Shown here piece after piece: positions 1 through 64,000 of a stretch of 64,000 nt of DNA. The DNA lies in IMG/VR virus record IMGVR_UViG_3300022723_000207, positions 89,185 to 153,184 of that record; one strand, given 5' to 3'. How positions within the stretch are numbered: the first letter of the stretch is position 1; every line of letters begins with the position of its first letter. Below the pieces are notes generated by a model. The model worked only from the letters and a program-made list of their open reading frames with translations. It had not been told where the DNA came from and searched no databases. A program made the position numbers and the translations under genes. The DNA is from a virus.

Positions 1-4
1 AGTC

Positions 5-235
5 ATGTTTAAACTGAGTGTTAGAGAAGACCGTTGCGTAGTTCTGAAAGAGATCTATAACGGAATCTCGTTAGAGACCGAAGAAGGCAACCAGCTAAAT
101 GTTTGCATGAGAGATGATACCTTAGAAATGAATGTATGCCCTAAGGGTGTCGATTCTGGGCACTGGTGGCGCGTCGATATGCAAACTGGACGGATAGAGC
201 CAATGGAGCGGCGGGTTAAACACGGTGGAGCTTAA
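5..235 (+). CDS. hypothetical protein
   Basis: 76-aa ORF, no recognisable motif. Confidence 0.5.
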   Translation: MFKLSVREDRCVVLKEIYNGISLETEEGNQLNVCMRDDTLEMNVCPKGVDSGHWWRVDMQTGRIEPMERRVKHGGA

Positions 236-533
236 TATGGCGTTTCAGTCCACACCAAGGCCACACGGCAGTCGGATATCACCGAGTCAGCTTGATGATC
301 CACCACCAAGGCCGAATAAGTCACCTCCACCGCCGAAGGGGAGCTATCGGGTCATAAAACTGCCAAGTATTCATTTTTGAGTGGTCTGCAATTTGCCGTC
401 TATAGGAGTATAAAACCGAGTTTATTGCTCTGGATTGTCTTGGGCGGCAAGCATATGATTGGTTGTTTGTACTAATCAATATGGATGGCTTGGTGCTTAA
501 TTTTAGTGAGTCTGACGATCACGCTGAAGGCCA

Positions 534-962
534 ATGGCTAATGACATGCGCTTAGAAAATGTTGATTTTGAGTTGATAGTAGATAATGTGAAAGTGCGCA
601 AAGACAAAATTGTAAAGGCAGAACTATTGGTATGTTTAATGAATTTTGGATATGTTAAAAATGATGCAGATTTTGGTGAGATATTTGATGTTTTAAACTT
701 CTTATTAACAACTGATATTGTAGATCATCATCCTAAGCCATGGTTAGTTAAGGTCATGGATTGGTATTTGTGTCATTTTTGTTTTTATCGTCGTTGGCGT
801 GGTGGAGTTTGGAAAAAATGGTGGATAGACTCTCCGGTAGCTTCTAGCATATGGTTCCACAATGAATTAGGTCAACCAGGGCTGGCCAGGGGTACGCCAT
901 TTATCGAAATTTATGGCATTAGCTGTGAAGCTTTGGATGAGTTAGAAAAATATTATTTGTGA
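534..962 (+). CDS. hypothetical protein
   Basis: 142-aa ORF. Confidence 0.5.
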   Translation: MANDMRLENVDFELIVDNVKVRKDKIVKAELLVCLMNFGYVKNDADFGEIFDVLNFLLTTDIVDHHPKPWLVKVMDWYLCHFCFYRRWRGGVWKKWWIDSPVASSIWFHNELGQPGLARGTPFIEIYGISCEALDELEKYYL

Positions 963-1250
963 TAAAGGCATTAGCCCATAATAGTTGGCATTGCAGTTTC
1001 GGCCCGAAAATTGACAACTCATCTGAAGCTCCAAAGTAGATAATGGTGCCGATATAAGGCATACATATCCACTATAAGGAGCCAGATATGATTCGCGTAG
1101 AAGATCTTCAAGATCTTGATTCCCTTGGCCTATATGAACAGATGGGAATCAACACTAAGAAGTACGATCTTGAAAAATCATTTAGGTAGTAGATTTTATC
1201 CGCGCTATTAATAATGCATACGATCGTGCTATAAAAGCGCGGAGAAGTAT

Positions 1251-2153
1251 ATGCCTAGCGTCTTTGATCAATTGCGAGAGCGTGGTATCATTAAAGATTA
1301 TCCTCGTTTTCTTAAGAGTAATGTCCATTATGAAACGATCATGGGCTCCATAGCCTATGGTGTGAGTGGTGATTCTAGTGATTTTGATGTGTATGGTTTT
1401 GCTATTCCACCAAAGAACATTCTATTTCCCCATTTGGATGGCTATATTCCAGGGTTTGGCGCTCAACCGCCAAAATTTGATCAATTTCAAAAACACCATT
1501 TAATGGATAAAGATGCTGAGGGAGGCAAAGGCCGTGAATACGATCTAAATATCTATAATATTGTGAAGTATTTCGATTTATGCATGGGCTGTAATCCCAA
1601 TATGATCGATAGTTTGTTCACGCCTCGACGTTGTGTTTTGCATTCGACTCATATTGGTGAGTTGGTCAGGGACAATCGTAAATTGTTTTTATCAAAGCTG
1701 TGCTGGCACAAATTCAAGGGCTACGCTTACAGCCAAATGCAGAAAATGAAGAGCCAGACTCGTATTGGCAAGCGGGCAGAAGTAGTCCAGGAGTACGGCT
1801 ATGATCTCAAATTCGCTTATCATATGGTTCGATTAATGCATGAAGTAGAACAAATTTTAGAAGAGAACGATTTAGACTTAGAGCGAAATCGCGAACAATT
1901 AAAGTCTATTAGACGTGGTGAGTGGACGTTAGAAGAAGTCGAAAATTACTTTGCTGTTAAGGAAGAAGTTCTAGAGCAAGCTTATGCAAAATCGGATTTG
2001 CCGCACAAACCACGTGAGGCAGAGATCAAGGATTTGCTGGTTCATTGTCTAGAGTCTACATTAGATGGCGTGGATAAGGCGATTAATATTCCTGACCAAG
2101 CCATTAGGGCTCTGAAAGAAATACAAGTTATATGTGACAAAGCTATTAAATAG
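1251..2153 (+). CDS. Pol-beta superfamily nucleotidyltransferase (RlaP/YcgL-like)
   Basis: GSIAYG...SDFDVYG NTase motif, NPNMIDSLF, GYDLKFAYHMVRL, LKSIRRGE; SD GGAG upstream. Confidence 0.85.
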   Translation: MPSVFDQLRERGIIKDYPRFLKSNVHYETIMGSIAYGVSGDSSDFDVYGFAIPPKNILFPHLDGYIPGFGAQPPKFDQFQKHHLMDKDAEGGKGREYDLNIYNIVKYFDLCMGCNPNMIDSLFTPRRCVLHSTHIGELVRDNRKLFLSKLCWHKFKGYAYSQMQKMKSQTRIGKRAEVVQEYGYDLKFAYHMVRLMHEVEQILEENDLDLERNREQLKSIRRGEWTLEEVENYFAVKEEVLEQAYAKSDLPHKPREAEIKDLLVHCLESTLDGVDKAINIPDQAIRALKEIQVICDKAIK

Positions 2154-2221
2154 ATATAGCGCTTTATAGTCTATAGTAAAATAGGGATTTATTTATTTTA
2201 AGTTAAATATATAAATCAGAT

Positions 2222-2500
2222 ATGAGTAAGAAGCGTTACATCTGTGCTGGGCCACGAGCAAATGAGCCTGATGCTAATGGTATAATCTATCCGAAGGAAG
2301 TTTTGCAAAAAGCTATCGAAGAAGCGCAATATAGAGTTAAGGAAGGCAAAATGCTGGCCCATTGTGGGTCAGGCTGTGGGTCAGGCTGTGGGTCAGGCTA
2401 TGAGGTAGAGTTAGACAAGATTGTTGGAATAGTGCGCAGCTTAGACTTAGAAGATGATAGAGTGATTATAGAAGTAGAAAGTTTGGACAACCAGGAATAA
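2222..2500 (+). CDS. short degenerate homolog of T4 gp21-type prohead protease N-terminus
   Basis: DANGIIYPKEVLQKAI resembles the gp21 NxNGRxYPxEVL motif; only 92 aa. Confidence 0.5.
   Translation: MSKKRYICAGPRANEPDANGIIYPKEVLQKAIEEAQYRVKEGKMLAHCGSGCGSGCGSGYEVELDKIVGIVRSLDLEDDRVIIEVESLDNQE
2363..2398 (+). repeat. 12-bp tandem repeat x3 (TGTGGGTCAGGC) encoding CGSG x3
   Basis: three exact copies in the sequence. Confidence 0.95.
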
Positions 2501-2757
2501 TGTCAGCAGAAGATTATTTTGCAGCTGATGGATACGATATCAGCTTGGAAGAAGAATTCGAAATCCAGGCCGGTGAAGATAGGATGGCTGGGCTGGGATG
2601 GCAGAAGCGTAATGTTGATATGACTGCCTGTGCTAATGGCTTTGGGATCGTGCATAATGCTAGAGTTGTGGCATCTGGAAATAATTGGCGAGCGGTGGTT
2701 GTAAAAGCCAAAGAGCTGGCTAAGAAGTACGGATTTGTTGATGTCATCAGAAGATGA
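2500..2757 (+). CDS. hypothetical protein
   Basis: TAATG overlap with upstream gene, AGGA SD. Confidence 0.6.
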   Translation: MSAEDYFAADGYDISLEEEFEIQAGEDRMAGLGWQKRNVDMTACANGFGIVHNARVVASGNNWRAVVVKAKELAKKYGFVDVIRR

Positions 2758-3373
2758 CACATATCGCCAATGATGGGCTTCCTGCCCACAAAAACGCTGA
2801 TCCTGACTGCAAGATTTGCGATGGCATGGAGTTGCACTAAAGGAAGTTCGACATGATATCAAAGAACTTAGATGGTACATTGAAGGCAAGTGATGGTTAG
2901 AATTAGCGACTATCACTGGACTGAATTAGAAGATTGGTTTTAGAAACAGATAGGAAACGTAGCTCAAAATTAACATGGAGAAACAAAATGACAAAAATCA
3001 TAAATGTTAAAAAAGAAGCTAAAGCTAAAAGCTAAAGCTAAAAAAGTTGAAGCAATAAAAAAGGTCAGAGAAGCCAAAGCGGAAGCTGCGACCAACGCAG
3101 TAATAGAAAAGTCCATTAGTAAAAGAATATTTATTTTGTCATTATTAGCGACTGTTTCTGCTATGGTTGCATATCTTTATTTTGCGGGGATGTAATTTAA
3201 AGGCTCAATTGTTTTCATGGTTAGCTCAGCTGTACCAATAGGATGGCACTTGAATGTGGTGGGATAGGATTGGCAGTAGTATGTTTGTGAAGCTGGCTTA
3301 ATGTGGGATAAGTATTGTGATGGTAATCCTCATAAGTGCAAAAAAGCAGAACTAAAGTTTAAGGATAGGCCCC

Positions 3374-3628
3374 ATGGTTGAAAAGAAGCCCAAAAGTGAA
3401 ATTTTAAAAGAAGTCCTAGATCAGAATGGGCTTAAAACTTCCATGACTTTCACTAGAAAAGCTGTATATGAAGCGATGCAGACATATGCCAATCAAGAAA
3501 TAGCGGCCATTGAAGTTGAGCTGGATGCTGCCACTAAAGTTCTAGATATTATTATAAACTCTGAAACAGCGGAAGATCTCATTGCAATGAGGGATGCCCT
3601 TAGATTGGAAGTAAAAGATGACGATTAG
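3374..3628 (+). CDS. hypothetical protein
   Basis: 84-aa ORF in the gene run. Confidence 0.55.
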   Translation: MVEKKPKSEILKEVLDQNGLKTSMTFTRKAVYEAMQTYANQEIAAIEVELDAATKVLDIIINSETAEDLIAMRDALRLEVKDDD

Positions 3629-3644
3629 CGGAATATAAAGATAT

Positions 3645-4166
3645 ATGGATAAAGATTCAACATTTTTAGTAATTGATGTAGAATCAGTCGGTTTACATGG
3701 TACTGCATTTGCAGTAGCTGGCATGTTGCTAAATTGGGAAGGTGTTGGATGGACTTTCACTTATGCCTGCCACCCAGACAAAGCTTCTGGCGCAGATTCT
3801 GATCGCAAGTGGGTCATGGAAAATGTGCCGAAGTTGGATTATAATTGTGATAATCCTCGCGAAGTTCGTGATTTATTTTGGGATATGTGGATTGATACTA
3901 AAAAGAAATACCAAAACGTGATCATGGCGGCGGAATGCTCATGGCCAGTTGAAGCTAGATTTTTAAACAGTTGCATTGATGATGATAAAGAGTTACGGAA
4001 TTGGCTTGGTCCCTACCCGTTGCATGATATTTCTTCTATTATGCTGGCTGTTGGCATGGATCCAATGAATAATTATCGGCGTTTAAAGGACGAAAAACCA
4101 GAGCACCATCCGCTGTCTGATGTCAAATTATCGGCTAGACTTTTGCGGGAAGCATTCGATGGATAA
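3645..4166 (+). CDS. DEDDh 3'-5' exonuclease (Rv2179c-like)
   Basis: IDVES ExoI motif; C-terminal EHHPLSDV ExoIII motif. Confidence 0.75.
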   Translation: MDKDSTFLVIDVESVGLHGTAFAVAGMLLNWEGVGWTFTYACHPDKASGADSDRKWVMENVPKLDYNCDNPREVRDLFWDMWIDTKKKYQNVIMAAECSWPVEARFLNSCIDDDKELRNWLGPYPLHDISSIMLAVGMDPMNNYRRLKDEKPEHHPLSDVKLSARLLREAFDG

Positions 4167-4440
4167 GAGGATATTCGAAGTAAAAGTAAAATCTGAAGAA
4201 TTTCGTGATGCCATTATACAGTCTTTAACATTATGCCGATTTCATTTTATTGAGCCGTGCGACTTTGTTGTTGGCGATAAGTTTGTGACTATTGACGACA
4301 ATTGCAATATCAATATTTATGATGCAATATCAGCTTGTGGTGATGTGATTAGTCTTAATGTTGATTCATTGTTAATTGTTGGGATGGTTGACTCCGTTAA
4401 TAGTTTTTATAAAGCACCTGACTATTTTATTAAAATGTGA
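4159..4440 (+). CDS. hypothetical protein
   Basis: ORF 4120-4440; likely start MDKRIF overlapping the upstream stop. Confidence 0.5.
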   Translation: MDKRIFEVKVKSEEFRDAIIQSLTLCRFHFIEPCDFVVGDKFVTIDDNCNINIYDAISACGDVISLNVDSLLIVGMVDSVNSFYKAPDYFIKM

Positions 4441-4513
4441 CTAACTTACATATATCAGAGGGATGGTATATATGACACGTTAGTTGGGCTAAACATTGTG
4501 AAGGAACAAATAC

Positions 4514-5299
4514 GTGGCTGATCGAGTTGCTAAATTTGATAGGCTTGTTTTCCCAATAATTAAAAATATGCCGTCATTTGGTAAGTTTGTTGATGGTGAT
4601 TTTTCTGGTGTTGATTTTGAAGCTTTCCAAACTGATCGAGAATTCAATAAAGACGATTATCGTGTGTGGTTTCAAGAAATATGTGATAGCCAGGGCATTG
4701 AAAATCAGCATCGTTTTGCTGTGGCGACTATATTGAAAGAACTAGAGATTTTGTTATACACCCCAGAGGACGTTGCTGGTAGTGGCATCATCAACGATCT
4801 AGTTGGTGTTCAACCTATAATGGCACCAACAGAGTTAAGGTATAGGTATACAATGACTATTAATTTTTATCATCCTGATGAGAAATATGGCTGTTTCTCT
4901 AATTTTTCTAGGCATGAAGTTGATCTGGGCGGTTATGTTTGGCCAACTAGTGAACATTATTATCAAGCGCAAAAATTTGAGGATCATGATATTCAAAAAA
5001 GAGTGCGTAATTGCAAAGGGCCTGGCGCAGCACGAGGGATGGGGCGTGATCGATCATTACCGCTTAAGAAAAATTGGGAACAGATTAAAGACGATGTGAT
5101 GTATAAGGTGGTGCTTGCTAAATTCACGCAGCATAGGCATATTAAAGAAATCCTACTGGGTACTGGTCATAATCATTTAGTTGAGAAATCACCAATCGAT
5201 TATTATTGGGGGTCTGGAGCAGATGGAACTGGCCAGAACAAGCTTGGTAGGACACTTATGAAAGTAAGAGAATATTTATCTAATAGTCGTTTCCTTTAG
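4514..5299 (+). CDS. NADAR (YbiA-like) domain protein with N-terminal gp23 capsid-like fragment; NADAR alone may start at ATG 4853
   Basis: FSNFS, WPTSEHYYQAQKF, LAKFTQH, LVEKSPIDYYWG, GQNKLGRTLMKVR are NADAR hallmarks; N-terminal DLVGVQPIMAPT resembles gp23. Confidence 0.88.
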   Translation: MADRVAKFDRLVFPIIKNMPSFGKFVDGDFSGVDFEAFQTDREFNKDDYRVWFQEICDSQGIENQHRFAVATILKELEILLYTPEDVAGSGIINDLVGVQPIMAPTELRYRYTMTINFYHPDEKYGCFSNFSRHEVDLGGYVWPTSEHYYQAQKFEDHDIQKRVRNCKGPGAARGMGRDRSLPLKKNWEQIKDDVMYKVVLAKFTQHRHIKEILLGTGHNHLVEKSPIDYYWGSGADGTGQNKLGRTLMKVREYLSNSRFL

Positions 5300-5398
5300 A
5301 AACTGTCCGTGACGCATTCGTGCGTATCGGCAGTCCAAAAGCTGCACACTTGTTGTGTTGGGATGATATCATGAGCATCTACTATCAAGAGGTCGGTC

Positions 5399-6031
5399 AT
5401 GAATGAAAGATTTAAAGAATGGGCAACCAGCATATTAATGGATTCTGGGATAGTGCCATGTAAATTGGATGACACCTTAAGCGGCCTGTTAGCATATTAT
5501 AATAATGGCAGGTATTATCATAATCCTGCTCACATCCTCTACATGTTGGATCGCATGGAAGAAGCTGGTTGGACCAGCACTAATCTTTCTTTTGCGATTT
5601 TATTTCATGATGTGTACTATGCGCTTGGGGTTGGGCGTGGTGTTAATGAAAGAATTAGCGCCGATATAGCCCTACGATCTTTAGAAGATTGCCTTTATAT
5701 CTTTCGTGATTGTGCTGCTATTGAAAGAATGATTATGGCAACTGCAGATTTTATGGATTCAATTCACACAGATACAAACTGCCAGAAGATTTGTGATCTA
5801 GATCTTTCTTCATTAGCTCGTGAACCTTATGAAGATTTTGTTTATCAACAGAGAGAAATTTTGATGGAGAACGGTTTAGGAGTTGAGCATCTTCATAAAT
5901 CCGCGTATTTTTTAAACACGCTATTAGAAAAACGAGGTGATGATTTGTTTTATACTGATTACGGTAAAAAGCACTGGCTAGATAAGGCAAAAGATAATAT
6001 CCAAAGGTTAGAAAGTGATTATGGTTCATGA
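5399..6031 (+). CDS. HD-superfamily metal-dependent phosphohydrolase
   Basis: RYYHNPAHI, ILFHDVYY, NERISA, DLDLSSL motifs. Confidence 0.8.
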   Translation: MNERFKEWATSILMDSGIVPCKLDDTLSGLLAYYNNGRYYHNPAHILYMLDRMEEAGWTSTNLSFAILFHDVYYALGVGRGVNERISADIALRSLEDCLYIFRDCAAIERMIMATADFMDSIHTDTNCQKICDLDLSSLAREPYEDFVYQQREILMENGLGVEHLHKSAYFLNTLLEKRGDDLFYTDYGKKHWLDKAKDNIQRLESDYGS

Positions 6032-6902
6032 TTGCTGCTATTTTGTTAAAAATAATATGATTACACAAATAGCGGTTGCTGACTCTTATGGTGCAGCTTA
6101 TGAGTTTGCTCCTAAGCCACCGCTTAATGATTTAAAATTTCATAAGCATCCTAATCGAAAAGACGATTTAGTGGAAGGTGAGTATACTGATGATACTCAG
6201 ATGACGCTGGCGATCATGCGCCATATGATTAGTGATAAGCCTTGGAATCAATATTGGATCGCTTGGCATTTTTTGGATGAATACCGCAATTATAGTATTG
6301 ATGGGTATGCTAGAAGATTTCAAAAGTTTTTAGATGATTGCCGATCTATTAATGATTTTGTGTCTAAGATATCTCCTAAATCCAAGAGAAATGGTAGCGT
6401 AATGCGCTCTGTTCCAATTGGGGTGTTACCCACGCCTGAGGATGTTGTTAATTATTCTTATATTCAGTCATCAGTTACTCATGCCACCCCATCAAGTTGT
6501 ATTAGTTCAGCGTCAGTTGCTTTAGCGTCTCACTACTACTATCATGATCTAGGTCCTAAATCTAAGGTTTCTGAATATCTAAAAGGAATCCTGGGATTTT
6601 CACTTAAGCGAGTGGACACTAAAGTAGCTTGTGATGCTGTGGAGACGGCCCACGCTGCTCTTTGGATATCCAAAAGCACCGATGATTTAGACTTAGCTAT
6701 GAAAAAGGCGGTAGATCTAGGGGGTGATACCGATTCGGTAGCAGCGGTTGCTTGTGGATTAATATCTATGAGACCCGGTTTGAATGATGAAATGGAATTA
6801 ACTAGCCTTTTGTCAGATAGAAATAGGCGGTCAGTATCTTCAATGGTTGAATTAGAAAAAGAGCTATTTCAAAAATACGGTAGGGCTGCAACAAATAACT
6901 GA
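6015..6902 (+). CDS. ADP-ribosylglycohydrolase (DraG/ARH family)
   Basis: ADSYGAAYEF, YTDDTQMTLA, NGSVMR, VTH, GGDTDSVAAV; true start may be near 6057. Confidence 0.92.
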   Translation: MIMVHDCCYFVKNNMITQIAVADSYGAAYEFAPKPPLNDLKFHKHPNRKDDLVEGEYTDDTQMTLAIMRHMISDKPWNQYWIAWHFLDEYRNYSIDGYARRFQKFLDDCRSINDFVSKISPKSKRNGSVMRSVPIGVLPTPEDVVNYSYIQSSVTHATPSSCISSASVALASHYYYHDLGPKSKVSEYLKGILGFSLKRVDTKVACDAVETAHAALWISKSTDDLDLAMKKAVDLGGDTDSVAAVACGLISMRPGLNDEMELTSLLSDRNRRSVSSMVELEKELFQKYGRAATNN

Positions 6903-7213
6903 TGTACGACGACCAGCGTTATCAGAAGCCTAGCGACATCAACCATTTGGTGATGTATGTTGATGGTAGTGATGGAGTTAGGTACTACTTGTGCTACGAC
7001 AACAACGAAAATGTTGTGGTTCGTGGTGGCAACAGTAAGTTCATGGCTACCCTGGAGTATGCTGCGGCTAATGGCCTCTTGCATGCCATGACTGATGATA
7101 GCAAGATTCTGGACCACCAAATGGCTCGTGACGCCTGGATTAAGTTCCGTAGTTATTGTGGCATGTCTGAGGATATTCCTTCAGACAAATATACCACATG
7201 GCTAGAATCTTAA
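6902..7213 (+). CDS. hypothetical protein
   Basis: TGATG coupling to the ARH gene. Confidence 0.6.
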   Translation: MYDDQRYQKPSDINHLVMYVDGSDGVRYYLCYDNNENVVVRGGNSKFMATLEYAAANGLLHAMTDDSKILDHQMARDAWIKFRSYCGMSEDIPSDKYTTWLES

Positions 7214-7962
7214 GATACTTATTGTCAGAAGACTTGGCGAGTGATGCCGAGGACTTAGCTGACAAATTGCGTAAAGCATTTGGCGTATCCTACAAAGAGA
7301 TACGCCAAATGTATAAAGATGCAGGCCAGAAGACTGAGCCGTTCTATCAGATGCTGTCTCAGAAGGCAGCCGAATTAGAAGCTCAAGTTGATGATTCTGA
7401 CGGTATTGGTGATGAAATGCCGTCGTTTAAGGTTGCTAATAAAGACACAGAGCAGCTAGATCCGAGCATGGCAGCCGAGCCTGCTGATAATCAATTTAAA
7501 GATGAAGGTGTCATTGATGTATTGAAATATCTTTCCAATTTATGGCGTAGTAGAGATCGCGTCAGGGTTATTGCGGCAAGGCTTGGCATTGACCCTGATA
7601 TTTATGCGGCTGCTGGGCTTGGCAACATCCCAGACGATTATGATGATGAAGATATCTGGAACACTATGGACCAAAGTAATCATGGTCAGGTAGAATTTTA
7701 TCAGTCGAAGTGGCAGCCTTATTATATTGATACCATGGAACGTTTAAAAGAGCTTCCAGATGATATAAAACAAGAGATTTCTGATATTGTTCAGAAAAGT
7801 AAAGAGCATAAGAGGGATGTCTCTTTCCCGGTCCGCTCTGATCGTCCTTATGATGACGAAGGGCAGGCTTTTGAGGGCAGGTTACTAAATGATTTAGTGA
7901 TTGAGGAAGAGAACTCAATTACGGTACTCTCTAAGGGTAGTTCTGTTTTCAAAGTAATTTAG
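7198..7962 (+). CDS. acidic hypothetical protein, possible internal head protein
   Basis: AAATATA-N4-ATG upstream; N-terminal LLSE motif. Confidence 0.6.
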   Translation: MARILRYLLSEDLASDAEDLADKLRKAFGVSYKEIRQMYKDAGQKTEPFYQMLSQKAAELEAQVDDSDGIGDEMPSFKVANKDTEQLDPSMAAEPADNQFKDEGVIDVLKYLSNLWRSRDRVRVIAARLGIDPDIYAAAGLGNIPDDYDDEDIWNTMDQSNHGQVEFYQSKWQPYYIDTMERLKELPDDIKQEISDIVQKSKEHKRDVSFPVRSDRPYDDEGQAFEGRLLNDLVIEEENSITVLSKGSSVFKVI

Positions 7963-7976
7963 CGTATTTAAGGTCT

Positions 7977-8543
7977 ATGATTTTCTTGGACCTAGATGGT
8001 GTATGCTGCGATTTTGTCGGGCATGTTCTTAACATGTGTGGCAAGACTGAGCAGGATTTATTAGATGAAATGGCTAAGGATGAATCAATGCATCCTTATG
8101 ACGCGCTAGAGCAGACTGTGGGCCGCAGCAAGAATTCCTTTTGGTCTTGGATTGAGATAATGGGTGAAGAGTTTTGGCACACCATGCCGCCATTCTGGTG
8201 GTTTAACGATTTATATGATGGGTTAAATGAAGTATGCGATGTTCATTTTTTGACATCTGCCCCAAGGATGCCATCAGCATATGCTGGTAAGGCGTTATGG
8301 GTTGAGCGCAATGCTGGCAAAGAGGCTGTCAGTAAGTTGATTATATGTCCAGCCCATACCAAGCATGCTTTGGCTGGTCCTAATAGAATTTTGGTAGATG
8401 ACACTGAGAGAAATATTATAGAGTGGCGGGCTACTGGCCATCAGTGTTTTTATTTTCCATCTCTTCAATTTCACAAAAGGCATCCCACTAGGGATGACAT
8501 TAAAGAAGCCATTTCGTTAGCAAAGGATGCAGTTCATGGATAA
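7977..8543 (+). CDS. HAD-family 5'(3')-deoxyribonucleotidase
   Basis: IFLDLDGVCCDF, FLTS, GKALW, ILVDD motifs. Confidence 0.88.
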   Translation: MIFLDLDGVCCDFVGHVLNMCGKTEQDLLDEMAKDESMHPYDALEQTVGRSKNSFWSWIEIMGEEFWHTMPPFWWFNDLYDGLNEVCDVHFLTSAPRMPSAYAGKALWVERNAGKEAVSKLIICPAHTKHALAGPNRILVDDTERNIIEWRATGHQCFYFPSLQFHKRHPTRDDIKEAISLAKDAVHG

Positions 8544-8868
8544 CTGGATTAAGGGATATAACGAGGTAGCTGATGGTGTGCACGAGACTGCCGTCGAAAA
8601 GGGTTGGTGGAATAAAGAGCGGAATGATGCTGAAGCTCTGATGTTGATGGTCACTGAACTGGCGGAAGCATGCGAAGCTATGAGGCATGGAAATCCGCCT
8701 GATGATAAAATTCCTCAGTTTAGTGGGGTAGAAGCTGAGTTGGCTGATACCATTATTAGGATTATGGACTTCGGCAAGGGTCGCAATTATGATATCGCTG
8801 GTGCTTTAGTCGCTAAGGTAGAATATAACAAGCTGCGGGAGAAGATGCATGGAGGGAAAAAGTTTTAA
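8527..8868 (+). CDS. MazG-like NTP pyrophosphohydrolase
   Basis: LMVTELAEACEAMR...EAELADTIIRIMD; C-terminal HGGKKF. Confidence 0.85.
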   Translation: MQFMDNWIKGYNEVADGVHETAVEKGWWNKERNDAEALMLMVTELAEACEAMRHGNPPDDKIPQFSGVEAELADTIIRIMDFGKGRNYDIAGALVAKVEYNKLREKMHGGKKF

Positions 8869-9100
8869 AGATGAAAAAGTTCGCGTAGCGATATTGAGAA
8901 TTAACAATAGATATTTTCGTAAAGTCATGGCGCATCCTGATGGTGCGATAGTTCATTTTGGTGATTGTAAATTCTATTCTACAAGCGGCGTATGCACCTG
9001 TGGTCTAATTCATGATTTGATGTATTTGGGTCGTGATATAGCAAAATCGATTTATGAAAAATATGATGAAGATTTATACTTCCACGAGAGAAACTTAGAT

Positions 9101-9373
9101 CTAATGTGATCTAGAAGGGGCATCAATTCTATCGAATGCAATCATATGTTCCCAAAAGCCACCTTTTAAATATGCTTCAATAGTTTTATCGTCGTTATAG
9201 CGGTAGATTTGATCGTGCTCTTGTGATAAAGCGTATTCTACTTGCCTAGCATTTAGATCTTTGTTGATTTTAGTGATTGTTTGTCTGCCGCCACTTTTGC
9301 GTACATGTCCACTACTCTTTTTGTAGTATATTATTTTGGGCCACTTAGGCTTGGTTGCCTTATCCAGCTCCAT
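9101..9373 (-). CDS. hypothetical protein
   Basis: AAATATA-N4-ATG upstream on the minus strand. Confidence 0.55.
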   Translation of the reverse strand: MELDKATKPKWPKIIYYKKSSGHVRKSGGRQTITKINKDLNARQVEYALSQEHDQIYRYNDDKTIEAYLKGGFWEHMIAFDRIDAPSRSH

Positions 9374-9428
9374 ATTTTATATTTGAGAGGGTGGCATTAG
9401 ATAAGTAATGATAATAAATATCAATGAA

Positions 9429-10385
9429 TCATTTTAAGAATTCTTCTAAGCGATCCCATTTTCGATTTAATAACTTGTATTTGTATGTTATTAGTATTTT
9501 GTATAGTTTTATAGCGTCAGATCCAGCAATTTCGTATGCGGCATAATACTTTGATCTTGGTTTTGTATAGATTTTGCGTGGTGGAATATTAAATTGTGTT
9601 ATGCGTTCTCTAAGCCATTCAATTAGTACTTGAGACCCACTGCATATTCTGACACGTGGAACTTTGCGTATTGTTTTGCGTGATTTTAGATTTAAGATGC
9701 CAATTGATCCATCTCCTTCTATGAATCCTATGAGAAATTGGCAAAATTGATCGTCAGATAAATGCTGTAGGTTTGATGTAATCTTGAATTCATATGTTTT
9801 GTTTGGAATTAAACCCCATGTTTCTAATTCCATGGCGACATGACGTGGAATCGATAAGTCTAATCTATTACAATTATTTTTCTTAACAACATGTATTTTT
9901 TGTTGCGGATAGATAATATCTCTAAAGAATTCTAAAATATGATTGTCATTTCTGTGGACTGTTAATATTGCTGATACTCCTCTATTGCGGTTATCTCGGC
10001 GTTTGTGATATATGCAACCATCAGCCAACATCCATCCAAGCCAGTAGAAAAACAGCTGTTGTTTAACATTAATAAAAGACCAGTCGCCTTTATTTTGTGG
10101 TGCTGTAATGGTGCTTATGCCATTTCTTTTCAATAATTCTGACATTCCCGTAATTGAATATCCATGTTCAGAAGCTAGTTTTGTAACGGAGATTCCTTCA
10201 TTGAATTGCTTAAGTATTTTATCTAAAGAACCGGTTTTAATGTGCGAGGAAGAATTGGATCTACATGATACTCCCATTTTGTGTAAGTGCTTATAAATGA
10301 CCGGTGGTGTAACATGTGAAAGGCGTGCTATGGCATACGCTGACAATCCATTATTGTATGCTTCTATCCACTCGGCTTTATTCAT
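9429..10385 (-). CDS. free-standing LAGLIDADG homing endonuclease with N-terminal HTH repeats
   Basis: YWLGWMLADGCI and FLIGFIEGDGSI motifs. Confidence 0.88.
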   Translation of the reverse strand: MNKAEWIEAYNNGLSAYAIARLSHVTPPVIYKHLHKMGVSCRSNSSSHIKTGSLDKILKQFNEGISVTKLASEHGYSITGMSELLKRNGISTITAPQNKGDWSFINVKQQLFFYWLGWMLADGCIYHKRRDNRNRGVSAILTVHRNDNHILEFFRDIIYPQQKIHVVKKNNCNRLDLSIPRHVAMELETWGLIPNKTYEFKITSNLQHLSDDQFCQFLIGFIEGDGSIGILNLKSRKTIRKVPRVRICSGSQVLIEWLRERITQFNIPPRKIYTKPRSKYYAAYEIAGSDAIKLYKILITYKYKLLNRKWDRLEEFLK

Positions 10386-10411
10386 ATATTATTTTGATGG
10401 AGGTGTGTTGC

Positions 10412-11128
10412 ATGGGAAACGGATTTCAAATATGCATAGAAGGTTGTGATGGCAGTGGCAAAAGTGCAATAGTAATTGAATTGGCAAAATGGATAGCCAA
10501 TGAGATTGGTATTAAGACAATCAATACTAGACACCCTGGATCTACCTTGCTTGGTGCAGAGTTACGACGAATCATAGCTGATCGAGAACTTGGTGTTGAT
10601 CATCAAGCGCGAGCTTTGTTATTTGCTGCGGATAATGCAGCATATATTTCAACAATTTTGATACCAAAAATGAAAGACGATTATTGTGTGGTTGCAGATC
10701 GCAACAATTTTATAAGTAGCTTCGCTTATCAAATTGCTGATGGGTGTTCATTAGATATTCTTAAAAAAATTCATAGTGCTACTTACAATCTTGATTTGGT
10801 ACCAAAAATAGACATTCTGTTTATTCTTCGTGTATCTTATGAGACTGCCGTAAATAGACGAGAAGAAAGATCGTCAATTGAAAAGGCTGAACATTTTGAG
10901 AAAAAAATGATGTCTCATAGTTTTTTTAATAGGGTTTCTTGTGCTTATGATGATTTACCGAACCACTTAGAATGGCTTTTAAAATTTGTTAAGGCTAAAG
11001 GTGATACCCCACATATTGTGTATATTGATGCTAATAGAACATTTGATATTGTGTTGCATGATGTTAAAGAGGCAATTAGACCATTATTGAAGAACTTAAT
11101 AAACACGGGACGGCCTGATGGCAGCTGA
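10412..11128 (+). CDS. tmk: thymidylate (dTMP) kinase
   Basis: IEGCDGSGKS P-loop, TRHPG, LLFAAD, VVADR, SSFAYQ; GGAGG SD before ATG 10412. Confidence 0.9.
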   Translation: MGNGFQICIEGCDGSGKSAIVIELAKWIANEIGIKTINTRHPGSTLLGAELRRIIADRELGVDHQARALLFAADNAAYISTILIPKMKDDYCVVADRNNFISSFAYQIADGCSLDILKKIHSATYNLDLVPKIDILFILRVSYETAVNRREERSSIEKAEHFEKKMMSHSFFNRVSCAYDDLPNHLEWLLKFVKAKGDTPHIVYIDANRTFDIVLHDVKEAIRPLLKNLINTGRPDGS

Positions 11129-11786
11129 AATTTTAGGTAAAATCAATAAAGAGTTATCAGAAGAAAACTCTAAGTTACAAAACAGAAATGATAAACTTGA
11201 GATAGAAAATGAAGAATTGAGAATCTTATTGGCAGAGTTTGGTGATGGTAAAGTCATACCATTAACTAAAACAGATCCTGTCAGGCAGATTGCAGCCCTA
11301 AGACATAGAATAAAATCTCTTGAAGATAGACTTTCGAAATATGAAAGTGTTACTGCCACTGAAAAATATGGCAGTATTAAGAATCATCATCTAACAGATT
11401 TAATTAATAGAATCAATAAACGTAAAGAAGAAGTATTGAATTCAAAATCAGAGCCAGAACTGGAATTTGAGCTAAATCGAGAAGATGAGGTTACAGCAGA
11501 ACCCAAAGAAGAGACGAATTCTTATAGGCCACAAGATGCCACTCAGAAAATTGATCGACCACTTGAACCGAAAAGAAGGATGAAAGCGGAAGAAGTGTTA
11601 GATATTATTTGTGACTTTGTTGATGGGAAAAAGCCAATGCACCGTGCGCAGATAATGGATGGGACTGGGCTGTCAGAAAGTCAAGTTAGTAAGACCATAA
11701 ATAAGTACCCAGATTTATTTAATGGTGAAAAAGATCCTAAGAATCGAAGGAGAATATTATATAAATACGTAGGCCCAGTATCTTAA
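11118..11786 (+). CDS. coiled-coil protein with probable C-terminal winged HTH
   Basis: heptad-rich N-terminus; RAQIMDGTGLSESQVSKTI. Confidence 0.55.
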   Translation: MAAEILGKINKELSEENSKLQNRNDKLEIENEELRILLAEFGDGKVIPLTKTDPVRQIAALRHRIKSLEDRLSKYESVTATEKYGSIKNHHLTDLINRINKRKEEVLNSKSEPELEFELNREDEVTAEPKEETNSYRPQDATQKIDRPLEPKRRMKAEEVLDIICDFVDGKKPMHRAQIMDGTGLSESQVSKTINKYPDLFNGEKDPKNRRRILYKYVGPVS

Positions 11787-11831
11787 TAGAATGCTTGGTT
11801 CAAATATATTACAAGAACCAAGGAGAATAAT

Positions 11832-12413
11832 ATGGCTAATATTGGACAAATGGTTGGTAACTCGATCAATGCTTTACCGCTTGATCGCATGTTTAAAGCC
11901 CCAGCTTTGGCCATGGCCGATACTCAGAAGCAATTGTCTTATAATTATATGGAATGGGTCAAGGCAGTTGGTCTTGATGAAAATGGCAATGTTGTGATGG
12001 TCACTGCTGAATATGACGAAGATATAGTTGATGAGCAAGGTAATGTCACAAATACTGTTAAAAAGAAACTGGCTGTCCCTTTACTTTCCATTTTGACTCA
12101 TCCTAATGTTAATGTTCAAGAGGGTAGTGTTGAATTTGAAATGACTATCCAATCTTCTGAAGAATCTACTTCAGAATCTGAAGCAGAGGGTAGTTTTCAA
12201 GCTAAAGCTGGCTGGGGTCCGTTCTCAGTTAAGATTTCTGGTCGTGCTAGTCATAAGTCTTCTCAGACACGTAAAACTGATACTCGCGCTCGTTATGCTG
12301 TTAATATGAAGATCGCTAAAGATGATGCCCCAGAAGGTATGATGCAATTTATGGAAATGATTCAACAGGCTGTGACTCAGCCAAAAGTTGCTGCATCTGC
12401 TCCTAGTAACTAA
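11832..12413 (+). CDS. DUF2589-family protein
   Basis: LPLDRMFKAP, VPLLSIL, AGWGPFSVKISG, RKTDTRARY, PEGM; AGGAG SD. Confidence 0.8.
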   Translation: MANIGQMVGNSINALPLDRMFKAPALAMADTQKQLSYNYMEWVKAVGLDENGNVVMVTAEYDEDIVDEQGNVTNTVKKKLAVPLLSILTHPNVNVQEGSVEFEMTIQSSEESTSESEAEGSFQAKAGWGPFSVKISGRASHKSSQTRKTDTRARYAVNMKIAKDDAPEGMMQFMEMIQQAVTQPKVAASAPSN

Positions 12414-12416
12414 TGC

Positions 12417-13208
12417 ATGAGTATTTTTAACCCTCTGACTTGGTTTGGTAAGAAGAAACCCAAGTCAGAGGGCTCTTCAGTTAAATGTGAAACTCCAGAT
12501 GCTACAGATAATGCATATCTTGAAAAACGCCCTTCTAAATCAAGTGGAGAGGGGCAGACTTTATCTGATATTGTTCGTGGTATAGCACATGCAGCAGGTG
12601 CAGCCAATGAAATCCAAGATAGACAGTTTATTCAGCAAGTTGATCATTATTTTCATAAAGAAGAAGATGGTACTTTAGTTCCTAAAGTTGTCCGTTGTAA
12701 AATTGATGACACCACATATATCGAAGTTCCGTTGATATCCATGATTGATCCTTCTACCTTAGGGCTAGAAGAAATGGATGTCAGAATGGGAGTTAGACTG
12801 TCTCGGTCTGAAATTAAAAAGCATCTTCATGACGCTAATAAAGAAAAAGAAGTATCACGATGTAGTTTTAATGTTTCTTTAACTAGCTCTAAGCCAGGTG
12901 ATCGTCAAGATGTTATTGATGTGACGATGAAATTTAAGAAGACTGAGCCAGCTGAGGGATCTGCTCGATTAGTCGAAGAGATGAATGGATTGGTTCATCC
13001 CCATAAATATGGTGAAGACACGTCTGAACCTAGCCAATATACTAATGTATTTACATCACGTCAGGTGAGGGCCTCTATTGATAATGGCGGGTCTGATAGT
13101 TTTGAACCACATGACCATAATTTAGATGATTCAGACGAAGGTTTAAAACCTAAGTCGTCTGATTCCCCATCATCAGAATCATCTGAATCAGATGAATCCT
13201 CTTCATAA
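12417..13208 (+). CDS. DUF2589-family protein (second paralog) with Ser-rich tail
   Basis: LSDIVRGIAHAA, IEVPLISMIDPSTLGLEEMDV, PAEGSARL. Confidence 0.75.
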   Translation: MSIFNPLTWFGKKKPKSEGSSVKCETPDATDNAYLEKRPSKSSGEGQTLSDIVRGIAHAAGAANEIQDRQFIQQVDHYFHKEEDGTLVPKVVRCKIDDTTYIEVPLISMIDPSTLGLEEMDVRMGVRLSRSEIKKHLHDANKEKEVSRCSFNVSLTSSKPGDRQDVIDVTMKFKKTEPAEGSARLVEEMNGLVHPHKYGEDTSEPSQYTNVFTSRQVRASIDNGGSDSFEPHDHNLDDSDEGLKPKSSDSPSSESSESDESSS

Positions 13209-13218
13209 AATATAAGAT

Positions 13219-13623
13219 ATGTTAAAGATTGAAAGAATCATAACTGACAATTCTTTCAGTTATGATGATGTTGAATTTATGGATTTCGATGAAGATCAGA
13301 AAGCTGCTGGTATTGGAAAGTATATTACTGATAAGTTTCTTAAGCAGATTGTTATTCGCACCAAGGATGGCGAGACTAAAATTATTACGGACTGGATGGT
13401 GGGGGTCCTGCAAATTCGAAAGATGAAAGCTAGAACCGGTCTTGAAAAGGTGACTAGATTAGTCATCAACGGTGAGATATCTTATGGCCCAGTATTTTTA
13501 ATACCTATATCGTCTTACAAAAGATTGGAAGTACCAAGAGTATTTGAACATCAACTGTCTTTTATTGCAGATGGTTGGTTATATGTGTGTCACCAAGTAT
13601 CGCTTATCGAAATAACTATGTAG
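13219..13623 (+). CDS. hypothetical protein
   Basis: AAATATA-N4-ATG upstream. Confidence 0.55.
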   Translation: MLKIERIITDNSFSYDDVEFMDFDEDQKAAGIGKYITDKFLKQIVIRTKDGETKIITDWMVGVLQIRKMKARTGLEKVTRLVINGEISYGPVFLIPISSYKRLEVPRVFEHQLSFIADGWLYVCHQVSLIEITM

Positions 13624-13651
13624 CGTATTTTATCTCTACTAGGAGATAAAA

Positions 13652-13936
13652 ATGATCGCAGAACCACAGCGTAAAACAGCGCGTTTGAGCAATATTGCTG
13701 AAAATGCCAAAAAGGCTAAGCAATTTCAGCGTACAGATTATGGTGGTAAAAATCAAATCGAAGCATTATATCAATTTATTGAAGAAGAAGTGGAGTCTAA
13801 GGGCGGCAAGCTAGGTCAAAATACTAAATATTTGGTGGCTAAAGCGTTGCAAAAGCTAGCTGCTAAACAAGTTGCCTCTTGCCGTAAGCGAACTGATGGC
13901 CCCCTTAATGAGATTATCCGCTTAGCAGGTGGCTGA
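13652..13936 (+). CDS. hypothetical basic protein
   Basis: AGGAG SD. Confidence 0.6.
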   Translation: MIAEPQRKTARLSNIAENAKKAKQFQRTDYGGKNQIEALYQFIEEEVESKGGKLGQNTKYLVAKALQKLAAKQVASCRKRTDGPLNEIIRLAGG

Positions 13937-13998
13937 CATAATTTACTAACAATTGTTTTTTTGTATAAACTGATTTAGACGTATTGAAGGAGCGCAGT

Positions 13999-15558
13999 AT
14001 GACAACTGCATTGGTTCAGTCGCTTGTGTATCTTGATAATGGCCAATTGAAAATTGTGCCGGATGCTAAGAAGGCTGTTAAAAAGGCAGTTCTAGCATTC
14101 TTGGATATGTCCAGTACGGCTACTGGACAGAAGACTCATTACAATAAGCGGTCCGAACAAATCGCAGCCATGGAAGATATTCATAACGCTGTGTTTGAGG
14201 TCAATCGTGGATTGTACCTCGCCATGCTGGCTTTACCTGGTGTATTGGATATTTCCATCCAGCAAGGTATCACCCGTCTTCTTGGTGACAAGAATGGCGC
14301 ATCACTTCTATCTTCCAACGAAGAAGCGGAGCTGATCAAGATTTTGTCTGGTCGTTTGAAGGCTGACCGTCTTTTGAAGATGCTGGGCATGATCTGTGAC
14401 CAGAAGATTAACCGCCGTAGCGTTAGGACTTTTATTCTTGTGTCTGTTCTGGCGCACAGGAATCTGCCTTGGTGGGCTGTTAAGTATCGCCGCCATTTGC
14501 TGAAGGCTCTCAAGCATGCTTGGGGTTCTAAGTACGCTATGGTTGTAGCGCGTGTTCTGGCTGGTGGTATTGACAATGCTACCGCTCGTGATGCAGCGTT
14601 GGTTCGCAAGCTAGTTGATCGTTATGCTGTTCATTCTTCTTGTCCGAAGAGTGATATCTATGAGTCAATCTGCTATGTTTTCGGCAAGGATATTCCGTTC
14701 AAGAATGATGTGCTGAAGGCGCGGGTGGCCGCTCGTGATGACCTGTCTGCTGGTAAGGTTCTTCCTAAGGAAGTACTTGAAGGTATTCGTGGGCGTTTCC
14801 ATAAGCGGGTAAGTAAGGATCGCATTCTTGAGTTGACTAAGGACACGATGACTGATAAGCAGAAGCTGCGTAGCCAGCGGTCTGCCAAGAAGGCTGAAGT
14901 CGAGATGAAGTTTGATGCTTCTAAGCTCGATGCGGTTTCTTTATATGTCCATGCTCTAGAAGAGGGTATGGATGAGGATTCTCGTGCTGCTCTTGATGAA
15001 AAGGCTTCTCGGGTTGCTAGTGGTTTTCCCTTGCGGTATCAGAAGGCGTCGATTGTACTCGATACTTCACTCTCTATGTCTGGAACTGATCACAATAAGA
15101 ATCGCCCTCTGGCGATTTCCTTGGCAATGAAAGACGTACTTGTTGAGGCCAGTGATTCCAGCGAAGTGTTCTGCACTGAAGGGGAGCTTGACCGCAAGGG
15201 GCTTATTAAAGCTTCTGGTGACACCTCTCTTGCTAAGGCTGTGGCCAAAGCATTTATGACTGAACCAGATGTTGTGTTCTTGATTACCGATGGGTATGAG
15301 AATGCTCCTGCTGGTCGCGTCCATGAAGTCATTTCTGCAGCGCGTAGGCTGGGTATCGAAACTCCAGTTTATCAGTTCAGCCCGGTCATGGCTTCAGAAG
15401 CTGCTGGTATTCGTAGTCTTTCTGATCATGTGTCGGCCTTGCCTGTCTCCACACCAGAAGGTATTGGACTGTCATTAATTCGTGTGGCTATTGAGCAGGA
15501 TACAGAGCGTGGTCTACAAGCTCTGTTGAATGCAACTGTACCGCGTTTGTCGGCTTAA
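13999..15558 (+). CDS. divergent TROVE/Ro60-like helical protein with C-terminal vWA (MIDAS) domain
   Basis: VLDTSLSMSG (DxSxS), GDT, FLITDGYEN form a MIDAS; basic helical N-terminal ~350 aa; ~520 aa like Ro60; AAGGAG SD before ATG 13999. Confidence 0.7.
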   Translation: MTTALVQSLVYLDNGQLKIVPDAKKAVKKAVLAFLDMSSTATGQKTHYNKRSEQIAAMEDIHNAVFEVNRGLYLAMLALPGVLDISIQQGITRLLGDKNGASLLSSNEEAELIKILSGRLKADRLLKMLGMICDQKINRRSVRTFILVSVLAHRNLPWWAVKYRRHLLKALKHAWGSKYAMVVARVLAGGIDNATARDAALVRKLVDRYAVHSSCPKSDIYESICYVFGKDIPFKNDVLKARVAARDDLSAGKVLPKEVLEGIRGRFHKRVSKDRILELTKDTMTDKQKLRSQRSAKKAEVEMKFDASKLDAVSLYVHALEEGMDEDSRAALDEKASRVASGFPLRYQKASIVLDTSLSMSGTDHNKNRPLAISLAMKDVLVEASDSSEVFCTEGELDRKGLIKASGDTSLAKAVAKAFMTEPDVVFLITDGYENAPAGRVHEVISAARRLGIETPVYQFSPVMASEAAGIRSLSDHVSALPVSTPEGIGLSLIRVAIEQDTERGLQALLNATVPRLSA

Positions 15559-15568
15559 GGAGGTTGAC

Positions 15569-16588
15569 ATGGCTAAAATCGCAATCTCTAACATCATCCG
15601 TGGCTGTCGCCCCGGTCGTATTCAGTCAGTTGGTTATATGCAGGTTATTCCGCTCATTAGCGATATGACTGATGACCGTTTCGTATCTCCTGAGCAGGGA
15701 TCTGAGATCTCCACTAGTGATTATGGATCAATGGTATTCAAGAATAAGACCCAGAATATCATGATTGTTCCATCTGAAGCAACGTATGTCCATAAGGGTC
15801 AGAAAGCCCAGGACCATGCGATGACTCATGCTGGTTTGGTGAAGAAGAAGGCTCAGAAGACCTTTAGAACTGCGGCTTGCGTGCAGCAGTCACAGGGTGG
15901 ATATTTGAACATTAAGGATAGTGGCCACATGTCTATCCTTCCGTTCCCACTTCGTGAGGAAGCCGCTAAGGTTCGTCAGAAGTCTGAATATAGTAAACTC
16001 TGGCCAGCCATCACCAAGCTGAACCAGGAGATGGGGCTTCGTAGTTACGGCCATCTTGAGTACTTCTATGATCACTTCCGTAAGGAATTAGATCACTTCG
16101 TAGCTGAGTTCGAGCTTGTCTCTAATCAGATTGGTGCAATAGTTCTTATCAATGGCAAAATTGTTGGTATTGAGCGCACCCCCAACTACGAATATTGGAA
16201 GTCAATCTGGCCAGCTCTTATTCGTGAGTGCTATGGTAGCTTGGCTATTATTGAGTCTAAGAAGGGGCCACCTAAGGTTCCGGACACTCGTGTTGAGATG
16301 TCTGAAGTAAACTCGTTGCAAGATCTACTTGATGCCGTGGAAGATGTTGAACAGCGTGAGTATGAGAAAGTGAAGAGTGTGGTTCAGAGTGTTTGCGAGA
16401 CAGAGATCGCTAAGACTAAGATTTCTGGCGAAGATGAAGACGGATTCCAGGTTGATTCGCTGAAAAGTGATCGATTTGTTGGTCAGGCTGTTCGTGAAGA
16501 TGAAAAGATTTTGTATGCTTCCATTGTCTGCACTCAAAAGTTCCGCAAGAATGAAGACTGGTACAGCGCTGAACAGTTCAGTATGTAA
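15569..16588 (+). CDS. ARPP-1 (DUF6569)-like protein
   Basis: IQSVGYMQVIPL, KAQDHAM, AACVQQSQGG, FVAEFE..QIGAIVLING; AAGGAGG SD; coupled to the vWA gene. Confidence 0.65.
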   Translation: MAKIAISNIIRGCRPGRIQSVGYMQVIPLISDMTDDRFVSPEQGSEISTSDYGSMVFKNKTQNIMIVPSEATYVHKGQKAQDHAMTHAGLVKKKAQKTFRTAACVQQSQGGYLNIKDSGHMSILPFPLREEAAKVRQKSEYSKLWPAITKLNQEMGLRSYGHLEYFYDHFRKELDHFVAEFELVSNQIGAIVLINGKIVGIERTPNYEYWKSIWPALIRECYGSLAIIESKKGPPKVPDTRVEMSEVNSLQDLLDAVEDVEQREYEKVKSVVQSVCETEIAKTKISGEDEDGFQVDSLKSDRFVGQAVREDEKILYASIVCTQKFRKNEDWYSAEQFSM

Positions 16589-16973
16589 TGAGTAATAAGA
16601 TTCTATCATACCTGGAGGAGTGCAATCCTGAGGCCTATCATGGACGGACTCAAGGATGCGCTGGTAGGCACTAGTTTAAACAATCATGGCAACGAGGTGG
16701 CAGCATATAGTTATGTCAAGATTATTCAGGTCCATATCGCTAATGGAATGTCTCAGGAGGAGGCTCAGGAGTGGCATAGCTACAACACTGAGCGTGCATT
16801 GCTGTATATTCCCAAGGAAAATCGTCCGATCGTCGTATTTGACGATTTTCCTTGGGAATGAGGGTGGCGGTGGATAAATAGAACTGGAGTTGAGGGTTTG
16901 GGATGACTTCCTAGAAGCATCATACTCATATGGCGGGCTTTTGGAGCCAGTTATTAAATGAAGTAAATAACAC

Positions 16974-17816
16974 ATGCAATTGATATTGAATAGGAATGAC
17001 CAGTTCTTATCGCAGGGATATCATTCTCTTAAGAGAACTCTTGAGCAGAGTGGAGAATTTAAAATTGCTAAAGCGCCGTTATTCACTATTCCAGCTAAAT
17101 ATCATCGGAAGGAAGAAGGCTTTAGTATAGCCAAGGTCAATGGCATATTAATTGCATTTGATGCCAATGGTGGATGTTATAATATTGAATCTATGTATCG
17201 TGATGGATTGTTTAAGACTGCACTTAAAGATTTGAAATTTATTATTAAAACTCAATTTCATCCGCATCGATTTTGGATTAAATTCGAAGAAGAGACTGGT
17301 ATTAAGGTGATATCGTGGATCATGTGGAGTACCCTTAATTTTCCTATGGGATGTTTTCAGTGGGACCCAAGTCGAGATTTTAAGTATATCGCTTCTTGTG
17401 CTGGTGGGCCTAACAGCAATAGAAGATGGGGTAGACCGCCGTATATTCAGTGGTGTCAGCGCGATGGATCGTTTCATAGCCAACGTGTTCATGTTTCTGA
17501 ATTTGCTCAAATAATTGAAGAATGCAAATGGGGGTTGATTTTGCAGGGTGGCAATAAACACAATTGTGACGGTAAGAATACTAGAGAAGTCGAGTTCGCT
17601 TCATGTGGCATGCCATTAGTTTTGAACTATATTCCACACTATGAATATCCATTTGTCCCTAATAAACATTTTTTGTATTTAGAAAAGCCAAATGATCTTG
17701 AAAGGCTCAAAACTGAAGATCCCAGACCCTATGCACGTGCTTCGAAAGAGTTATGGGAGAATTATCTCAAACCACAAGCAGCAGCTAAGCACTTAAAGGG
17801 GCTAATTGGTGTCTAA
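16974..17816 (+). CDS. glycosyltransferase-like protein (GT-B C-terminal domain)
   Basis: DGKNTREVEFASCGMP, PFVPNKHFL; paralog of 28090-28920. Confidence 0.65.
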   Translation: MQLILNRNDQFLSQGYHSLKRTLEQSGEFKIAKAPLFTIPAKYHRKEEGFSIAKVNGILIAFDANGGCYNIESMYRDGLFKTALKDLKFIIKTQFHPHRFWIKFEEETGIKVISWIMWSTLNFPMGCFQWDPSRDFKYIASCAGGPNSNRRWGRPPYIQWCQRDGSFHSQRVHVSEFAQIIEECKWGLILQGGNKHNCDGKNTREVEFASCGMPLVLNYIPHYEYPFVPNKHFLYLEKPNDLERLKTEDPRPYARASKELWENYLKPQAAAKHLKGLIGV

Positions 17817-18324
17817 AGTTTTTGGTATTGGTCTTCCTCGCACTGGTACGGCTAGTTTATGCGAAGCTTTGGTGATATTGGGATACCATGCTAGGCATTA
17901 TCCTAAATATGCTGATAGAGCTAAGCGATTTGATGCTTTGGTTGATACCCCTATATGTAATTGTTTTGAAAACCTGGATAAGGAATATCCGGGGTCTAAA
18001 TTTATACTCACGATGCGTAATCCGCTTAAGTGGCTTAAATCGTGTGAAAATGCTTCAAAAAGATTCAAATGGCATAATCTCAAACCTGATGGAAGATGTG
18101 GTCCTGAAGTATATCAGGCTCACATTGACTTGTTTGGCACTACTGCATATGATCAGAATGGATTCTTAGAAGGGTATTTTAAACATACTAAAAGAGTACT
18201 TGAATATTTTATGGCCAGAGAAGATTGGTTGATTTATGAAGTTAGCGAGGGGTGGGCACCTATTTGTGAATTTTTGGGCAAGCCGATACCTAAAGAGCCA
18301 TTTCCTCATCGCAATAAGAGCTAG
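17806..18324 (+). CDS. sulfotransferase-family P-loop protein
   Basis: KVFGIGLPRTGTASL, YPGSKFILTMR, GWAPICEFLG, PFPHRN. Confidence 0.85.
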   Translation: MVSKVFGIGLPRTGTASLCEALVILGYHARHYPKYADRAKRFDALVDTPICNCFENLDKEYPGSKFILTMRNPLKWLKSCENASKRFKWHNLKPDGRCGPEVYQAHIDLFGTTAYDQNGFLEGYFKHTKRVLEYFMAREDWLIYEVSEGWAPICEFLGKPIPKEPFPHRNKS

Positions 18325-18330
18325 AAATAC

Positions 18331-18359
18331 TTGACAGAACATTCCCGGATGATAAAAAT
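18331..18359 (+). promoter_or_regulatory. putative sigma70-type promoter for the ncRNA array
   Basis: perfect TTGACA at 18331; imperfect A-rich -10 at about 18353-18359. Confidence 0.5.
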
Positions 18360-18360
18360 G

Positions 18361-18435
18361 AGATAACTGGAACGCGCAAGTTAATCCCGGTCTGGATTTG
18401 ACTAACACTTTAACCTGCAATCATCCAGTTATTCT
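18361..18435 (+). ncRNA. scaffold ncRNA unit 0 (no tRNA module)
   Basis: ATAACTGGA/TCCAGTTAT stem; shared GGAAC-N6-GTTAATCCC and TTAACC-N8-TCC motifs. Confidence 0.7.
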
Positions 18436-18588
18436 TTGGCAATCAATAGCAGCAGAAACTAGGACGTCATTTCCGAATTAGCTCACTAGGTAGAGCATCA
18501 GTCTAGTAAACTGAGGGTAGTGGGTTCAATCCCCACATTCGCACCAAACACTGACCTCCATTCATTCTGCTGCGATTAATTGCCAAAG
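18434..18588 (+). ncRNA. scaffold ncRNA unit 1 with embedded unpermuted tRNA-like module (AGT loop)
   Basis: long terminal stem CTTTGGCAAT..GCAGCAGAA / TTCTGCTGC..ATTGCCAAAG enclosing a cloverleaf at 18472-18546 ending ACCA. Confidence 0.8.
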
Positions 18589-18619
18589 CAACATTGACAA
18601 TTTTATATAAGCTGCCAAC

Positions 18620-18776
18620 GATTTGCAACAAAGCAAAATCAGGAACTTGAGCGTTAATTCCGATAATTAGCTCTCTGGTAGAGCAATTGCATGCAAAGCA
18701 ATGGGTACAGGTTCAATTCCTGTATTATCACCAAAATTTAACCCTCGTCTATCCTGATTTTACTTTGTTGCAAATC
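18620..18776 (+). ncRNA. scaffold ncRNA unit 2 with embedded unpermuted tRNA-like module (GCA loop)
   Basis: ~24-bp terminal stem enclosing a cloverleaf at 18662-18733 with a 6-bp acceptor stem. Confidence 0.8.
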
Positions 18777-18777
18777 A

Positions 18778-18956
18778 ATTGAATGATAAGTATTAGGATT
18801 AGGAACTTCTGCGTTAATTCCGCATCGGTAAACACAACTGACTTTAATCAGTTCACTGTAGGTTCGAATCCTACCTCCCCCACCATATGGGGGAGTGGTG
18901 AAAATCACGCACTACTTAACCCGGTACTCTCCTAGTCCTAATACTTACCATTCAAT
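18778..18956 (+). ncRNA. scaffold ncRNA unit 3 with tRNA module circularly permuted in the D-loop
   Basis: order is 3' D strand, anticodon arm, T arm, closed acceptor CTCCCCCA-CCATA-TGGGGGAG, 5' D strand; long terminal stem. Confidence 0.8.
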
Positions 18957-19095
18957 CTCTGGAACTTTTGCGTTAATCCCGATCTTGCATACGGAGCCGG
19001 ATGCGTAGGTTCGATTCCTACTTCCCCCACCACTGGGGGAATAGCTCAGCGGTAGAGCGCCGTCGATCATAACTTAACCCATATCCATCCAGAGA
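18956..19095 (+). ncRNA. scaffold ncRNA unit 4 with tRNA module permuted at the anticodon (YrlA-like topology)
   Basis: T arm GTAGGTTCGATTCCTAC, closed acceptor TTCCCCCA-CCAC-TGGGGGAA, then D arm GCTCAGCGGTAGAGC. Confidence 0.8.
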
Positions 19096-19103
19096 CTTTT
19101 GCT

Positions 19104-19144
19104 CCCCATCAGACTTGCCGACAGGCCCTGGTGGGGTTATTTTT
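19104..19144 (+). terminator. putative intrinsic terminator after the ncRNA array
   Basis: CCCCATCAG/CTGGTGGGG stem with large loop, followed by TTATTTTT. Confidence 0.5.
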
Positions 19145-19154
19145 GGTAGCTTGA

Positions 19155-19231
19155 TGCGGGGTAGTGCAGTCCGGTAGCATGTGAGCCTCATAAGCTCAAG
19201 GTCGGAGGTTCGAATCCTTCCCCCGCTTCCA
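19155..19231 (+). tRNA. tRNA-Met(CAT), initiator-like
   Basis: GCGGGG start with 1:72 mismatch, loop CTCATAA, encoded CCA. Confidence 0.9.
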
Positions 19232-19319
19232 AAAGGGCCACGGTACCGCAAAAGTGGTACAAGGTCCGACAATCCTGAAGCCGCCCTATTAAGGGCGGCT
19301 TCAGCTGTATTTAAACATT

Positions 19320-19676
19320 ATGAAAACGATAGTAGCTGGATCAAGGTATATTACAGATCCAGCGTTTGTAATTGATGCTGTTGATAAGTCTGATTTTGAG
19401 ATAACAGAAGTTGTTAGCGGCGGTCAGCGTGGTGTTGATAAACTTGGAGAAGATTACGCTGAAGCAGCTGGCTTGCCTTTAAAGGTGTTTGAGGCAGATT
19501 GGAATAAATATGGTGATTCTGCTGGACCTATTCGTAATGGGCAAATGGCGGAATATGCTGACGCAGCCATAATCGTATGGGATGGCAAGAGTCGAGGATC
19601 TAAAGATATGATGTTGAAAGCTTACAAAAATGGCCTTAAAGTGTACGTTTATAATATCGGTGAGCCAAATATATAA
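19320..19676 (+). CDS. SLOG-family protein (DUF2493/YspA-like)
   Basis: IVAGSR, VVSGGQRGVD, ADWNKYG..AGPIRN, WDGKSRGS. Confidence 0.88.
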   Translation: MKTIVAGSRYITDPAFVIDAVDKSDFEITEVVSGGQRGVDKLGEDYAEAAGLPLKVFEADWNKYGDSAGPIRNGQMAEYADAAIIVWDGKSRGSKDMMLKAYKNGLKVYVYNIGEPNI

Positions 19677-19679
19677 TGT

Positions 19680-20567
19680 ATGAATTTTATCAACCAAATT
19701 GAAGATGTATTTTCTGAGTCTCCTATTGATCCAGTGAGGCCTGCCCTTGATCCTGTTATGTTCGATGAGGATGAAGAACTAAAACCAGAGATAATGGAAT
19801 TCCTCAAGAAAATTGTCGATGATATTGATAAGAATGTGGTTCCTGTAATTGGAAAGTCCTTAATTAAGGGGTCTATTCTCAGTTATCAATGGTTGCCTCA
19901 TACCGATGTTGATTTGTTGGTTGAAATTGATGAGAATATTAATGATCATCAATGGGATGTTATTGGTGATCAAATTGAAGAACGTTATGATGGTTTATTC
20001 ATTCCCGGCACCAAACACCCTTTGCAGGTGTTCGCAAAGCGTGGCAAGTACGATATAGCTGATGCTGATGGTGTTTACGATCTCTATAGGGGTTGGGTTA
20101 AAGGTCCGTATTCACATAAAGTAGATGTTCAGAAGTATATGGACGAATTCAGAGATGTAGTTCAAAACATGGATTTAACTGCTGGGGAATTGAGAAGAGA
20201 TTTAATTGATTATGATATATTAAATGATCTTGGCGAAGATGAAATAAAAGGGTTAAAGGCTCAATTACGTGCCAAATTGGATGAAATTGATCAAGGTGTG
20301 GACAGTCTGTTATTTCAACGTCAAGCGGTCAAGGATGCAAGGCGCGATGCTTTTGATAGGGATATGACTCTCGATGAAATTAAAGAGTTTGGGTCTAAGA
20401 ACCTATTGCCAGCTAATGTGATTCAAAAAATGTTAGAGCGTTATCACTATATGAATATCTTATCTAAGATGAAGAAAATTAAAGATGATGACGATAAGTT
20501 AGACGACGATGATATTGAAGAACTTAATGATATTTTCAATATCGAGGGCTTAAATTATGAAGCTTGA
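19680..20567 (+). CDS. phage nucleotidyltransferase-fold protein
   Basis: KGSILSYQW...TDVDLLV GS/DxD motif; GVYDL..GWVKGP. Confidence 0.65.
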   Translation: MNFINQIEDVFSESPIDPVRPALDPVMFDEDEELKPEIMEFLKKIVDDIDKNVVPVIGKSLIKGSILSYQWLPHTDVDLLVEIDENINDHQWDVIGDQIEERYDGLFIPGTKHPLQVFAKRGKYDIADADGVYDLYRGWVKGPYSHKVDVQKYMDEFRDVVQNMDLTAGELRRDLIDYDILNDLGEDEIKGLKAQLRAKLDEIDQGVDSLLFQRQAVKDARRDAFDRDMTLDEIKEFGSKNLLPANVIQKMLERYHYMNILSKMKKIKDDDDKLDDDDIEELNDIFNIEGLNYEA

Positions 20568-21072
20568 TATGATTAATGAAGATTTTGATTATGACAATCT
20601 AGCTAAGGATAAATGGCAAGAGCTTCTTAAAGAATTAATGGATATTGATGGATTTAGCTTCGATCTTGAGAATGATTATGATGTAAGCAAGGATAGATTG
20701 ATAACTGTTCATGAAGATGAAGATTCTGAGCTAAAAGATCAAGCCCGTTGCCAAATGTTTGAGGCAGGCGGCGATTGGCAAGAACCTACTTGCTACTTCC
20801 GTTGTCAAGCGGTTAATGGACGATTCTATTGTTCTTGTACTGATCGACTGATTTCGCCGCATGATGGCGGTGGCATGTTTTGTTTGATTCCCCCGAAAGA
20901 TGGTGGTAATTATCATTTAGTTGAAACAGAGGATGGGAGGTTTGTGCCTGCGGACGCGGATGGCACCAAGGATCGTGATGAGAGAATGACTTATAATGAA
21001 AAAGATTGTTGGGAATGGTTAAAAGATATGTTGGATAACATGAGAAAAGATGCTATGGAAGAAATGAAATGA
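20557..21072 (+). CDS. acidic hypothetical protein
   Basis: N-terminal MKLDMINE motif. Confidence 0.6.
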   Translation: MKLDMINEDFDYDNLAKDKWQELLKELMDIDGFSFDLENDYDVSKDRLITVHEDEDSELKDQARCQMFEAGGDWQEPTCYFRCQAVNGRFYCSCTDRLISPHDGGGMFCLIPPKDGGNYHLVETEDGRFVPADADGTKDRDERMTYNEKDCWEWLKDMLDNMRKDAMEEMK

Positions 21073-21380
21073 ACGACAATTATCCGCGTGCCGCAGAAAA
21101 TGCACCAGAAGAAGTTAAAAGTCTAGTCGATGCTATTTTGGTTGGCGGGCTACCGGACGATCTGCCTTTATTGTATGCCATATTGGGAAGCGGTACTCCT
21201 CCCTATAAGATGAGTCGGGAGGACTCTGAATATCAGAGTGAACCTAGTGGTAATCAGATGTGCGCTAATTGTGAATATGCTTACAAAAAAGTCGTCAGAG
21301 ATCGTTATATCTGTTCTCAAATTCGTGGGCCTATTGAACTAGACGGTTGGTGTAGGCTTTGGGTTCCGCCCATTAAATAG
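21069..21380 (+). CDS. HiPIP-like iron-sulfur domain protein
   Basis: YQSEP..QMCANC...CSQIRGPI..DGWCRLW has the HiPIP four-Cys spacing. Confidence 0.7.
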   Translation: MNDNYPRAAENAPEEVKSLVDAILVGGLPDDLPLLYAILGSGTPPYKMSREDSEYQSEPSGNQMCANCEYAYKKVVRDRYICSQIRGPIELDGWCRLWVPPIK

Positions 21381-21387
21381 GAATACA

Positions 21388-21798
21388 ATGAAGTTTAGAA
21401 CCGTTTATGGCATCCTTCCAGTTTTAATCTTTTATCCTGATATAAAAGATGCTCATTGGACCGCCAAGCAAAATGGACCGTTTATTAGAATTCGTGAGTT
21501 TAAGGGTGATGAAGGTGTGGCCAGACATGAAATGACGACTTTTATAGATTCAACAGAAGATCCAGACGATCCTTATGTAGACGAAAGTGGCTACAACGAA
21601 TGGATTGATCGTCTTGGGGTTGAACCAATTGCCAGTACAGCGAGTGGCGATGCGGACGGTTACGAAGTTTATGTTAGAGTACTAGAGCCATTGCCACCAG
21701 AAGCCGAGGTATATAGATCTAGTGTTATAGATGGAATTGGTGTGGATAAAGATAGCCACTTTGATATGATGATGGATGAGTTTGGTGAATGGCCGTGA
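21388..21798 (+). CDS. hypothetical protein
   Basis: 136-aa ORF with AGGA SD. Confidence 0.5.
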   Translation: MKFRTVYGILPVLIFYPDIKDAHWTAKQNGPFIRIREFKGDEGVARHEMTTFIDSTEDPDDPYVDESGYNEWIDRLGVEPIASTASGDADGYEVYVRVLEPLPPEAEVYRSSVIDGIGVDKDSHFDMMMDEFGEWP

Positions 21799-21837
21799 TA
21801 GATAATTTACGATTCTTTGCGGACTGTTAGAAATGAC

Positions 21838-21866
21838 TTGACAATTCGGAACGATTCCGATAAAAT
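21838..21866 (+). promoter_or_regulatory. sigma70 promoter
   Basis: TTGACA-17bp-TAAAAT. Confidence 0.85.
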
Positions 21867-21877
21867 ATAGGGCAGAC

Positions 21878-22000
21878 ATGAACTCACACCCATTACTTAT
21901 GGAAGCCACGATGGCGACAGCAGAACAAGCAGTCGAGCGATTCGACGTGTTTGGATGGGACTGCGGTATTAAGACCGATCCAGACCCAGGTGGCACCTAA
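21878..22000 (+). CDS. putative attenuator leader peptide, 40 aa (MNSHPLLMEATMATAEQAVERFDVFGWDCGIKTDPDPGGT)
   Basis: starts just after the promoter; 3' end overlaps the antiterminator arm; D/E/G codons match downstream tRNAs. Confidence 0.65.
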   Translation: MNSHPLLMEATMATAEQAVERFDVFGWDCGIKTDPDPGGT

Positions 22001-22026
22001 GAGTTCAGTATAATCAAGAACCTCTT

Positions 22027-22068
22027 AAGAGCCCCTGGGAACTAAAAAGCCCAGGGGCTCTTGCTTTT
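22027..22068 (+). terminator. attenuator terminator hairpin
   Basis: AAGAGCCCCTGGG/CCCAGGGGCTCTT 13-bp stem then GCTTTT; competing pairing 21985-22006 with 22018-22039. Confidence 0.7.
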
Positions 22069-22107
22069 GGTACCCTTTGACAATTTTATAGATGTGGATT
22101 AACACTT

Positions 22108-22185
22108 GGCCCTTTAGCTCAGACGGTCTAGAGCACTTGCTTGTCACGCAAGAGGTCGCGGGTTCGATCCCCGCAAGGGTCGCCA
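22108..22185 (+). tRNA. tRNA-Asp(GTC)
   Basis: cloverleaf, loop TTGTCAC, CCA. Confidence 0.93.
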
Positions 22186-22189
22186 AACT

Positions 22190-22217
22190 AAGTCCCCCAC
22201 TTCGGTGGGGGACTTTT
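22190..22217 (+). terminator. intrinsic terminator-like hairpin within the tRNA cluster
   Basis: AAGTCCCCCAC-TTCG-GTGGGGGACTTTT. Confidence 0.75.
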
Positions 22218-22219
22218 AT

Positions 22220-22291
22220 GCTCCCATGGTCTAGTGGTTATGACGACAGATTTTCAATCTGTAAACAGGAGTTCAATTCTCCTTGGGAGTA
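22220..22291 (+). tRNA. tRNA-Glu(TTC)
   Basis: cloverleaf, loop TTTTCAA, no encoded CCA. Confidence 0.9.
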
Positions 22292-22390
22292 CTAGAATAT
22301 GCACCGACCCTCGCTAAAGAGGGAAGTCTCCTAGGGTTCGCGGCCTATAATGGGGGCTTCGGGTGGGGTAGAACCATCTCGGTGCTCTAT

Positions 22391-22465
22391 GCAGATATGG
22401 TGATAATGGTAGCACGTCGCCTTGCCAAGGCGAGGGCGCGGGTTCGATTCCCGCTATCTGCTCCA
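22391..22465 (+). tRNA. tRNA-Gly(GCC)
   Basis: cloverleaf, loop TTGCCAA, U73, CCA. Confidence 0.93.
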
Positions 22466-22526
22466 GTTTGTCGTAGTGAGCCCACTGTAGAAGGCCCTGG
22501 GTTCAAGTCCCAGTACCCACACCACC

Positions 22527-22643
22527 TTAGGGGTAGATGCGATTGGTGAGCATTTCGTTATGGCGTCCTGCGGTAGCGCTGCCATAGGGACACGGGCTTG
22601 CCCGTACTAGCGAATGAAGCAGGTTCGATTCCTGCACCCCTAA
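22527..22643 (+). ncRNA. tRNA-like RNA with anticodon loop replaced by a structured insert
   Basis: TTAGGGGT/ACCCCTAA acceptor, ATGC/GCAT D arm, GCAGGTTCGATTCCTGC T arm. Confidence 0.65.
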
Positions 22644-23046
22644 CAATTAACCCAGCTGAGGTTCGACCTTTCACAGGAGGGATGGGCTGTGACCCAGCTG
22701 GGTTCCTTCTTCCTTATGCTCGTGAAACGGGCGCTGGCAGAACCCCCAGTATCGTGGCAGGCGATTGAGTGTTATTAATTAGTGGATTGTTATTGTTACA
22801 AACAGGCATGAATGGTGTGCATTATATCGATGGTTATAAAATATATATTGAAGATGGTATGTTGTATGTCAATAGTGTTAAAGATAAAAGATTTAAGACT
22901 CCTGCCGGTGTTGTCTTTGCCACTGGCAGTGTTTTTAGATCTTATAGGAAACACTTTTATCATGAATATGGAAGAGCTTATGTTGGTGATAAGATTGTGA
23001 GTGAAGAAGTATCTAAGGAGGTTATTTGTAAGATCAAAGATATGTT

Positions 23047-23922
23047 ATGATTGATTTAATTAGCAAGCTGTTGATATCAGAGTCAAGAAAGCTTTCTGAA
23101 GCATTTTCTGCTCAGAATAAAAGAGCATATCAACGTGAATATGACAGAATTAAAGACCAATTAATAAGTTATGATTTAAATCCTGATGATTTTGTAAAAA
23201 ATGATGCCAGAGTTACTACTGGTGAAATGAGAAAAATTAAAAATGCTATTCAAAAGGTACAACAGGAGAAAGAGTTACAGGCTAGAAAAAGCGCTGAAAC
23301 TCAAGATATCCAAGATCAAATTGATGATCTTTATGACCAGTTAGAAGCTGCTGGCAAGCAAGACATTGCTGACGAGCTTCTTCAACAATCTACAGGGAAA
23401 GAAGATCCTAATAGTTGGTTGTTAGATCAATATAAGTCTGTACTAGACCCAGAGCATGGTTGGGAGCAAAGAGGTAAAGATTTAGAAGCTGAGATGCCAA
23501 GAGACATGCCTGATGTGGACAAAAGAGGTCATGACATAGCTGACTTTGATGTGGACGAATTACCTGCTGATGTAGAAGATGATTCTAACATCAGAAGATT
23601 CAAGCATATGACTTTGAAAATAATGAATTTATTGGATATTTCAAGAGTAGAAATGGCATCATTAATGAACCATTTGAACATAGATAGCCACATTATAAGT
23701 AATATATTTCCCACTGTTAGACAGAGCAAAATCCAAAATGTGGCCCATGCTAGGGCTGCCAAAAAGATACAGAATGCAGACCCAGAGGTAAAAGCTGCAT
23801 TGAAAAATTCACTAAGCGCAATAATGCAGCATGGAACTTATAAACTTGGAGAAGACATAGTTATTATGTCTGAGTCTGGTGTCAGTCTAATACCAGCTGG
23901 GACTAAGATCTTAATTGTGTGA
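23047..23922 (+). CDS. hypothetical protein, possible internal head protein
   Basis: 291 aa; LISE/LSE motifs near the N-terminus. Confidence 0.6.
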   Translation: MIDLISKLLISESRKLSEAFSAQNKRAYQREYDRIKDQLISYDLNPDDFVKNDARVTTGEMRKIKNAIQKVQQEKELQARKSAETQDIQDQIDDLYDQLEAAGKQDIADELLQQSTGKEDPNSWLLDQYKSVLDPEHGWEQRGKDLEAEMPRDMPDVDKRGHDIADFDVDELPADVEDDSNIRRFKHMTLKIMNLLDISRVEMASLMNHLNIDSHIISNIFPTVRQSKIQNVAHARAAKKIQNADPEVKAALKNSLSAIMQHGTYKLGEDIVIMSESGVSLIPAGTKILIV

Positions 23923-24426
23923 GATACTTAGGACATTTTGACATATGAATAGGGCATGCCTTTTGAACTATTTGGATTACTCATGACATTCACAAGGGTC
24001 CCTTATGGAGTACCACAGAGTATTTCATTTACATGCAAAACTCATCTGATTTAGTAAAAGAAGTGCGTTGCAACAGAATGTCTTCCTCAAGCTGGGAGAC
24101 AATTGGTACAAGTACACGATGCCAAGTGGTGTTTTAGGTGACATGTTGATGGCTCTTAGTCTTGGTAAATACTATAATTCCTTTATTAGAGGGAATTTTG
24201 GTGAGGCTCGTACTACTCAAGCGGCTGTGAGTAAGGCCAAAGCGAGAGTTTTGTATGTGCAGCCAAGTAAAGAGAACTAGCCTTGTGATATCGGGGGTTC
24301 CTGCTAGAGCTGCTATTATAGTGTAATCGACATTTATTAGTTAAGTTTAGACAAGAAATTTTCAATAGTGGCCCCCGTTTGTCATGGTGATACTAGTTGT
24401 AGCGTGCGGCAATACATGATATTTAT

Positions 24427-24504
24427 GCGCTGGTAGCTCAGTCTGGTTAGAGCGCACGCCTGATAAGCGTGTTGTCGGTGGTTCAAATCCACCTCAGCGC
24501 ACCA
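24427..24504 (+). tRNA. tRNA-Ile(GAT)
   Basis: cloverleaf, loop CTGATAA, CCA. Confidence 0.93.
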
Positions 24505-24505
24505 T

Positions 24506-25195
24506 TCAAATGATGAGCCGTTGCCGCAAACTCAATAACTCATCGTCATTTATTATTTTAGATTTAATTTCTGGCCAATCGCTTCTCTTAGAATAATTTG
24601 AGGGGTCATTCCACCGAGTTAGTCGATTGTCGCTATCGTAAGAAGAACCACACCAAGCTATTTTACTCAAAGTTGAATCGTTGTTCACTTTATTGAATTT
24701 AGATGCTATTCTTTGTCTGTACATTTTGTTTTGGACCCATTTATCATAAACAATAGTAAATGATATATTTAAGACTTTTGAGTTAATTGATTCTTTAGCA
24801 CAATTTTTCCATAGCGATATATCTTTATCAGTATAAAGGCCGGATTTGACCCTACTTGCTATCAAGTGTAAAGGGTCTCTTAATATCATTATGGAATATT
24901 CATTGGTGCTTTCGCCAATTGTTTTTTCTTTGTCTGGCACTAACTCCTGATATACTAATGTAGGATCGACATCTTCGTAACTGTAAATTAAGCATTCTCT
25001 ATCTTCAGTGTTGTCCCGTAATTTTTGGTATTGGGGGATATCAAAAACGTTGTTGTTTGCTTCACATATTGGACTGCGGTAACATACTACATCGTTAAAG
25101 AATAATACTTTATCGAAGTGACTTGCTATCCAATTAATAATGCAGTGATTACCACTTCGCTTCATACCAAATATTCTAAATTCGTTGTCATTCAT
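24506..25195 (-). CDS. sulfotransferase-like protein
   Basis: FGMKRSGNHCIINWI, ILRDP motifs; start set at MNDNEF so it does not overlap tRNA-Glu. Confidence 0.65.
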   Translation of the reverse strand: MNDNEFRIFGMKRSGNHCIINWIASHFDKVLFFNDVVCYRSPICEANNNVFDIPQYQKLRDNTEDRECLIYSYEDVDPTLVYQELVPDKEKTIGESTNEYSIMILRDPLHLIASRVKSGLYTDKDISLWKNCAKESINSKVLNISFTIVYDKWVQNKMYRQRIASKFNKVNNDSTLSKIAWCGSSYDSDNRLTRWNDPSNYSKRSDWPEIKSKIINDDELLSLRQRLII

Positions 25196-25207
25196 ATCAC
25201 TAGTTAC

Positions 25208-25283
25208 GCTCCCTTCATCTAGTGGCCTAGGATGCGAGATTCTCAGTCTCGTCACACCGGTTCAAATCCGGTAGGTAGTACCA
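25208..25283 (+). tRNA. tRNA-Glu(CTC)
   Basis: loop TTCTCAG, CCA; one acceptor-stem mismatch. Confidence 0.85.
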
Positions 25284-25334
25284 GACTCAAAGATAATACA
25301 AGTTATATTTTCAAGATATAGCTAAGGATGGTCG

Positions 25335-25868
25335 ATGGGTACAGGCGATATGTTCGATGATAGTGGTGGATATAAAAGTCATCACCATAAGTCTCGTGAG
25401 GTTACTCCAGAAGAGCTTCAAGAGTTAGAACGTCGTGCTCGTAAAGAAGGTAAGCGCGATATAATTTTGTCTCAGTTGGTGGATCAGCAAGCAGAGACGG
25501 TTAAGGCTCTTAGAGAGGTCAATATCAGGCTGGCTGAGGGTGGTAGAGACATTGATCGTTTAGATGAGGAACATAGCCAGACTATTCAGTCGGTAAAGGC
25601 TATTGGTGTCCAGGCTCAAAAAGCTACTGATTTAATGACTGCGCATGTCGCTCAGTGTGATGAGCGTTGGAACATGCTTAAAAAACAGATAAATATAAAT
25701 GAGCAAAAGACTGATAAGCAGCCCACTGTTGTTCAGACAGTGGTTGCAAATGTCTTGAGTGCCCTTGTGATAGCTGCAGTAATGGGTGGATTAATGGCTT
25801 GGATAATGTTGGGCAACCAGCCTAAACAGCAACAGCCATCAACACCGCCTACTCACAACAAACCTTGA
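25335..25868 (+). CDS. coiled-coil protein with C-terminal transmembrane helix
   Basis: hydrophobic VLSALVIAAVMGGLMAWIML. Confidence 0.6.
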   Translation: MGTGDMFDDSGGYKSHHHKSREVTPEELQELERRARKEGKRDIILSQLVDQQAETVKALREVNIRLAEGGRDIDRLDEEHSQTIQSVKAIGVQAQKATDLMTAHVAQCDERWNMLKKQININEQKTDKQPTVVQTVVANVLSALVIAAVMGGLMAWIMLGNQPKQQQPSTPPTHNKP

Positions 25869-25875
25869 GGGTATC

Positions 25876-26280
25876 ATGCCTAGCAAAGTATTATTGGTTG
25901 AAGATGAGAAGCTTGCAGCTAAATATTTTAAAAGAGCTTTAGAATCTCATAACATTGAAGTAGACTATTATGAGTCACTAGAAGAACTTAGAGAGCATTA
26001 TGGCGATTTGAACCAATATAAAATGGTATTTGTCGATTTGCGCTTAGATAAAAATGGATGGCATATTGGTGGCAAGGACGTTTTAAAAGAGATGCTTGAT
26101 GTTTCTGATATGCCGTTTTATGTTATTTGGACGGCTTATGGGGAATGCCCAGAGGCACGAGAATGTTTGAATATAGGTGCATCGCTTATAATGTCTAAAG
26201 ATGGCAATTCTGATAAGATTTTGGAACTGGCTGGCCATATAGATAAGACTTATGAGCCCAGGAGAGTATATGGATATTGA
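25876..26280 (+). CDS. single-domain response regulator (receiver)
   Basis: KVLLVEDE, VFVDLRL, GKDVL, IWTAYG, GASLIMSK. Confidence 0.85.
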   Translation: MPSKVLLVEDEKLAAKYFKRALESHNIEVDYYESLEELREHYGDLNQYKMVFVDLRLDKNGWHIGGKDVLKEMLDVSDMPFYVIWTAYGECPEARECLNIGASLIMSKDGNSDKILELAGHIDKTYEPRRVYGY

Positions 26281-26477
26281 ATACCGCTGTAGGTTGGGTG
26301 ATAGAGATTGATTTTGGGTCGTTTTATCAGTTAGAACAAGCTATTAGACAGACTGATTATCAAGATAAGTGAACCGGATTATGCAGGTTTATACTGACAC
26401 TTTTACTAGAGATATATGCCCATCTTAAAACTGTGTTCTATCAATCTATATGGAATTACAGAAGAAACTTTAAACAT

Positions 26478-26553
26478 ATGGGCGTAGCTCAATAGGTAGA
26501 GCAGCTGATTCCAAATCAGCTGGTTGCGGGTTCGATCCCTGCCGCCCATGCCA
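26478..26553 (+). tRNA. tRNA-Trp(CCA)
   Basis: loop TTCCAAA, G73, CCA. Confidence 0.93.
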
Positions 26554-26634
26554 GAGGGGTCCTGTTGGTGAAAGCTGAATAGTGAGCCGTGCCCCACAGC
26601 CCAACTAGTAGCTATTCAGTGGAAGCCAACTTAT

Positions 26635-26709
26635 GCGAGATTGGTGTAACGGCTAACATCTGACACTTCCAATGTTAGGCTATCGGTTCGATTCCGATAT
26701 CTCGCACCA
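26635..26709 (+). tRNA. tRNA-Gly(TCC)
   Basis: loop CTTCCAA, CCA. Confidence 0.88.
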
Positions 26710-26733
26710 TTCAATGGAATTAAGGAGTATGAC

Positions 26734-26907
26734 ATGAACATAGGCGATACTGTGATATTGGAGAGTGGCTCTCCGAAAATGACCATTGTTGGTATTATAA
26801 AAGGTGAAGCTGAATGTTCGTGGTATAGTGCAATCGGCAACATTAAATATGATAAATATTCAATAAGCAAGCTGCGGTCGCTTTCTGCGATCCCAGATAG
26901 ATTTTAG
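26734..26907 (+). CDS. YodC/DUF2158-like small protein (57 aa; not in ORF track)
   Basis: MNIGDTVILESGSPKMTI...AECSWY; AAGGAG SD. Confidence 0.75.
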   Translation: MNIGDTVILESGSPKMTIVGIIKGEAECSWYSAIGNIKYDKYSISKLRSLSAIPDRF

Positions 26908-26982
26908 GGCCTTGGGACTGCTTGGAGTGGTCATCTCCCTTGCAAGGAGAAAAACAGTTGGGTTCGAATCCCAAAAGGTCCA
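26907..26982 (+). tRNA. tRNA-Ala(TGC)
   Basis: loop CTTGCAA, G3:U70 pair, atypical D arm. Confidence 0.85.
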
Positions 26983-27025
26983 CTTTTAGTATTCGTCGGA
27001 TCGTACCCGATAGACTCCACCATAT

Positions 27026-27102
27026 GCCCGGTTAGTTCAGCTGGATAGAACATCTGATTACGGATCAGAAGGTCGTAGGTTCGAGTCCTACACTGGGTGC
27101 CA
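27026..27102 (+). tRNA. tRNA-Arg(ACG)
   Basis: loop TTACGGA, CCA. Confidence 0.93.
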
Positions 27103-27230
27103 AACATAATACACTGGTTCCTTGACAACTCCGGGGGCAGCCTGTTACAGGTCCCGGTTTTCCACCGCCAGTGTTGTGCCGCTAAGCGAGAAGGAATATG
27201 CGGCGTCGTCGGATGGGGTAAATATAATAT

Positions 27231-27818
27231 ATGAACTTAGGTATGATAAACATCACTGACGAAATGGTCGATCACTATGAAAATAGGACTCAAGATCATA
27301 TCACCTGTGTGAGAAATTGCATTAATCATCTCATGGATAAAAATCCGAATTTAGAAAGTCTTAGGTCTCGTGTGTCACTCCACGATCTCAGCAAGTGGAA
27401 AGAACCAGAATATACGCCTTATATCTGGCTGACGTGGCGCTATAAGTGTAAAGATGATGGCATTGAATTAGAATTGCCAGACGGTATGGATGAGAAGATC
27501 CAGCGGGCAACTTGGCACCACATAACTACTAATCCTCATCATCCAGAGTATTGGGACCAAGACGCAGAGTTTGAAGACAGCCTGAATAAGAGAGACCGCG
27601 ATAAGCCCCCAGAGAAACCCATAGACGCCACCAAAATGGACGATATTTCATTGGCTGAAATGGTTTGTGACTGGAATGCTATGGGACTTGAAAGAGGCAA
27701 TACCAGTAAAGAGTGGGCTGATAAAAATGTCAATGTTAGGTGGTTGTTCACAGATGATCAAGTAGAGAAGATTTATAAATGGATTGGCGATTTAGTAGAT
27801 AAGACTGAATTTCCTTAA
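27231..27818 (+). CDS. DUF5662-like HD-fold protein
   Basis: HDLSK, HHITTNPHHPEYW, EMVCDW motifs. Confidence 0.7.
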   Translation: MNLGMINITDEMVDHYENRTQDHITCVRNCINHLMDKNPNLESLRSRVSLHDLSKWKEPEYTPYIWLTWRYKCKDDGIELELPDGMDEKIQRATWHHITTNPHHPEYWDQDAEFEDSLNKRDRDKPPEKPIDATKMDDISLAEMVCDWNAMGLERGNTSKEWADKNVNVRWLFTDDQVEKIYKWIGDLVDKTEFP

Positions 27819-27829
27819 TAGGGGAAACA

Positions 27830-28093
27830 ATGCAAGTATATGAAGCAACTCACGATTTTGGTAGATTCTTGCGTTGGTTTGGTAATGCTAGAGATTGGGT
27901 TAAGATAGATATTGAAGAACTACACGATTCTACTTTATTGGGTAAAGATACGTTTCCATTCTCCGAGGAAGATTTAAAGATATGGCAACAAGCTGGATTA
28001 ATAAAAATGAGCGAAGTAGTTCTTGACCCTAATGATTTTAAACCATACCAAAGCATACTTGTTCGTTGTAAGACTTTGAAAACGCCTATTTAG
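27830..28093 (+). CDS. hypothetical protein
   Basis: 87-aa ORF with SD. Confidence 0.5.
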   Translation: MQVYEATHDFGRFLRWFGNARDWVKIDIEELHDSTLLGKDTFPFSEEDLKIWQQAGLIKMSEVVLDPNDFKPYQSILVRCKTLKTPI

Positions 28094-28920
28094 GGCAACA
28101 TTCTCAGTAACAACGCGGCAGCGCGATCTGGCCTTAGATAATTGTCCCAGATCCAACGCGATTGGCGAGCGTAATGATGCGGGTTGATATCTCTCAATTT
28201 AGTGAGGTCTTCTGGATCTTCTAGAAGGATGTAGTGTTCATTAGGGTTAAAAGGATACTCGAAAATTGGCATATAATTTAGTGCCATGGGCATTCCGCAT
28301 GATGGATATTCATATTCGCGGGTGTTTTTGAGTCTCTTGTGTGATAAGATAATGCCCCAAGTTGATTCGAGCATGGTTTGCAGATATTTTTCTGGAGCGA
28401 TGGGATGGCCTGTTGCAAAGAAATCACCTAATCCCTGCGCATGTTTAATCCATTCGACCCGGCGCATAAGTAAAGCACTGGCTTTACCTGATGTAATAAA
28501 CCCGGTGTATTTTTTGGGACCGTGCCATTGGAATTTGTTAACAAAATCAAACCCGCAAGGGAAAGTAATCCACGGTCTTACAGGACACTTGATCATATCC
28601 TCAAATTCAGGATCGTGATAGAATGACACCCAAAAATCCGGTTTGATATTATTAAACATACCGTTCAAGAATAGCTTATGGTTATGCACTGGCCGCATGA
28701 AAGCTTCAAGGATAACAAGCCTGCCGCCGATTTTGATAAAGCAAAGACCGCCATATTTGGCGCGATATTTATTGCCAAATAATCTTTTTACTTCTTCTAT
28801 GAGCATAGTGTTTTCTGGCTGTTCTTGTCTAGTGACATTAAAAATGCCAGATTTAATTAAAACATCTTCATAACACCGAATAAAATGATGCGGCTTACGA
28901 CTTTCAAGAATTAGGTCCAT
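28090..28920 (-). CDS. glycosyltransferase-like protein (paralog of 16974-17816)
   Basis: KNTREYEYPSCGMPMALNY, YPFNPNEHY. Confidence 0.65.
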   Translation of the reverse strand: MDLILESRKPHHFIRCYEDVLIKSGIFNVTRQEQPENTMLIEEVKRLFGNKYRAKYGGLCFIKIGGRLVILEAFMRPVHNHKLFLNGMFNNIKPDFWVSFYHDPEFEDMIKCPVRPWITFPCGFDFVNKFQWHGPKKYTGFITSGKASALLMRRVEWIKHAQGLGDFFATGHPIAPEKYLQTMLESTWGIILSHKRLKNTREYEYPSCGMPMALNYMPIFEYPFNPNEHYILLEDPEDLTKLRDINPHHYARQSRWIWDNYLRPDRAAALLLRMLP

Positions 28921-29498
28921 TACTTACCTAAATACTCTTTAATACCTTCAATATAATCAGGTATATAATGGTCTTCTGTAGACCAGAATTTCCACCATGG
29001 GGCTTCTTTAGAGCCTAGCCTTGTGGTATTGCCGCCATGTTTGTATCCAAACCACCAGGGCGGCACATGAGTTACCCAGTCACCTCTTCCTTTGATTCTA
29101 GTGTGTTTGTCTTTGATGTGACTGGCGAATCGTTTATTGCCAACACGCGGAGAACCGAGTGTTATGACTGGTTTCTGGAATCGCAATGCGCAAATTTGAG
29201 CAATCGCGCCACCTAAAGAATGACCTAAGAATAAATCGCAGTGCCCGACTATTGGGAATAGTCTTTCTGATTGCTCCCAAAATCCTTGGTGTACTTTGTA
29301 CTCTTCACCGCCAATATTAACTCTTTTTCGGCAAGCTCTAAGGTTATCATAAACATCTTTTGTTCCTGCCTTAGTCCCAGGAATTACGCATATTTCTTGT
29401 CCATTAATATTAAATAAGCTGTATTCAACATGATCTACAGCGCTTTCAGGTTTTAGGTCTGCTTGGAGGAGCAGGCCAGCAGCGTCTAGTAATCTCAT
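28920..29498 (-). CDS. lipase class 3 (alpha/beta hydrolase)
   Basis: VHQGF, GHSLGG, GSPRVG, DWVTHVP, C-terminal DH. Confidence 0.9.
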   Translation of the reverse strand: MRLLDAAGLLLQADLKPESAVDHVEYSLFNINGQEICVIPGTKAGTKDVYDNLRACRKRVNIGGEEYKVHQGFWEQSERLFPIVGHCDLFLGHSLGGAIAQICALRFQKPVITLGSPRVGNKRFASHIKDKHTRIKGRGDWVTHVPPWWFGYKHGGNTTRLGSKEAPWWKFWSTEDHYIPDYIEGIKEYLGK

Positions 29499-29516
29499 TG
29501 GTTAACTTTGATATAT

Positions 29517-29590
29517 GATGCTGTGGCGGAATTGGCTAACGCTCTTGATTGCAAATCAAGTATTTGTGGGTTCGAGTCCCACCGGCATCT
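29517..29590 (+). tRNA. tRNA-Cys(GCA)
   Basis: loop TTGCAAA, U73. Confidence 0.9.
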
Positions 29591-29595
29591 TTACT

Positions 29596-30004
29596 ATGAG
29601 GTATTGGCTAAACAAATACGATCTTAAAACTAATCCTAGCAATGATCCAAGAAAGAAGCTAGCTAAATTATGTGAAATGTGTTGCAAAAGATACACTAAA
29701 AGTCAGAAGATACAGGGTTAAGATGGCTGCTATAAGCTTGCTTGGCGGCAAGTGCATCAGATGTGAATGGAGTGGCCACATTGCATGTTATGAATTCCAT
29801 CATCCAGACGCTAATAAAGAATGTGAGATAAGTCGGATTTATAATAAATCTTGGGATTTTGTTAAAATGAAGTTGTGAAATGTGAATTATTGTGCATTAA
29901 ATGTCACAAGATCGAACACAGTAATTTCAGCGATGAATGGATGGAAATCGTCCTAGAATATGGCAAAGGTCCATATTCAAACCAAGAGGTTGAAGTTCTT
30001 TTAA
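29596..30004 (+). pseudogene. frameshifted HNH endonuclease (paralog of 32344-32904)
   Basis: pieces LLGGKCIRC..YEFHH..KSWDFVK and KCELLCIKCH are split across frames. Confidence 0.7.
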
Positions 30005-30081
30005 GGCCATATAGCTCAGCCCGGTAGAGCAGCAGTTTGAAGAACTGCCAGTCGTAGGTTCAAATCCTACTGTGGCCGCCA
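30005..30081 (+). tRNA. tRNA-Phe(GAA)
   Basis: loop TTGAAGA, CCA. Confidence 0.92.
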
Positions 30082-30259
30082 TCGTCAGCCCGCGTATCTG
30101 CCCAAGGCAATGTAGCTAAAGGGGTTACGTCCTTTTGCGTGGAAAACATGAGTGTGTTGCTCATGGCTGACATTTAGGGAAGGGATACGATCGGTATCCA
30201 TTGCGGTAAGCGTAGGTCGGGGCTTGCTGTACATGTATTTAAAACACGGAGGACAAAGC

Positions 30260-30460
30260 ATGCCAATGTACAAGATTACTGTGGATAAATGTGGAATGCC
30301 CAGTGTTGATTTTACTGAAGTGTTTTATAAAGAAGCCAAGGATTTTGAATCAGCTATTAATGGCGTTGATGAAATTAAGTCAGTTGAAGAAATTGGTCAA
30401 TCTTGGAATGAGTTTGTGAGAAACCAGATTCCAAAGCATTTGGTTCATACTAAAAAGTAG
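30260..30460 (+). CDS. hypothetical protein
   Basis: GGAGG SD before MPMYKI. Confidence 0.55.
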   Translation: MPMYKITVDKCGMPSVDFTEVFYKEAKDFESAINGVDEIKSVEEIGQSWNEFVRNQIPKHLVHTKK

Positions 30461-30464
30461 ATTA

Positions 30465-30863
30465 GTGGAATTGTCGTTGCTGTTTGCGTTGTCTGCAGAA
30501 TTTGCTGAGATTGGAGTTTCAGTAGAGCGGGAAGTTGGCTTAAATAACATGATTGGGTTTTCCGCTGCTGCATTGATCAATACGGAGTTGGGAGCACAAG
30601 CACGCATATTTATGGGAGGAAATAGTAGTTGGTTTTATTGGCGTATGGCTGGCGGATTGGCTTATTTTGAAAATGAATTTCCAAATGGTGGCACAAAGCA
30701 GAATTACGTTCTTTCGTTAAAACTTGGTGGCAGAGTTTCAGAAAAGTATAGTGTTTACTTGGAAGGTAGGCATTATAGCAATGGTCATATGTTTAATGGA
30801 AGAGACGAAGATACCAATCCTGGATGGAATGGGCTTTTTCTAGGTTTAGCCCGCCATTTTTGA
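30465..30863 (+). CDS. PagL-like lipid A deacylase / outer-membrane beta-barrel
   Basis: RHYSNG...NPGWN catalytic-loop motif, alternating beta strands, terminal Phe. Confidence 0.65.
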   Translation: MELSLLFALSAEFAEIGVSVEREVGLNNMIGFSAAALINTELGAQARIFMGGNSSWFYWRMAGGLAYFENEFPNGGTKQNYVLSLKLGGRVSEKYSVYLEGRHYSNGHMFNGRDEDTNPGWNGLFLGLARHF

Positions 30864-30906
30864 GTATTTAAATTATACGATAACAAGTTAAATCACAGGA
30901 GGCATA

Positions 30907-31212
30907 ATGGCCGCTAATGGACATGTTCACTCAGTATATCTTAAAGAGGGTGGATATCATCATCTGTTTAATCTGATGTTCATGACATCTTCAGAGATTG
31001 AGATTATTCAATTAGCTCTTAGTGGCAGACCTATTCCTAAGGACATGTCTTCTTCTGCCGAATCTGTAAGGGAGGCAGTAGACAACATCATTAATGTGGC
31101 AGTAGCTAAAGATCATCAGCCTGCCCAAGAGCGCATCGAGCCTAGTGATCAAATTAAAGATGCTAAGATTGTTGAAGAAAAGAAAGACGACGAGACAGAT
31201 AAAGAACAGTGA
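30907..31212 (+). CDS. hypothetical protein
   Basis: AGGAGG SD. Confidence 0.6.
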   Translation: MAANGHVHSVYLKEGGYHHLFNLMFMTSSEIEIIQLALSGRPIPKDMSSSAESVREAVDNIINVAVAKDHQPAQERIEPSDQIKDAKIVEEKKDDETDKEQ

Positions 31213-31288
31213 GCTAGTTTAGCTCAGTTGGTAGAGCAGGTGTTTTGTAAACATCAGGTCGGGGGTTCAAGTCCCTCAACTAGCACCA
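31213..31288 (+). tRNA. tRNA-Thr(TGT)
   Basis: loop TTTGTAA, CCA. Confidence 0.93.
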
Positions 31289-31362
31289 GATAGACTCCAG
31301 TGGCTAACAACTGGTCGTTGGAAATGCCAACGTAAAAGACTCGTGGCAGGGCGGGTAGCTAT

Positions 31363-31437
31363 GCCTGGGTAGCTCAGTGGGAGAGCGCATCCTTGGTAAG
31401 GATGAGGCCGAGAGTTCAATCCTCTCTCCAGGCACCA
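31363..31437 (+). tRNA. tRNA-Thr(GGT)
   Basis: loop TTGGTAA, CCA. Confidence 0.93.
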
Positions 31438-31455
31438 TTTAATAAAATATAGGAT

Positions 31456-31764
31456 ATGAAATTGGACATTATTAATACGCTGACAGAAGATCAACAGATG
31501 GCTCGCATTATGTCCATCATGGAAGATCTCTTTGATGGCCGAGAATTGGAAGACCTGTCAGGCGATGATGAAAATCTTTTGGGTGGTATCAGGAAGCTAG
31601 AAGAATTAGCTGCTAATTCTGGCGATGAAATGTCTTTTGAGGATATTGAATTAGCGTCGGCTGCTTTTCAGAAGTTAGCGGTATTGCTAAAAAGCAGCAG
31701 GGATGCATTGCAAGAACAATTGCAGATCAATAGGTTGACAGGTAAAAAGAAGCCTAGTTATTAA
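31456..31764 (+). CDS. acidic hypothetical protein
   Basis: AAATATA-N4-ATG; MKLDIIN..LTE. Confidence 0.6.
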   Translation: MKLDIINTLTEDQQMARIMSIMEDLFDGRELEDLSGDDENLLGGIRKLEELAANSGDEMSFEDIELASAAFQKLAVLLKSSRDALQEQLQINRLTGKKKPSY

Positions 31765-32008
31765 TTGCTCTGCGAAATCTGTTACAAACAAGTATGATCA
31801 CAGAAGTCAATGAAATTGATATGATGTACATCAGCTACGCGCTGAAGCATCAGGATGATCCAGTAGATGAGGAGACTGCCAACGCGGTCAATGAATCCAT
31901 CGATAAGTTCTGTAAAATGATGGACGAGACAGTAGAGTGGCTGGATAGTGATCCTGGTGTAAAGCTCATTAGTGAGCACGCACGAAAACGTAGTTAGCAA
32001 CCGGTCAA

Positions 32009-32299
32009 GCGCTCTTAGCTCAATGGTAGAGCATCTGACTTTCAAAGGAAGCCCTGCATGGAAACATGTAGGTGAAAATCGGGTGAATTCAGGGAACCCT
32101 CAGCGCGTAATGGCGGTGGCAATCCTGAGCCAAGCCTCATAGAGGAAGGTGCAGAGACTAGGTGATTACACCACTAGCGCCCGACACCCTAACGTAAAGA
32201 CGAGGGTGATGAGATAGTCCAGACCACAAACCGTAAGGGTAGTGAAAACTATAGTGGTAAGTAATCAGAGGGTTGAAGGTTCGAGTCCTTCAGGGCGCA
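32009..32299 (+). tRNA. tRNA-Lys(TTT) interrupted by a group I intron
   Basis: exon 1 32009-32042 plus exon 2 32262-32299 rebuild a cloverleaf with loop CTTT|TAA. Confidence 0.88.
32043..32261 (+). ncRNA. group I self-splicing intron (219 nt), insertion site 35/36
   Basis: P AATTCAGGGAA, Q AATCCTGAGC, R GTGCAGAGACT, S GAGATAGTCC; U.G pair in P1; terminal G. Confidence 0.92.
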
Positions 32300-32343
32300 C
32301 TTTAAACTCTTTCCCCATGAATTAATCTAAGCAAAATTAATTC

Positions 32344-32904
32344 ATGGGGAAAGATAATTATATGGCCAAGTATGTAGCAGCGCGGTATTTGCGTCTGAAA
32401 ATTCAAGCAATTGAGTATAAAGGCGGTAAGTGCAAATGTGGATATAATAAGTGCCATAATGCACTTCAATTTCATCATAGAGATCCGACAAATAAAGATA
32501 GTGACTGGCGTTATTTAAGGAAACGGTCTTGGGACTTTATAAAAACCGAGCTGGATAAATGTGATCTTCTCTGCGCTAATTGTCATGCCGAGGTTCATCA
32601 TGACGACGATAAATTGAAGGAAACCCTTGAATGGCTAAATGACAGGAAAAGAAAACCAGCTAATTATAAGAACGGTAACTGTGAGAATTGCGGAAAACAA
32701 TTTAATAGAAACCGCAATAATAGAAAATCAAAATACTGTGGTGTAAAATGTTCTGGTAAAGCCCAAGAAAAAGCGGATTATCCAAATGATCTTGAATTTA
32801 TAAAGATGGTTGATGATTTAGGACAGTCAGCAGTTGGTAGAAATCTTGGTGTTTCTGCCAACTCGATTAAAAAGAGATATCGAAAGATTAAATGCCAGCC
32901 TTAA
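32344..32904 (+). CDS. HNH homing endonuclease
   Basis: YKGGKC..CGY..ALQFHH, ELDKCDLLCANCHAEVH, Zn ribbon and C-terminal HTH. Confidence 0.85.
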   Translation: MGKDNYMAKYVAARYLRLKIQAIEYKGGKCKCGYNKCHNALQFHHRDPTNKDSDWRYLRKRSWDFIKTELDKCDLLCANCHAEVHHDDDKLKETLEWLNDRKRKPANYKNGNCENCGKQFNRNRNNRKSKYCGVKCSGKAQEKADYPNDLEFIKMVDDLGQSAVGRNLGVSANSIKKRYRKIKCQP

Positions 32905-32978
32905 TCCTCCGTAGCTCAACTGGCAGAGCAGCCCATTCTTAATGAGCGGGTTGTAGGTTCGAATCCCTAGCGGCTTAT
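32905..32978 (+). pseudogene. degenerate tRNA-Lys(CTT)
   Basis: D arm and loop TTCTTAA intact; acceptor stem and T stem broken. Confidence 0.6.
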
Positions 32979-32983
32979 AACAT

Positions 32984-33123
32984 GGAAGAGTGGCAGAAAG
33001 GCATTGCGACAGGTTGACCGCCTATCAAGATATGACCCAATAGGGATCGATCACCCAATTTGGTGGATGTACTGCTGGTAATTGATCATTACTGGCGTGG
33101 AGGTTCGAATCCTTCCTTTTCCT
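32984..33123 (+). ncRNA. oversized tRNA-like element (~140 nt)
   Basis: GGAAGAG/CTTTTCC acceptor, class II-like D arm, GGAGGTTCGAATCCTTC T arm, long central insert. Confidence 0.55.
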
Positions 33124-33155
33124 TTATTATTTATAAGTTATTGCTATAAATTGCT

Positions 33156-34322
33156 ATGGCTATTGAGAATCATAAAATAGACGATAGTGCTTTTGGGATT
33201 TATGCCCCAATAGTTAACGAGAATGTTCGTACTAGTGATGTCAATAGTTATAAAACCATAAGATCATATTATAAACGGCATGGCATAAAGACCACTGATT
33301 TAGATAGAGTTTACGAAACTAATTGCAAAGCCTTTAAAAGACGTGAATTCATAATGCCTCCAGGAATTTATGAATGGTCTGGTATTAGAGACACCATGGA
33401 AGCTAAGATTTGTTTAGCTATGACGTTTTGTAAGAATTATATTGCCGTCATTGGTGAAGAAATTAATAAAATGGGATTCCCTAAAGGGTCTGATGCTTGG
33501 ATAGAAAATCTAGAGGCCAACAGCGAGAGTAATGAAGCAATGCAGATGGCCATCAAAGATGGCTCTATGGCTTCTAAATGTGTTGATTTTGCTTGGGATC
33601 GTTGGCCAGTAATGGTTGCTAACAAACAATTTGTCGAAATCATAATGCATACAGATATCCCTAGTGATTTCAGTTTTGGTGATCTTAAAGCCCCTTACCC
33701 AGGGATGCTTATCGTATTTCCCAAGGATCTGCTAAAAATAGCTGGACCAAATGGTGAACTATGGTTCAAGACTAACGCAACTGATGTTAAACCAGGAGAC
33801 AATAATTCTGATGAGATAGATGAAATTAAAGTTCATATAAGTTCAGTATTAATATACTTTGATTTTGATAATGACGATGGCGGTATGATTATTGGAGTCA
33901 TAATTATGTCAGATACCGGATTTATGGCCCCGCTTGAAATTAAATCTGATAAGAATGATAGCTTGCTGGACGTAATTGATAGGTATGGTGGCATCAATGA
34001 CCCAGTTGGAGAACAACTTCATTTCTGGTTTGCTTTGTTGTTGTTTTTTATGGCGGAGCCAGATGAGGTGAGACCTTACGAGTCTAAGCGCATTACTAAA
34101 GATAGGATTCGTATTGAGGGTAAGAATGAAAAAATTGAAATTTGGAATCCAAAAATTCTTGGTTCTAAAATGGATATTGATTATAATCGAGAATGCAAAA
34201 TTGATGTTGATACAATTAGAAGGAAACGGCCACATTGGAGAAGAGGCCATTTTAGAAGAGCACGTGACAGCACCAAGCTAATTTGGATTAAACCAATATT
34301 TGTAAACAGACATCTACTGTAA
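33156..34322 (+). CDS. phage hypothetical protein with C-terminal PHWRRGH motif
   Basis: RPHWRRGHFRR...IWIKPIFVN. Confidence 0.65.
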   Translation: MAIENHKIDDSAFGIYAPIVNENVRTSDVNSYKTIRSYYKRHGIKTTDLDRVYETNCKAFKRREFIMPPGIYEWSGIRDTMEAKICLAMTFCKNYIAVIGEEINKMGFPKGSDAWIENLEANSESNEAMQMAIKDGSMASKCVDFAWDRWPVMVANKQFVEIIMHTDIPSDFSFGDLKAPYPGMLIVFPKDLLKIAGPNGELWFKTNATDVKPGDNNSDEIDEIKVHISSVLIYFDFDNDDGGMIIGVIIMSDTGFMAPLEIKSDKNDSLLDVIDRYGGINDPVGEQLHFWFALLLFFMAEPDEVRPYESKRITKDRIRIEGKNEKIEIWNPKILGSKMDIDYNRECKIDVDTIRRKRPHWRRGHFRRARDSTKLIWIKPIFVNRHLL

Positions 34323-34326
34323 TAGT

Positions 34327-34602
34327 CTAAAATTCTTTGACTGTTATGTCTTTATCACGTACAATTACATAATTTTCGTCATTATAATGAATTTCGGCAC
34401 CTAGAGGGGCCAACATAACGCGATCTCCAACTTCAACATCTACAGGGGCACGTTTGCCGTTCTTTAATCTTTTGCCGGGGCCAATTGCCATTACAGTGGC
34501 CCAACGTGACATTTGTTTAGCAGTCATGATGATGCCGCCATCAGAGATGTCTTTTGGCTCATCACGTTTAACAATAATTTGGTCATTTAATGGTGTCAGC
34601 AT
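34327..34602 (-). CDS. groES: co-chaperonin GroES
   Basis: PLNDQIIVKR..DGGII..VMAIGPG..DVEVGDRV. Confidence 0.92.
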   Translation of the reverse strand: MLTPLNDQIIVKRDEPKDISDGGIIMTAKQMSRWATVMAIGPGKRLKNGKRAPVDVEVGDRVMLAPLGAEIHYNDENYVIVRDKDITVKEF

Positions 34603-34609
34603 GAATTAG

Positions 34610-35194
34610 TTACTCGCATGTGATAAGTTCTTCAACAATTTTGCGGATTTCAATAGTTGCCTTGATATCACTCAAGGCATCATGAGCTTTAATCTCGATG
34701 TCCAGGGCATTAGCCACTGTTTCCAGCTTATAGTCAGATAGATAAATTTGGCCCATGTAATCAAGCATTCTTAGGATATAGAGTGGATCTATTTGGGCGT
34801 TTAGTTTTAGCCAGGACCCAATATAATCGTCTTCGCATTTCTTGAAGAACTGGATAATAAAATTAGTATCAAAGGCAATATTATATCCACAGGGGTAGAA
34901 TTTGTCTGTCGGATCAAATCGATCGACATATTTGTCAAATATCTTTACTAGCTGATCATGAACTACAAGGGGGTCTTCCCAAGTATAAATTTCTTTTTTG
35001 GGATGTCCATGGATTAGTAGTGCTTCTCCATCAATACGGTCATCGGGAAATGGTCGCATTTTGAAGTCGAATTCTTCGACTTGTTTATCATCGATTTCAA
35101 TAACACCAGCCAGTTGAATGATGCCATGAGTATTAGCAAATAAGCCAGTTGTTTCAACATCGAAATTGAATACTTTACGACATCCCTTAGACAT
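34610..35194 (-). CDS. DEDDh 3'-5' exonuclease (DnaQ-like)
   Basis: FDVETTG, GYNIAFD, AHDALSDI. Confidence 0.9.
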   Translation of the reverse strand: MSKGCRKVFNFDVETTGLFANTHGIIQLAGVIEIDDKQVEEFDFKMRPFPDDRIDGEALLIHGHPKKEIYTWEDPLVVHDQLVKIFDKYVDRFDPTDKFYPCGYNIAFDTNFIIQFFKKCEDDYIGSWLKLNAQIDPLYILRMLDYMGQIYLSDYKLETVANALDIEIKAHDALSDIKATIEIRKIVEELITCE

Positions 35195-35231
35195 AAATAT
35201 AAAATACGCCCGGTTAGAACATCCCGATTCA

Positions 35232-35305
35232 GCCTGATTAACTCAGTTGGCTAGAGTACCACACCGACATTGTGGAAGTCGAAGGTTCGAGTCCTTCATC
35301 AGGCA
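35232..35305 (+). tRNA. tRNA-Val(GAC)
   Basis: cloverleaf; loop CCGACAT has C33. Confidence 0.88.
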
Positions 35306-35352
35306 CTAATAGTTCGAACTTCTGGTTCAAAGGAGAGATATTAGTTAGCGTG

Positions 35353-35967
35353 TTAGGTGAATGCTTTTAGATTATCAAAAGCTCTGTTAAATCCAAAAAA
35401 TCTGGCTTTATAGTCGCTTTGGTCGTCTGATTGCAAATTTTCCCATTCTGAACGTAATTTCATTAGTTCTTTTGCTTTATTGGCGAAGTCTAATGTTGGA
35501 ATGGTTTGTTCTAATTTGCTTTTGGCTTGTTTGATTCCATTTAAATTAGTAGAATCGATTTCAATATGCAATAGCTCTGTGATTTTGTCATTTTCCACAT
35601 ATTCAATGCTAATGTCTACACCATACTTAGGTCTTAGCGATAGCAATTTTAGAAATCTTTTATCTTCTTCTGACTTACGTCGAATAATGTCAGCGGCATC
35701 GTCGTCATAAGCATATCTAGTTAAAATAAAGCTGTGATCTAAGATTATAGGTAGTTCGTCCTCATCAGTGATCCATTCAGAACACACGGAGTGATGATTA
35801 AGGCAGTCACCAACAGGAATGTTGAAATATCTATGGATAGCCCTTTCTACTTCTGTTAGTTCGTAGCCATCACGATCAAAATAACGTATTGATAGGTCCA
35901 ACAAGGAGACAGGGAAAGTGCCTCTTATAAATGGCAATCTTGGGAATTTGACGTCTATTACGCGCAT
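35353..35967 (-). CDS. conserved-looking phage hypothetical protein
   Basis: FDRDGYELT, LDHSFILTR, RPKYGVDISIEY. Confidence 0.65.
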   Translation of the reverse strand: MRVIDVKFPRLPFIRGTFPVSLLDLSIRYFDRDGYELTEVERAIHRYFNIPVGDCLNHHSVCSEWITDEDELPIILDHSFILTRYAYDDDAADIIRRKSEEDKRFLKLLSLRPKYGVDISIEYVENDKITELLHIEIDSTNLNGIKQAKSKLEQTIPTLDFANKAKELMKLRSEWENLQSDDQSDYKARFFGFNRAFDNLKAFT

Positions 35968-35998
35968 GTTTTAAATTTGTCAAATCTAGCAATAGACC

Positions 35999-36265
35999 AT
36001 GTTAGACTTCTGTAAGATTGTCGAAGAGGGTGGTAGAAAACGGCTAGCTATTAATCCTAAAAAACTATCTATTCACTTTATAAGAGTCTGGCGTAAGAAT
36101 AACAAAAATGATGCTGCGATTTTGTTTTGTGAGACAATGGAGTCAATGTTTTCGGTAATGAGTCGAATTAAACAAGAAAATGATGTCTTAGACCATAATG
36201 AGGAATTGAGAAGAGCGACAGAGATGACCGTATTCGTTGATCCTAAGGATTTTAATGCCCAATAG
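35999..36265 (+). CDS. hypothetical protein
   Basis: 88-aa ORF. Confidence 0.5.
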   Translation: MLDFCKIVEEGGRKRLAINPKKLSIHFIRVWRKNNKNDAAILFCETMESMFSVMSRIKQENDVLDHNEELRRATEMTVFVDPKDFNAQ

Positions 36266-36327
36266 CTCAATGGAAGAGCGATTGCCTCCGGAGCAGTAGT
36301 CCGCAAGTAATCTTGCTTGGGCAGCCA
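36256..36327 (+). tRNA. tRNA-Arg(CCG)-like with 4-nt T loop
   Basis: TGCCCAA/TTGGGCA acceptor, loop CTCCGGA, T arm GCAAG-TAAT-CTTGC, GCCA end. Confidence 0.65.
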
Positions 36328-36378
36328 TTTATTGATTAAAATTGTTTACTATAATGAAGCATGCTATAAGATAACTTA

Positions 36379-36452
36379 GGGAGTATAGGCTAGTGGTAAA
36401 CCGTTTCCCTCATAAGGAAATCTCGTAGGTTCGATTCCTGCTACTCCTACCA
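36379..36452 (+). tRNA. tRNA-Met or Ile2 (CAT)
   Basis: loop CTCATAA, paired 1:72, CCA. Confidence 0.88.
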
Positions 36453-36765
36453 ATAGCACCTTGCGTTCAGTTATGAGCTATATTTGTACAATAAAGCCCG
36501 TGCCTTTCGACACGGGTCTTCCGGTTGCTACGTCCTATTATCGCAAGGAGCCAGATAGTCGCTAAGATGAATGGGCCATGGTATCTCCGTGACCCAGACA
36601 TACCTTATTTTTAAGGAGAATGCATGTGCAGACTAGTTGTCTTACCTATGAAGATGTCTTATAAAGTGACTGAGTATGGCGATCTTCGTGGGTGGTTTAA
36701 CAAGGAAATTAAAATGAAACGACATGCCAATCGAATATGCAACCAGTCAACCTCGACCCCAATAG

Positions 36766-36842
36766 GGGAAGCGGCTGGCTGGTTGTCAGACGGCACCTTA
36801 TAAGTGTCTTTGAGTAGGGTTCGACTCCCTAGCTTCCTACCA
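36766..36842 (+). tRNA. tRNA-Ile(TAT), atypical D arm
   Basis: GGGAAGC/GCTTCCT acceptor, loop CTTATAA, T arm, CCA. Confidence 0.75.
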
Positions 36843-37052
36843 TGAATAGTTTGTATCTTTTGCGATCCAGTTAGGGGCATGGGGATCCGGATCATCATAA
36901 ACATGTCTGCCAACTAAAGGCATTTCGTTTAAATGTTTTAATTTCATGTAGTATATTTGTTCAAATATGCTGGAGAATAACCATGTCCCAAGAAAACATT
37001 ACGTAAACGCCTAAAAAAGCACAAGAAAAAGAATCGCTGGCAAATATACTCA

Positions 37053-37487
37053 ATGAAATTGAGCAGGCTTAATGAAGGATGGCAAGATGATTATGACCCA
37101 GAGGCTTGGAAAGGTGGTTATGATCCAGAAGGTGGTGAAGGTGATGATAGTGGTGACAGCAGTAGAATTTGGGACCTTTTAAAAGATGTTATAGGTGATA
37201 CCAATATAGATCCTGAATATTATCTGATTAGAACTGGAGATAATGAATGGATAACCACTCCATTTAATTCTGAAATATGGGTGATGAGAAAACCAAGAGA
37301 TAACGAAATAGCTAAATTTAATTTATCTTCATTTTTAAATTCAGAAATCAAAATGTCTCCGATATCGCTTGTTATAGATCCAGATCCAGATGTGTGGGAT
37401 GTGGAGTGGGTTGATGGATGGAAAATTAATAAAAATATATTATTAGGCATGGAGATTGCTGACCCTGGTTTATTAGGCGGCGGTTGA
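37053..37487 (+). CDS. acidic hypothetical protein
   Basis: AAATATA-N4-ATG; MKLSRLNE. Confidence 0.6.
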   Translation: MKLSRLNEGWQDDYDPEAWKGGYDPEGGEGDDSGDSSRIWDLLKDVIGDTNIDPEYYLIRTGDNEWITTPFNSEIWVMRKPRDNEIAKFNLSSFLNSEIKMSPISLVIDPDPDVWDVEWVDGWKINKNILLGMEIADPGLLGGG

Positions 37488-37549
37488 TAAAATATACCTT
37501 ACGTTGCCCATAACGGGCTTCTCTTTGACAATCGAAAGGAGGAGGAACC

Positions 37550-37846
37550 ATGAGTACCATGGAACGTAAGTCGCCACGTATAGGTGATACTGTCATTTAC
37601 CATGACAAGCACGGGAAAGCGCACAATGCGTTAGTGAAGATTTCCTGGGATCAGGGTGGTCAGATCGAAGACCCTTGCGTTAATTTGGTATATGTCAGTG
37701 ATGACGCAAAAAGGGAAGATGGCGCAGGCCGTCAGACCATTGTAGAAACTAGCATAGTTCATGGATCAAACCAGACTGCGCACGGTTTTTACTGGAGAAG
37801 GGTTGATGAAGATCCTAATCCATACGTTAAGCCTAGTGACGACTAA
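37550..37846 (+). CDS. hypothetical protein
   Basis: strong SD AGGAGGAGG. Confidence 0.7.
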   Translation: MSTMERKSPRIGDTVIYHDKHGKAHNALVKISWDQGGQIEDPCVNLVYVSDDAKREDGAGRQTIVETSIVHGSNQTAHGFYWRRVDEDPNPYVKPSDD

Positions 37847-37921
37847 TTAATTGACGGACGACGGATGGAACCTACAAAGGGAACCTACCCAGAGTTTATC
37901 AAATGTAGTTTAGAGGACGCC

Positions 37922-38302
37922 ATGCCATTAGATAACGAAGAATTTGATAATGCTTTGAATGGTATAAGTAATAGAAGCAGCAATAATGAAAAAATATTTG
38001 TTTTAACATGGCAAGAGTTGGGTGGAACAAATGCTGCTACTATTTCGGCAGATCCTGATGATCCAGATTCTGTTATCATAGCAAAGGCTACTAAAGATTT
38101 CGGGTATACTCCAGCCCCCGATGAATTTGAATATGAAATCATTGACAGTAATCATGACTCTGATACAAAACGTGGATATGCGATAACACAAGATTCTCGT
38201 GGTCACAAGTCAATTGATATTTGGCGATCACTAGACGATGAAGAGCCAAATTGGCCGCATAATACGTTGAAACGTTTCCTTAGAAGGAAGATGTTTAACT
38301 AG
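37922..38302 (+). CDS. hypothetical protein (MPLDNEEFDNALN...)
   Basis: GAGGA SD before ATG 37922; N-terminus shared with 38483. Confidence 0.6.
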   Translation: MPLDNEEFDNALNGISNRSSNNEKIFVLTWQELGGTNAATISADPDDPDSVIIAKATKDFGYTPAPDEFEYEIIDSNHDSDTKRGYAITQDSRGHKSIDIWRSLDDEEPNWPHNTLKRFLRRKMFN

Positions 38303-38359
38303 TTCTTTGACAATATGGGGGCGACATGGCTTCGACAGGCTGTGGAACCTAGTGTGAGC
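38301..38359 (+). repeat. 59-bp exact copy of the tmRNA leader and 5' end (38902-38960)
   Basis: direct sequence identity. Confidence 0.95.
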
Positions 38360-38482
38360 GATGGATACGTTAAGCCTAGTGACGACTAATTAATTGACGG
38401 ACGACGGATGGAACCTACAAAGGGAACCTACCCAGAATCAAATGTAGTTTAGAGGACGCCATGCAAGAGTTGGGAGATAAAA

Positions 38483-38854
38483 ATGCCGCTAAATGATAAT
38501 CAGTTTGATGATGCTTTGAACAGAAGAAGACCAGTTAATAATGGGGTGACGCTTGTTGTTAAGTCTCCTATGTTTGATCCTTATGGTGAAGATTGGACAG
38601 AACAATATTTTGATGGTGATGGTGAATTAGCCGATAGGATTGAAAAGCAAGTGCACCAGATCATCCAATCTGAAACTGGATGTAAATATGTGTTTAATGA
38701 TGATGCTGAAGAATTTACATATAGTTGTCCATCAATGGAAGCTTCAAAGATGTTGCTTAGAATGCTGGAAACAGCCGCTTCTGAAAGGCCAGATGATCAA
38801 ACCGATCTGTTTATGGCTTTGATGGCTAATGATATGACCTATGAATACGAATGA
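38483..38854 (+). CDS. hypothetical protein (MPLNDNQFDDALN...)
   Basis: GGAG SD; N-terminus shared with 37922. Confidence 0.6.
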   Translation: MPLNDNQFDDALNRRRPVNNGVTLVVKSPMFDPYGEDWTEQYFDGDGELADRIEKQVHQIIQSETGCKYVFNDDAEEFTYSCPSMEASKMLLRMLETAASERPDDQTDLFMALMANDMTYEYE

Positions 38855-38917
38855 AAGATGGATGGAAATTAATAAAAATAATTAGGCAATTCTAAGGAAA
38901 CAGTTCTTTGACAATAT

Positions 38918-39264
38918 GGGGGCGACATGGCTTCGACAGGCTGTGGAACCTAGTGTGAGCCTTGAGATGGTGCGGGAGGCCATCTAAAAACCCGCAAAAG
39001 AATAAATGCCGACGATCACGTCAGCTATGCTCCTGTCGCTGTAGCGGCTTGAGCGACGGTTCGTGGACTCCGTTAAAGCAAACCGAACAGCAACGGATGC
39101 TTCTTTAGTGTAATCGTCAGCTAAAGATTAAGATTGAACGATCGTGGTGTTAACGCCTTCGTAATGGTGTTAATAGGTTGCTGGTGTCCGAATACGCCAG
39201 ATATTCAAGGTAGAGCGCACAGGCGCAAGCAGTTTGGACGCGGGTTCGAACCCCGCCGCCTCCA
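38918..39264 (+). ncRNA. ssrA: tmRNA; tag ADDHVSYAPVAVAA at 39008-39052
   Basis: 5' GGGGGCGAC..TTCGAC; 3' GGACGCGGGTTCGAACCCCGCCGCCTCCA with G3:U70; tag ends in AA. Confidence 0.95.
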
Positions 39265-39390
39265 ATAAGATCCCCGGCTTTCTATTGAAGTGAAAGCCGG
39301 GGGTGATGGTAAGACTGTATTGCAGGATAGTGTTATCTGGAGCGTACAAAATCATTGTTCCTGATTAGTAAATTAAGAAATGAAAAACAA

Positions 39391-39464
39391 GCCCACTTAG
39401 CACAATTGGCTAGTGCGTCTGAGTTACATTCAGAAGGTTCGGGGTTCGAGTCCCTGAGTGGGTA
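39391..39464 (+). tRNA. tRNA-Val(TAC)
   Basis: loop GTTACAT. Confidence 0.88.
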
Positions 39465-39468
39465 CTAT

Positions 39469-39544
39469 GCTATCGTAGCTCAGTCGGCAGAGCAACGCTT
39501 TCGTAAAGCGAAGGTCGGGGGTTCGACTCCCTCCGGTAGCACCA
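39469..39544 (+). tRNA. tRNA-Thr(CGT)
   Basis: loop TTCGTAA, CCA. Confidence 0.9.
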
Positions 39545-39575
39545 GCATGCTGATCCACGTTGCCAAAAATAATTT

Positions 39576-40073
39576 ATGAGGTTATCTAATTTGAATAAGA
39601 TTCCTGGTGGTCTTGCTGATGAGAATGATCCTGGTGATTTCGATCAACAAGAATTGGCAAAAGGCATGGAAGTTGAGTTAGAACACACTTCTGATGAAAA
39701 TATTGCTCTAGAGATAGCTATGGATCATTTAAAAGAAGATCCACGTTATTATAGTAAGCTAAAAGATTTTGAGGGTTCTTTTGATGAGGCGATGGTCAAG
39801 AAAAGCGCTCAATCAGCTAGTGGATATCCAGGATCTAGCACTGGTGGCATGCGTACGATGCCTTCAAAGGTATGGATTGACAAAAAAGACTTGAAAGACA
39901 AAAATGGTAGAGACGTATCTAATTTATCGAGTCCTGATGGTGATTTAGAAAGCAATATTCCTGATGATGTACCGGATGAACTTAAGAAAACCAATATCAC
40001 GCAACCTATTCTTAAAGAACCAGACGATTGGTTAAATCCAAAGGTTGCGAAACATAGAGGCCCAGGTGCCTAA
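39576..40073 (+). CDS. DUF5661-like protein
   Basis: GMEVELEHT..ALEIAMDHLKEDPRYYSKL. Confidence 0.75.
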   Translation: MRLSNLNKIPGGLADENDPGDFDQQELAKGMEVELEHTSDENIALEIAMDHLKEDPRYYSKLKDFEGSFDEAMVKKSAQSASGYPGSSTGGMRTMPSKVWIDKKDLKDKNGRDVSNLSSPDGDLESNIPDDVPDELKKTNITQPILKEPDDWLNPKVAKHRGPGA

Positions 40074-40136
40074 TCACTTAACCCCCTATTTATAATAGGA
40101 AAATGCAATTAATCCCTTGAGGGATAGGAGTAAACT

Positions 40137-40643
40137 ATGTCACGGTCACATGGTGTTGTTGTACGTTTTGATAGCAGGAGAGGCTATGGTTTTATTACCA
40201 TTACCAGCGGCCCAAATGAAGGTGAGCAGGCGTTTGCCCACCAAAATGACATCAATATGGAAGGATTTCGCTTTCTCAAGCAAGATGAAGAAGTTGCGTT
40301 TGATCTTGAGCAGAATGAGCAGGGGCTTAAAGCAATTGATATTGATGTGTTGAGTAATCGCCCACCTCCGCGTCGTCCTGTTCAGAGAACTCGCAACTAC
40401 AATAATGATCATTTCAGGCCCAGTGGTCGTCCCCAGCAGAATGCTGAAAAGGCACGGAACGCACGAATCAACCGATTGGAGAAGATTATTGGTCGGTTGG
40501 TTGATGTTCTTGCTGATGAGGGTGGTGAAGATGAGGATATTGATCCGATTCTAACTAGGGATGATATCGATTTCATTATGAAGGGTGATGCTGGCGAAGC
40601 TGAAGAAGAACAAATCGAAGAGACGGCTACTAGCGAAGCTTAA
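40137..40643 (+). CDS. cold-shock domain protein with C-terminal extension
   Basis: GVVVRFDSRRGYGFI, FAHQNDI..GFRFL. Confidence 0.88.
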   Translation: MSRSHGVVVRFDSRRGYGFITITSGPNEGEQAFAHQNDINMEGFRFLKQDEEVAFDLEQNEQGLKAIDIDVLSNRPPPRRPVQRTRNYNNDHFRPSGRPQQNAEKARNARINRLEKIIGRLVDVLADEGGEDEDIDPILTRDDIDFIMKGDAGEAEEEQIEETATSEA

Positions 40644-40716
40644 TCTTTTTGACCCCCGTTAGTATTTAAATCTAGCGGGGTTGACAACTGATTGACCATG
40701 TATACCATAACATACT

Positions 40717-40801
40717 ATGCAAGGTAATGGCATAAAACTGTCGAAATGGGTCGGCAAAGAATCGGGCGAAGCGAGCGCTGGAGGCGGTGAGTGAAGATTA
40801 G
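40717..40801 (+). pseudogene. tnpA: IS607 serine recombinase remnant
   Basis: N-terminal IKLSKW joined to C-terminal SAKNRAKRALEAVSED* in another frame. Confidence 0.6.
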
Positions 40802-41873
40802 CCGATCATCCAAGTGCTCTCTCAAGTTCACGACAGCATCAAAGTTGTCGAAACTGGGCACCGTACTCAACGAGTACGGTCGAGTAGTTAATGCCTTCAT
40901 CGACCAGTTCTGGATTGAATGCCCAGCCAAGGGCAAGTTACTCAAACCTGTGGTTGATTCGGTCGATAGTTGGTTCACCGCCCGTCTCCGTAAGGTTGCT
41001 GCTCGTGAAGCCATCGACATGGTGAAGGCAGCAAAGGAGCGTTGGGGCGATAAGGCAGTAACGCCTACCCATCGTGGGCAACGGATGTGCGTCAGCAGTA
41101 CCATTGCTCGACTGGACGCCAGTAAAGACAGTTCTTTCGACTGCTGGTTGCATCTGTCGTCCATCGGCAATGGCATCATCCTCGATCTGCCGATTAAACG
41201 GCACAAGCACTTCAACGATCTGGCTACTGTCGGTCGTAAGCAAGAGTCTTACATTATCACCAGGGATTCCGTGCAGTTCTGCTTCGAGATCGAAACTGGT
41301 CCGAAGCAAGAACCAGATCGCTGTGTCGGTGTTGATACTGGAATCAACGCCTTAGCCAGTTTGTCCACTGGCGATCAACTGGGTACGGATATCAAGGTTG
41401 GTATCGAACGAATCAAACGCTGCAAACACGGCTCTAAAGGTCAGAAACGGGCCGTTCGTGCTTTAAGGCAGCGAATGGATGAAGTTGCTAAAGAGGTTGT
41501 TGATAAATCCTCGTTAGTGGTTGCTGAGAACCTAAAGAACATCACGAAGAATACCAAACGCCGCTTGGGTAAAAATATGCGGCGCTCTATCGGTAGATGG
41601 AATGTCCGGTATTGGTTAGAGACTCTTCAACGGAAATGCGAATATCACCGTGTGAGTTTTCGCTCCGTGAGTCCCTACAAAACCAGCCAGACCTGTTCAT
41701 CCTGCGGCCATGTCGATAGGAGGAATCGAACCGGTGAGTTGTTCCGTTGTCTCAGTTGTGGCTATGAGGCAAACGCAGATGTGCAGGCATCACGGAACAT
41801 CCTTACCCGATTCCTTACCGGGCCCTACGGTGCCGGTTGCAAACCTCTTGTGTCTTATAATGGGATACTTTGA
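40791..41873 (+). CDS. tnpB: RNA-guided endonuclease TnpB
   Basis: RuvC GVDTG, VAENL, NADVQASRNI; Zn finger TSQTCSSCG..FRCLSCG. Confidence 0.93.
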   Translation: MKISRSSKCSLKFTTASKLSKLGTVLNEYGRVVNAFIDQFWIECPAKGKLLKPVVDSVDSWFTARLRKVAAREAIDMVKAAKERWGDKAVTPTHRGQRMCVSSTIARLDASKDSSFDCWLHLSSIGNGIILDLPIKRHKHFNDLATVGRKQESYIITRDSVQFCFEIETGPKQEPDRCVGVDTGINALASLSTGDQLGTDIKVGIERIKRCKHGSKGQKRAVRALRQRMDEVAKEVVDKSSLVVAENLKNITKNTKRRLGKNMRRSIGRWNVRYWLETLQRKCEYHRVSFRSVSPYKTSQTCSSCGHVDRRNRTGELFRCLSCGYEANADVQASRNILTRFLTGPYGAGCKPLVSYNGIL

Positions 41874-41888
41874 GGAACGGTCTTTTGT

Positions 41889-42512
41889 ATGGCTATTTCT
41901 TCACTTAGAAATGATTTTGAATATCCTACTAAAAAACCCAATATTGATGTCTCAGTTTATCCTAAATGGTTTAATAATCGACATGATGAATTTTTCAGAC
42001 AGTTAATCCCATCTGATGTTTCGGTCATTGTTGAGCTAGGTAGTTGGGTCGGATTCAGTACTCGTTGGTTTGCGGAAAATACGGACTGCCCTCACATCAT
42101 ATGTATTGACACCTGGGCAGGTAGTGCAGAGCATAGTGATTTTACACAGGATCAGTTAGATGATCTTTTTAAAGCATTTACTCAGTCTTGCTGGAAATAT
42201 CGAAATAAAATTATACCTATGCAAATGAATACTGTGCAGGGCATGCTGGAATTGAAAGATCAGAATGTTGATCGTGATGTAGAGGTGGTATATGTTGATG
42301 CTTCTCATCAATATGAGGATGTGATAGTTGATATTGAAATGGCTTGGGAGATTTTCCCCAACGCTATTCTGATTGGAGATGATTTTACCTGGAAAAATCC
42401 TACGCAAAATAGGCGAAGGACTGTTTGTGAAGCTGTTAATTATTTTTGTGACAAAAAAGGAATAGAATTCATAAATAGTCGCACACGCTATCTTTGGGCT
42501 ATTAGAAGATAA
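41889..42512 (+). CDS. class I SAM-dependent methyltransferase (Methyltransf_24-like)
   Basis: VELGSWVGFS, IDTWAGS, YVDASHQYE, GDD. Confidence 0.85.
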   Translation: MAISSLRNDFEYPTKKPNIDVSVYPKWFNNRHDEFFRQLIPSDVSVIVELGSWVGFSTRWFAENTDCPHIICIDTWAGSAEHSDFTQDQLDDLFKAFTQSCWKYRNKIIPMQMNTVQGMLELKDQNVDRDVEVVYVDASHQYEDVIVDIEMAWEIFPNAILIGDDFTWKNPTQNRRRTVCEAVNYFCDKKGIEFINSRTRYLWAIRR

Positions 42513-42569
42513 TTAATAATAACTTAATTATAATGACGTCCCTGTTATAAATTGGCAGGAGATTATTAG

Positions 42570-43124
42570 ATGCTTTTTAGAGTTGATGGAAATATCACAA
42601 TTAGAGCAGATCGATATTGTTTTATGGTGTGTCAAGATAAAGGCATGACTAAATTTCCTAAGGGTATTATGGCTCCTTATCACAAGCCATTAAAATTTTG
42701 TGGCTATTTTCATGAAATGGTTCGATCAATTGAAGCGGAAGCTGCTAAGGTAAGCGATGAGATCTCTAATATCATGCGTGAAGAGTTTCAAATGCGCAGT
42801 TCTCTTAATGCATTTGATGGGTCTTTTGATAAATATTCAATAGTTGGAACTGATATCAGATTTGATAAAGATTGCTATATTAATAAATTCGCTTCGTATA
42901 CGACTTATAATAGGTCTCCTGGCCATTCTCTTTTCAGTGCATGGACTCAACATTTGCGGGAGCATCCGCGTTTTGGATCGGCTGAAAAAGACTACAATTT
43001 ATGTGAGCCTTCAGAAATTGCTAAGGCTATGCAGGAGTTCAAGGAACAAGTTGCTAAAGATCACGGTGTTGATTTTTCTACTGAAGTTAAAATTCCAAAA
43101 CACCTCTGCTTAGAAGAATCTTGA
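42570..43124 (+). CDS. hypothetical protein
   Basis: AGGAG SD. Confidence 0.6.
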   Translation: MLFRVDGNITIRADRYCFMVCQDKGMTKFPKGIMAPYHKPLKFCGYFHEMVRSIEAEAAKVSDEISNIMREEFQMRSSLNAFDGSFDKYSIVGTDIRFDKDCYINKFASYTTYNRSPGHSLFSAWTQHLREHPRFGSAEKDYNLCEPSEIAKAMQEFKEQVAKDHGVDFSTEVKIPKHLCLEES

Positions 43125-43148
43125 CAGCGGATTCTTGGATGTTATAGT
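43121..43148 (+). promoter_or_regulatory. sigma70 promoter (extended -10)
   Basis: TTGACA-16bp-TATAGT with TG at -15/-14. Confidence 0.75.
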
Positions 43149-43156
43149 ATTATCCG

Positions 43157-43207
43157 ATGAACACTTTCCAACAACACCAGCACCAGACAGGAACCAAGAG
43201 CGCTTAG
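43157..43207 (+). CDS. attenuator leader peptide MNTFQQHQHQTGTKSA
   Basis: six consecutive Gln/His codons CAA CAA CAC CAG CAC CAG upstream of tRNA-Gln/Gln/His. Confidence 0.8.
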   Translation: MNTFQQHQHQTGTKSA

Positions 43208-43236
43208 GCTTTTTGGACGGTGTTGCGTTATCTCGT

Positions 43237-43273
43237 GAGCCCCCGAAGCCTAGGTTTCGGGGGCTCTGCTCTT
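43237..43273 (+). terminator. attenuator terminator hairpin
   Basis: GAGCCCCCGAAGC-CTAG-GTTTCGGGGGCTC then TGCTCTT. Confidence 0.7.
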
Positions 43274-43300
43274 GGTATACTCTTTGACAATCTAAATTAA

Positions 43301-43376
43301 TGCCCTATAGCACAATTGGCTAGTGCGTCGGTTTCTGGCACCGATAGTTTAGGTTCGAATCCTAATAGGGCATCCA
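43301..43376 (+). tRNA. tRNA-Gln(CTG)
   Basis: loop TTCTGGC, CCA. Confidence 0.92.
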
Positions 43377-43377
43377 C

Positions 43378-43448
43378 TGGGGCATAGTATAAGGGTAGTA
43401 CAGAACATTTTGGCTGTTCTAGTCGAGGTTCGAATCCTCGTGCCCCAA
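43378..43448 (+). tRNA. tRNA-Gln(TTG)
   Basis: loop TTTTGGC. Confidence 0.9.
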
Positions 43449-43452
43449 ATAT

Positions 43453-43529
43453 GGTCTCGTTGGTGTTAGTGGTTAGCACACAAGATTGTGGTTCTTGAGG
43501 GACGAGTTCGAATCTCGTACGAGACCCCA
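43453..43529 (+). tRNA. tRNA-His(GTG)
   Basis: G-1:C73, loop TTGTGGT, CCA. Confidence 0.93.
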
Positions 43530-43651
43530 TGTTTAATTAGCTAATCTTAGGCTTGTTTGCCCCAAATATGGTAAGGGCGATATATGCTATAAGTGTGTTA
43601 TGAATAGACTAGACCTTTGATCGCTCTATAAATGCGCAGGAGATTCTTATT

Positions 43652-44221
43652 ATGTCTACTAGTGATGTTCCCGGTGCCAAAGACGCCAACAATGACGAAT
43701 TGGCGATGGGTTGTTGGGCTGAACATGATGATGGTTCTTTATTAGTGGTTCATTCCACTGAAAATGATGAAGTCATCTATTCAATGTTCGATACGAGTAA
43801 GACCCCGCCTGTAGAGTTCAGGGACAAAATGCCAATGGATGATTTTAAGGCATATTTCTCTTGGAATGGTAACAATGTTAAATGGACATGGCATGACAAG
43901 ACCCCGTTTCCATGGGATCGAATCATTAAGAGCGGCATTCGAGATGGGGTTTTGCCTGCTCCTAGTGGTCATGATCAAATCGCTGAGGCTAAAAGCGTCG
44001 CAGAGTCGTTGGCTGAAAAGATGGGTATCCCTGGTCATGAGATTGATTCCGATAAGGTCGATCACATGATGAGCAAAGAATCGCCACGCAAGATGATTTC
44101 TAATATTCAAGAAGCGGTTGATTCTTGCCCGAAAGGCAAGAAGGGCAAGAAAAAGATTAAAAAATTGCTTAAGAAGCAAAAGAAAATCCAGAAGAAGATT
44201 GAAGCTGAGATGGCGGGTTGA
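43652..44221 (+). CDS. hypothetical protein with Lys-rich C-terminus
   Basis: AGGAG SD. Confidence 0.7.
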   Translation: MSTSDVPGAKDANNDELAMGCWAEHDDGSLLVVHSTENDEVIYSMFDTSKTPPVEFRDKMPMDDFKAYFSWNGNNVKWTWHDKTPFPWDRIIKSGIRDGVLPAPSGHDQIAEAKSVAESLAEKMGIPGHEIDSDKVDHMMSKESPRKMISNIQEAVDSCPKGKKGKKKIKKLLKKQKKIQKKIEAEMAG

Positions 44222-44547
44222 TGTCTGGAGAATCGCTTGACTTTCATAAAGAAGAAGGCGAGATAAAGACAGACCTTTACTGTCATAGCTGCTCACGCAA
44301 CTTTGTCGCCTTGCTTGATTATCGTTTAGATGGTAATCATAAAATTGAGTGTCCTCACTGCCGCCACACCCACTATCGGGTGATTAAGGATGGAGTGGTC
44401 ACAGGAGAGCGCTTTGATAGAGATGCTGGTGGCACTTTTGATGTTACCAAAAGGAGGATCTGGAAATCTAGCGACAATGTGCTGCAGTGTGAGACTACTG
44501 CTGCCAGTATGTTCATAAGGCGTAGTTGGCTCAATCGTGAATCCTAA
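44218..44547 (+). CDS. zinc-ribbon protein
   Basis: CHSC...CPHC. Confidence 0.65.
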   Translation: MMSGESLDFHKEEGEIKTDLYCHSCSRNFVALLDYRLDGNHKIECPHCRHTHYRVIKDGVVTGERFDRDAGGTFDVTKRRIWKSSDNVLQCETTAASMFIRRSWLNRES

Positions 44548-45169
44548 TACTATGATGTGGACGTCAAATACCACTAACTCTGGCTATTGTTTAGCCACTG
44601 ACTCTACAACTAGCACATTAACTGGCACTACTGGTACTGACATTGTAGTAGTAGAAGCACCCAGGAAAAGCCATCATGGCTTGGAGCAAGACTTTGGTGG
44701 CATATTAAAGTTGTTGGTTGGTGCTGGTGAAATACACTTGCCAGATAATACTAAGCTAATAATGGATAATTTGGGCAATTATAAGATTGTTGATGATGAT
44801 GCTAAAGTTAAATATGAGGCTAATTTTAATCGTGAATTCAATAAATATGTTAATGCTAGCGAATTATTGGGTGAATTTGTTAGAGATCTAGGTATAGTTG
44901 GAGTTACCCAAGACAAAGTATTAAGGACACCGATTGAATACTTTATTAATTGGCTAATCCATAGGGCAGCAGAAGCGGATAATGATCCCTATGCTAAAGA
45001 AGGCGTCCCGACTTTAGAAGATAGCCGTAAACAATTACCAGCGCCTCAATTGCGTTGCAAGTTCTGCCAGCGTTTTTTATCTAAAAACCATGAACAGCAC
45101 GGCATGCATTTTTGCAACCCGTCACATATGTCTCGTTATGCTGATAGAGTGGGGTTAGAATTGTTATGA
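44537..45169 (+). CDS. hypothetical protein with C-terminal Zn finger
   Basis: CKFC..FC..H. Confidence 0.6.
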   Translation: MNPNTMMWTSNTTNSGYCLATDSTTSTLTGTTGTDIVVVEAPRKSHHGLEQDFGGILKLLVGAGEIHLPDNTKLIMDNLGNYKIVDDDAKVKYEANFNREFNKYVNASELLGEFVRDLGIVGVTQDKVLRTPIEYFINWLIHRAAEADNDPYAKEGVPTLEDSRKQLPAPQLRCKFCQRFLSKNHEQHGMHFCNPSHMSRYADRVGLELL

Positions 45170-45211
45170 TAACCAGAATTAATGGGTAGATAACTGCTGA
45201 TATAAATCGAT

Positions 45212-45778
45212 ATGGTCGATATTTTCTTTTCTGCGGATACTCATATTGATCACGGTGGTATTTTCATTGATAAGGATACTGGCGAGGTAGTCCGTAGGGG
45301 TGCCTTGAGATTCCGCCCACAGTTTTGTGATCTCGATGAGATGAATGAAACCATTATCGAACGGTGGAATTCAGTAGTAGGTAAACATGATATTGTCTGG
45401 CATTTGGGTGATTTCGGATTTAAAATTAAACGGTTTAGATATTGGCTGTCTAGGTTGAATGGCAGCATCCATCTAATCTTAGGTAATCATGATCCGGATT
45501 GGCCCGCCACTAAGATTAAAGATGTTGGGTTTGCGTCTATCAGACAGGCCCATTATCTTAAGATAGGTGAAGACAAGGTTTATCTTCATCATTATGCCTG
45601 TAGAACTTGGCGTAGTTCTTATCGTGGTAGTTATCATCTTTATGGCCACTCTCATGGAGACATTGAAGATTTTAATAGATCTACTGATGTTGGGGTCGAT
45701 GCTTGGGATTTTTATCCGGTGCCATGGAGCATGGTTAAAGAACGGCTGAAAGATCGACCGATAACTAATCATCATTAA
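45212..45778 (+). CDS. calcineurin-like metallophosphoesterase
   Basis: ADTH, HLGDF, LGNHD, LYGHSHG, DVGVD. Confidence 0.9.
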   Translation: MVDIFFSADTHIDHGGIFIDKDTGEVVRRGALRFRPQFCDLDEMNETIIERWNSVVGKHDIVWHLGDFGFKIKRFRYWLSRLNGSIHLILGNHDPDWPATKIKDVGFASIRQAHYLKIGEDKVYLHHYACRTWRSSYRGSYHLYGHSHGDIEDFNRSTDVGVDAWDFYPVPWSMVKERLKDRPITNHH

Positions 45779-45823
45779 TTTAATCAGGGTGCTAGTACCT
45801 TTGTAAATAATCAAAGGTACCTT

Positions 45824-46750
45824 ATGCGGTCTTTAAGCGATCGTCTAGATCAGGCGCTCTCAGAAAAAATTGAAGAACCAGTTGCCATTAATGAGGCGAA
45901 CTGGCTTAGAAAATTTCTGTCGGTTGGCAAGAAGCCGGTTAAGAATATGGAACCGGTTCAGCAGACTGAATCGAAGCCGGATCCAGAGCCAGATCCAGAG
46001 CCAGATCGTGCTGACAAGATTAAGGCTAGTGGCGCACCTACAACGCATATAGCTTCGTATGCCGTAGCGAGAGGCAAGGGATTTATCAGAGTAGGAGTTG
46101 AAGGCGATAAGTCTTTAACTAAGGCGCGTTTGCATATATTCAAGAAGGGCAATAGGTATTTTGGATTTTTAGTTATCCCAGGTCCAGGTGGCAAGAGAGT
46201 AAAGACTGAAGAATTTCGTAATCAGGTTATGATGATCTTAGAGACTGACATATATGAGGTTGTCTCTGATGTAGTATTGAAATATGATAGTGATGATCTT
46301 GGAGATCTCTTTGATTTATCCAACTATACTTCTAGATCTGGTTTGAATCCTGGTAAGTTTTCAGAATATGAAAAAGATATTAGATTATTAGATGTTGATA
46401 ATGCTGAGAAGGTCGATCTTGGACGTTTGCCATGGGGCAAAGAACAGCGGCAAGCGATGCGTCAGGAAGATCCAGTAGATGTCAGTATAAATGAGTTAAG
46501 GATGTTAGCTGACAAATACGAGCAATTAGCTGACCAGGAAGAAGAGCCGTTTGCGGAGACCGTGTATCGTCAGATGGTTCATTTTGCCACGCACGCAGAA
46601 AATAGAAGTCACCTAGAAAATTTAATTAATAACATTAAAAAAGGTATAAAGAAGTTTAATAAGATAGGAGACAAGAAGTCTATATATCGGTCAGAAATAT
46701 TGCAGTCAGCTCTAAATGATATTGAGATGGTCATGGAGTTAGATCTCTAG
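45824..46750 (+). CDS. hypothetical protein
   Basis: 308 aa; ALSE/INE motifs; PDPE repeat. Confidence 0.65.
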   Translation: MRSLSDRLDQALSEKIEEPVAINEANWLRKFLSVGKKPVKNMEPVQQTESKPDPEPDPEPDRADKIKASGAPTTHIASYAVARGKGFIRVGVEGDKSLTKARLHIFKKGNRYFGFLVIPGPGGKRVKTEEFRNQVMMILETDIYEVVSDVVLKYDSDDLGDLFDLSNYTSRSGLNPGKFSEYEKDIRLLDVDNAEKVDLGRLPWGKEQRQAMRQEDPVDVSINELRMLADKYEQLADQEEEPFAETVYRQMVHFATHAENRSHLENLINNIKKGIKKFNKIGDKKSIYRSEILQSALNDIEMVMELDL

Positions 46751-46751
46751 T

Positions 46752-49700
46752 ATGCTCCACACTCTAGAAATGATTGTAAAAATGCAGACTGGCGACGTAA
46801 TGTCCGGTCTGAATGGGATTGAAGACAAAATAATCAATCTTGTTGATCAAGTGGGTAATTTTAGCCCTATGAATGTTGTTAATGATAATCAAATTGAAGT
46901 GGTATCTCAAGTTAATGAAGCGATTAGAACTACAGAGCGATTGACTGGTTTAGTCAATAGTAGGAATGTTGAGAATTATCTGCAAGCTCAGAAAGATTTG
47001 GATTTAGTAGAAGCCAAGGCATCTGCTTTAGATAAAACCGCTGGCAATGCTGAGCGTCTGGCTGCAGTGACTGCTAGGGGTGCTGGTGTTGCGGAAAGAC
47101 TGGCCTCATTTTATGGTGAATCTAGAGATCTGTTGTCTAAGAATGCAGATTTAGTTGAACAGCTTTCTAATAAAAATGTACAAGTCAATAAGTTGACTGG
47201 CGCTCAATATAAAGACCTTAAAGAGATAGCCAAAGTACTTGACTCTGTAAAGAATCATAGAGAAGTTATCAATGATGAGTTAGAACTTACGGTTGAGCAA
47301 GTGGAAAATCTTCTTGAAAATTATGAAAATATTGATAAGAAAGTAATAGAATGGAAAGACAATCAAGCTGAAATTGCTAAACAGAAAGTTGGTAATTTCT
47401 TAGGAAATAACTTTAATTTATTGAATATTGTTATTGATCGATTTAAGGATCTTAACAAGCAGTTTGAGGCTAATAGGGCAATTGTTAATAGAAATATCAG
47501 CACTGTTGGTGAAGCCGGGGACATGTACGGAGCATTGGCTGATATTCAGGCTGATGCTGCTCAGAGTAATATTCTTCTTGGTGAAGCCCAAGAGTCCCTG
47601 ACAAAAATATTGGCTAATGGTGCTGCTGTTACTGTTAAAGATGCTGCAGCACTATCTGAAATGTCTAAGTCGATTGCTCAAACTAATCGAGCGACTGGCG
47701 TTTCTATTGGCAGTTTAGCTGACTTATCAACTACTATGGTTGGTCTGACAAATGAAACTGCTTCTGGCGCAGAGACAGTACAATTCATAACTGGTGCTAT
47801 GAAGGAATTGGGTATTTCTGCAGAGAATACTCAGAAAACTGTTGATGCCTTAACTAAGGGTCTTGCTTCTGCTAAAACTTTTATGACTCCAGATGAGCTT
47901 AAGGAATATCAAGCTGGTCTGGCATTGATCGGTTCTGCAGCAACAGAAGCTGGTGTCGATGCGGCTGCGGCACAGGAATTATTTAACTCATTTACTGACC
48001 CACTGCAACGCACCCAGCGCGCAGCTTTTTTGGCTGCTGGCGGTCTGGATAATATTGTTCAAGCTTCTCCAGAAGAGACTTTGCGGGCTGCTGCTAAAGC
48101 TGTGGCTGATTTACAAGCTAAAGTCGATGCTGGCAATATGGATATGGTCCAGATGTCAGCTAATTTGAGATTCATGAAGATTGATCCGACTCAAGTTCAA
48201 ACTTTCTTAGCTTTAGACAAACAACTTAATGATACTACCAATACTGGTAAGAATTTTGTTCAAATGCAAGAAAATATGGCTAAGTCTGGCAAGACTGCTA
48301 ATGAGAACTTACCAGAAGATGGTACTCGTAAACTTGTTGATGCAGTTGATAATTTAGTGGCTGCACTAACACCGATATCGAAATTGATTGATGGCATTGT
48401 TGGGTCGGTTGGTACTTTAATTAGAACTCCTCTTGGGCAGTGGCTGGCCATATCTTCCGCTGCATTTGTGACTTATTTTAAAGTTATTAAGCCATTGGTT
48501 TCTGGTATTGGCGGCCTAGTCGGTAGTTTTGGAAAACTTGCTAAGACCCAACAGCAAGTGGCATCAGCTAGTACTAAAATGTCTAGTGCTGGTGGTGGAG
48601 GTGGCTTCTTAGTAAACTTCTCTAAGCAAATTCAATTGGCCAGTAAGAATTTTGCTAAAATAAGCTGGACTGGTATGCTCAAGGGTTCTGTGATGCTGGT
48701 GGCGGTTGCCGGGTCATTGGCCTTGGGCATTTATTTGTTGGGTAAGGCTGCAGCTACTTTACAGCCAACTCAAATGGATCAATTACTAGTATTAATGGGT
48801 AGCATACTAATAGCGACTGCTCTTTTGATACCACTTGGAAAACTTGGACCGCAAGCTCTAATGGGTGCTTTGGCTGTTGGTGTGGTTGGTGCTGCACTGG
48901 CTGGTGGATTAGCATTACTTGCCTTGGCAATTGGCATGTGGGATAAGGGGATGATTGATAACTTTATTTGGTTGGCAAGCGGCTTGATTATCGCTACCGG
49001 CTTAATCGCTATAATCGGCATACCAGCCGTTGGCGCTGCTGCTCTTCTTGGTGCTTTAGCTATATTAGCAGTTGGAGCAGCACTAGCTGGCGGGCTGTCT
49101 CTATTGGGTCTTGCTATCAAGATGTGGAATAAGCGTAAGATTGATAATTTTATCAAGTTGGCTGGTGGTTTAGTTATTGCTACTGGATTGATTGCTGCAA
49201 TCGGTCTTGTTGCACCACTTGCTCTAGTTGGTGCCGTAGCCTTAATTGCTGTGGCAACTGCTTTGTCTGCTGCCATGGCAATTATCGGTACTACGATTGG
49301 TAGCCTGGAGTCATTTGCTGCAGGATTAGATAGCCTTATTGGATCTATGAGCAGACTTAATCCACAAATGGGTGAAAGCCTCATGCTGATTGGTGCGGGC
49401 CTGGCTGCTTTCGCTGCTGCTTTAACTGGTGGTGAGATTGCTGCTTTCTTTGGTGCAGACATTGTTCAGCAGGCTGCTGCGATGGCACAGGCTATGCTAA
49501 CAATGCAGCCTGCTATTGAATCTATTGCGGCCATTGGTGGGGATGCAGCTGGTGCGTTTAAGACCATTGGTGAGGGATTGCTCATGATGTCTGGCGCTCT
49601 TGCTGGTGGTGGTATTATGAGCTTCCTTACTGGTGATACCGTTGCCAATGCTAAAGACCTGGCTAAGGCCATGGCCCTGATTGCTTCGCCTATTAATAGC

Positions 49701-50177
49701 ATTGGTAAAATCGGTAGAGAAACTGCCATGGTGTTCAGGCTTATGGCTAGTGGCCTTAAACAATTTGTTAACGTATTGAAAGAAGATGCTGGCTGGTTTG
49801 ATAGCTTTGAAGATAATGCAGAGGACATTGCAGCTGCTTTAACTAAACTTGCCAAGCCAATGAAGGATATCGTTGGCGTTCAGCAGGCTAATGTAGAAGC
49901 TTCCATCAAGGAAGCAGCTAAGGTACAAGCGGAAGAGATTCGTTCTGCGTTAGCTGTTACTATTGAGCAGGGTAATGCCGCTGATGAAGCTATTTTGGAA
50001 AAGTTGGATGATTTGATCGCTGCTGTGGAAGAAGGTGGTGGCGTTGGTGGTGGTGCTAGCCCAGAGCAGTTGGAAGAAGCCCGTAAATCCACAGAATTGC
50101 TTCAGAATATCTTCAATGAGCTTGCGATTGGTGGAACGTTTGGTGGAAGTGTGGCTGACACCAGATATAATACATAA
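46752..50177 (+). CDS. tail tape measure protein
   Basis: 1141 aa, helical, Ala/Gly-rich hydrophobic repeats, directly upstream of baseplate genes. Confidence 0.85.
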   Translation: MLHTLEMIVKMQTGDVMSGLNGIEDKIINLVDQVGNFSPMNVVNDNQIEVVSQVNEAIRTTERLTGLVNSRNVENYLQAQKDLDLVEAKASALDKTAGNAERLAAVTARGAGVAERLASFYGESRDLLSKNADLVEQLSNKNVQVNKLTGAQYKDLKEIAKVLDSVKNHREVINDELELTVEQVENLLENYENIDKKVIEWKDNQAEIAKQKVGNFLGNNFNLLNIVIDRFKDLNKQFEANRAIVNRNISTVGEAGDMYGALADIQADAAQSNILLGEAQESLTKILANGAAVTVKDAAALSEMSKSIAQTNRATGVSIGSLADLSTTMVGLTNETASGAETVQFITGAMKELGISAENTQKTVDALTKGLASAKTFMTPDELKEYQAGLALIGSAATEAGVDAAAAQELFNSFTDPLQRTQRAAFLAAGGLDNIVQASPEETLRAAAKAVADLQAKVDAGNMDMVQMSANLRFMKIDPTQVQTFLALDKQLNDTTNTGKNFVQMQENMAKSGKTANENLPEDGTRKLVDAVDNLVAALTPISKLIDGIVGSVGTLIRTPLGQWLAISSAAFVTYFKVIKPLVSGIGGLVGSFGKLAKTQQQVASASTKMSSAGGGGGFLVNFSKQIQLASKNFAKISWTGMLKGSVMLVAVAGSLALGIYLLGKAAATLQPTQMDQLLVLMGSILIATALLIPLGKLGPQALMGALAVGVVGAALAGGLALLALAIGMWDKGMIDNFIWLASGLIIATGLIAIIGIPAVGAAALLGALAILAVGAALAGGLSLLGLAIKMWNKRKIDNFIKLAGGLVIATGLIAAIGLVAPLALVGAVALIAVATALSAAMAIIGTTIGSLESFAAGLDSLIGSMSRLNPQMGESLMLIGAGLAAFAAALTGGEIAAFFGADIVQQAAAMAQAMLTMQPAIESIAAIGGDAAGAFKTIGEGLLMMSGALAGGGIMSFLTGDTVANAKDLAKAMALIASPINSIGKIGRETAMVFRLMASGLKQFVNVLKEDAGWFDSFEDNAEDIAAALTKLAKPMKDIVGVQQANVEASIKEAAKVQAEEIRSALAVTIEQGNAADEAILEKLDDLIAAVEEGGGVGGGASPEQLEEARKSTELLQNIFNELAIGGTFGGSVADTRYNT

Positions 50178-50187
50178 AATATAAATT

Positions 50188-50808
50188 ATGCCCCTTGTCT
50201 TAACTAGAGCTGACGAAAACGCGTTAGAAAACGTAGAATTGAAAGTCGATGGCGACAATGGTAGTGCTGGCATCACCTTAGATAGAAATAATCTGATGTT
50301 TCCACCAATTGTCACTAAAGATAGCAAGTCAGCCAGATGGCAAGAGGAGGCCGATTCTGGTGGTTATGAGCCAATGAAATTCTACAAAAATGCTAATGCT
50401 AGACAATTAGGCATTCAGTTTGAATGGGTTACTGGTGGTTTTAACGGTGGTCAATTCAACCCAGTTAATTTGCATAGTATTCTATCCCAAATTCGGGCAT
50501 ATTTTTATGGTGCATATTTTGGTGGTGGCAATGATCATTATCCAGTAGTGCAGATAGTTAAACTATATAATATTGTTAGAACTGCTGGTCAAGCTGGTGC
50601 TCAAAGGCCATCCACTTGGAGATTGATGGGTTTTAATATCAAAAGAAGTAGAGAAATGACTAAAATTGGCAGTGATTGGTATCCATTACATGTTACTGCA
50701 GATATGGAATTAGAGTCTGTTTCGCAGATTCAAGGTAAGAATGGTACAGAAGGTCCATTCTCCGGATTTAAAAATTTAGTCTCTAGACCACCAGTGGAAT
50801 GGTTCTAA
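50188..50808 (+). CDS. baseplate / tail-tube initiator-like protein
   Basis: position after tape measure; W..E...YEPMKFY...R pattern. Confidence 0.55.
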   Translation: MPLVLTRADENALENVELKVDGDNGSAGITLDRNNLMFPPIVTKDSKSARWQEEADSGGYEPMKFYKNANARQLGIQFEWVTGGFNGGQFNPVNLHSILSQIRAYFYGAYFGGGNDHYPVVQIVKLYNIVRTAGQAGAQRPSTWRLMGFNIKRSREMTKIGSDWYPLHVTADMELESVSQIQGKNGTEGPFSGFKNLVSRPPVEWF

Positions 50809-51119
50809 TGGCACAATTATTGAATGTCAGCAGATTCATAAAGACTCCGCTAACAAAAACTCGTAGTGGCCGGGACACTTATGGAGTGATTGAAGGGTTT
50901 GATCGATTAAAGAACATTACTGGTGATGATTATGATTCTTTTACTGTTGATTCTAGTCTATCTGGTAGAGTAGATCTAATTGCTCATCAATTTTACGGTA
51001 ATTCTCATTTGGAATGGGTGATAGTCATAGCCAACCGACCAAAGAACCCATTGAATTGGCCAGCTACTGGAGAGGTTATTAAAGTTCCTAAGAACACCTT
51101 TGTGAGGTCATTATTCTAA
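50808..51119 (+). CDS. baseplate wedge protein (T4 gp53/LysM-like)
   Basis: GRVDLIAHQFYGNSHLEWVIVIAN...GEVIKVP. Confidence 0.85.
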   Translation: MAQLLNVSRFIKTPLTKTRSGRDTYGVIEGFDRLKNITGDDYDSFTVDSSLSGRVDLIAHQFYGNSHLEWVIVIANRPKNPLNWPATGEVIKVPKNTFVRSLF

Positions 51120-51727
51120 TGCCGGGCTTTATAATTGCAGGAAGTGGTGGCCCAGCCCCAATCGTCCCTGGGAATAGAGATTGGTTAAGATCTCATCGGT
51201 TTGAACTTATCAACTTCTTTGGGCAGATAGCAAGTAGTTCTCCAGAGTTTATTGCTTTGAGAGATGTTACTATGCCTGACAAGAAATTGAAGTCTATTGG
51301 TATTAAGACTCCAGGAACTACATATAAATTCGCTAGTCAAGCTGAGTATAATGAATTAAAAATGGTTTTTTATGGATCACGGTCGTTATTGACTAAATGT
51401 CTACAGCTGGCTGATAAGCCGCACAATACTAGAGATGGCATCAGAGACTATCAGGAGTATAAAGGCCAAGTAACATTTCAAATCAGGGACACTGGCGCAT
51501 TTGAGGGTGATTTTAGTGGAATTGAATATGATTATAAGGGCGCATGGGTTTCCCAAGTAACTCATGGTCAGATTTCATACTCTTCTAGTGAGATAATGGC
51601 TATTACAGTGACTATTGAATTTGATTTCTATGAGGTTGCTGAGTTCGGTGCAATCGGCCAGTCTATTGTATCCAATGATAATGTTACCCCGATTTTGGGG
51701 CCTTATAATGGGGAGACTTCTAGATAA
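51119..51727 (+). CDS. tail tube-like protein (gp19/gp54 family)
   Basis: VTMPD, YKGAWVSQV..ISYSSSEIMAITVTIEFD. Confidence 0.7.
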   Translation: MPGFIIAGSGGPAPIVPGNRDWLRSHRFELINFFGQIASSSPEFIALRDVTMPDKKLKSIGIKTPGTTYKFASQAEYNELKMVFYGSRSLLTKCLQLADKPHNTRDGIRDYQEYKGQVTFQIRDTGAFEGDFSGIEYDYKGAWVSQVTHGQISYSSSEIMAITVTIEFDFYEVAEFGAIGQSIVSNDNVTPILGPYNGETSR

Positions 51728-53037
51728 TGGTTGAGAAAGCCGGTTCTGATGTTGAGACCATTGTCACTATTCAAGATGGCCCTGATTTAAGCAGGGCCAT
51801 TGGATTATTAAAATGGACTAGTTTCATTAATGATGGTTATAAGTTATTCGTACGTGTCTTCGACCCTAATCTGTCTCTGTTTCAAGAGCTGACTAATATT
51901 CGTTATTTGAAGGAAGCTAGGCGCGAACCTCTTGTAGTTACTTTCAATATTGGTTATCGCATTGGGACTCAAGAGAAATCTAGAACCACCACCAGAACAG
52001 CATATGTTACTAATCTAGTTGCCAAGGTACCGTCTGGCGCTCAAACTGCAGGCTATTTTGAATTTATTGCTATCGATCCACCGACTTGGTTTTTGAGTTG
52101 TGGTGATGCAGCAGGGGCAGTATACACTGGTAATGTCTCTGATGTAATCCGGCAGGTAGTCGCCAAATATGCTCCAGGCATTGCCGTAGATATATCGACC
52201 ACCACTGATAATAAGACCAACAAGTGGTGGCAGATGCGCCAGGATCCTAAGACTTTTATAACGACATTGTTGGACTGGTCCGCATCAGTCTCTAATAATA
52301 AAACTAACTGGGTGGTAGCTTCTGTAGATGAGAAGATTCTCATCAGGGAGCAGGCGGAACTGAGAACCATTGATTTGGGTGAGTATTCTGTGAATGTTGA
52401 TTATCCAGGGGCTAAAAACGTTGAGTCATGGGAACGGGAAGACAATAACTTTTTGAGCAATCTTCAGACAAGAATGTTTACTGGTGGTATATCTGCAGTA
52501 TCCGGTCTTTATTGTAGTCCCAGCAATTCCATAACTGAAGGTCTAACTGTTGTAGATGATGAGAACACCGCTGCTAAGAAAAATGTTCGGATTACCGAAG
52601 AACAAGGATTTACAAAGCCTGACGATAAGGATCGTGGTATTACCTTTGTACGAGCCATCCCAGAGCATAATGCTGGTGATGTCGGAATTCAATATCAACA
52701 ATATATTGATGGTCGTGCCAGAGGCGTATTCATCGGATCTCTTGATTTATTGAACCGTGTGCGTGTGCGTGCCTTAGGTGCACCTAAGTTGGATGACAGT
52801 AGTGCTTTGGGTGCTTCAGTAGTGTCGCTCTTATGGATTGACGCTGAGGGGCAACCCTGGACCGGTCAAGGGTCTCATTTGGTTTATGGATTTGAACATG
52901 TATTTATAGGTGGTAAGTGGCATACGGACATATTCTTGAATCGCAAAGACTTCAATTCCGATGCTGCTATTGTTTCTTCTGCTCAAAGTGCTCCTAATGC
53001 CGCAGGTCCATTATCGTCCGGAACAATAGCTACTTAA
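51727..53037 (+). CDS. baseplate hub protein (gp27/late control D-like)
   Basis: YTGNVSDVIRQVV, WWQMRQD, EHVF; synteny. Confidence 0.6.
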   Translation: MVEKAGSDVETIVTIQDGPDLSRAIGLLKWTSFINDGYKLFVRVFDPNLSLFQELTNIRYLKEARREPLVVTFNIGYRIGTQEKSRTTTRTAYVTNLVAKVPSGAQTAGYFEFIAIDPPTWFLSCGDAAGAVYTGNVSDVIRQVVAKYAPGIAVDISTTTDNKTNKWWQMRQDPKTFITTLLDWSASVSNNKTNWVVASVDEKILIREQAELRTIDLGEYSVNVDYPGAKNVESWEREDNNFLSNLQTRMFTGGISAVSGLYCSPSNSITEGLTVVDDENTAAKKNVRITEEQGFTKPDDKDRGITFVRAIPEHNAGDVGIQYQQYIDGRARGVFIGSLDLLNRVRVRALGAPKLDDSSALGASVVSLLWIDAEGQPWTGQGSHLVYGFEHVFIGGKWHTDIFLNRKDFNSDAAIVSSAQSAPNAAGPLSSGTIAT

Positions 53038-53078
53038 TTATATATTGACCCATTGCTACTAATTAGTAGGAGATAGCA

Positions 53079-53576
53079 ATGGGTGACAGCGATAACCGTA
53101 GTATGGGCGAAAAGATTGTGGACGCCTATGTTATTTTGGCCATGGTGGCTATGTTCGTTGGTGCCATCGGTTTTGCTATTCATGCACTTCTGATCTTGCC
53201 GATCAAGCTGGCGGTGTGGCTTATGAGCGGCAACCGATCTGATGCTGATAATCTATTTAATATGTCTAAACTAGGTGTGGCGATGATTGGTCTCACTGCT
53301 TTTGCGGTTCCGGTTTATATTGTCAATTGCGTGATGGATAATAAATATGGGTTTGAGACAATGCATCACTTTATCGCGGTGGCATTCTTGTTAATTCCGA
53401 TCAAGTTTATCGTCCCTGAGACTATCAAGGAATTTAACACACTTTATGAGCCCATCGGTGACCATTGCTATCTTGAAGGCAAACATTTGTTTGGTCTGGG
53501 ATGGCGATTCGCAGCTGGTATAGCAATCGTTGTGGCTATGGGGTTTGCTATTAATGATGCCTTTATTACTGCTTGA
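53079..53576 (+). CDS. multi-pass membrane protein
   Basis: about four hydrophobic segments; AGGAG SD. Confidence 0.65.
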   Translation: MGDSDNRSMGEKIVDAYVILAMVAMFVGAIGFAIHALLILPIKLAVWLMSGNRSDADNLFNMSKLGVAMIGLTAFAVPVYIVNCVMDNKYGFETMHHFIAVAFLLIPIKFIVPETIKEFNTLYEPIGDHCYLEGKHLFGLGWRFAAGIAIVVAMGFAINDAFITA

Positions 53577-53594
53577 AGACTGCCACAAACTATC

Positions 53595-53822
53595 ATGGAC
53601 GAACAACTACAGAATTTGCAAAAACTGGTGGACTTCGTTAATGGAGTAGATGAGGGGAGCACAGCCTTCGGGCTGTTGCTCGCCCTTTTTTGTTTTGCGG
53701 TGATGGTGGTTATTATCCTATTTGCCATTTTCATAATCAAGCAGAATCCCGATATATTTAATAATCGGTCTACCGTTGTTACAAACAATCAGAAGCCAAT
53801 AGGAGATACCCCATGCGAATGA
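53595..53822 (+). CDS. small membrane protein
   Basis: single long hydrophobic segment. Confidence 0.55.
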   Translation: MDEQLQNLQKLVDFVNGVDEGSTAFGLLLALFCFAVMVVIILFAIFIIKQNPDIFNNRSTVVTNNQKPIGDTPCE

Positions 53823-54430
53823 TCGCTGTTATTCTAATGATCCTGCCTCTAACCGTCGCGTGGGCGGAAGATGAAACGCAGGTTGAAATCCCATACAACA
53901 TCGAGCGCCTCTTTGAAAAGAGCGATAAGGACAATCGCAACGCAGTTTCTGATCTGATTGAAGTTATCGCTGAACGAAACGAGGAACTCAAGGAAGATGT
54001 TGACAAAAAGTTGCGTCGCCACAAGGGTTTGGAAGCCTACAAGGCTGCTGCCAAGAACGGCGCTTCCAATGAAGATATTATCGCTAGTCCGCTGGCTAGT
54101 GCTGAAGTTAAGGAAGTCGCTGCGGTCTATTTGCGGCTGGATGAAATGTCAGCTATGACCGTGGCTGATTATATGCCTGAAGTTGAGGAAGGTTCAGTGG
54201 ATATGATCTTTGGGCAACCTAAGGTTAATCCAATTGGTAGATGGAGTTTTGCCGGTAGTTGGATTGAGTTTAAAAATGACGGTACATACATTGATGGTTG
54301 GGGCAGCAGTGGATCTTATGAAATAGATGGCACTGCAATTAAATGGAAGACTCGTTTGTTTGGGCATACTCTTGATAATGGTAATGTTGTCAGGAGCGAT
54401 GGCCAACAGTGGCCTGCCACTAAGGAATAA
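53813..54430 (+). CDS. secreted/periplasmic protein
   Basis: signal peptide MRMIAVILMILPLTVAWA. Confidence 0.65.
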   Translation: MRMIAVILMILPLTVAWAEDETQVEIPYNIERLFEKSDKDNRNAVSDLIEVIAERNEELKEDVDKKLRRHKGLEAYKAAAKNGASNEDIIASPLASAEVKEVAAVYLRLDEMSAMTVADYMPEVEEGSVDMIFGQPKVNPIGRWSFAGSWIEFKNDGTYIDGWGSSGSYEIDGTAIKWKTRLFGHTLDNGNVVRSDGQQWPATKE

Positions 54431-54445
54431 GTCTAAATCAAGTAT

Positions 54446-55141
54446 TTATTGTTGATAGTGCTTGAATTTTAAATATATTGGATGCCACTGATGTTTAAAC
54501 TCTGTGGTTTTATGTCTGATCTTGTCTGATTTTATTCTTTTATAAAAATCAGTATCTTCATGACCCCAAGACTGTTTACTCCACCATTTCACTAGGTTGT
54601 TGCGGTGCACAGAACAATTGCCATATCCCCTCTTTGTGAATCTTTTGGTTTTGTGGTTTGGGTCTTGAAATAATAACACTCTTGGGAAGTATGACTGAGT
54701 TTTTGAAGTAAATTCTATGACATCTTTTATTGCTTGTTTGGTTATGGTCACATCAGCGTCTAAAAATAATATTATAGAGCCTGAACTGTTCTCTGCTGCT
54801 TTGTTTAATCCAGCGCCTCTTGAAAATTGTTTTTCTTCCATTGATACTAATTTATAATTATAACCCATAAGTTTTGAAGATAAAAATTTATCCATATTTA
54901 TATCGGTTGAATGCCAATCAGTCACAATTATTTCTGTGTTGGCCTTGTCTATGCTATTCTTTATTGAATCAATACAATTTGGGAATAATTTTAATATTTT
55001 GTTTTCATATCTAATTGACGATCGGTTTTTGACTGTAATACATATACTCAACTCGGGATTAGGATCGGAACGTCTGAATTTGTTTCCTGGTTTTGAAGAT
55101 ATGCTCAGTATTATTTTGTTTTTTAATCTACTGTTTCTCAT
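54446..55141 (-). CDS. glycosyltransferase (GT2/GT7-like)
   Basis: DWHSTD, FSRGAGLN, FLDAD, WGHED. Confidence 0.85.
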   Translation of the reverse strand: MRNSRLKNKIILSISSKPGNKFRRSDPNPELSICITVKNRSSIRYENKILKLFPNCIDSIKNSIDKANTEIIVTDWHSTDINMDKFLSSKLMGYNYKLVSMEEKQFSRGAGLNKAAENSSGSIILFLDADVTITKQAIKDVIEFTSKTQSYFPRVLLFQDPNHKTKRFTKRGYGNCSVHRNNLVKWWSKQSWGHEDTDFYKRIKSDKIRHKTTEFKHQWHPIYLKFKHYQQ

Positions 55142-55244
55142 AGTCTTGGTGAATCTTCTCTAAGACAGTTGTTGAAATTCAGCCCTTTGTGTTAATGAAC
55201 AGATGTTGTTGCCAAACCTGCCGTACCATTTTTTAATTCTAATG

Positions 55245-55970
55245 TCAGTCTTTATCATAAATAGTGATACCCAGTTCATAATTGGTGAATCTCTTGAATC
55301 TATCAACTTTAGATTCAGTAAGTTCTCCCTTAGTATAGGTGCTATCTGGTATTCTGCCTGTTTTCCGACCTAATCGGTTGTTGGTGTTACTAATGACAAC
55401 TACAAAATCGTTGGATAGTTGCTTGATCTTTTTCCATTTGTGGGCGAAATCCAAACTAGCGCCTTTACCGTTTGGCATGATATTAAATTCTTCAGAATAC
55501 CATCTACTTCTTCGTCTTTGTTTGACAGTATTGAATAGCTGGAAGAATCCAACTCCTATAGTGGTATTTCGAATGCGTTTCTTTCTTTTGTGGTCATATT
55601 TGTAGTCCTCTAGCTGCTCTGGAGCCATTTCCACTGATCTTAGGCCGTATAAGTTACTTCGATTTAATGAATCTGTATCTATATTCAAATTTGGAAGCCA
55701 GCAGTCGGCATCTAAGATTAGAGTCCAAGGCGTCTTAACTCTATGTAATGCTTGATTAATATAGTATCCTCTAACCCAATTTTGTGGTCTTTTGGATTTA
55801 ATGATAGTTAAGCCATATTGGTCACATAAACTGGCAGTTTTGAAGTCGTCATCGGCAGTAGAAATAACGATTTCTGCCGGATTGAACCTTAACCAGGACT
55901 CAACTATACGGTTCAGGTAGTCGTCAAAGTCTACACACGCAGCAATTATTGTGATGTTTTTATGACTCAT
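55245..55970 (-). CDS. glycosyltransferase GT-A fold
   Basis: RGYYIN, WTLILDAD, GFFQLF. Confidence 0.75.
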   Translation of the reverse strand: MSHKNITIIAACVDFDDYLNRIVESWLRFNPAEIVISTADDDFKTASLCDQYGLTIIKSKRPQNWVRGYYINQALHRVKTPWTLILDADCWLPNLNIDTDSLNRSNLYGLRSVEMAPEQLEDYKYDHKRKKRIRNTTIGVGFFQLFNTVKQRRRSRWYSEEFNIMPNGKGASLDFAHKWKKIKQLSNDFVVVISNTNNRLGRKTGRIPDSTYTKGELTESKVDRFKRFTNYELGITIYDKD

Positions 55971-56083
55971 AGGAGGAAATTTTCATCGATTATACCTTCT
56001 CTCTTCATGTCTTCGAATAATTCGTGTAAAATATCTATTTTTATAGAAATTTGAAGAGAGGAAAGTTAGAGATAAAATTAAAA

Positions 56084-56190
56084 ATGATTTTTGTAGAAAC
56101 AATGATATAAAATTGGTTCGTATTCCGTATTATAAGTTAAATTCAATCGACAAAATTTTGAATTCTGTGTTTTAACTGTCTGGTATATAT
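56084..56190 (+). pseudogene. C-terminal remnant of a PD-(D/E)XK homing endonuclease
   Basis: DFCRNNDIKLVRIPYY resembles the end of 57703-59331. Confidence 0.5.
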
Positions 56191-56194
56191 TAGA

Positions 56195-57283
56195 GTGCGT
56201 TTTATGCGTAATTTCGGAGATAATAAAACAATGCATCATAATACTAAGTTTATTTCTTATGGTCGAGAATTGCATCATTGCGCGTCTATTACTAAAAATA
56301 TAGATGGTTACTTCATTGCCAATTATATTGGCAAGGAATGCACTGATTTTCAGAGGGTTGTTATTGGATTTTTTGATAAACCGGCTGGTCATGTGATAGA
56401 CAGCACTGAGTTACATAACAAAACAGGAAATCCGATCGTATGGACATTTAAGGATCAAGCATACTTATTATATTCTTATTTTTCTGACTCAACTAAGGAC
56501 GGTTTACCGATAAGTTATGGTAGTAGACCAGTAGAACGTTGGAAAAATTGCACTAATCATCTTGCCAAAATTGATTTTGACGGTAATAAAGTAAAAGTTG
56601 AAGATGTTGGCATGATTAATGGAATGTACGGCCTTTTAGGTAGATGCCAACCGTTGATTGAAAAAGACAGAGTTCTTCTTCCATTATATAGAGAAGAAGA
56701 TCCACTATGTCAGATATGGAGCTTTGATGGTAGCGGTTTTAATAAATTGTCCGATTTTGGTGAACTAACCGCAGAACTTGCTGGCAGATTACCGGAAATT
56801 GGCATGACAACAGGATCGTTAGGTGCTGGTGTTGCAATTCAACCATCGTTGGTTTATCATAATGGGTCATATCATGCTTATTGTAGAAATGTGTGTAGAG
56901 CTATGAATAAAGAGTCCGATTTAAAGTTTACCGCTTGGGCCGCCAAGTCACCCAATTGTGAAGAATGGTCCCCAGTTAAACTTAGTGGTATTCCCAATCA
57001 CAATAATTCGTTGGCAGTTATTCATCGTAATTACGATGATGAAAAAGACGGCTTTGTGGTGTTTAACACTAATCGTTATCGAAATGACATGATTCTCTAT
57101 GGAATTAAGAATAAGATTAGTCTTAATCTGCAACATAACTTTAAGAGGTCTAGGCAGTCATTTAGTTATCCAAATTTAATGTGGGAAGATGATAGTTTAC
57201 ATGTTGTTCATACTAATTGCTATGGCATGATAGCGTGGCACTATTTTGATAAAGAATATATGATAGAGGCATTTGGTGCATAA
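56195..57283 (+). CDS. BNR/sialidase-like beta-propeller
   Basis: HCASI, GNPIV, LLPLY, IQPSL, SPNCEEW Asp-box, FSYP. Confidence 0.7.
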   Translation: MRFMRNFGDNKTMHHNTKFISYGRELHHCASITKNIDGYFIANYIGKECTDFQRVVIGFFDKPAGHVIDSTELHNKTGNPIVWTFKDQAYLLYSYFSDSTKDGLPISYGSRPVERWKNCTNHLAKIDFDGNKVKVEDVGMINGMYGLLGRCQPLIEKDRVLLPLYREEDPLCQIWSFDGSGFNKLSDFGELTAELAGRLPEIGMTTGSLGAGVAIQPSLVYHNGSYHAYCRNVCRAMNKESDLKFTAWAAKSPNCEEWSPVKLSGIPNHNNSLAVIHRNYDDEKDGFVVFNTNRYRNDMILYGIKNKISLNLQHNFKRSRQSFSYPNLMWEDDSLHVVHTNCYGMIAWHYFDKEYMIEAFGA

Positions 57284-57632
57284 ATATGCCAGGGCACTCC
57301 AGGAGATAATAAAAAAGCCTACGGAAGAGGCCGTGCGGCGCGTGGGAGTATCCGTAGGGGATCTGGTGTCTCGTAGCCTCGTCGTGCGCCAGAAGAGGGC
57401 AGAGAAACGGTATCTGGTACCAGAAGGAGCACCGTGCTGGGCGACTAGATTCCGGTATTCTCGCAAAAAGTATGGGATAGAAGAGCACACTAGTGAGAAG
57501 ACTATTCTTAAAATAACTGAACGTGGCCAGAGATATCTTAAGAGAGAATCTAAGAATGAGAAAGATAAGTCAGAGACTGATGACAAGCTAATAGTTGATA
57601 ATGGAAAATCAGACGAAAGAAGAATTGATTAG
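57273..57632 (+). CDS. hypothetical basic protein
   Basis: 119-aa ORF. Confidence 0.45.
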   Translation: MVHKYARALQEIIKKPTEEAVRRVGVSVGDLVSRSLVVRQKRAEKRYLVPEGAPCWATRFRYSRKKYGIEEHTSEKTILKITERGQRYLKRESKNEKDKSETDDKLIVDNGKSDERRID

Positions 57633-57702
57633 GGTTAATACTAAGTTGGCCGAAGATTTAAGAGACAGAGCTAACTAGAAGTCGAATTTTCGGCAAGAAG
57701 GA

Positions 57703-59331
57703 TTAAATGATCCCATGATCTGATAATATACTTTTAATATCACCAATTTGTTTATATGATATCCTTATTAGATTTATGCTATTTATTAGACAGAATTTGT
57801 TCTTGATTAAATCTCTGCGTTGTGCTCTTTCGAATGCTTCACTACCACCAAATATATCAACTGGTTGGAAATGCTGGATCCCATCAAACTCTATTATTGT
57901 ATTACAATCATTTAAATAAAAATCGAATTTTAGGCGGTGCCTGTCCTTACACTTATCGAATGACTTTTGTGTTTCAAAATTTATTTGGTGTTTTTCTAAT
58001 ATCGACCTTACTTCCCTTTCCCCTCTGCTTTCTAAGCATTTTGGGCATCCTGATCCCCTTAGATGGTGCGTTGGTGATTGATTGAAATCACCGTGTTCTT
58101 TGCATGTTATTGTTACTTTCTTGACTCTATCATGATACTCGACTTTAGAATAGTCATAGCAATCACCATGAGTTTTAGTTGATTTCTTGATAAATTCTTC
58201 TGTGTTACTTCTTAGTTTGGATGTAACATTTGATGCAGCACAAAATGGACATCCTAATGATTTTAAATGGTCGCTTGGTTTTTGTTTAAATTCTCCGTGT
58301 TTTGGGCATACTATTGTTACTGGTGTCTTGTTATTAATATAATTGGTTTTGGAATAATCGTACTTGTTATTGTGAATAGATGATGCTTGGTGTATAAACT
58401 GTGAGAGTGATTTTTTAATCGGCTTGTTACAGTTTTTGCATCCATGTCCTTGAAGGTGTGAGAATGGAGTTATTAAGAAATCTCCATGGGTCTTGCATGT
58501 TATGATTGTTTTGGTTCTGGTATTTTTATATGAAGATTTTGAATAATCATACTTGTTGCTGTGAATGCGATTTGCTTTTTTGATGAATTCTTCTAACTTC
58601 AGTGGATTTAAAGAACATTTTGAACAGCCATGCCCAGAATAATGTGAATATGGTGTTTGCCAGAATGATCCGTGTGTCGGACATATTATTTCAACTTTTG
58701 TTCTGTTATTTTTATAATGAACCTTTGAATAGCTATACTTGCCGTTATGGGCTGCGTTAGACTTCTTGATAAATGCTGATGTTTTATTGTCGTATGTTGG
58801 TTCTTTTGATGCTTGTTGTATTTTGAGTATTTTGTGTTTTTGAATGAGCCATCTAATTGAGTCGCAGGATACTCCGTATTTTTGGGATATTTTGGATATG
58901 CTAAGGTCCAGATCAGTGTATAGATGTTGTATCATATTTTTAAATTCAAATTCGTTTTTAAATCCACATTTTAAATGTAATGGATTTCGTGTATTAATGC
59001 CTAAATCATTGCATAATCTCATTACCGTATGTCTGCTACATCTTAATATTTTAGCTATCTCAGATTGTGATTTGTTTTCTTTATAAGACCATTTTATTAG
59101 TGATGTGGCTAGGTCTTCCAGTGATTTGAAGCCATATAAGTTAACGTATTTAGAGGGATTTTTGTCGACTGTGATACTATGTTTCTTGAATAATCTTGAA
59201 ACTGTGGGCCTGCTACACTGTAGTTTTTTAGCTATTTCGGATAGCGGCAACTTTTGTTGGTGGTGGAGGAATCTTAAATAGCTTTCGATTTCGTTATCTA
59301 ACATCTGAGAGTATAATTTTACTGTTTGCAT
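57703..59331 (-). CDS. free-standing homing endonuclease: HTH repeats, four Zn-finger repeats, PD-(D/E)XK domain
   Basis: repeated YDYSK..IxCxxHGxF..GCxxC; SRGE, FDFYL, IEFDGIQHF. Confidence 0.85.
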   Translation of the reverse strand: MQTVKLYSQMLDNEIESYLRFLHHQQKLPLSEIAKKLQCSRPTVSRLFKKHSITVDKNPSKYVNLYGFKSLEDLATSLIKWSYKENKSQSEIAKILRCSRHTVMRLCNDLGINTRNPLHLKCGFKNEFEFKNMIQHLYTDLDLSISKISQKYGVSCDSIRWLIQKHKILKIQQASKEPTYDNKTSAFIKKSNAAHNGKYSYSKVHYKNNRTKVEIICPTHGSFWQTPYSHYSGHGCSKCSLNPLKLEEFIKKANRIHSNKYDYSKSSYKNTRTKTIITCKTHGDFLITPFSHLQGHGCKNCNKPIKKSLSQFIHQASSIHNNKYDYSKTNYINNKTPVTIVCPKHGEFKQKPSDHLKSLGCPFCAASNVTSKLRSNTEEFIKKSTKTHGDCYDYSKVEYHDRVKKVTITCKEHGDFNQSPTHHLRGSGCPKCLESRGEREVRSILEKHQINFETQKSFDKCKDRHRLKFDFYLNDCNTIIEFDGIQHFQPVDIFGGSEAFERAQRRDLIKNKFCLINSINLIRISYKQIGDIKSILSDHGII

Positions 59332-59439
59332 TTGGAGTCCTGTTGTATTTTTGATTCAGATTAAATACAAAATATGACCACTAGGAAAACATAAAGTAAC
59401 AACCAATAAGCCATTTGGCTTGAATCAAGGAGATTACTA

Positions 59440-59871
59440 ATGGCATCACAGCCCGCAAATACCCAAATTTCTGTGAGAAGGACTATTAGGACTAGAGTAG
59501 AACGCGGCTTGTTCGACTCCATTAAGGAGCATGTACAGCGCCTTGGTGAGCAGGTAGTCATCGCTCCTGGTGAGGAGATTGATGTCTATTTCAAGCTCGA
59601 CGAGAATGGCACCAATGCTCCTGGTCCTAACCCAGCATGGCGTTTCGGTATGCCGGTTACTGTCAATCTTCGTACTCGCGACTCTGTTGGCACCATGCTA
59701 TCCGACTTGGATAGTGACGCAGACGCCGCCAACTACGACTTCACCAAGCAGATGGTTGGCACCCGTCACGATCGCTTCTTGCACGCCCTTGAGGCTGAGG
59801 CTGATGCTGACATCCATGAGGATGTGCGCCGTAACAGCCCGGTTCCTCGCGGTCTGCACGAGTTGGTCTAA
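59440..59871 (+). CDS. hypothetical protein, possibly structural
   Basis: GGAG SD; followed by a strong hairpin. Confidence 0.65.
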   Translation: MASQPANTQISVRRTIRTRVERGLFDSIKEHVQRLGEQVVIAPGEEIDVYFKLDENGTNAPGPNPAWRFGMPVTVNLRTRDSVGTMLSDLDSDADAANYDFTKQMVGTRHDRFLHALEAEADADIHEDVRRNSPVPRGLHELV

Positions 59872-59895
59872 AGACCTGCTAACCTTCGGGTTAAT

Positions 59896-59927
59896 GGTTT
59901 CCCCGTCCAATTGTGGGCGGGGAAACC
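59896..59927. terminator. strong stem-loop after 59440-59871
   Basis: GGTTTCCCCGTCCA-ATTG-TGGGCGGGGAAACC. Confidence 0.6.
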
Positions 59928-59947
59928 TGTATCCGCAAATATAACAT

Positions 59948-60547
59948 ATGACAGCTCTCACTACGCATATTCTTGGCAATAGCGGCATAACACGCGGCAA
60001 TGTGTTTGCACCCTTTACCGTGTATGCTCGTTTTCAGCAGACCGACTCTAATACTTTTTCTGGTAATCGCTGGGATAAGTGGAGGGCTGAACAATATACT
60101 GCCGGTTTAATTGAACGGTCTCTTCGTACGTTAGTGGAAGAAGGCCCTACTAGTGGCACAGAAGATGATTTTGAGTTGTATATTGCTTTTCCAATTGCTT
60201 TCACTAGACAGTTTGGTCAGGATCCAGCCCATATTACTATTTCTGGTCGCTATCGTGGATCTGCTAAGGAAATCGATACATCCGGTGAAGAGCCGCATTT
60301 CCCACCCAAAAAGACAGCGGCGAATGTAAATCAGATTAATACTAATGAGGTGCGGACAGGACAAGGTGCATTTAATTCAGCTAATTTAGATCCTAATGAC
60401 ACTGTGCGTCAGTTTGCAGTACAGATCAGAGATCTATTTAGCGATGGTACTTTAATTCCATTCATTGATCGAGTAGAGGTCATTGCAGTTGAGGTATTTG
60501 GTATTCGCTATGGTAGGAGAGGAAGACACTTCTCACCATCGGCATAA
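59948..60547 (+). CDS. hypothetical protein, possibly structural
   Basis: AAATATA-N4-ATG upstream. Confidence 0.65.
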   Translation: MTALTTHILGNSGITRGNVFAPFTVYARFQQTDSNTFSGNRWDKWRAEQYTAGLIERSLRTLVEEGPTSGTEDDFELYIAFPIAFTRQFGQDPAHITISGRYRGSAKEIDTSGEEPHFPPKKTAANVNQINTNEVRTGQGAFNSANLDPNDTVRQFAVQIRDLFSDGTLIPFIDRVEVIAVEVFGIRYGRRGRHFSPSA

Positions 60548-60561
60548 CTCAAAGCTAATTT

Positions 60562-62178
60562 ATGCCAGTTTCTAGTGGTTCCTTTACTGTTGGTAGTGGT
60601 GGTGATTATGCTACTATTAGCGCTGCTTTAGGTGATACGACGGCAACTCTTACGGGTGATTTGACTTTTACTATCATTAGTAATATTGTTCAATCAACCA
60701 TCACTAGTTTTCCTAATAATTTTAATCCAGATGGCAATACTTTCAGATTAACGGCAGATACGAGTCATGATGGAGACCCTACTGCTGGTCGCATTGTTAG
60801 TTGGACTGCTTCCACAGATATGAATATTGAATGGGATGGAAGTGCCACTGGCACAATTGAGATTGATAATTTTGTAGTAAGGATTCCTTCTTCCGCTGGT
60901 GGCACTGCAAGAATTTTTTCTGTATCTCCTTCTATAGGTACGCCCAGAGATGGCGCTGTTACTTTTAAACTTCACGATGTTTGTTGTCGTACGGATGATG
61001 TCGCAGATCTTTTCCGTGAATGGATCAGACTTAATTCTGGAACGGATGGCGGCTATTCTCCAGATGACATTTTAGTTATTTATAATATGAAGTTAGGCAA
61101 CTGGGAAGAATATGCCTTTTATGTAGATTTGGGTGTAGGTAGAGATGCGGGAACGATTATATTTGAGAATATTTCTGCGTATGCTGATGGAGCGAGTTCA
61201 GTTACTCCAAATGGCTATTTGATTAATCATAATGGATCTGGAACAGTTACTGTTCGGAATTGCTATTTTGGTGGTAGTGCTGATGATGGTGGCATGGATA
61301 TGCCAGCAGCTACTGGTGCTGGCGCTGTCATTTTTGAGAATTGTGCCACTAAGGATGCTTCAGCTAAGGGAACAGGTGCTGTAACTAGTGTCCCTGATTC
61401 AGATTTTACATCCATTACTCCATCTAATTCAGGATTCCTGGCTCTTGTTGCGAATTCTGATTTGGAAGATGCTGGCGCAACTCCAGAGTATTCTATCGTT
61501 GGAATTAATGATGTTGGCATTTCTGGCGGCATAAGAGATATTGGTGCAGAAGAATTTGAGCAGAGTGATAGCTCAGAGTCTAGTGTGTCTGGTGTTGAAC
61601 CTTCTTCATCTTCTAGCTCTGATGATAGTGATAGTTCTGATAGTGCCACTAGTTCTAATTCTAGTATTTCTGATGATAGCTCTAGTCCTAGTTCTGATAG
61701 CTCTAGTCCTAGTTCTGATAGCTCTAGTCCTAGTTCCAGTTCTAATTCCAGTATTTCTGATGATAGTAATAGCTCTATTTCTGATAGCTCTTTATCGAGT
61801 GTTTCAGAATCATCATTTTCTACTTCTAGCGTTTTGGGACAAAGTGAATCTTCATTGCCATCTATACAAAGTAGTAGTTCATCTTCAAGTTCCGTTATTA
61901 TAGAACCTGACCCAAGAATTAGAGGATTGGTTGATAGGAGAGGGCCACGGTTTGTGCCAACTATTGATAGACGAGTTGGAGTCTCAACCGCTATCAATAT
62001 TAGAGTTGGATCAGTTGTGATGTTTAATGGTCAACGCAGGGTCGTTCAATATGTTAATTTTAGTCTGTCTGGGAGAGATACGATTCAAGTTCCAGGAGCC
62101 AGATATGTTACTAGTATCAACCTGGGAGGCCAATACACAAAAGTGCCTCTTGACCAAATAACCGTTGTTAAATTTTAG
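60562..62178 (+). CDS. putative virion protein: beta-helix-like N-terminus, Ser-rich linker, small C-terminal domain
   Basis: TVGSGGDYATISAA, DIGAEEF; ~110-aa poly-Ser/Asp tract. Confidence 0.7.
   Translation: MPVSSGSFTVGSGGDYATISAALGDTTATLTGDLTFTIISNIVQSTITSFPNNFNPDGNTFRLTADTSHDGDPTAGRIVSWTASTDMNIEWDGSATGTIEIDNFVVRIPSSAGGTARIFSVSPSIGTPRDGAVTFKLHDVCCRTDDVADLFREWIRLNSGTDGGYSPDDILVIYNMKLGNWEEYAFYVDLGVGRDAGTIIFENISAYADGASSVTPNGYLINHNGSGTVTVRNCYFGGSADDGGMDMPAATGAGAVIFENCATKDASAKGTGAVTSVPDSDFTSITPSNSGFLALVANSDLEDAGATPEYSIVGINDVGISGGIRDIGAEEFEQSDSSESSVSGVEPSSSSSSDDSDSSDSATSSNSSISDDSSSPSSDSSSPSSDSSSPSSSSNSSISDDSNSSISDSSLSSVSESSFSTSSVLGQSESSLPSIQSSSSSSSSVIIEPDPRIRGLVDRRGPRFVPTIDRRVGVSTAINIRVGSVVMFNGQRRVVQYVNFSLSGRDTIQVPGARYVTSINLGGQYTKVPLDQITVVKF
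61675..61737 (+). repeat. 21-bp tandem repeat x3 encoding DSSSPSS
   Basis: GATAGCTCTAGTCCTAGTTC(T/C) x3. Confidence 0.9.
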
Positions 62179-62881
62179 CATATGGATTTTTTCTACTGAA
62201 ATCATCCCATATTTCTTGATACAGTAGCCTATTATCAGTTTTGAAATTGTTGTTTACTGATTCTGAAGTGTTCCAATAATATCTTTCGCCGTCTAATAGA
62301 TAAACTTTTTCTCTTAGCATTTCTGAAACGCATGCGTATATGATGCCATCATTTAATACTGGAATCCAATTGTCGTTATATTTAAGATCATTGTCGTTTA
62401 TTGCTTTAATGTATTTAGCTCTTGTGGATCTAATACCCTGAAAATGAAATCCGAATCGTAATGCTCGTATGTCGCCAGAGCGCACAATGTCTATCGGCGC
62501 TATTTGTTCAGCTATCCCTCTTATTGTAGTTACCAATCCGCCATAAGTCATCTCAAACCCGTCTTGATGTACCTTAGCAATGTCTTTTAATTGGTGGTTA
62601 TTTAGCAGCCAATCGTCGGCGTCAACTCTTACTACATAATCGTCATCATCACATTGGTGGATTAATTTTCTAAAATTGACTGTCATGCCCTGGCGAGTTT
62701 TATTGCGGTATATTTTTAGTTTGGGGTGATTTTCGTATTCAGATGGATCAAAATGATCACTAGCGTCATCAAGATACAAAACTTCGAAGTCATCCCAGTC
62801 CTGGTTCAAGAGTGAGTCTAAGCATGATTTTAGCCACTGTTGAGCGTTTCTGCCGCAGGTTATGAATTTAAATCGAGGCAT
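62168..62881 (-). CDS. glycosyltransferase family 2
   Basis: CLDSLLNQ, LDDASD, VDADDWL. Confidence 0.88.
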   Translation of the reverse strand: MPRFKFITCGRNAQQWLKSCLDSLLNQDWDDFEVLYLDDASDHFDPSEYENHPKLKIYRNKTRQGMTVNFRKLIHQCDDDDYVVRVDADDWLLNNHQLKDIAKVHQDGFEMTYGGLVTTIRGIAEQIAPIDIVRSGDIRALRFGFHFQGIRSTRAKYIKAINDNDLKYNDNWIPVLNDGIIYACVSEMLREKVYLLDGERYYWNTSESVNNNFKTDNRLLYQEIWDDFSRKNPYAKI

Positions 62882-63524
62882 TTATCTTAAACCTTTTTAT
62901 TTTGGGTCCAAAGTGTCTAGTCTGTTTACCATTCCAATTTTTGGCCACGCGGCCTAAATGATATACATCAAGATCTAGCATCTCTTGCATCATCGGATGC
63001 CACCTGTCAGAAAACTCAACATCAATTGATGCAGCTCCGGGCCTTTCTTGAAGCATTTTGCTAGCCAAACTGCTAGCTTGAAATAACTGGAAATAACCTA
63101 TGATAGCGTCTTTTCTTCTGCGTTCTTTTCGTAGCACTGAGTAATCGTTACCGATATAGAATTTTCTGAAATCTCTGTATCTGCCCAATATCTTTCTGTT
63201 TGCTCCGTATAATCTTTTGGGATGGAGATTTTTGTTTTCTAAAAATTCTCTGGTTTTGTATGGCAGTATGATATCAGGATCAATGAACAATATCCAGTCT
63301 GGGTTATCTAGGCTTTCTAACCCAGCGTTCATCATTCGACCCTTGTTGAAGTCGCCATCTAAAGTTAGACATTTTATGCTATATTGGCTGCAAATAGTTG
63401 GTGTTTCATCGTCACCGTTTAGAGTTATTATAGTCCAATCATCAAAGATATGTTTGTTGGTTTTTGCTGTAATTGACAGAGTGTCACTGTAGTTGAATGA
63501 CACTGATATGGCTGAAATCTTCAT
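62868..63524 (-). CDS. glycosyltransferase GT-A fold (paralog of 55245-55970)
   Basis: FNKGRMMN, WILFIDPD, IGYFQLF. Confidence 0.78.
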   Translation of the reverse strand: MKISAISVSFNYSDTLSITAKTNKHIFDDWTIITLNGDDETPTICSQYSIKCLTLDGDFNKGRMMNAGLESLDNPDWILFIDPDIILPYKTREFLENKNLHPKRLYGANRKILGRYRDFRKFYIGNDYSVLRKERRRKDAIIGYFQLFQASSLASKMLQERPGAASIDVEFSDRWHPMMQEMLDLDVYHLGRVAKNWNGKQTRHFGPKIKRFKINASI

Positions 63525-63539
63525 GATAAAATATATTTC

Positions 63540-64000
63540 ATGGCACTAATACATATAAGGATACCTAAGCTTGATGTAATTGCAGCTGAGGTTATCAGAG
63601 AAAAAGTTTATATTACCAGAGAATGCTATTTCGATTCTGTTGAAGATGCTGCAGAATTTTATGGGGTTGACCCTAATGTTATTAGAATTCAGCCCGCTCC
63701 AGGTTTGAAGTATAAAAAGTATTTGCCACTGAGGAATGCTGGCATTAATCCAAGAGAGACAGCAAGTAAATTGCTGATTTTATGTAATATTGACCCATCT
63801 AGTGAGACAATTGAAGAGATAGGGTCGAGTAGTAGTGAATCATCGGATAGCTCTGAGGTAACTAGTCAGACTTCTGCTAGCTCAGGGTCATCATCTACTA
63901 TAAGTAGTGAGTCATCGATATCTTCACTAAGCAGTGACGTTTCTAGTTCATCTAGTTCTGATTTATCTAGTGAATCTACTATAAGTAGTGAGTCATCGAT
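63540..64000 (+). CDS. Ser-rich protein, runs off the window end
   Basis: open frame MALIHIRIPK...SSSESSDSSEVTSQTSASS; AAATATA-N4-ATG. Confidence 0.7.
   Translation, partial: MALIHIRIPKLDVIAAEVIREKVYITRECYFDSVEDAAEFYGVDPNVIRIQPAPGLKYKKYLPLRNAGINPRETASKLLILCNIDPSSETIEEIGSSSSESSDSSEVTSQTSASSGSSSTISSESSISSLSSDVSSSSSSDLSSESTISSESS

Follow-up and report, generated by a model that had tools for sequence, protein, structure and literature searches.

A candidate ribosome-dependent attenuator ahead of a tRNA-Asp/Glu/Gly run in an uncultured jumbo myovirus

Structure modelling of a short transcription unit upstream of three tRNA genes points, with moderate confidence, to a ribosome-dependent attenuator that would gate the tRNA operon and sense general or repertoire-wide decoding speed, not the supply of Asp, Glu and Gly. 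This unit, here called unit A, starts at 21828 on the plus strand and consists of a promoter, a leader ORF, a hairpin, a boxA-like site and a run of tRNA-Asp, tRNA-Glu and tRNA-Gly genes. All positions are those of the window, the stretch of 64,000 nt that was analyzed, which makes up the 3′ portion (bases 89185–153184) of an IMG/VR virus record of 153 kb.

Genomic setting, promoter and leader ORF

The record codes for a T4-like sheath, a baseplate wedge and a large terminase, and its completeness was estimated by CheckV at 42%. Its source is an uncultured, isolated jumbo myovirus: the nearest terminase of a GenBank phage is just 28% identical, and megablast against phage records gave no matches. 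In the window, ARAGORN identified 24 tRNAs and one tmRNA, every one on the plus strand, and Rfam added a group I intron and two further tRNA matches. Homologues of the proteins neighbouring unit A were nearly absent, and the neighbouring genes had zero Pfam matches. One related locus (L133) was 92% identical across 20748–21536 and divergent afterwards, in another (L132) homologues of 22817–23844 were present and the tRNAs were absent, and a third (L134) was a fragment of 517 nt. A 92% relative comes from JGI sample 3300023202. When the motifs of unit A were scanned for in IMG/VR and metagenome contigs, only chance matches in coding DNA were obtained, with no tRNA downstream. Neither the motif searches nor the neighbour-protein searches found a relative carrying unit A, so that the pairings described below are predictions from this one sequence.

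The promoter (21828–21866, plus strand) is composed of an upstream TAGAA, the −35 box TTGACA at 21838–21843, a spacer of 17 nt and the −10 box TAAAAT at 21861–21866. Its −35 and −10 boxes had been named in an earlier, sequence-only reading of the window and were confirmed at these coordinates as an 11/12 match to the sigma70 type, the top match of this kind in the stretch from 17 to 30 kb; transcription is predicted to start at about 21872–21874. Sites of the form TTGACA-N16-18-TANNNT number six in the whole 153 kb. The TTGACA promoters at 18331, 21838 and 43121 have the upstream TAGAA in common, and the combination TAGAA-N3-6-TTGACA occurs just three times in 153 kb (18322, 21828 and 43111, with a spacing of N4-5), in all three cases on the plus strand and ahead of a tRNA cluster. 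This exclusive placement suggests a promoter family dedicated to tRNA clusters. Judged by its sequence, we propose that the promoter of unit A is strong, host-type and early.

The leader ORF (MNSHPLLMEATMATAEQAVERFDVFGWDCGIKTDPDPGGT, 21878–22000, plus strand) has 40 codons and, as had been described, contains 4 Asp, 4 Gly and 3 Glu codons (Asp at codons 23, 28, 34 and 36; Gly at 26, 30, 38 and 39; Glu at 9, 16 and 20). The AUG at 21878 lies about 5 nt past the predicted transcription start, corresponding to a 5′ UTR of about 4–6 nt, and no Shine-Dalgarno motif precedes it; GGAGG sites are clear at other genes of the phage. The nascent 5′ end of the leader RNA is predicted to be unpaired, and translation of the ORF is likewise a prediction. 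Compared with 1.8 billion representative proteins, the peptide matched only itself, and it had no match in PHROG. Such a peptide without homologues fits a non-coding RNA equally well as a leader peptide. Its first 32 codons use 19 of the 20 amino acids, which only 0.37% of the proteome windows do.

Competing RNA pairings and the position of the ribosome

Behind the ORF, a terminator-like hairpin with its tail occupies 22026–22072 (plus strand). The stem (22026–22063) has 13–14 bp and a predicted free energy of −25.9 to −27.6 kcal/mol, bearing out the 13-bp stem proposed earlier; it encloses a 10-nt A-rich loop and is followed by the tail TGCTTTTGGTA. The U-tract, which had been called short, is weak and interrupted (TTGCTTTTGG). 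By an approximate d'Aubenton-Carafa score, the terminator of unit A is borderline (+2.3) and that of its sister, unit B (see below), is negative; the hairpin between tRNA-Asp and tRNA-Glu (22190–22215) reaches +24.9 by the same approximation. The tail of unit A is also found behind the hairpins at 43237–43277 and 19114–19148. Furthermore, similar modules of a hairpin and TTTTGGTA are found behind other stable RNAs of the region, one of them ahead of tRNA-Met, so that the hairpin of unit A could simply mark a normal 3′ end. At 19275, 22190 and 39270, other stable RNAs finish in strong hairpins.

Three plus-strand regions can enter into competing pairings. Region 1 consists of three pieces within 21876–21959, namely 21876–21885 (including the AUG), 21905–21909 and 21956–21959, and pairs with region 2 in short as well as full-length transcripts. 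Region 2 (21985–22009) comprises the last five codons, the TAA at 21998–22000 and 9 nt more, and its partner is either region 1 or region 3. Region 3 (22018–22039), the antiterminator partner of region 2, contains the 5′ arm of the terminator (22026–22039). The complementarity of the ORF end (21985–22006) to 22018–22039, which had been noticed by eye of sequence, amounts to 19 bp and −24.7 kcal/mol and is above chance. The segment 21983–22041 folded alone forms this antiterminator helix at −24.7 kcal/mol, compared with −27.6 kcal/mol for the terminator hairpin alone, and the helix takes up 11 of the 13 nucleotides of the terminator 5′ arm. Together with this 5′ arm, the upstream 56 nt form a duplex of −18.2 kcal/mol, a value attained by 0.2% of the genomic and 0.33% of the GC-matched windows. 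The same pairing test, applied to six other strong hairpins of the window, gave fractions of 0.26–0.91, and thus nothing comparable.

Folding of the whole leader yielded a z-score of −5.8 relative to shuffled sequences. When the RNA was folded by transcript length, region 2 was held by three ORF-internal upstream partners up to about 22032. The minimum-energy fold at transcript ends from 22038 to 22050 was the 2:3 antiterminator, and from 22056 onward it was 1:2 plus the terminator (3:4). In addition, a terminal helix (21876–21885 with 22001–22009) is predicted to close the leader RNA and to bury the AUG. The predicted 1:2, 2:3 and 3:4 pairings are mutually exclusive, as in attenuators of the trp/his type, and the modelled leader of unit A has the topology of a classical attenuator.

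To place a ribosome on the leader in silico, its footprint was masked round each A-site codon, and the RNA was folded as before the 3′ arm emerges. The terminator 5′ arm was 0.82 paired, that is, the antiterminator was in place, with codons 1–32 in the A site. The paired fraction was 0.70 at codon 33, 0.60 at codon 34 and 0.37–0.48 from codon 35 to the stop. Masking thus lowers the pairing of the 5′ arm past about codon 34, so that a finished ORF would favour termination and an earlier hold-up would favour read-through. The TAA (21998–22000) lies inside region 2, as it does in attenuators, and the distance from the stop codon to the end of the hairpin is about 66 nt (63 nt in unit B). The idea that a ribosome at the stop masks the antiterminator is therefore supported in silico as far as the geometry of the switch is concerned, and the link to Asp, Glu and Gly that had come with it is not. 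What an untranslated transcript would do is ambiguous in these models: 1:2 would form first kinetically, resulting in termination, and 2:3 would be preferred thermodynamically while the 3′ arm is inside the polymerase.

Structure prediction and known ribosome footprints suggest the following course of events. The polymerase would start about 5 nt ahead of the AUG, and a ribosome would load on the nascent, unstructured 5′ end. A ribosome that reaches codons 34–40 or the stop would cover 21985–22009, whereupon the hairpin would form and transcription would stop near 22064–22072. A hold-up in codons 1–32 would instead break the three contacts of region 1 and free region 2, which would pair with 22018–22039; no terminator would form, and the polymerase would go on. 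It would then cross the boxA-like site, where Nus factors probably join it, and transcribe tRNA-Asp, tRNA-Glu, tRNA-Gly and the tRNA-like elements behind them. The quantity sensed would be the overall speed of decoding over 24 consecutive codons served by phage tRNAs, not the supply of Asp, Glu and Gly. The match of this codon set is measured. As its role we propose a product feedback, in which more phage tRNA would lead to faster translation of the leader and thereby to more termination.

Codon content of the leader and the sister unit

That Asp, Glu and Gly codons serve as control codons was not supported. They make up 11 of the 40 leader codons compared with a proteome background of 0.216 (P = 0.23), and the number that match the anticodons of the three downstream tRNAs (10) is likewise at background level (P = 0.25). 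In the zone in which stalling would be productive (codons 1–32), these cognate codons account for 6 of 32, that is, 19%, the same as the background. The observation that all Asp and Gly codons fall in the last 18 codons is correct, and 8 in 18 is matched by only 0.8% of the proteome windows; the test is, however, post hoc. Half of these codons (D34, D36, G38 and G39) belong to the antiterminator strand and the masking zone, where stalls would favour termination. The GC-rich pairing sequence GAC-CCA-GGT-GGC, read as codons, accounts better for the tail rich in Asp and Gly.

The leader codons instead follow the whole tRNA set of the phage. Codons 11–34 (21908–21979, plus strand), the candidate sensor segment, are all decodable, 24 in a row, by tRNAs encoded in the window. 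Under strict wobble rules the run comprises 21 consecutive codons, a length that is reached in 4.5e-4 of the dinucleotide shuffles of the ORF and in 0 of 7128 GC-matched windows. It lengthens to 24 codons (2e-4 of the dinucleotide shuffles) when two more tRNAs are included, an Arg(CCG) called by Rfam and a tRNA-Lys(UUU) split by an intron, for which the stem and loop of the anticodon were read directly from the sequence. These frequencies are to be read with two qualifications: the run statistic was picked after the peptide had been seen, and the tRNA set is provisional, the genome being 42% complete. The longest decodable runs in the leader's remaining five frames are 5–9 codons, and across the six frames of the 153 kb there are only 2–3 comparably long runs. 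Furthermore, every amino acid specified by codons 8–31 has a tRNA encoded in the window, and these codons cover all 12 identities of the tRNAs between units A and B; both properties together are found in no further stretch of 24 residues in the six frames of the contig. Counted over the entire ORF, decodable codons are less conspicuous (32 of 40 compared with a background of 0.654; P = 0.03 only). The decodable run stops roughly where stalling ceases to be productive, at codons 32–35 depending on the tRNA set.

Tentatively, the leader may thus be a sensor of the codon inventory, with a productive zone written in the codons of the phage's own tRNAs and a tRNA operon that is opened upon slow decoding. 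The cause of slow decoding could be a host whose tRNA pool is poor or whose anticodon nucleases are at work, and accumulating phage tRNAs would close the operon again.

Unit B (43111–43300, plus strand) lies ahead of tRNA-Gln(CTG), tRNA-Gln(TTG) and tRNA-His(GTG). The mirrored architecture that had been pointed out for this locus was found again: the cassette of hairpin, TGCTYTTGGTA and CTTTGACAAT recurs at 43237–43291, and the two units also have the promoter family and an ATGAAC start in common. The ORF of unit B has 16 codons, and its AUG is located exactly 7 nt past the −10 box, so that the transcript is predicted to be leaderless. As in unit A, the stop codon is inside region 2. Its peptide contains QQHQHQ, the sole Q/H run of at least six residues in the six frames of the 153 kb, and all six codons lie within the productive zone of unit B. 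The antiterminator pairing of unit B, assessed with the same test as for unit A, was not above chance, and the loops of the two hairpins are unrelated (10 nt and A-rich in unit A, CTAG in unit B). Unit A therefore combines a strong structure with weak cognate codons, whereas the reverse is true of unit B, and the two units back each other from opposite sides. The architecture was found in 2 of the 14 tRNA clusters tested, units A and B only. A single long transcript from unit A to unit B was discarded as a possibility because minus-strand ORFs intervene.

The boxA-like site, rival explanations and known systems

The boxA-like motif ACCCTTTGACAAT (22072–22084, plus strand) includes CTTTGACAAT at 22075–22084. 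Five intergenic copies of CTTTGACAAT were found (22075, 37523, 38305, 38906 and 43282): two precede tRNA clusters, two stand 2 nt ahead of the 5′ end of a tmRNA, and one, at 37523, precedes a gene with a strong ribosome-binding site and no Pfam match. The boxA consensus of gammaproteobacteria is GYTCTTTAANA (PMC5725501). The tmRNA copies match this consensus at 10 of 11 positions, unit B at 9 and unit A at 8. Calling the site of unit A boxA-like was thus reasonable, and the resemblance is imperfect. G2, which is important for the contact with NusB (PMC3177189), is present in the tmRNA copies together with C5 and U6, and position 2 is A in units A and B; position 8 is G and not A in all copies. 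Straight after the hairpin, TGCTCTT or TGCTTTT resembles the 5′ half of boxA. Three of the five copies have no adjacent GC-rich hairpin of 13–14 bp, and the copy at 37523 is preceded only by a 4-bp GCCC/GGGC stem. CTTTGACAAT was also considered as a sigma70 −35 box and rejected, because a −10 box 17 nt further on would place the start inside tRNA-Asp, tRNA-Gln or the tmRNA. A literature search with the exact motif yielded unrelated papers only.

The genes that would be controlled, which had been assigned correctly, are tRNA-Asp(GTC) at 22108–22185, tRNA-Glu(TTC) at 22220–22292 and tRNA-Gly(GCC) at 22391–22465, a run that occupies 22108–22465 on the plus strand. The terminator-like hairpin at 22190–22215 follows tRNA-Asp, and a structured spacer separates tRNA-Glu from tRNA-Gly. 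Two low-confidence tRNA-like elements come next (22466–22644, plus strand). The first is a copy of a T-arm (22499), the second a tRNA scaffold into which 42 nt are inserted (22528–22644). Because the canonical hairpin between tRNA-Asp and tRNA-Glu must be read through, a boxA-like role of the motif would fit: after the attenuator, the site may load Nus factors so that the polymerase survives the untranslated tRNA genes.

How do other explanations account for these features? Unit A might be an independent early unit without any regulated switch, in which a strong promoter drives a structured small RNA of about 190 nt or the gene of a 40-aa peptide up to a leaky terminator, and the tRNAs owe their synthesis to constitutive read-through or to transcripts from upstream. 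The short 5′ UTR, which leaves no room for a Shine-Dalgarno motif, would fit this explanation, as would the highly structured RNA (z = −5.8) with its terminal helix burying the AUG, the peptide without homologues, the lack of Asp/Glu/Gly enrichment and the strong hairpins that end other stable RNAs nearby (19275, 22190 and 39270). However, a small RNA has no benefit from a segment that rivals its own terminator, at a strength found in 0.33% of windows and missing at the six control hairpins. Neither would it call for a stop codon in region 2 of both units, a frame-specific run of 24 phage-decodable codons (P = 2e-4) or QQHQHQ ahead of two tRNA-Gln genes and tRNA-His in unit B. We therefore regard the independent unit as possible and somewhat doubtful. 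Alternatively, the hairpin and the boxA-like motifs could form a nut-like or rrn-leader-like site, in the order boxB-boxA, or an RNA-processing module; the polymerase would become resistant to termination over the untranslated tRNAs, there would be no termination at the hairpin, and the ORF would play no part. Consistent with this are the occurrence of CTTTGACAAT ahead of the tmRNA, tRNA clusters and one gene (with 10 of 11 consensus positions in the best copies), the boxA-like TGCTCTT or TGCTTTT after the hairpin, the A-rich loop of the unit A hairpin, the weak U-tract and the read-through needed at the canonical hairpin between tRNA-Asp and tRNA-Glu. Yet 3 of the 5 copies lack an adjacent GC-rich hairpin like those of units A and B, the loops of these two hairpins are unrelated, and G2 is missing in both units (PMC3177189). 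As a nut-like site leaves the antiterminator pairing, the placement of the stop codons, QQHQHQ and the codon run unexplained, we consider it unlikely as a complete account; it can, moreover, coexist with an attenuator and is not exclusive of one.

The version closest to the sequence-only reading, a trp/his-type attenuator with Asp, Glu and Gly control codons matched to the three downstream tRNAs, appears to be the least probable and in our view is quite improbable. It can draw on the 4 Asp, 3 Glu and 4 Gly codons, 10 of them cognate to GTC, TTC or GCC, on the clustering of Asp and Gly in the final 18 codons (equalled by 0.8% of proteome windows) and on the precise codon match of unit B. These points are outweighed by an enrichment that is not significant (P = 0.23 and 0.25), a productive zone with cognate codons at background (6 of 32), the location of D34, D36, G38 and G39 in the masking zone, the absence of tandem control codons, and G26, which is GGA and not read by the anticodon GCC.

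Attenuators of this topology are known from the trpL, hisL, pheL and pheM (pheST) leaders and the multivalent ilvGMEDA and thr leaders, which have in common with unit A a promoter-proximal short ORF, the exclusive 1:2, 2:3 and 3:4 pairings and a stop codon whose position lets a terminating ribosome mask region 2. From the stop codon to the termination point, the distance is about 65 nt in unit A and about 70 nt in trpL. In contrast to the classical leaders, unit A would control tRNAs and not biosynthetic enzymes or a synthetase, it is nearly leaderless, lacks a Shine-Dalgarno motif and has a weak U-tract, and a run of 24 codons from the phage repertoire takes the place of tandem control codons. 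A search of unit A with the Rfam leader families, His_leader (RF00514) and 4226 other models, found only tRNAs above threshold; His_leader itself reached 17.8 bits (E = 4.1) compared with a gathering threshold of 49. A T-box riboswitch was also considered and rejected, as there was no T-box match at E values up to 5 in 21700–22900.

Other known systems resemble unit A in single aspects. Translation-stall attenuators with leader peptides include the antibiotic-responsive leaders of the ABC-F/erm type, for example msrD (PMC10314930). There, as is proposed for unit A, any slowing of a ribosome on the leader ORF leads to read-through, with no specificity for an amino acid; however, those leaders sense drug-bound ribosomes and control resistance genes, whereas in unit A the output is tRNA and the promoter a phage early one. 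In mycobacteria, leaderless polycysteine short ORFs act as attenuators (bioRxiv 10.1101/834739). They share with unit A a short ORF at or beside the 5′ end of the transcript and the lack of a Shine-Dalgarno motif, but belong to another host group and have targets in cysteine metabolism, and unit A, with its 4–6-nt leader, is not strictly leaderless. Like the boxA of rrn and lambda nut sites, which is bound by NusB-NusE (PMC5725501, PMC3177189), the motif of unit A is U-rich, of the CTTTRACAA type, and located in a stable-RNA leader downstream of a hairpin; it differs by the G at position 8 in all copies and by the lack of G2 in units A and B.

No account of tRNA genes under the control of a leader peptide turned up in our literature searches. 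The transcription of tRNA genes is usually viewed as controlled at initiation, by growth rate and the stringent response, and tRNA supply in addition by processing. If the proposed attenuator is real, the speed of decoding itself would set the supply of tRNA, large sets of phage tRNAs would be expressed only when needed, and the carriage of tRNAs would be tied to codon-usage mismatch and to tRNA-cleaving host defences. Should the reading as a codon-inventory sensor and unit B hold as well, they would represent direct product feedback on the transcription of tRNA genes, of which we found no published case. Unit A is short (about 280 nt) and has a host-type promoter, and it is therefore directly testable with reporters and in coupled transcription-translation.

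Promoter-like elements and a related contig

The 153-kb contig contains just three copies of the motif TAGAA-N4-5-TTGACA (window positions 18322, 21828 and 43111), and all of them are sigma70-like promoters located 5' of tRNA clusters. This restriction to tRNA clusters suggests a dedicated promoter family with an upstream element in common. Just 5' of unit A, the leader and putative attenuator unit preceding tRNA-Asp/Glu/Gly, the window was compared with a related metagenome contig of 1175 nt (JGI 3300023202). The two sequences are 92% identical across window positions 20748-21536 and diverge completely from 21536 onward, and this site is therefore a breakpoint between related phages.

A different, AT-rich repeated element (GATGGATGGAAA..TTAATAAAAATA..ATTAGGCA) is found at 37413-37450 and 38870-38900, 30-110 nt 5' of two CTTTGACAAT copies. 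It is a candidate middle or late promoter of the phage, similar to the T4 late TATAAATA box.

Hairpins close to the tRNA genes

A canonical terminator-like hairpin, with an 11-bp stem and a TTCG loop followed by TTTTAT, is present at 22190-22215, within the presumed operon and between tRNA-Asp and tRNA-Glu. On the approximate d'Aubenton-Carafa scale it reaches +24.9, well above the +2.3 of the proposed attenuator hairpin of unit A. A third hairpin (19114-19154), followed by TTATTTTTGGTA, lies immediately 5' of tRNA-Met, where the tRNA-like array ends; it has the tail motif common to unit A and to unit B, the sister unit preceding the tRNA-Gln and tRNA-His genes, but lacks a leader ORF.

Unusual tRNA and tmRNA elements

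Two tRNA-like elements follow 3' of tRNA-Gly (22466-22644). The first is short and includes a T-arm copy at 22499. The second is a tRNA scaffold of 117 nt, enlarged by about 42 nt in its anticodon region, and ARAGORN in intron mode assigns this scaffold to Ala(GGC). If this call is real, the scaffold would read GCC (codon 10), the single leader codon that the strict tRNA set does not cover.

A group I intron, recognized by Rfam at 84.8 bits, splits the tRNA at 32009-32300, whose anticodon stem is TCTGA/TCAGA and whose loop is CTTT...TAA. The spliced product reads as tRNA-Lys(UUU); the SeC(TCA) assignment by ARAGORN is an intron-mode miscall.

An exact 59-nt duplicate (38301-38359 and 38902-38960) comprises the boxA-like motif and the 5'-terminal 45 nt of the tmRNA gene, so that in the window sequence a partial tmRNA copy with this motif is located about 600 nt 5' of the complete tmRNA. 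Exact repeats of 72 nt and 28 nt are found close by (37822-37925 and 38365-38464). The repeats around the tmRNA 5' end may mark a site where sequence was rearranged or a mobile element inserted, or they may be an artefact of assembly.

Follow-up and report, generated by a model that had tools for sequence, protein, structure and literature searches.

A putative leader-peptide attenuator with control codons matching the downstream tRNA genes of a phage

Attenuation of transcription by a translated leader peptide is a classic means of controlling amino-acid genes. In the enterobacterial leaders hisL, trpL, pheL, thrL and ilvL, control codons stand in a run within a short promoter-proximal ORF whose stop codon adjoins region 2, the 1:2, 2:3 and 3:4 pairings compete with one another, and stalling of the ribosome shifts the balance to the antiterminator; more than one amino acid is sampled by thrL (Thr/Ile) and by ilvL (Ile/Leu/Val). 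In the pheM attenuator of pheST, which encodes Phe-tRNA synthetase, the codons of one amino acid control a gene of its own decoding apparatus; the target in this cellular operon, however, is a synthetase protein and not a tRNA gene. The idea of an attenuator before the E. coli tRNA-Phe genes proved wrong, as pheU and pheV have promoters directly adjoining the tRNA and no leader ORF. In mycobacteria, leaderless polycysteine short ORFs are Cys-responsive attenuators (bioRxiv 10.1101/834739). T-box riboswitches sense the supply of specific charged tRNAs with a terminator/antiterminator switch and bind the tRNA directly, via a specifier codon and without translation. In rrn and lambda nut sites, a hairpin and then a BoxA-like sequence stand ahead of untranslated RNA genes.

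To our knowledge, the regulation of phage-carried tRNA genes is largely unknown. The role of these tRNAs is debated, the two views being codon compensation and resupply of tRNAs that disappear through host shut-off or tRNA-cleaving defences (PMC10264068, PMC11464382). The DNA considered here (the window) is a stretch of 64,000 nucleotides, positions 89,185 to 153,184 of the IMG/VR record IMGVR_UViG_3300022723_000207. Locus A of this window (43121-43529, + strand; Table 1) resembles the enterobacterial leaders in its promoter-proximal ORF with a control-codon run, in the position of the stop codon, in the competing pairings and in the predicted effect of a stalled ribosome and, like thrL and ilvL, it samples more than one amino acid. 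Unlike them, it is phage-encoded, has no Shine-Dalgarno sequence, has a weak U-tract and a boxA-like element downstream, and its targets are three tRNA genes reading the control codons, not amino-acid biosynthesis or synthetase genes. With the mycobacterial ORFs it shares a sensing ORF predicted at the 5' end of the transcript without a Shine-Dalgarno sequence, and codon runs that would gate downstream genes; those ORFs belong to another host group and have cysteine-metabolism targets, and leaderless translation, which is common in mycobacteria, is putative for this phage. The sensing of charged tRNAs proposed here is also a property of T-boxes, but locus A has six tandem codons in an ORF in place of a specifier codon.

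In our opinion, which is held with moderate confidence and draws on modelled folds, locus A is a leader-peptide attenuator that gates a tRNA operon according to how fast its own codons are decoded, followed by a boxA-like element that is treated as a module joined to the attenuator and not as an alternative to it. This giant phage probably makes these Gln/Gln/His tRNAs only when ribosomes read the corresponding codons slowly. A first-pass annotation had proposed trp/his-type attenuation with codons matching the tRNAs, and the codon run, the folds with a masked ribosome and the recurrence of the layout support that proposal. The promoter, the 16-codon ORF with its Gln/His run, the 13-bp stem, the boxA-like site and the three tRNA genes named in it were all recovered where it had placed them.

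The promoter of locus A is near-consensus (11/12, TG present) and is the top site within 40-46 kb; just one other site on the + strand of the window scores 11/12. Its spacing predicts a transcript start at 43155-43157. The ORF MNTFQQHQHQTGTKSA is placed between this promoter and the first tRNA, and its ATG lies 8 nt past the -10 hexamer, no more than 2 nt from the predicted 5' end. The predicted 5' untranslated length is 0-2 nt here and 3-6 nt at locus B, a second locus described below, and a Shine-Dalgarno sequence was found upstream of the leader ORF at neither of them. Without such a sequence and with ATG at the predicted start, any translation of the leader would have to rest on inefficient initiation of the leaderless type. 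The exact Watson-Crick codon of each of the three downstream anticodons is present twice among the control codons and CAT is absent; both His codons of the leader are CAC, against 70% CAT among the His codons in the phage's own genes. A Gln/His run of six codons was reached in 0 of 20,000 leader shuffles and an ORF as enriched in these codons in 1 of 20,000, and the run, which is in frame with the ATG at the promoter's start point, far exceeds chance. Read-through of the leader TAG was rejected because TAG terminates 20 of the 101 long frames of the genome.

Table 1. Features of loci A and B (positions in the window)
Feature	Positions	Strand	Description
Sigma70-type promoter, locus A	43121-43148	+	-35 TTGACA 43121-43126, 16-nt spacer, extended -10 TGnTATAGT 43140-43148
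Leader ORF, locus A	43157-43207	+	16 codons, MNTFQQHQHQTGTKSA, stop TAG 43205-43207
Control codons, locus A	43169-43186	+	CAA CAA CAC CAG CAC CAG
Region 1, locus A	43193-43201	+	ACCAAGAGC; predicted to pair with region 2 in ribosome-free RNA
Region 2, locus A	43205-43220	+	Stop codon and next bases, UAGGCUUUUUGGACGG; 5' strand of putative antiterminator
Regions 3:4, locus A	43237-43266	+	13-bp GC-rich hairpin, candidate terminator, dG -26.2 kcal/mol
U-poor tail, locus A	43267-43279	+	TGCTCTTGGTATA; tail sequence scored, UGCUCUUGGU
boxA-like element, locus A	43280-43291	+	CTCTTTGACAAT
tRNA-Gln(CTG), locus A	43301-43376	+	ARAGORN and Rfam
tRNA-Gln(TTG), locus A	43378-43448	+	ARAGORN and Rfam
tRNA-His(GTG), locus A	43454-43529	+	ARAGORN and Rfam
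Promoter, locus B	21838-21866	+	TTGACA-17-TAAAAT
Leader ORF, locus B	21878-22000	+	40 codons, starts MNSH, ends DPDPGGT
Antiterminator and hairpin, locus B	21985-22062	+	Antiterminator 21985-22039 overlaps 13-bp hairpin 22027-22062
boxA-like element, locus B	22073-22084	+	CCCTTTGACAAT
tRNA-Asp(GTC), tRNA-Glu(TTC), tRNA-Gly(GCC), locus B	22108-22465	+	

The three tRNA genes of locus A are the sole Gln and His tRNA genes of the 153-kb record. The element ahead of them is about 180 nt long. Both alternative pairings suggested in the first-pass annotation appeared in constrained minimum-energy folds, 1:2 as 43196-43201 with 43208-43213 and 2:3 as 43205-43212 with 43245-43252. When a ribosome was masked on the Gln/His run in silico, region 2 was freed and paired with 11 of the 13 nt of the hairpin 5' arm; if the masked ribosome stood at the stop codon, or in ribosome-free RNA, the 5' arm was not paired with region 2 and the hairpin formed. 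These modelled folds match trp-type logic. The predicted antiterminator (dG -16.6 kcal/mol) was equalled or bettered in 53 of 1000 shuffles (p ~0.05, marginal) and the hairpin is more stable by about 10 kcal/mol, so that read-through would hinge on folding kinetics. The d'Aubenton-Carafa score (d = -4.0, tail score 1.57) reflects a strong hairpin with a U-tract as weak as had been noted from the sequence at first.

The order of parts is identical at locus B (21838-22465), and the tail TGCTYTTGGTA is common to both loci. The leader of locus B contains 4 Asp (3 GAC), 3 Glu and 4 Gly codons, all those for Asp and Gly being within its last 18 codons, and GAC makes up 3/4 of its Asp codons vs 25% usage in the phage; the Asp/Glu/Gly enrichment of this leader is not significant by itself (11/39, binomial p 0.18). 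In masked-ribosome folds locus B switches like locus A, and none of 1000 shuffles gave as good an antiterminator. Its terminator score is d = -25, or about +4 by a hand estimate with the stem trimmed.

A comparable leader was found in LR756511.1, a 595-kb phage with a capsid 43% identical. There a promoter and an AGGA Shine-Dalgarno sequence before a GTG start precede the ORF MHTFSASLRLSSYSLSSLLYSNVRRGT, in which 12 consecutive codons are for Ser, Leu or Tyr (0/20,000 shuffles) and each of the six Ser codons is used. The leader is followed by a canonical intrinsic terminator (d = +40.6) and then by TCTTTGACAAT; the downstream tRNAs are Ser x4, Leu and Tyr x2, with Leu x4 farther on, and 14 of 1000 shuffles gave an antiterminator as good. 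In Xanthomonas phage XacN1 (AP018399.1, region 30,400-30,900), MNKPYYKRYYAKA lies upstream of tRNA Lys(CTT), Lys(TTT) and Tyr(GTA); scans of this leader gave neither promoter nor terminator. XacN1 is a cultured phage of Xanthomonas citri. The codon-matched leader layout is apparent at four loci in three phages.

In a survey for upstream ORFs matched to phage tRNA clusters, these four leaders ranked 1st, 2nd, 3rd and 4th among 200 tRNA-cluster heads from 9 phage records. In all four the stop codon is 93-107 nt upstream of the first tRNA, and a colinear hairpin, a U-rich tail and a boxA-like motif are common to three of them, the tail of locus A scoring as U-poor. With the discovery case left out, there were 2 hits at p <= 1e-4 vs 0.15 expected (44 of 5000 random draws). 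A permutation test for composition alone gave 4 hits at p <= 3e-4 vs 0.69 expected (9/2000), which is moderately significant. No convincing case was seen among capsid relatives 70-83% identical (G007, G008, G013, G009, G030, G023 and G025-G027) or in RAS14, a more distant capsid relative, and the feature is therefore sporadic.

A close relative of locus A was not found by flanking-protein, DNA-pattern or leader-peptide searches. Relatives of the downstream protein are present on five IMG/VR contigs, none with tRNAs or the motif nearby; the upstream protein has no relative among 5.8 billion proteins, and searches with two further proteins of the tRNA region returned nothing. The DNA pattern of hairpin tail and boxA-like motif gave only chance matches in coding regions of IMG/VR and metagenomes, the back-translated leader peptide had no match, and blastn vs cultured phages matched tRNA bodies only. 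Within 38-46 kb, 17.8-22.6 kb and L046, no match to a T-box or known Rfam amino-acid leader (His, Trp, Thr, Leu) reached E <= 1.

Some of the properties of locus A are also those expected of an rrn-type Nus antitermination leader only, in which the hairpin would be boxB-like, CTCTTTGACAAT would be a boxA making the polymerase Rho-resistant along the untranslated tRNA genes, and the ORF would be incidental and untranslated. The weak U-tract and the absence of a Shine-Dalgarno sequence agree with this explanation, as does the distribution of the motif: the 153 kb contain 6 copies of YYCTTTGRCAAT, all of them on the + strand and within the RNA-gene region, two standing immediately before the two copies of the tmRNA 5' end without a hairpin, and a boxA-like motif is also found upstream of tRNAs in LR756511.1 and G030. 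It is missing in most of 30 capsid-related records. ACTCTTTGACA agrees at 9 of 11 positions, and the tmRNA copies at 10 of 11, with the gamma-proteobacterial BoxA consensus GYTCTTTAANA (PMC5725501; 8 nt recognised by NusB-NusE). The G at the deviating position also occurs in Aquifex BoxA, GGCUCCUUGGCA. As RNA, the motif of the phage reads CUCUUUGACAAU. That the motif marks a second promoter, or is a T4 MotA box, was rejected because no copy has a -10 element at workable spacing.

An explanation by Nus factors only is nevertheless unlikely, as it leaves the Gln/His run, the 12-codon run of LR756511.1 and the Lys/Tyr leader of XacN1 unexplained. Moreover, in contrast to rrn and lambda nut sites, the first three positions of the boxA-like copies vary and the 5' GC is not kept, although the 5' bases of BoxA are those touched by NusB; what all copies have in common is the 3' part, UUUGACAAU. 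A GU-rich boxC-like element is absent after the motif, just CTAAATTAA standing between motif and tRNA, and the hairpins differ in sequence between copies, that of LR756511.1 being a canonical intrinsic terminator.

Less likely still, the hairpin would set tRNA dosage and sense nothing, either as a constitutive, leaky terminator or as a structure for processing or stability, and the ORF would never be translated. The lack of a Shine-Dalgarno sequence agrees with this possibility, and so does the full-length fold (overall z = -4.3), in which a 9-bp outer helix formed by region 1 and its alternative partner 43268-43276 encloses the hairpin and could be an RNase III-type stem; this helix, however, is not conserved at locus B, and the match between codons and tRNAs at four loci of three phages would have no explanation. 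Finally, coincidence, or low-complexity DNA picked from a 64-kb read, is very improbable: CAN repeats are simple sequence and the composition-only permutation is just moderately significant, but no shuffle reached the runs at two independent loci, the run of locus A is in frame with an ATG at the start point of the promoter, and the best leaders are alike in the position of the stop codon and, in three of them, in hairpin, tail and boxA-like motif.

According to the attenuator reading, as deduced from the sequence for every step from transcript start, ORF translation and termination to the response to tRNA supply and the function of boxA, host RNA polymerase would initiate at about 43156 from the strong sigma70 promoter, and ribosomes would translate the 16-codon ORF, at or near the 5' end, in a leaderless or near-leaderless manner. 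When charged tRNA-Gln and tRNA-His are ample, the ribosome would reach the UAG at 43205 and cover region 2, the hairpin 43237-43266 would form and some polymerases would stop at about 43267-43280. When CAA, CAC or CAG is decoded slowly, the ribosome would stall at 43169-43186 and mask region 1, and region 2 (43205-43220) could then pair with 43237-43252, the hairpin's 5' arm and loop. With the hairpin blocked, the polymerase would continue into tRNA-Gln(CTG), tRNA-Gln(TTG) and tRNA-His(GTG). Since the transcribed tRNAs read exactly the control codons, a negative feedback loop would be closed. The boxA-like element probably loads Nus factors and shields the untranslated tRNA transcript from Rho.

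A published codon-matched attenuator for tRNA genes was not found in a non-exhaustive search of the literature, in agreement with the first-pass annotation, whose author knew of none for phage tRNA genes. If the proposal is true, tRNA genes would be a new target class for a textbook mechanism that classically controls amino-acid genes, and decoding speed would feed back directly on tRNA gene transcription through a compact, portable and codon-specific sensor. Host anticodon nucleases, suggested as a trigger in the first-pass annotation, are a speculative one. A wider and tentative view, which we regard as possible and rather doubtful, is that the tRNA operons of some giant phages are self-correcting supply circuits, in which a very short ORF composed of codons for the operon's own tRNAs would raise transcription only upon shortage of the isoacceptors concerned, caused for example by host tRNA decay or tRNA-cleaving defence nucleases, and would serve as a codon-resolved sensor for counter-defence, with a Nus-type boxA protecting the untranslated transcript.

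Locus A, where the element was discovered, probably carries a leader-peptide attenuator whose control codons match the phage tRNAs downstream; the codon run, predicted folds and recurrence elsewhere favour this core interpretation of the first-pass annotation. The window forms the closing 64 kb of an IMG/VR virus contig 153 kb long (40% GC, completeness ~42% by CheckV). The phage has a T4-type gp23 capsid gene; its 24 tRNA genes and its tmRNA all sit on the + strand, at 18.4-43.5 kb of the window. The locus A tRNAs are the sole Gln and His tRNAs of the record. Every element listed previously (promoter, ORF, hairpin, boxA-like site, tRNAs) was found there, and just one other promoter site across the window's + strand scores 11/12.

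Features of the codon-matched leader loci and of the boxA-like motif (window coordinates unless an accession is given)
Feature	Position	Strand	Basis or locus
Promoter TTGACA-16-TGnTATAGT	43121-43148	+	locus A; score 11/12, top site of neighbourhood
Leader ORF MNTFQQHQHQTGTKSA	43157-43207	+	locus A; sequence reading
Control codons CAA CAA CAC CAG CAC CAG	43169-43186	+	inside leader ORF MNTFQQHQHQTGTKSA
Hairpin, 13 bp	43237-43266	+	locus A; -26.2 kcal/mol
boxA-like CTCTTTGACAAT	43280-43291	+	locus A; motif scan
tRNA-Gln(CTG), tRNA-Gln(TTG), tRNA-His(GTG)	downstream of boxA-like CTCTTTGACAAT	+	locus A; tRNA and Rfam searches
Promoter TTGACA-17-TAAAAT	21838-21866	+	locus B
40-codon leader ORF, start ATGAAC (as at locus A), end DPDPGGT	21878-22000	+	locus B
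Hairpin, 13 bp	22027-22062	+	locus B
Tail TGCTTTTGGTA, then CCCTTTGACAAT (22073-22084)	after hairpin	+	locus B
tRNA-Asp(GTC), Glu(TTC), Gly(GCC)	downstream of CCCTTTGACAAT	+	locus B
Promoter TTGACA-16-TGgTAAAGT, 5' hairpin, AGGA Shine-Dalgarno site	LR756511.1 ~437.5 kb	-	leader locus
Leader ORF MHTFSASLRLSSYSLSSLLYSNVRRGT, canonical terminator (d'Aubenton-Carafa d = +40.6), then TCTTTGACAAT	LR756511.1 ~437.5 kb	-	leader locus
tRNA-Ser(GCT, GGA, CGA, TGA), Leu(GAG), Tyr(GTA) x2	after TCTTTGACAAT, LR756511.1	-	leader locus
tRNA-Leu(TAG, CAG, CAA, TAA)	further downstream of LR756511.1 leader locus
YYCTTTGRCAAT copies	before tRNA-Thr (18432), locus B, an ORF (37521), both tmRNA 5' end copies (38303, 38904), locus A	+	motif scan

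When the 145-nt leader of locus A was shuffled 20,000 times, the six-codon Gln/His run never arose and an ORF as enriched arose once. The exact Watson-Crick codon for each of the three anticodons occurs twice, and both His codons are CAC, whereas CAT accounts for 70% of His usage in the phage's genes.

The predicted folds reproduce trp operon logic, termination of the untranslated leader included, through RNA regions 1-4 with the alternative pairings 1:2, 2:3 (antiterminator) and 3:4 (hairpin, the candidate terminator). Masking a ribosome on the Gln/His run lets region 2 (43205-43220) pair with 11 of 13 bases of the hairpin 5' arm (-16.6 kcal/mol); a ribosome placed at the stop codon covers region 2 and leaves the arm free. 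In ribosome-free RNA, 1:2 forms together with the hairpin, and the 5' end is paired to 43217-43229. Slow decoding of the run would stall the ribosome, letting region 2 take up the 5' arm and giving antitermination, while a ribosome at the stop codon would block region 2, and an untranslated leader would form 1:2, both leading to the hairpin and termination. The hairpin exceeds the antiterminator in stability, as in trp, and therefore the modelled switch would be kinetic. Anticodon nucleases, the trigger proposed earlier, are speculative.

Termination and translation of an ORF without a Shine-Dalgarno sequence are the least secure steps of this mechanism. U-tracts are weak at loci A and B, which suggests partial or factor-assisted termination; at locus A the U-poor tail TGCTCTTGGTATA directly follows the hairpin and precedes CTCTTTGACAAT, so the earlier caveat about a weak U-tract holds. 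No Shine-Dalgarno sequence precedes the locus A ATG, which lies just 8 nt beyond the -10 hexamer, and the predicted message would be leaderless or have a 1-2 nt leader. Mycobacteria provide documented cases of leaderless ORFs that act as attenuators (10.1101/834739). Unlike loci A and B, the LR756511.1 member has orthodox signals. No terminator was found after tRNA-His, and therefore control by the attenuator may extend to ORF 43652-44221 and the genes beyond. The 13-mer GCCCCAAATATGG (3' end of tRNA-Gln(TTG) plus spacer, 43442-43454) recurs at 43559-43571, 30 nt past tRNA-His, possibly as a tRNA duplication scar.

Locus B, the second copy in the window, folds in the same way, and its antiterminator was equalled or bettered by none of 1000 shuffles. 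Over its whole length the locus B leader shows no significant Asp/Glu/Gly enrichment (11/39, p = 0.18); the Asp and Gly codons, however, are confined to the final 18 codons, and GAC serves for three of four Asp codons against 25% in genome usage.

No close relative of locus A turned up in the collections searched. LR756511.1, a 595-kb uncultured phage with a 43% identical capsid, was reached via the capsid protein. Its leader contains an unbroken run of 12 Ser/Leu/Tyr codons (0/20,000 shuffles); all six Ser codons are used, and each Ser, Leu or Tyr codon in it is matched by a cognate tRNA of the phage farther downstream. In Xanthomonas phage XacN1 (AP018399.1), MNKPYYKRYYAKA lies 93 nt upstream of tRNA-Lys(CTT), Lys(TTT) and Tyr(GTA); a simple scan found neither promoter nor terminator there. 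A tRNA-like gene lies just upstream of this leader (positions 683-790 of the XacN1 stretch L170, AP018399.1 ~30,282-30,389; Rfam tRNA E = 2.4e-9); it is unannotated and contains a long insert. Suppressor-type tRNAs (anticodons CTA or TTA) occur in XacN1, RAS14 and LR756511.1. A second similar promoter, TTGACA-N13-CGTGGTAAAGT, lies at LR756511.1 ~278,030-278,150 (minus strand, upstream of tRNA-Met at 278,024); a GTG 6 nt past its -10 hexamer opens MTFAKEKFKKKKNFS, with Lys and Phe tRNAs farther along that strand. MTFAKEKFKKKKNFS was not counted as a matched leader because its Lys codons overlap an A-rich hairpin loop.

A survey of nine phage records scored every short ORF preceding any of 200 tRNA-cluster heads. 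The four leaders, at locus A, locus B, LR756511.1 and XacN1, between them took the top four places (p by rank 1.9e-5, 3.4e-5, 1.3e-4 and 7e-3; next best 1e-2), all ending 93-107 nt upstream of the first tRNA. With the discovery case removed, two hits at p <= 1e-4 remained against 0.15 expected (44/5000 random assignments); a cruder, composition-only permutation gave 9/2000. An alignment that runs from the stop codon to the tRNA shows colinear parts at locus A, locus B and the LR756511.1 leader (~27 nt, hairpin, U-containing tail, YCTTTGACAAT, tRNA), and the hairpin sequences are mutually unrelated. No convincing codon-matched leader was found in capsid relatives at 70-83% identity or in the more distant phage RAS14, and therefore the element is sporadic, not a clade-wide trait.

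Six copies of the boxA-like motif YYCTTTGRCAAT are present in the 153 kb, all on the + strand, and they agree at 9-10 of 11 positions with the gamma-proteobacterial BoxA consensus GYTCTTTAANA (PMC5725501); Aquifex BoxA has the same G at the deviating position (PMC3177189). The motif also precedes tRNAs in LR756511.1 and the capsid-related record G030. Its NusB-contacting 5' bases vary among copies, and no boxC follows it. We read it as a predicted Nus-factor loading site downstream of the attenuator's decision point. Exact CTCTTTGACAAT also occurs within 37521-37552, 17 nt upstream of a strong Shine-Dalgarno sequence and ATG; the gene that these open (37550-37846) encodes a protein rather than an RNA. 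An exact 57-nt duplication (38303-38359 and 38904-38960) comprises boxA-like TTCTTTGACAAT and the initial 43 nt of the tmRNA; the first copy diverges past 57 nt, and ORF 38483-38854 lies between the copies, as if the tmRNA 5' end had been split or copied by insertion.

Other observations concern the surrounding DNA. A TnpB/Cas12f-like ORF lies within the tRNA region (40791-41873, +; Pfam Cas12f1-like_TNB, E = 3.8e-18; OrfB_IS605 weak), near a promoter-like site at 40681. Between tRNA-Cys and tRNA-Met, 18733-19154 holds tRNA-like fragments and pieces of permuted appearance, with a weak Rfam match to YrlA (Y RNA-like) at 19004-19058 (E = 0.0015), which fits a Y-RNA-like array. A 542-aa protein (57706-59331, -) combines tandem helix-turn-helix/sigma70 region-4-like domains with zinc-ribbon-like parts.

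The stretches around loci A and B (38-46 kb and 17.8-22.6 kb) matched no Rfam leader or T-box model at E <= 1. Non-exhaustive full-text searching turned up no publication that deals with attenuators of tRNA operons or phage tRNA genes, in agreement with the earlier claim that no codon-matched attenuator had been described for phage tRNA genes; a supposed precedent, an attenuator ahead of E. coli tRNA-Phe genes, proved wrong on checking. The multivalent amino-acid attenuators thrL and ilvL, like pheM-pheST, work similarly. The phage element would differ from known leader-peptide attenuators, among them thrL and ilvL with their amino-acid gene targets, in having the tRNA genes themselves as targets.
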